A DNA stretch of 62,749 bases, the filler included, from Basidiobolus ranarum (taxonomy: Eukaryota), in assembly GCA_040143965.1 (NCBI GenBank). It is 18 parts of 18 records of this genome, joined end to end, with 100 filler letters (N's around TTAATTAATTAA, not from the genome) between each part and the next. Parts side by side here need not be neighbours in the genome. Positions count along the whole stretch, not along the records: positions 3,503 to 6,903 come from JASJQH010009386.1; 17 more parts are not named here. One strand, 5' to 3'. Shown one piece after another: positions 1 to 62,749 of the stretch. Positions within the stretch are counted from its first letter, which is position 1. Every line of letters starts with the position of its first letter. The notes beneath the pieces are model-generated. The model did no database searches, was not told where the DNA came from, and saw only the letters and a list, made by a program, of their open reading frames with translations. Position numbers and translations under genes: made by a program.

Positions 1-670
1 GAGATAGATGAGGATATGCAGTATTATTGTTTTAGCGATGGGGGAGTCTTTTCATGCAGTGCCGCATGTACTTGTGGCAGGGCAGTTGTTGCCTGCGAGT
101 CGGGGATATATTGGCTGAATTCTTTATGGAAATTTGCCAAAATCCAAGAGTTTATTCTCATTGTGAACGGAAATAAGAGTCAGCTATTTGCCAAGTATCA
201 GTGCTATTTGAAGTTTTAGATATTTAGCAATTTTTCCACCATTAGTTTGCTGGTAAAGCATATTGATGTTGTTGAGTTATGTTTGATCAGTCAAGTATGT
301 GCATATGTAGAGACTAAACATAATGAGATTCTTGTATTTTGTGATTCTCATTATGGCTGGAATACAAACCCTAAAATATCTAAAAAAGGCATGCATATTA
401 ATTTGAATTCCTACAGTAGTAAACCCAGTAATTTGCCATTGAAAAATTATATTTTGCAAAAATTGCCAGATATTAATAATGCATGCCAAATATGAGGAGC
501 AATATCTTAACATGTATGAATACCATCAGAATACCATCAAGAAACCACCATCACTCCATCAAAATCCCTGGCAGCATACAAGCCACCAATATTGTGATGA
601 TTCTCTGACAGTTTTGCAACTTGGATGGGTGGATCTGATCTAGATCAAATTGATTTTTTTTTGCTAGGGA
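1..670 (+). mobile_element. CMC/CACTA-like DNA transposon, 3' part and right terminus (degenerate)
   Basis: Homologous to 9456-10403(-), 25050-25747, 27487-27878 and 28150-28570. Ends ...GATCAAATTGATTTTTTTTTGCTAGGGA, a decayed reverse complement of the CACCCTAACAAAAAT terminus. Confidence 0.8.
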
Positions 671-860
671 CTCTTAAGAATAAAGTAACTAAAATACACT
701 ATCTTAAGTTGCTTCTAATACCCAAAGTGTACCCCATTATGTCAAGATCCTCCAACAATACCAATACTCCAGAACTTCATATTTTGATCAAGAAACTACA
801 AAAGTAGTTATGGCTTCTTTGTTTTGTTTGAAATAAAGATTTTGTCTGTTGGTGACTGTC

Positions 861-2017
861 TCCCCCCTAACTGATGTGAAGAAACACTTGTTAGTTGGAA
901 TTGCCTTGGCTAAACAGGCTGTTCACAAGTTACTTGCTGTTACATCAACCAATACATCTTATCATGGCTGTCAAAGACTTCTCAAGCAGTTTGTGATACC
1001 AGTTCTGGAATATGGAGTACATCTGCTCCTACTCAACCAAAGAGACTACTCTAAGCTTGATAGATTCATCAGCTACTATCTCAGGCTACTAATGCCTGAC
1101 TTGCCTGAGACTGTTAAAGTATTTGGGAGCCTGTTAGAAGTGGTCTGTAGAATTAGAGGAATTAGTGGTTTTCACTTATTGATTTATTGAGTAGAAAGTT
1201 GAGATTTTTAGTTTTGTCAAGATGTAAGCAAACTAACATGTAGAATGTGTCAAGGGAGGTCCCAGGAACATGTGTGCAAAGTTTGGGGCTTCTAGCATAA
1301 GTTTGAAAAATGTTTACATCTGAGAACTTCTAAGTTGGTAAAAATATTTTAAGTAAATTCCAATTGAGAATGATGGATAAGATCTTAGTGAATTATAAGA
1401 TTACTAAGTACTAAGCTATATATGACTATATAGGTATTTAGGTAAAGCTAATTTCAACAAAGACTCCCTATCATCATGCTTTGAATGGAACTTTTGGAAT
1501 CTTCCCATATCATATTAGAGTAGTTTTACTCAGAGAAATATTTTTACTCCAACTACTTGACTGCAGAAATCCACTGATTAAGAAGTGGCTAGCCATACCA
1601 TATTCAAATGCACTCTCAGGCTGGAAACTGATACAAGATGATCCTCTTGTTTCTGAGTTAGCATTACAGCTGCATGAAACAAAACAGTCTAAAATTGTTG
1701 CTATAGACTTCCAGCTAGACCTTTGGAAGCAATACCTTACCTCAAAGACACCTTTCTTGATCCTCAGTATGCCAGGTTTTTGTCCTATTCTCCATTTAGT
1801 TTGTACTAAGTACCTTCCTTTCTGCTTACCATCTTGCCCCTTAACACTATATTTACATCCTCTGAACTTGATTACATTGGTAATCAAGTTAAATATGGAT
1901 ATGATCCAGTATTGTCACAATATTTTAGAAGATTGATGTCTTGATTGTCACTTTGTTTAGATTAGTATATAAGCTAAATAAAGTCTACACCATCTGGTGC
2001 CTTTCATCCCCCCTAAC
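861..2017 (+). mobile_element. 5'-truncated non-LTR retrotransposon (RT C-terminal part), copy 1, interrupted by a solo LTR
   Basis: ORFs 849-1190 and 1481-1936 match the RT of 5566-6511. Flanked by identical 11-bp TCCCCCCTAAC at 861-871 and 2007-2017. Confidence 0.9.
1112..1459 (-). mobile_element. Solo LTR (family A) inserted in the non-LTR RT
   Basis: TGTT...AACA ends with flanks GAGAC/AAGAC (5-bp TSD, 1 mismatch). The uninterrupted RT copy reads CCTGAGACTCCC. Homologous to 33600-33922, 29862-29960, 38452-38562 and 62640-62749. Confidence 0.9.
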
Positions 2018-2227
2018 ATTGTAATAAACATTGGTTACTTCACCTTAGCAGTACAAACATGAACAGTATGGCAGCCATTTTTTCTTTTGGTTAACCACAA
2101 CGGTAATTTCATTTCAACGTGATTTTTACTTTGAAAGAATTTTGAGTCTAAAACTATATCAGAAATCATGGTTTGGAGATACAATATTTTGTTTATTGGG
2201 CTATCCACGATGTCATCCACAGATTGT

Positions 2228-2410
2228 TTACTTCTGTCCTTTGGATTCCTTTTCAATGGTCTCTTTGAGTGGCTTCCCGGTACGTTCCTCATGTATTTCC
2301 GACGCTTTATCTAACGATTCCTGTTGTTTCTCCGCTGACACATTTGGATTATGGGCTGCTGCCTTGAGACCTCCTTCAACATTTCCAGGGTTTTTTCCTT
2401 CGTATTCCAT
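2228..2410 (-). CDS. con-6: Conidiation-specific protein 6 (CON-6 family) small protein
   Basis: KNPGNVEGGLKAAAHNPNVSAE is the Con-6 repeat motif. 60 aa, with an upstream TATA-like TATAAA on the minus strand near 2477-2482. Confidence 0.8.
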   Translation of the reverse strand: MEYEGKNPGNVEGGLKAAAHNPNVSAEKQQESLDKASEIHEERTGKPLKETIEKESKGQK

Positions 2411-3502
2411 TCTTAGTTAGCTGTGAGTGATGATTAGATGTGAATGATGAATATTTGATGTAGTATACCTTGGGCTTTTATAGCTGGTTATGAGATGACC
2501 TCAACAAAGAGTCAGTGCTAGGGAATTGCGTAACAATTAAATGATGCAGCAACTACTAGCCGATCGAACTACAATTTACTCAATGCAACAATATATCGTC
2601 GATCCAATTGCTCGATTGACCCCTTCGATTGACAGCAACATCGATGATATCACACTTATGCAAAAAATTGATGTGTCTTCGCTCTATTCATTATCAGAGA
2701 TATACTAATACTAACTGATAATGAAGAGATCTAGACTTTTGCATTGTGCTGACACATAGACAAAACTCTCAGCGGTCCATTCATAAACAGTGCCAAGAAG
2801 AGTGATCATGTCACCTCCCACTCTGAATTCACCTATCCTCTTGACTGTGGAGAAAGTTGGTGTAAATAGGTACTCTCTCTTTTGCATCATTAACTAGTGC
2901 AAGCAATTCATAATGAAAGTGCTGATGAAGTAATTGGCTGATATTCTTGCTATTGTCCTTGTAACTATTGGCAATATGTTGTGGTGCTCACTTAGCAACA
3001 TTCGTGCCACATGAATTACAGAACTCCACTGTGTTGGTTGTTGCAGTTTTAATTGTTACTTGTTTTAATTTAAATTTGATTGGTAATGTTAAATCAAGTT
3101 TGAACACTTTCCATATTACTCAATATTCTCACAATGTCCGTAGTATTCAAGGGACTTAACCTTACAACTATCAACTTAAGGTCCTAATAGCTTCTGTAAT
3201 AGAACCATTGAACTACCAGGTATATCAATGACACAAGAAGCTGGACTTTATGAAATGGAATTTGAAGTTATGGAGTAGGTGTTGATTTGGGGTTAGCAAT
3301 GGACTTCTTTGTGGCTGACTAACCTAGATAAGGTACTATATAAAAACAGTGTTCGTTACCATTTATGTGGTACTAATGTTGCATATATGAGCTGGCCAAG
3401 TANNNNNNNNNNNNNNNNNNNNNNNNNNNNNNNNNNNNNNNNNNNNTTAATTAATTAANNNNNNNNNNNNNNNNNNNNNNNNNNNNNNNNNNNNNNNNNN
3501 NN

Positions 3503-3812
3503 TAATTGTTTATTGTCCAGAAATAAAGCATTTATACTTTTTGGTGGAAATACAGAAAACTAACACTGGGGTTGTGTTCAGAACATCCGTGGGAGTAAAA
3601 TGAGCTATCTTTGGGGCAATTTGGATGAGTTTGAAACTTCCAATATGGAATTGCTAATTCTCACATTATTCACATATATATAATATATGTTCAGATTTTC
3701 AGCTAAGTAATATTTGACTAAGTAATGTTAGCCAAATTATATGTGCTATATGAAATAGTTAGGTGTATAAAGATAGAGATAACAAATATGATAAAGACAA
3801 TAAACTTCAACA
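3503..3812 (-). mobile_element. Copia LTR (family B), partial, inserted into a LINE fragment
   Basis: Reverse complement closely matches LTR 35456-35830 and starts TGTTGAAGTTTATTGTC at 3812. Confidence 0.85.
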
Positions 3813-4290
3813 AAACTGTTTGAGGAGAAGTAGATAACTGGCAGAGGAAGTAGTAGGGGGAGTAACAGCCAGTTGCTTGTGAAGAGCCTGCCTTGCCAAA
3901 ACCATTCTTTTCTTGAGGTGAGCAGCAGAGTCCAAGCCATTAAGAAGAAATGGGAATCCAAGGTAAGTAGCTTAGTTCTGAGCTGATATGGTTGAACCAT
4001 TCTAGGAGGGTGAGCAGCCTAGAGGAATGGTCATGGCCAAAGTGAGATGAAGCTTATTCTGCTGGAGATAACTGCTAATAGTGTCAAAGTCTTGTTGGAC
4101 AGGGTACATATTTTCTGGTAAGGGTAAGGGAGAGTAAGGATGAATGCAGGGGTTTGGGGGATGCAATCCCCCATGTACACCCTTCTGACACAATATACTC
4201 AAGTCACCAGTATATGGGAAGAATTGGGCTTCGCCAAATTTTCCAAAAGTCAGATCTCTGACCTGTGACACCTCTGAGGAAGAGACACTA
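3813..4290 (-). pseudogene. Decayed non-LTR RT fragment, a diverged relative of the 5566-6511 family
   Basis: Read through stops: DTISSYLQQNKLHLTLAMTIPLGC...ATYLGFPFLLNGLDSAAHLKKRMVLARQALHKQLAVTPP...LLKQF. This aligns to ATYLGFPFTQTGIDVKKHLSVRIALAKQAVHKLLAVTPP. Confidence 0.85.
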
Positions 4291-5020
4291 TTTCCAACAT
4301 TATAACACAGCCCATTCCTGCTTCCATAACTTTTATAAATTTTGAGAAATCTCTCATGTATTAATTATTTGTTTGATTTTGATTAATATGCAAGTCTCCA
4401 GGAAACAAAAGTGCAGATGTTTTCCTTCAGACTCTGAAAGCTTTTAAGTAATTTAATTAAACCTAAGTAGACCGGCTACTTTTAACTCAATAAAAACAAA
4501 TTACTTGTTGAGAATATCCTTTATATACTATTGAGAGTAATGAGGAAACTTGATTAACATCATGAATTAGTAATATTTGTAAGAACTTTGTAAATAATAC
4601 AAAATACAATTAAGAAGAAAGTGAATATTGGAGATAACATATAAATATTATAAATCTAGAAATATTGAAAGAGTTGATAAAAGCTTTTTATTCATATTTT
4701 ACAAATATTGACATATCACTGTCACTAAGCTCCATATATGTTTATTTATATACAAAGCAACAAAGTAGTCATTAACATAAGCTTTTGGGATATATAGCCT
4801 GCACAGCACAAAGGTGCTACAAATTTAACAAGTTGTATAAAATGCAATGTATTTATAACTTAGGTACTCCCAATAATATAAATAGAAGCAATGTGCACAA
4901 CAGAACCCTCTATAATTTCAAAAGATACTAACTTTTGAGCTGGGTAGTACTGGCAACATGCCTTTATGCATTGCCCCTGATTTTATGGGGGTTGTGTTGG
5001 TAGTAGACTGCTCAAAAACC

Positions 5021-5481
5021 ACTACAAACCTGAGCCTCTTTTTCAAAACTTGTCTACTTCTATAGTGTATATAACTGTTACCATGTCATCATATTGTTTC
5101 TCTGACTTTAAAGGAGTCACAAAGAGTGCTCATCGCTTGACATGCACTACAAACATAAGCCTCTTTTTAAACCATATTTACTTTTGGCATGCATATAACT
5201 GATACCATGTCAATATTTTTCACCTTTGATTTTATAGGAGTTATGAAGACCACTCATCCCTTAACATGCCCTACAAATGTGAGCCTATTTTTAAAAACAT
5301 ATTTACTTTTGGCATGTGTTTAACTGATACCACATCATCATTATATACCTTTGACTTTATAGGAGTTACAAAGAATGCTCTTCCCTTGATGTGCACTACT
5401 AATGTGAGCCTCTTTTTAAAAACATATTTACTTTTGGTGTGTGTATAACTGATACCGCATCATTAAATTTTTATCTTTGAC
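5021..5481. repeat. Tandem repeat, ~124-125-bp unit, ~3.7 diverged copies
   Basis: Motif ACTACAAA..AGCCTCTTTTTAAA..CATATTTACTTTTGG..TAACTGATACC recurs at 5021, 5146, 5270 and 5395. The last unit is cut by the retroelement tail. Confidence 0.85.
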
Positions 5482-6510
5482 TTAGGGCTAGGGCTAGGGG
5501 GGATGAAAAGCACCAGATGGTATGGACTTTATTTAGCTTAAATACTAACCTAAACAAAGTGACAATCAAGACATCAATCTTTTAAGATATTGTGACAATA
5601 CTGGATCATATCCATACTTAACCTGATGACCAATGTAATCAAGCTCAGAGGATGTAAATATAGTGTTAAGGGGCAAAGGTGGTAAGCAGAAAGGAAGGTA
5701 CTCAGTGCAAACCAGATGGACAATAGGACAAAAACCTGGAATAATGGGAATTAAGAAAGGTGTCTTGGAGGCAAGGTATTGCTTCCAAAGGTCTAGCTGG
5801 AAGTCTATAGCAACAATTTTAGGCTGTTTTGTTTCATGCAGCTGTAAAGCTAACTCAGAAACCAAAGGATCATCTTGTATCAATTTCCAGCATGATAGTG
5901 CATTTGAAGAAGGTGTGGCTAGCCACTTCTTAATCAGTGGATTTCTGCAGTCATTTAGTTGGAGTAGAAATCTTGCCCTGAGTAAAACTACTCTAATATG
6001 ATATGGGAAGAATCCAAAAGTTCCATTCAGAGCATGATCATAGGGAGTCTCAGGCAAGTCAGGCATCAGCAGCCTGAGGCAGTAGCTGATGAATCTATCA
6101 AGCTTAGAGTAGTCTCTTTGGTTGAGTGGGAGTAGATGTACTCCATATTCCAGAACTGGTATCACAAACTGCTTGAGAAGCCTTTGACAGCCATGATAAG
6201 ATGTATTGGGGGGTGTAACAGCAAGCAACTTGTGAACAGCCTGTTTGGCCAAGGCAATTCTAACTGACAAGTGTTTCTTCACATCAATGCCAGTTTGAGT
6301 AAATGGAAATCCTAGATATGTTGCATTGTTCATATGAAGAAGCTGAGTATCATACAAGGAAATAGTGCAACCAATTGGGATTGTTTTGGCAATAGAGAGC
6401 TCCAAGTTATTTTCTGAAAGGTATCTCTGAATAGTAGCAGTATCCAGCTGAGGCTGAGAAGTAGAAACTCTGATATCATCAGCAAATAAAGTAAGCAGAG
6501 ATCCAGGGGA
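5482..6510 (-). mobile_element. Non-LTR retrotransposon copy 2: open RT C-terminal ORF (5566-6510), 3' UTR and telomere-like tail
   Basis: LFADDI catalytic motif, YLGFPF (RT domain 7) and FVIPVLEYG thumb motif. Plus strand reads TTAGGGCTAGGGCTAGGGGGG at 5482-5502. The 5' end abuts a CACTA terminus. Confidence 0.92.
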
Positions 6511-6903
6511 CACCCTAACAAAAATTAAATCGATTTGATCCGGATTGGATCCACCCTCCAAAATAGCAAAACCATCAGAGAACCATCATAATATTGTTGG
6601 CTTGCATTCTGCCAGGGATTTTGATGGTGTGATGGCGGTTTCTTGACGGTATCTTGACGGTATTAATACATGTTAAAATATTGATCCTCAAATTTGGCAT
6701 GGGTTATTCAATATCCAGCAATTTTTGCAAAAATACAGTTTTCAAATGGCAAATTACAGGGCTTACTGCTGTAGGAATTTGAATCAATATGCATGCCTTT
6801 ATTTAGATATTTTAGGCTTTGTATTCCAGCCATAATGAGAATCAAAAAATACAACAATCTTACTGTGTTTAGTCTCTACATATGCACATATTTGACTGAT
6901 TAG
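6511..6903 (-). mobile_element. CMC/CACTA-like transposon right terminus (well preserved)
   Basis: Begins CACCCTAACAAAAATTAAATCGATTTGATCCGGATTGGATCC and carries subterminal ACCRTCA/TGAYGGT repeats. Confidence 0.85.
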
Positions 6904-7003
6904 NNNNNNNNNNNNNNNNNNNNNNNNNNNNNNNNNNNNNNNNNNNNTTAATTAATTAANNNNNNNNNNNNNNNNNNNNNNNNNNNNNNNNNNNNNNNNN
7001 NNN

Positions 7004-7280
7004 GATTGGTCAAAACTCAAACAATCATCAAATATTCCAAGAATCTTGTGGAATGTTCCGGAAGATTGTGGAATTTTCCAGAAAATGATAGGGCTAATGT
7101 GGGTTAATACTGATAAATCTGAAGTAATAGGGGATAATACTAATAGTATGATATGATTGGCTAGAAAATATGGGCAAGTCAAATAAGGATAATGAAATAG
7201 AAATTGTGCAATAGTAATGATATGAGCTCGGAGTGGAAACAAGTCAACCTGCCAGTGGGTAGCAATGCCACCCCACTACA
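7004..7280 (-). mobile_element. LTR-like repeat (family D, starts TGTAGTGGGG) inserted in CACTA element; second copy 27979-28149
   Basis: Two homologous copies both end CCCACTACA on the plus strand and then switch directly to CACTA sequence. Confidence 0.65.
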
Positions 7281-9455
7281 CCAGCATGGATTCAGTCTCT
7301 CTTCTTTATACTTGTTATAAAATTTTTCATATCAAAATACAAAATCTTTGCGTAGTTGCTGTATCTGCCTGAGATCTGCCAACGTGAGTTGAAGCCATCA
7401 GAATACGTTAACAATATCCACTATCCACTCCCAATGTTGCCATTACTTATGATGCAGAAATCTTTTCAAGATTCCACTTGACTATATACGTGTCCAATAC
7501 TTCCAGTCTGTGCATATGAATAAATGCCTAGATGAGTGGATGTTGATGGGAGTGCTGGTAAAATATGATGGTATCTTGATGCTTTGAAGCATTTTCCCAA
7601 TCAATTTAAACTTTGATCCTATCTCAAATGGCTCATTCATATTGAGTTTTGCACTATATAGGTAATTAAGTAGTATTGGAATGTTGTTGAATAGTAAGTG
7701 CATAGTGCCTAATGGGAAGCTCTGGCTCTAGCTGATCCCCTTTAGCAATCTAATCTTAGGGTTAAGGCCAATACCAAGTTTGATGTTGGACTGATTATTT
7801 GGTGATTTGATTTCAGTGATCATGTTGAAATCTGACCGGGCTCTTGACAGAAAAATCATGGAGGTTAGTGTTGTATTTGGATAGTACAATGATACTAGCT
7901 TTAGTAAAATATTCATCCATCTGAACCCCATTGGATAGCCATTCAAATTTTACCATCAAAGGCTGCAAGAAACTATCTATAAGCACTGGGGATTTAGATC
8001 CAGATGTGATGGATAGTATCACAATATTATGACTCTTTTACCATTCAGAAGAAGGAACATCAAAGTTAATTCAAATCCTTGGCTGGCAAGCCTTGGCAAT
8101 GGTATATTTGTTTAGCAAGTAACCATCCAGAGCCAATGTAAATGAGTGATCATACATGTTCTCAAAGAAACCTTGACTTGTCAGATTCTGGTAGTGATAT
8201 CCATCAGGTATATTGGTAATACCATCAGCTGTACAGTGAGCACTGTGGTATTGGATCAATGATATATACTTGGGTGATTTCATCAAAACATTAAGATGGG
8301 GAATCAATGGTATGTAAGCCAAATATGAACAATATTTACCTGCTTCAGTGATTGCCAATTGTGTACAAAGAGTACATGACTTAAGGTTTTTCATATCACT
8401 GGTGAAAGCCAAACAACCATTTAGACATGAAGATAGTTTGATTACTGAAGGATCATAAGTTATACAATTAACAAGTGTTTTCCACTTGCACCAGGTCTGT
8501 GGCAAGCAACATTTGCCAATCAACTGTGGTAAAAGTTTTAGAGAATCAATAAACACCTGGTTGCTAAGATTGGATTGAACTCTCCACTCCTCTATCATTA
8601 AAGCTGCTTCTGTTACTCTGTTACTATTATGAGTGGACTAATGCTTGCCTATAACAGAGAGTCCATAACAAAACCTTCATCTTCTTTTTTGACTTCTGCT
8701 ATACTACCATCAGTACTGGACTGACCAAGGTCAACAACTAGCAGCATGTCCTCAAAGTAGTCTGGACTTTCTGGTTTGACCATAGTTGCATTTCTATCTA
8801 CATCATTCTGGTCATATAACTGTGGTAACTCCATGTTTTCTTGACTTTTGGCAGTGTTTCCAAAACTTTGAGGTAAAGTACAGTCAGTAGACTCCATGGG
8901 GAAAACTAAGTCAATTTTGTGCATTTATTACTGTTGATATTCACCAGGTTTTGTTCAGCTGGTTGCTTTTACAGTGACCATGCTTGTGATTATTTTTTCT
9001 ATGAATCCCCCGGCTTTCATAGCACAATAATTAGTGACAATAATTGCTGGGCTTCTTTCACTGTTTGTGTTGCAGCATGAGAAGGATATTGTGGAAAAAA
9101 AACACTTGCTACCTAAGGGTGGTATTTTAGGTATAGCTCATCAATAATATCAGCTGATTCTGACATGAAGTTACAGATGAGTCATCAGGGGATTTACAAG
9201 ATATTTCTGATAACAAATGGCAATTTTAGTTTATCATAAGCTCTTTCTAAGCAATTTCATTACACCAAGTTTACCCTCTGAAATTTTGATGCCATTCAAA
9301 AATTGTTCAAAATCCAAATCAAAATTGGCTTCCAAGCCCAAGCCTGCTGTCACAAAAGGAAAAAAACCAGCAAGAACAGAGTACTTGATTGTTGAGCAGT
9401 CTATCAATCAACTATCCACTTTGAAGGCATCAACATGCTGGAAACTAACTAGAGT
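7281..9455 (-). mobile_element. Degenerate CMC/CACTA (Tnp2/Transposase_21-like) transposase region plus start of a divergent second ORF
   Basis: CLNGC...CTLC, YIPLIPHL, FTLALDGY, ITSGSKSP, GTMHLLFNN motifs with stops and frameshifts. Confidence 0.85.
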
Positions 9456-10403
9456 ACCCTAACAAAAATAGAATTGATTTGATCCAGATTGGATCCACCC
9501 TCCAAAATAGCAAAACCATCACAGAACCGTCACAATATTGCTGGCTTCAATTCTGCCCGGGATCTTGATGGTGTGATGGCGGTTTCTTGATGGTATCTTA
9601 ACGGTATGCATACATGTTAAAATATTGATCCTCAAGTTTGGCATGCGTTATTCAATAACGAGCAATTTTTGCAAAAATATAATTTTCAAATGGCAAATTA
9701 CTGGGTTTACTGCTGTAGGAACTCAAATTAATATGCATGCCTTTATTTAGATATTTCAGGCTTTGTATTCCAGCCATAAGAAAAATCAAAAAATACAAGA
9801 ATCTCATTGTGTTTAGTCTCTACATATATAAATACTTGACTGATCAGACATAACTCAACAATGTCAATAGGCTTTACTAGCAAACTAATGGTGGAAAAAT
9901 TGCTTAACATCTGAAATTTTGAATAGCACTGACACTTGGCAAATAGCTGACTCTTGTTATGGTTCACAATGAGAATAAGCTCTTGGATTTTGGCAAATTT
10001 CCATAAAGAATTCAGCCAATATATCCCCAACTTGCAGTCAACAAATGTCCTGCCACAAGTGAATGTGTCATTGCTTGAATAAATTACCCCATGGCTAAAA
10101 TGATAATACTGCATATCTTGATCTATCTCACTAAGAAGTCTAACTTGCAGCTTTCCTAATAATACCATCAGATTATCACACTAGCAAATTAGTCCAATTA
10201 CAGAGGTACTTACTCTGTGTCCATGGATTGGGCTTTGTTGCTGTTATTGTGCTCAAACAATGCAAAAACCCATGAGCACATTGAAAAGAGCTCTTTGTTT
10301 GCAGGTTAATATACTCTGGAGTCTCCTTAACCCATTGCATTACATCCATCACTGATTTTGCTGATACATTGTTAATCAGATTAGCATATGGTAATACTGA
10401 CAA
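9456..10403 (-). mobile_element. Second CACTA copy (3' part and right terminus) nested in the previous one
   Basis: TACCCTAACAAAAATAGAATTGATTTGATCC terminus directly interrupts the second ORF of the host copy. Confidence 0.85.
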
Positions 10404-10694
10404 NNNNNNNNNNNNNNNNNNNNNNNNNNNNNNNNNNNNNNNNNNNNTTAATTAATTAANNNNNNNNNNNNNNNNNNNNNNNNNNNNNNNNNNNNNNNNN
10501 NNNGCTCTTGTTTAAGTAGTATCTCTGTTTGATAGTATACATATGAATTTCACTAGCTCCATCGTAAAGTCCATACCTTGCTCTTTTCTACTCAGTAGAT
10601 TTCAATCTATATCCTACCGACTACGGTTCAAGTTCATTTTCTTGAAGACATCAAAAAATCATTTAAGATAATTGAAAGGTTTATTTGCTTTTGA

Positions 10695-11094
10695 TAAATC
10701 AGGAAATTTCTAGGTTGAGCCAAGGGTGAATCGATAGTACCATAAATAAGAACTGCAGAAGCACCCTAACAATAATCAAAATACTGAGCGAGTTAGTACT
10801 CTGGTTTAACTGTGAGGTTCTAGAAGTGTACAATCTAAAGCACGAAAAGAAATTCCTTACAAAAGATCCGATAATAGCTGGAAGATGTTTGGAAACAAAG
10901 GGTTCTACATTATAAGAGAGTGCGGCAACCAAGCTGATTCCACTAAAAGAGGCAATAAACGACCAAAGAAGGGCTCTTATTGAAGGGATCTTTGGGAATA
11001 TACCTCGGTAAGTGCCAAATATCTTACGAAAGTATAGTGGGATGGTCTGGTTATGGTGAAAGGGAACTTCTGGCTTTGAAAAAAGCAGCTTCAT
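10695..11094 (-). pseudogene. HPP-family membrane protein, 5' part only (intron 10766-10860)
   Basis: LLWSFIASFSGISLVAAL...IIGSF/GASAVLIYGTIDSPLAQPRN across a GT-AG intron. Similarity stops after PRNFL and the HPP motif itself is not seen. Confidence 0.75.
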
Positions 11095-11390
11095 ACTAAT
11101 CAGTGTTAAGATATCAATATACGAGCAAGCTTTACTATCCAGAAGCAAAAGTACGAAAGAAAAAGCCTCACTTCAGATAATATTGAGAATAGGAGACAAT
11201 AGGTTATTTAGTGTGGCTACCCTTATTTTGACGATAATTTCACATATTTGGTAATTGAAACTCAGTGTTGATAATCAACAGAGCATCTCATGTCACAATG
11301 TGACTGTCTTACAATACAAAGAGTATATGCTTAACAAACTTTTCTATCCGTAAACTAAAAAAGAGGTCAATTCGCTTCTTCTCTTTATAG

Positions 11391-28149: not shown

Positions 28150-28570
28150 CCGGTAAAGCATTTTGATGTTGTTGAGTTATGTCTGATCAGTCAAGTATGT
28201 GAATATATAGAGATTAAACACAACAAGGTTCTTGTATTATTTGACTCTTATTATGGCTGGAATACAAAGCCAAAAATATCTAAATAAAGGCATGCATATC
28301 AATTCAAATTCCTAGAGCAGTAAACATGGTAATTAGCCATTTGAAAGTCATATTTTTGCAAAAATTGCTTAAAATAAATAATGCATACCAAATATATGGA
28401 TCAATATTCAACATGTATGAATACCATCAAAATACTGTCAAGAGACTGCCATCACACCATTAAAATCCCTGGCAGTATGCAAGCCACCAATGTTGTGATG
28501 GTTCTCTGATGGTTTTATGCTTTAGAAGGATGGCTCCAATCCAAATCAAATTGATTTTATTTTTGTCAGT
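28150..28570 (+). mobile_element. CACTA right-end fragment
   Basis: Homologous to 250-670. Confidence 0.78.
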
Positions 28571-29861
28571 TATCAATAAAGATTCTTGCCATAGTATCTT
28601 CCCTGTCCAGTCTTGTGTTGTCTTGTTTTGTGATTTACACCCAAGTACTCTCCTGCCTTCTAGCCTCTTGTTGTTGTTTCCAGTCCTTGTCCAGTACCTA
28701 ATTGTGACAGTTTCATTGGACTACTTCCACTTGCCTGTAGACTTCTCTCCATCCCTGTTCTCTAACCTTGAAACCCCCTAGATTGGCTTCCCTCTTATTT
28801 CCCATCTTTCCCAAGCTTTCCTGCTAAGGCAAAGGTACCTTTTATCTTTTGATAGTTGCACCAAGTGCATAATTGTCAAGACACTACTGGTTGAATTTAC
28901 AGTTGTTTTTCACAAAGAAGCTTTAGTACTTGATCAAGAACAAAGGATGTTGATACCAGCATAATCTTTTGTTAAGGCACCAATCATTTCTTCAATAGAA
29001 AGTTGGACATTGGAATGTGATTATCATTCCTAGAGAAACTTGTGGTTTTAAAACTTCCCCGTCCCAACATAGTAAGTATTGTGTCTACCCCAGCCCTCAC
29101 AATGGAAGATATCATGTGAGCTCTTACTCAGCTTTAGCAAAAAAATCAAGCACTTTGTGCTTCTCTTGCTCAGGTACAGAGTCCAGCTCCACCCAAATAT
29201 CCTGCAAATCCAACTCTTGAACCCAATATCTCCTTCCCAAATTAGTTTGATGGCCCTTGCCAAAACTATCATGGTTTTATTAGCCAAGTAAAGCTCATCA
29301 TCCAGTTACATACCCATCACTACCCCTTGGACTAAACAAAAGTAGACATGGTGGGTGCACTATTATCAGGAACAGCTCTAGCTTAGTTTGCTCCTTTGAT
29401 GGAAAGTCAATCTCCACTTCTTTCAAGCTTCCTTGCCTTTCTTGCTGAACTGGAAGCCACATTTGGAAATGCAGATAAGGAAAGAACGTCAGCCACCAGT
29501 ATCCATGCACTTAAACAAGGGTCAAAGCCTTCATCAACTTATGCTGCAGAATTCCATATTCTTGCCTGTGATCTCTATTGGGGAGAATCTACCCTAATCA
29601 ACCAATTCCAACATGGACTCCAAGAAAATATTAAGGATCTGTTACTCACTATGGCTGACCCAGTGATCTTGACTGATACTATCCATCAGGCAGTTAAATG
29701 TCACAACTGGTTGTTTGAAAGACCACAACAAAGAAATATGACTCCTTTCTTCTCTCCTTCCTCATCTACTTTCAGACCTCCCTTGCATCAAGCACAAAAT
29801 ACAGCTCAAGCAGGTGACCCAATGCAAGTTGATGGAACTTGATTAGAAAGCTTAGCCCTGA
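28571..29861 (+). mobile_element. Gypsy 5' LTR end, leader and gag (PEG10-like retrotransposon gag), degenerate
   Basis: LTR ends TGTGACA at 28709. gag motifs LKQGSKPSSTYAAEF...W.ESTLINQFQHGL..NIKDLL and GDPMQVD. Confidence 0.85.
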
Positions 29862-30712
29862 TGTTGAAGTTAGCTTTGCCTAAATACCTATATTGTCATA
29901 TATAGCTTAGTACTTAGTTATCCTATAATTCACAAAGATATTATTGACTATTCTCAATTGAAATTGACTTTGTGTATATGGAAAACAAGCCAGGCAACAG
30001 TTCACAAGCTCTGGTTTAATAAAATCTGTCAAAAAATTGGATCTCATTCATTCAGATGTGTGTGGACCAATGCAAAATTTATCTTTAGGTGGAAAAGATT
30101 TTTATTCACATTTATTGATGATTATACAACATATTTGGGTCTACTTTGTGGAAAGAAAAAAAGAAGCTCTCTCTAAGCTTAGAGAACTCAAAACTCTTGT
30201 GGAGACCAAAACTGGAACTAAATTCAAGAAAATACAAACTGATAATAGTGGAGAATACTTTAACACTATTTAAGAGCTTTGGCAAAGTTCATGGAATTAA
30301 GCAAGAAACTAATGCCCTCTATTCACCTCAACAAAATGGAGTTGATGAAAGAGCTAAAAGGACTATAATAGAAATGGCAGTAAGAAATGCTTATTTCTGG
30401 GTTATTGTACTCAAATCAAGGCCTACATACTCTATGATACTAGAATTTCCAAGTTAATCAAGTCCAGTGATGTTTTGTTTAATGAAAATGAAATAGTTTC
30501 ACCCAAAATGACCTCAGATAATGACAAAAATCAATTTTCTCCTGATCCAATCATTCAAGCTGATTCAAACCAAAACAATGAAGAAAATGGCATTCCTGTG
30601 GACCCTCCAACCAAAATTTTGCCCACTAAACTATCCAATAAAATGCCAAAAGTTGTAGTACCTTTATCCCAAACTAGTAATCAAGTTCAATCAGAAATAG
30701 CCTTGATTACAA
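29862..30712 (+). mobile_element. Internally deleted Copia: family-A LTR start plus integrase pieces
   Basis: TGTTGAAGTTAGC LTR start, then DLIHSDVCGPMQ, TDNSGEY and YSPQQNGVDERAKRTI. Confidence 0.85.
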
Positions 30713-31327
30713 TACCCTAACAGAAATTTGAGGATTGTTATCATAGGAAAACTGTCACAGTTTTAATCCATTTGGGATTGACTGTTTACTTACTGTTCTA
30801 AAATCAACAAGTTAGATTTAATTTTAATCAATTTTTTCAGTTTCAGGAGTGATATTTCAAGATCTTGCAAAATAGTTGCACATGATTGGCTACAATCTCA
30901 GAGAACTAAGGATCAGTATATGTGTGAAAAACGTAACTCAAATTTTACACAATTACCACTTGAAAGCTGATTTGTCACTTTCAAAATCCCTAGTCTCTTT
31001 GATATATTCTCCTGAATATTTTTATAGAGTTCTTCATACCCAAGGTTTAGCTCATACCCAACACAAGTTTGTATCAATATCTCCATCAAAGCCCACCATT
31101 GTATTAATGTTGCTGAATCAACATTCTTCCAGCTATCTGGTGGATACCCTGCAATATTGTGCAACTCCGTATTAAGTTCTTCCCAGATATCTGAACAGTC
31201 AACACCATACTGAATGTCAAGCTGAATGTTCTTCTTCTGAAGCCACTTTCTGCATATTTGCACTGCATTTTTCCCTTCATACTTTTGAAAATACTCCTCA
31301 AGCACTTTGACTATTTTTGTACATCCT
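30713..31327 (+). mobile_element. CACTA-family left terminus with 3' end of an antisense second ORF (30913-31305)
   Basis: Starts TACCCTAACAGAAATT, matching the right terminus CACCCTAACAAAAATT. Second copy at 13360-13779. Confidence 0.72.
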
Positions 31328-31469
31328 TGTAGTGTGACACTACTGAGGGTGCTTTGCGGTGTTTGTGCANNNNNNNNNNNNNNNNNNNNNNNNNNNNNNN
31401 NNNNNNNNNNNNNTTAATTAATTAANNNNNNNNNNNNNNNNNNNNNNNNNNNNNNNNNNNNNNNNNNNN

Positions 31470-31903
31470 ATCTTTGATTGTATCAGGATTAACGGGTCCT
31501 GTAAGGCTCTGAATTACATCACCCATTAATTGGGCAACCAATGGTTGACCCACACCGCATGCAATAGCACACATAGAACCCAGACTAATGGAGGAAATAT
31601 TCATAATAGAATTAGAATGCCTTTCAATAGATTTTGTTCGAGTAGTGACATTGATACAAGAAATAATACTTACATGATACAGGTGATATCCCAGGAATTG
31701 GCGAAGCGGTAGAGCTTGAAGTAGCTAACCTTGGGGCCAAGCTCTTCTTTGCCTTTCTTTTTCTTGCCCTTTTTCTTGTCTTCAGCCGCATCGATATTGC
31801 CAATACTGACGACGCGCTGATCTTTTTCGTTATTTACGTCAACAACAACAGGGTTCACGTTGTTGTTGCTCTCGGACGAATCGAGAGCTTCTACCTTAGA
31901 CAT
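31470..31903 (-). CDS. ABCB/MDR-type ABC transporter, 5' exons
   Basis: PKVSYFKLYRFANSWD, intron, then GSMCAIACGVGQPLVAQLMGDVI: typical P-glycoprotein N-terminus. Cut by contig end. Confidence 0.88.
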
Positions 31904-33599
31904 ATGAAGAATAAGGATAAGCTGGGAATAGTATTAAACACGAAATGCAAGAATGAAGTGAAGCGCAAATGTTAGAGAGGAGGAGTATTAGAAGAGTATA
32001 TTATGATAACTGCAAATGGTAGTGAGTGGAGTAAGTTGCAGGAGAGGAGGAGAAATAGTGAGACGAAGTGGTAATGCAATTCAACTAACAGTTATAATCG
32101 ACAGAAAGTTACTGAAGGGCTGCTTGATTTTATAATAGTTGTTGCAAACCGCTGTAGGATCTGAGTCAGTGGTAAGTAGGCGTGGTATGAAAAACAAGAA
32201 TTAATCTGTAAACAAAAAAGGAAATCCGTAACCTTAAAATGTTGTGGTAAAAGTAAAAACCGCAATTTAGGATCCGCAGCAGTATTCAAGGCTTATTGCA
32301 AAAGTCTAATTTCCTTGGATTGTTTCTATTGGTAGCCAATGTACATGGGGTTATCATTTGAAGTTAGATCGAACTATACTTCTTATCTAGTGTCATACCA
32401 GCACTTAGATATCAGCACCCGCAAATATGTACATATGCCCCAACTCATTCGAAGAGCTGTGGTCCAAGCGATATTTCGTAGCACAACTGTTAGAGTTGGA
32501 ATCTTCATTTTGATCAATCTCCTGTACTGCACTGTGTTGAATCACTTGAATCGGGCGGAGTGATTGGAATCTGAGTGTGCTTGTTGGGGTAAAGATTGGC
32601 CAATAGTTAGTCACTAACCAAGTAGCTATTACAGTCCCGTTGGCCCAGGAAGTGATCATAGTAGGTTTGTTTATTTGGTTGGAATATCCAATGGTATCTA
32701 AGGGCATGGAAGCTGTATAATTAAATCAATTAAAATTAATAGATAAGTATTGAAATTAGTGGGATACAAATGCCAGCATATCGTGGGCAAAGCATCGAAA
32801 TCTGACCAATTGTAAGCACTATCAATTATCGAATATCACCTGAAAAGCGGATAAACGGACACTGGACTTGTTTTCATTATAAACAGTATAAATATTCAGA
32901 TGCATGTAGATCCAGTTTTTTTACCCAATTCTCATTTATATGGCGCCATCGAGGCTGCATGTCTGACATTAGCTTTTGTGGTATGCATAAAAATGGGATT
33001 AAAAGCTCATCTTGTATACATGCAGTATGTTTACCGAACCAGTGGCTCATTCGAGTGAAAATCGAAATACGTAACTCGCTATCACCTCGTTAATTTCATA
33101 CTTGGTAGCGCAACACCTATCGATTACTTCGTACCTGTGCTTGCTCAGCCGCACACCATACGAGCAGCAGATTTTTATATCTACTCGTCCGGTCACTTTA
33201 TCGTTCGGAAACAAGAATATCTAAACTCCACGTGATCCAGGATTAGAGCAAACTAATCCCTATATACAAGCAGAGCAATAGAAACGTGGAAGATTACAAA
33301 TCGATCGAAATTCAATCAATATCAAGAAGAGTCAAGGTCTGAGTAATCAGCAATAAAGTCATAGCCCACCACAAGGTTAATATAGGTTCAGTTTCAGATA
33401 TTCAACCTGATCAAATTTGCCACAAATACAACGGTTTGGACAAGCTAGAGAGACTCTGTAAACCATTTGATACCTTCCTTTCCTGCAATCTCATTCGGAG
33501 ATAGTCAGCTGTTTTTCAGTTTCGGAGCTTGAAACTCATTGCTGTGTCCAAGAGAAAAGTGACAACAGATAGAACACATGGGTTAAACAGCCATACTAC

Positions 33600-33922
33600 T
33601 GTTGAAATTAGCATAGCCTAAATATCTATATAGTCACATATAGCTTAGTATTTAGTTACTCCATATTTCACTAAGATATCACCTCAGGAGGAATTTACTA
33701 AGAAGTTTGAAGATATATAGATTTTGAAAACTTGTCCTAGAAGCCCCAAACTTTGCACACATGTTTCTGGGGCCTTCCTTAACTCATTATGAATGCTTTT
33801 TTGTTTACCTCCTGATAAAACTATAAATGTCAACTTTCTACTCAATAAATCAATAAGTGAAAACCGCCAATTCTTCTAGTTTGAAAAACTACTTCCAACA
33901 AACTCCCAAAATATATTGAACA
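33600..33922 (+). mobile_element. Solo LTR family A
   Basis: TGTTGAAATTAGC...TTGAACA, homologous to 1112-1459. TSD not evident. Confidence 0.85.
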
Positions 33923-34960
33923 GTATCTACGCATTATCAAAGGAATTGCATATTTTCCATCGCTTGCAACTTGCCAGATAGCCAACGCCCCTTTAGCCAT
34001 TCTAATGGCCTAATATTTTGACTTTGTATTTAACTCAATGGAGAGAATATGTTTTTGGTGTGGGATGAGTGATAAACTGCAAGAGATAATTACTTCTATC
34101 CCTTACCTGTCCAGGCAGTACTTGATAAGTATGCTCTTCAAATCTAAACTAAACGATTACCTATATTCCAAGTCTTTCAAAAATTCTTGATATACCAAGG
34201 ATACATTTGATATGTAGTCAATTCCACCATTGTACTCTGCGCTGCTACAACAACTATCCCAATAATGCTTAATTGAATATGTGAATCTCACATCAGTGGT
34301 CGCGAACCTTGATCTCATTCAAGTAGGTAGTGGAAAATTGACTTGGTAGAGTGCAATATGGTTGCGTACTTGATGCAGAACTCTAGAAAGTGTTATCAGA
34401 CTCACCTAATTTAATTAGACTAAATATAGCGAAAATTTTAAGAGAAGTTAAAGATAAACAAGCTTATATATTAATATACATAAACAATAAAGAACTCCAA
34501 GTGTAAACAATCGTAATGTATAATCTTCCAAATTCTACCCAATTTAGATCACTTTATGTGCCTCAAAAAGATCTTCATTCTTATCGAGTTGATTGGACAA
34601 AATGCTATTTGGTAAACAAATATTTGATTACGGTGAACCAAATATAGAGATCATGATGGCGTTTATCTTCCTTAGAGATTTATATAAATCCAGCACTGGA
34701 GTCAAGGTACACTTCATATTCAAGCATTATGAAGCTTTTCTCTATTACCTTGGCTACCGTGTGCTTGTCCTTAGTGTTAGGCCAGTTCTTTGATGAGGAT
34801 CTACGTCGTGAAGGCTACATTATTCCAAAGTTGAGAGGCCAATTGCATGATCATGGCATGNNNNNNNNNNNNNNNNNNNNNNNNNNNNNNNNNNNNNNNN
34901 NNNNTTAATTAATTAANNNNNNNNNNNNNNNNNNNNNNNNNNNNNNNNNNNNNNNNNNNN

Positions 34961-35455
34961 ATCCTTATTCTCATAAGAATATGTGTATCTTAATCCCAGA
35001 TCAATTGTCCCCTTCAAATATCTGAAAATCCACTTAACTGCTGCATAATGCTCAGATCCTGGGTTTTGCACATGTTGGCTGACTACTCCCACTGCAAAAG
35101 AGATATCTGGTTGGGTTCCAGTCATAGCATAGATCAAACTACCTACCATAGATTGATAAGGGAACTCAGGGCTTTCAAATGACATATTTTGAGCCATATT
35201 TGGCCAATTTTCATCATTTTGGATGGGATTTTTGACTAGTTTCACACCTGGATCCATGGGAGTTGCTACTGGCTTGCAATTCTCCATCCTGTAATGTCTG
35301 AGAATGTCTGAGATGTATTTAGATTGATTCAGAGTAATAGATTTGCTCAATATATCTGTATGGATCTGCAGACCTAAAAAATACGTAAGTTGTCCTAAAT
35401 TGGTCATCTTGAACTGGACTGATAGATCTCTTTTGGTGTTCCGGAGAGCTTCATC
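34961..35455 (-). mobile_element. Copia reverse transcriptase fragment (open frame)
   Basis: FKMTNLGQLTYFLGLQI, NQSKYI, MENCKPVATPM, YQSMVGSLIY and PDISFAV. Confidence 0.93.
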
Positions 35456-38190
35456 TGTTTAAGTTTATTGTCTTTATCATATTTGTTATCTCTATCTTTA
35501 TACAGCTAACTTTTTCATATATCACATATAAGTTAGTTAAAATTACTTGGTCAAATATCACTTAGCTGAAAATTGGTACATACATTATATATACATGTGA
35601 ATAATGTGAGAATTAGCAATTTCATATTGGAAATTCACAACTAGTCCAAATTGCCCCAAAGATAGCTCATTTTACTCCCACAGATGTTCTGAACATAACG
35701 CCAGTGTTAGTTTGCTGTATTTCCACCAAAAAGTATAAATGCTTTATTTCTGGACAATAACCAATTATCTCACAAAGCTACCACAACTCCACTTTTCTAA
35801 AGTTCCTCCAAACAGCCCATATCTTCCCAATTGATTATGATCCCCATGTTCTAACCTTTACAGCATGACAGAAACCACTACCACCACTTTAATAACTCAA
35901 GTGTTGAAAAACCTGATGAAGAAAATTACAATTTCTGGAAGTTCAAGATACAAATCATGCTGGAAGACAGGGAGCTTTGGGATGTAGTCTCTGGAGATGA
36001 AAAGGACACCTTCTGACCCTTCTTTAATGGAAGCTTACAAGAAAAAGACAAAAAGGCCTTTAATGTCATATGTCAAAGTTTGAAGGATTCACAACTTGTG
36101 AATATTTGATATGCAAAGACTTCCCATCAAGCTTGGACTAAATTGGAAGAATGTTATGAAGCAAAGAGTCTTGCTAATAGACCCTTTCTCAGACAAAAAC
36201 TCTTCAATATAAAGATGGAAAAGTCTGAAAGTATGGTTACTCATATTGCAAATGTGAGATCTTTGGCAAAACAACTGGAAAATATTGGTGCAACTTTACA
36301 GGAAGAAGATGTTATTATGACTCTTCTAAGTAGTCTACCAGAACAGTATTCAAACTTGGTCACAGCTTTGGAAGCAAGATCTGACAAGTTGTCTTTGGAG
36401 TTTGTGGTAGCAAGGCTAATGGATCAACATCTCAGAAGTAAGAATTTGGAAAAAGAATCTGAGGAAGTGGCTCTTTTTGGAGCTGGAAAACGTAGCTTTG
36501 GCAAGTACAAAGGTTACAGAAAAAGCAAAGCAGGTTTATGCTATGGTTGTAACAAACCAGGACACAAGATAAAAGATTGCAAATCAAGAAATTACAGCAA
36601 AAATGAGAAGTCAGAACAAGCAAATCAGGTTTCAACCAAGGAGGAAGTTTTATTCATTTCTGCCCTATCTGTGACCTCTGAACAAGACTGTAGGTCGTGG
36701 TATATTGATTCTGGAGCCTCTCAACATTTCTCTAATCAAAAAAACTGGTTTAAAACACTCAAAACTGATATAAACAAGAAGGTTTATATGGGAGATGACC
36801 GGCCACTAGAAGCTCTGGGAATGGGAGAAATTGAAGTGGATCTTGGGGACACCTCTGGGGGCATGTATTTGACACTGAAAAACGTGCTATATGTGCCTGG
36901 GATAGCAAAAAATTTGTTATCAGTGAGTAAAGCAACATCTGAGGGATATTGCTTTAATTTTGATCAAAATGGCTGTACAATCAGGGATCAAAAAGGGAAT
37001 TACGTAGCTTCTGGAGCTAAGCAAAATAACTTGTATAAACTTCATTATATTAGGCCAATATATGAACAAGTTAATACTGCCACAGCTGAAGAGATAGACT
37101 GGAAAATCTGGCATAGGAGATTGGGTCATCTAGGAGCTGAAAATATGAGAAATTTAATCAAAAACAACATGGTTTTGGGACTAAATTTTGTAATTCCACC
37201 GGATCTGGAGCTATGTGAAGGTTGCCTATATGGTAGGCAACACAGACAGCCGTTTGTGGGCTCTGGAATGAGCAAAATTGATCAAAAATTGGGCCTGATA
37301 CACTCAGATCTGTGTGGCCCAATGCAGACAAAATCCTTAGGTGGAAAAAGGTATTTTATGACCTTTATTGATGATAAGACAAAGTATACTTGGGTGTACT
37401 TTCTGGCCAGTAAGGATGAAGCCTTTGATACCTTCAAGAAGTTCAAAGCAATGGTGGAGACTGAAATTGGTCTAAAAATTAAGATTATCCGTACTAATAA
37501 TGGAGGGGAATAGACCTCAAAACTCTTCTCTAACTTCTGCTCAACACATGGGATAACACAGCAGCCTACAGTGCCATATTCTCCACAGCAGAATGGAGTA
37601 GCACAACATGCAAACAGATCAACAATGGAAAAGGCAGGATCAAGGCTTCATGATCAAAATTTACCAAAACAGTTCTGGGCTGAATTGGTTGCAACTGCAG
37701 TATGCATTAGGAATAGATGTCCTTCTAGGTCTTTATTGGCTATGACACCTTATCAAGCTTGGTTTGGAAGTAAACCTGATGTGGCTAATCTCATAGTTTT
37801 TGGAAGTACCAAATATACAATGATTCCAGACCACAAGAGATAAAAATTAGACCAAAAAAGCCAGAAATGTCTTTTTTTGGGATATTGTGATGGAACAAAA
37901 GGGTACAGACTGTATGACACTGTGAATAAGAAGCTAATCAAGTCAAGGGAAATGGATTTGCTGAAGAAGAAAAATTTTCAATCAAAACAATCCAGGATCA
38001 AGAAAAACAACCGAAAATTGATGAAAATTCTTCTTTTTCTCCCATATCCTGATCAGTGAGAAAAACATTGAAAATCTCTCACCTGCAGTGTCCTCAATCA
38101 AGCCTGAGGTGACTTGATTGCCTAAATTGGTACCAGAAGTTGTAGTGCCAACTTCCCATCTTAGGAGATCCAATTGGATGACATCTCTGC
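35456..38190 (+). mobile_element. Copia element: 5' LTR (35456-35830), degenerate PBS, gag-protease-integrase, nested in another Copia
   Basis: PBS-like GATTATGATCCC, CYGCNKPGHKIKDC knuckle, WYIDSGAS protease, WHRRLGH..CEGC, HSDLCGP and PQQNGVA. Several stops. Confidence 0.95.
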
Positions 38191-38451
38191 TGTAGTGTGG
38201 GATAGGGGTGTTAACTTAAATATTCAGTAATAAAGCTTATTCCCACTACAAATCTCCAGCAAAGCTGAATTTTTTATACTGGAAGCTTAAAAATATCGAT
38301 AGGAGATATATTCTTCACTCTATCTTTAAAGGGTAAAGACACACTTCAGTANNNNNNNNNNNNNNNNNNNNNNNNNNNNNNNNNNNNNNNNNNNNTTAAT
38401 TAATTAANNNNNNNNNNNNNNNNNNNNNNNNNNNNNNNNNNNNNNNNNNNN

Positions 38452-38562
38452 TCTTGACAAAACTATAAATGTCAACTTTCTACTCAATAAATCAATAAGT
38501 GAAAACCACAAATTCCTCTAATTCTCCAAACCACTTCCAACAGGCTCCCAAATACTTTAACA
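38452..38562 (+). mobile_element. 3' end of family-A LTR
   Basis: Matches the reverse complement of 1112-1220 and ends TTTAACA. Confidence 0.8.
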
Positions 38563-39838
38563 GAAAGACCTTACTACTTGAAACTTTCAAGCTTGTCGAA
38601 ATGACTCTAAATTCTGCTTGAAGGTTCAGGAAAGCTTCCCACACTCTACATGCTACTTTATTTACCTGATGATAACTGAATATATGACAACTTGACACTA
38701 TATTTAACATTGAGCAGAAATCCCTTCCCAGAACTTCTTACACTTTCTGACTGATATCAGTAGTGAATATATCTTAGTGGCCAAGTGCAAGACTCATAAC
38801 TTGGAAAATAGAAGCCTATGTTGAAGAAAAGTAAGATCGCCTATTAGATTATTTGCAGATGTTGAGATTTACATACCCTATGAAAAATATAGGAATGAAT
38901 ACCATGGGAAAACCATATATCTAGTAATCGATTTTTTAACAAGCTAACACTTGCTTGGAATCTCTATACCTATTTAGAAAATCTCTGTCTGTTTATAACT
39001 TTCAAACTGGACCAAAAGACCCCAAATGTTGTTCACCGGCTCCTGGGCCCTTGCTAAGCATATTCAATACATTACTTTACTTTTGAAATAAGAGCAAAAT
39101 ATTAATCTAGCATTAGTTCAGAAACAGATTTAAATCGCTGGAGAAAGAAGCGTTGACATAGTTATGAATTTATGATGCCTTCAACAACTTGAAGTATCCG
39201 ATAGTGGGTAAACTCGTCAGAGCAATGATTGTGGAAGGTAATATCTGATCTCACTTTTACCAATATATCTGTAACTTAAAGCAATCAACTACGTAAACTA
39301 ATCATGATTTTTGTAAATATCATTAATGCTTGAAATGGTTGCCTAAGCTTTGATCAACATGGACATTGAAAATTGATGGACAATCAGAAATAATGTAGAT
39401 ATTAGAAATTGGGTTTTCAGGATTTCCACAATCAAGGTACAAACTAGTTTGTAATGTTCATCCTTATTTCTCCATATTTGGATCTTGCTGAAGAGAGTGC
39501 CTTATTCGATATAACTTTATAAAGAGTTATTTACTATACTCGGAAGTAAACAACAATGTTTATCTTACGTCATCTCTCTATCTGGATTCGGAAACTCACT
39601 AAAGATGGTTTAGGAAGAATCGATGACTCATGAAAATTGGGGTTATTTAATAATAGGATATGTTACGTATATAGTAAGCTAGATCTAGATCCTAAAAGAT
39701 TCTTGATTGATCGTACTTTCATTCCTCATTCCTTATGTGGCTTTTCTCCGATTTTCAAAAATATTTTTAGAAAGGTTTTTCTGGGAATCGGAGAAATTGT
39801 TATTTAATATGTTGTATTAAATCAAGGTAGGTTGACAG

Positions 39839-39879
39839 TATTTACCACAACACACTAACCCTAACCCTATTTACCACAA
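39839..39879. repeat. Interstitial telomeric repeat insert with 12-bp flanking direct repeat
   Basis: TATTTACCACAA - CACACTAACCCTAACCC - TATTTACCACAA. Confidence 0.8.
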
Positions 39880-40332
39880 AACAACGGAAACCTTTTCCTA
39901 TGATGATTAAATTTTACACTAAGCTCATATTTTTCTATCTATTCTTTATTCTCCAAGACAAGTAAAAACCATTAGTATAACAAATTCATAATCATCAGAG
40001 ATGCATCCACTCCCAAACGTCCACTCCCAAACGTAAAACCTGTGTTATTTCTAATATTATTAATTACTATTTTAAAGAGGAATAACTTATCTTGCATATT
40101 TTCATCATTCATATGATTTTTGTAAGTTATTCGGGAATAGCCTAGCAGATATAAAAATATCGCATCGTGTTGTTGGGATAATTGGTGCCGTTTCATACCT
40201 GTCAAACGTGCTTCCAGATTGCCATTTTGGCAGTTATAATATCTACAAGTTTTTAATTTTTGCTATTTATCTATAGCAATTATCTATATCTTTATTGACA
40301 TTTACATTTCACGAATTCAATATTTAATTTTT

Positions 40333-62749: not shown

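Follow-up and report, generated by a model that had tools for sequence, protein, structure and literature searches.

A dispersed LINE family of Basidiobolus ranarum whose 3' ends carry telomere-type repeats

We report that three LINE copies in a 62,749-nucleotide stretch of Basidiobolus ranarum DNA (hereafter, the window; 18 parts of assembly GCA_040143965.1 joined end to end) are 5'-cut members of an abundant family, family A, whose copies are dispersed through the genome and not confined to chromosome ends. The telomere-type tails at the ends of these copies are confirmed. The best reading, to which we assign a probability of roughly 55%, is that the tail is encoded by the element, that cDNA synthesis is primed through microhomology of 1-3 nt, that slippage occurs in the tail, and that template jumping is frequent.

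Results

LINE copies of the window

The original prediction, made from the window alone, placed telomere-type 3' ends on all three copies. These ends were found at the expected places and exceed chance, as the 3' module pattern matched three times in the window compared to 0.00 times in 100 shuffles. The features discussed below are:

758..871, plus strand: 3' end of family B with a C6-TAAC tail, head to tail with the family A copy starting at 872
872..2017, plus strand: family A copy with tail TAAC and a solo-LTR-like insert at ~1112-1460
2002-2013, plus strand: 3' end of the 872 copy, TTTCATCCCCCC, ahead of its TAAC tail
3813..4099, minus strand: internal fragment of sister family B, directly abutting the passenger C tail and cut by an LTR-like insert
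4100..5481, minus strand: piece of passenger element C, directly abutting the family A tail in the same orientation
5482..5496, minus strand: tail of the 5482 copy, TAGCCCTAGCCCTAA, with a variant unit present twice
5497..5533, minus strand: 3' module of the 5482 copy, with AATAAA, the CACC-N4-GGTG inverted repeat (TACC in this copy) and C6
5566-5568, minus strand: stop codon of the 5482 copy
5497..6511, minus strand: 5'-cut family A LINE, with RT from FADD onward, helical C-terminal region and 3' UTR
6512..6903, minus strand: right end of a CACTA-like DNA transposon, ending TGTTAGGG and interrupting the 5482 copy
44924..45329, minus strand: family A copy with tail TAACCCTAACCCTAG at 44938-44924, stopping at an assembly gap

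The tail of the 5482 copy, first placed at 5481-5496, runs from 5496 to 5482 on the minus strand, and the last G quoted for it (5481) belongs to the flank. The further claim that ordinary sequence continues past the tails fails for this copy, whose 3' flank is a family-related piece in the same orientation. Here, a minus-strand chain leads from A (6511-5482) through passenger C (5481-4100) to an internal piece of B (4099-3813). The 5' limit of the 5482 copy is the end of the inserted DNA transposon. The 44924 and 5482 copies are 99% identical, yet their tails differ.

Passenger C consists of ~126 bp tandem repeats, harbors a degenerate LINE 3' end internally, and terminates in TACCCTAACCC, a degenerate TACCC tail; no long ORF was found in the parts seen (window 4100-5481; L017, L022, L069, L115). 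The CACTA-like transposon (window 6512-6903 and 9451-10403, and many more; G000) is very abundant, with 1603 candidate right ends, and both of its ends read CCCTAACA inward, also a telomere-like hexamer. Elsewhere in the window, two long repetitive Ser/Thr/His-rich frames (40333-41889 and 48987-52346) terminate in a cysteine-rich module.

ORF2 architecture and relatives

The window ORF by itself gave no match in Pfam or PDB. The upstream parts of family A were reached by walking via overlapping separate copies, and no contig carries a full-length A. This walk led from the RT start across a linker into an APE domain and as far as the end of an upstream ORF. Copies are truncated at the 5' side and keep a fixed 3' end: the genome holds 407 candidates for the 3' kilobase (40 of which were scored), 20 for the RT start and 3 for the ORF1 end. 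Family A encodes a non-LTR reverse transcriptase (Pfam RVT_1, E 1e-24), with L1 ORF2p and next R2 as best PDB matches. An N-terminal APE domain, proposed as a feature to look for, is present. In family B it lies in one open APE-RT frame of 746 aa. In family A, APE is joined to RT across overlapping separate copies; its Pfam scores fall below the curated cut-off, and its structural model (pLDDT 79) matches APE1 structures (E 5e-12). APE motif II usually has E, and that of family A carries D.

No REL, CCHC or RNase H was found in family A ORF2. The initial impression that a C-terminal CCHC or REL endonuclease is lacking was borne out, as Pfam reported RVT_1 only and the C-terminal region, modelled as all-helical, contains no conserved CCHC. 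Members of the RTE clade have a single ORF. Families A and B depart from this pattern: the end of an upstream frame, similar in both, directly precedes ORF2, and ORF1 was seen in pieces. Seven family sequences formed one long branch (support 100) with no resolved sister in a fast tree built from 266 RT rows without clade labels. Close relatives were five proteins of 59-64% identity plus proteins of Basidiobolus meristosporus, and all others fell below 40%. A and B appear to belong to a two-ORF APE-type LINE lineage that has so far been found only in Basidiobolus-like sequences. Two partial proteins deposited as Bacteroides fragilis (P0269 and P0275) cluster with the lineage, P0269 being 94% identical to P0003, and are probably contamination. 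CG dinucleotides are absent from four A and B stretches (window 5497-6511; L029, L140, L141), where 40-108 were expected.

3' module and tail

At least five sister families carry a common 3' module, laid out as AATAAA, a short inverted repeat, C5-6 and then TAA(CCCTAA)0-2. The 3' UTRs of families A, B, D1, D2 and E are unrelated, yet AATAAA, CACC-N4-GGTG and the C-run are common to all of them. A 17-nt A-type core occurred 257 times in the genome (reversed control, 0) and the family B core 116 times (control, 0). Stem columns of the inverted repeat are less variable than inner loop columns and covariation was not significant; an RNA hairpin is plausible.

A-type tails were read at 96 ends from 90 loci, taken from the first 100 listed places with the largest contigs first and leaving out four places of the earlier family A candidate set; these ends comprise 75 of A, 8 of E, 3 of D and 10 unassigned. 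In phase with TAACCC after the C-run, 70/96 ends reach 3 nt, 26/96 reach 6 and 13/96 reach 9, with a maximum of 16 bases. One full CCCTAA unit is present in 70/96 ends and two units in 13/96, and 61/96 have nothing beyond TAA. For family B, whose first 30 loci gave 30 ends, 23/30, 13/30 and 9/30 reach 3, 6 and 9 nt. A poly(A) run of at least 6 was seen in 1/96 A-type ends. Tail length did not correlate with copy youth (rho 0.14, n=93). Some variant units are repeated (TAGCCC twice; TGACCC-TGACC), clearly in only two of 184 ends, which fits reiterative copying by the RT of the element and supports this part of the original prediction. In a metagenome scan of distant relatives (21-40% identical), C5-TAA was found in 0/46 readable cases, and a scan of prokaryote and viral contigs found no tailed LINE (one pattern match lacked a LINE).

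Telomere repeat and CCCTAA arrays of the host

The host telomere repeat is very probably TTAGGG, to judge from arrays of 18 and 12 units that extend to contig ends; a TERT is also present (Telomerase_RBD match above cut-off). These observations agree with the earlier view of the tail as C-strand sequence of what is probably the host telomere repeat. We read all 42 arrays of at least 3 perfect units in the assembly of 13,754 contigs and found 16 to be family tails, 19 to stand alone within unique DNA and 7 to lie at contig ends. Family copies are mostly internal, and 3/7 contig-end arrays abut family pieces, convincingly in one case. In C13172, 12 perfect units at the contig start directly precede a 5'-cut, 85%-identical family A copy, oriented as end addition would predict. 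Arrays in C10482 and C9095 precede family mosaics, the latter through a weak match (26 nt, E 0.007), and the four others join unique DNA. The 19 internal stand-alone arrays (L327, L329-L355; 0.001 expected) are candidate telomerase insertions or tail-only LINE insertions, and a second source of CCCTAA units may act in the genome.

Insertion sites

An unfilled homologue could be aligned for 50 of ~162 junctions. CCCTA or CCTAA preceded the junction in 0/50 of these inferred empty target sites, implying that the tail is not derived from the target and that telomeric DNA is not targeted as by TRAS/SART elements. Given these results, the dispersal of copies and tails of mostly at most one unit, the predicted pairing with telomeric G-strand primers is so far unsupported as the main route. 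Mean junction microhomology was 1.3 (n=28) and 1.5 (n=22) compared to a null value of 0.66 (p 4e-4 and 6e-5). Among 59 arrays we saw no target duplication; few of their 5' sides are readable and many are later TE insertions.

At 5' junctions, 21/40 are TE ends. We rejected targeting as their cause, as matching 3'-side interruptions with target duplications occur. GTTAGGG at 5' junctions was likewise rejected as a telomere cap, being a DNA transposon end with varied DNA beyond it in both orientations. Among 202 merged family blocks (75 or more), 24 end internally without a tail; some reflect later TE insertions and others join non-TE DNA. Tail-less internal pieces (L320, 1-109; L032) are also fused to apparent host genes, namely an ABC-transporter-like frame and a stretch that we take to be PEX5-like. 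A tRNA-Ser(AGA)-like gene with a terminal CCA has common flanks in several loci (L012 2505-2577, L110 72-144, L344) and is apparently carried by another repeat; a tRNA-headed SINE was rejected, as one further locus has the gene and these flanks but no family B.

Head-to-tail chains

Among the 126 ends, 28 continue in a further family piece in sense and 1 in antisense (a weak match), 9 continue in other TEs (4:5 in orientation), and 88 continue in other DNA, defined as DNA outside a library of family pieces plus four other repeats and often consisting of long unique contigs. Chains combine several families and include pieces down to 24 nt, and some are stacks built of pieces of 24-120 nt. In one chain, a 5S rRNA fragment that scores 32 bits, under the Rfam gathering score of 38, lies between a passenger C tail and an internal A piece. 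The leftover 5' part of the downstream partner was absent upstream in 3/3 readable chains (60-400 bases of the far 5' side). In 11 A-A pairs, the upstream copy was younger in 8, equal in 2 and misaligned in 1. Such unequal divergence is not what one-step jumping predicts. Ends near contig breaks also look younger (median 0.9 versus 3.6 differences), and age polarity within tandem pairs was rejected as confounded by assembly contig breaks.

Discussion

In the mechanism that we favor, element RNA would end in the conserved module plus ~1.5-2.5 CCCUAA units, its 3' end running past CCCCCCUAA into further units with no polyadenylation at CCCCCCUAA. ORF2 would bind the 3' module and begin cDNA synthesis within the tail, on DNA 3' ends, telomeric or otherwise, that offer 1-3 paired bases. 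Slippage during copying would add or alter tail units. The RT would often jump from a prematurely ended cDNA onto the 3' end of another RNA, from a sister family, passenger C or once 5S rRNA, yielding same-orientation chains that lack target duplications. The match of the tail unit to the telomere repeat was probably inherited from telomere-using ancestors or permits occasional end addition.

A different origin of the tails, which we consider unlikely but the strongest of the alternatives, is priming coupled to telomerase. Here, telomerase would first extend breaks, stalled cDNAs or chromosome ends with TTAGGG units, the CCCUAA end of the RNA would pair with these units, and the LINE RT would extend from there, so that tails and chain spacers are telomerase products and elements heal ends. 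The host TERT, the C13172 array, the family pieces at 3/7 contig-end arrays, the 19 stand-alone arrays and the lack of target duplications are in line with this model, as is the resemblance of chains with short-repeat spacers to Terminons as described in PMC6431247. However, repeated variant units, clear though they are in only two ends, are unexpected from a wild-type telomerase template, and 61/96 ends have no base past TAA. Moreover, in two of the three contigs where a terminal array abuts family pieces, the array could be the tail of an upstream copy that was lost where the contig breaks off. The match in C9095 is a weak one, and the other four contig-end arrays adjoin unique DNA. A bolder form, slightly less likely again, makes the lineage a mobile telomerase partner that copies multi-family RNA strings onto TTAGGG ends genome-wide, healing breaks and sometimes capping chromosomes. 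If true, this would be a Terminon-like role filled by a LINE enzyme with an endonuclease.

We regard as improbable that this is an ordinary stringent LINE whose microsatellite tail matches the telomere unit by coincidence and whose chains arose by strand-biased insertion into older copies. Such repeated insertion into older copies is the nesting seen with Zepp and Cnl1. Unequal divergence within pairs, the skew of C over G on LINE sense strands, and the other short repeats behind ORF2 in distant relatives are compatible with coincidence and nesting, and tandem-repeat tails are common among LINEs according to the account in PMC3747384. Nonetheless, one hexamer is kept in five families with unrelated 3' UTRs and in the passenger, leftover 5' parts are absent in 3/3 readable chains, a 5S piece was captured, and non-family flanks show no lasting strand skew. 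TRAS/SART-like targeting, in which APE cuts TTAGGG and the tail is duplicated target, is largely refuted by the 0/50 empty sites and the 88/126 ends in DNA outside the library, despite the APE, the many copies that adjoin another copy's tail and one short copy (L117) with CCTAACCCTA at its 5' junction.

An open-access literature search found no description of this lineage or of any dispersed APE LINE with telomere-repeat tails. Telomeric 3' ends have been published for Penelope-like and REL-type elements, fungi included. Stringent LINEs with tandem-repeat tails, such as UnaL2 (TGTAA) and the I factor (TAA), share with our family APE plus RT, a short structured 3' module, a slippage-linked repeat tail and the absence of poly(A), as PMC3747384 portrays them. 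Unlike these, the family A unit is the host telomere C-strand, the RT branch is long, and ~1/5 of ends lie in cross-family chains. Athena/Terminon elements, as presented in PMC6431247 and PMC12477314, also have a C-rich telomeric stretch directly after a 3' fold and 5'-cut head-to-tail chains with short-repeat spacers. By contrast, these Penelope-like elements have an endonuclease-less RT, and the Basidiobolus family has a LINE-type RT with APE and mostly internal positions; Rfam matches at 7 and 20 loci included no hammerhead ribozyme before the C-rich tail.

Among fungal non-LTR elements, family 4 of Zymoseptoria tritici, compared here by its description in PMC4522978, has 1-3 telomeric hexamers at the 3' end and tandem truncated copies. 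Its authors place it in subtelomeres only and interpret it as a Penelope-like element that lacks an endonuclease, whereas our family is dispersed and has APE. FoTeR 3' ends are followed by TAACCC units, but MoTeR/FoTeR elements, as characterized in PMC7367193 and PMC12857005, are telomere-restricted and have a REL endonuclease with CCHC, domains that family A lacks. TRAS/SART elements of the R1 clade are likewise APE-type LINEs tied to telomeric repeats; as summarized in PMC7367193 they target the repeat, which is missing from the targets of our family, and SART1 ends in poly(A) by the account of PMC3747384. Microhomology, internal starts, captured RNAs and the lack of target duplications recall endonuclease-independent L1 insertion and templated break patches as outlined in PMC5110952, although in Basidiobolus this looks routine and the APE motifs are largely intact.

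The family supplies 16/42 perfect arrays of at least 3 units, a way for interstitial telomeric sequence to arise other than insertion by telomerase. On the reading of an element-encoded tail, it would offer a natural example of a LINE RT that copies a template end resembling that of telomerase. Because the host retains TERT, marking either template would allow a direct test of how LINE slippage and template jumping relate to end repair of the telomere type.
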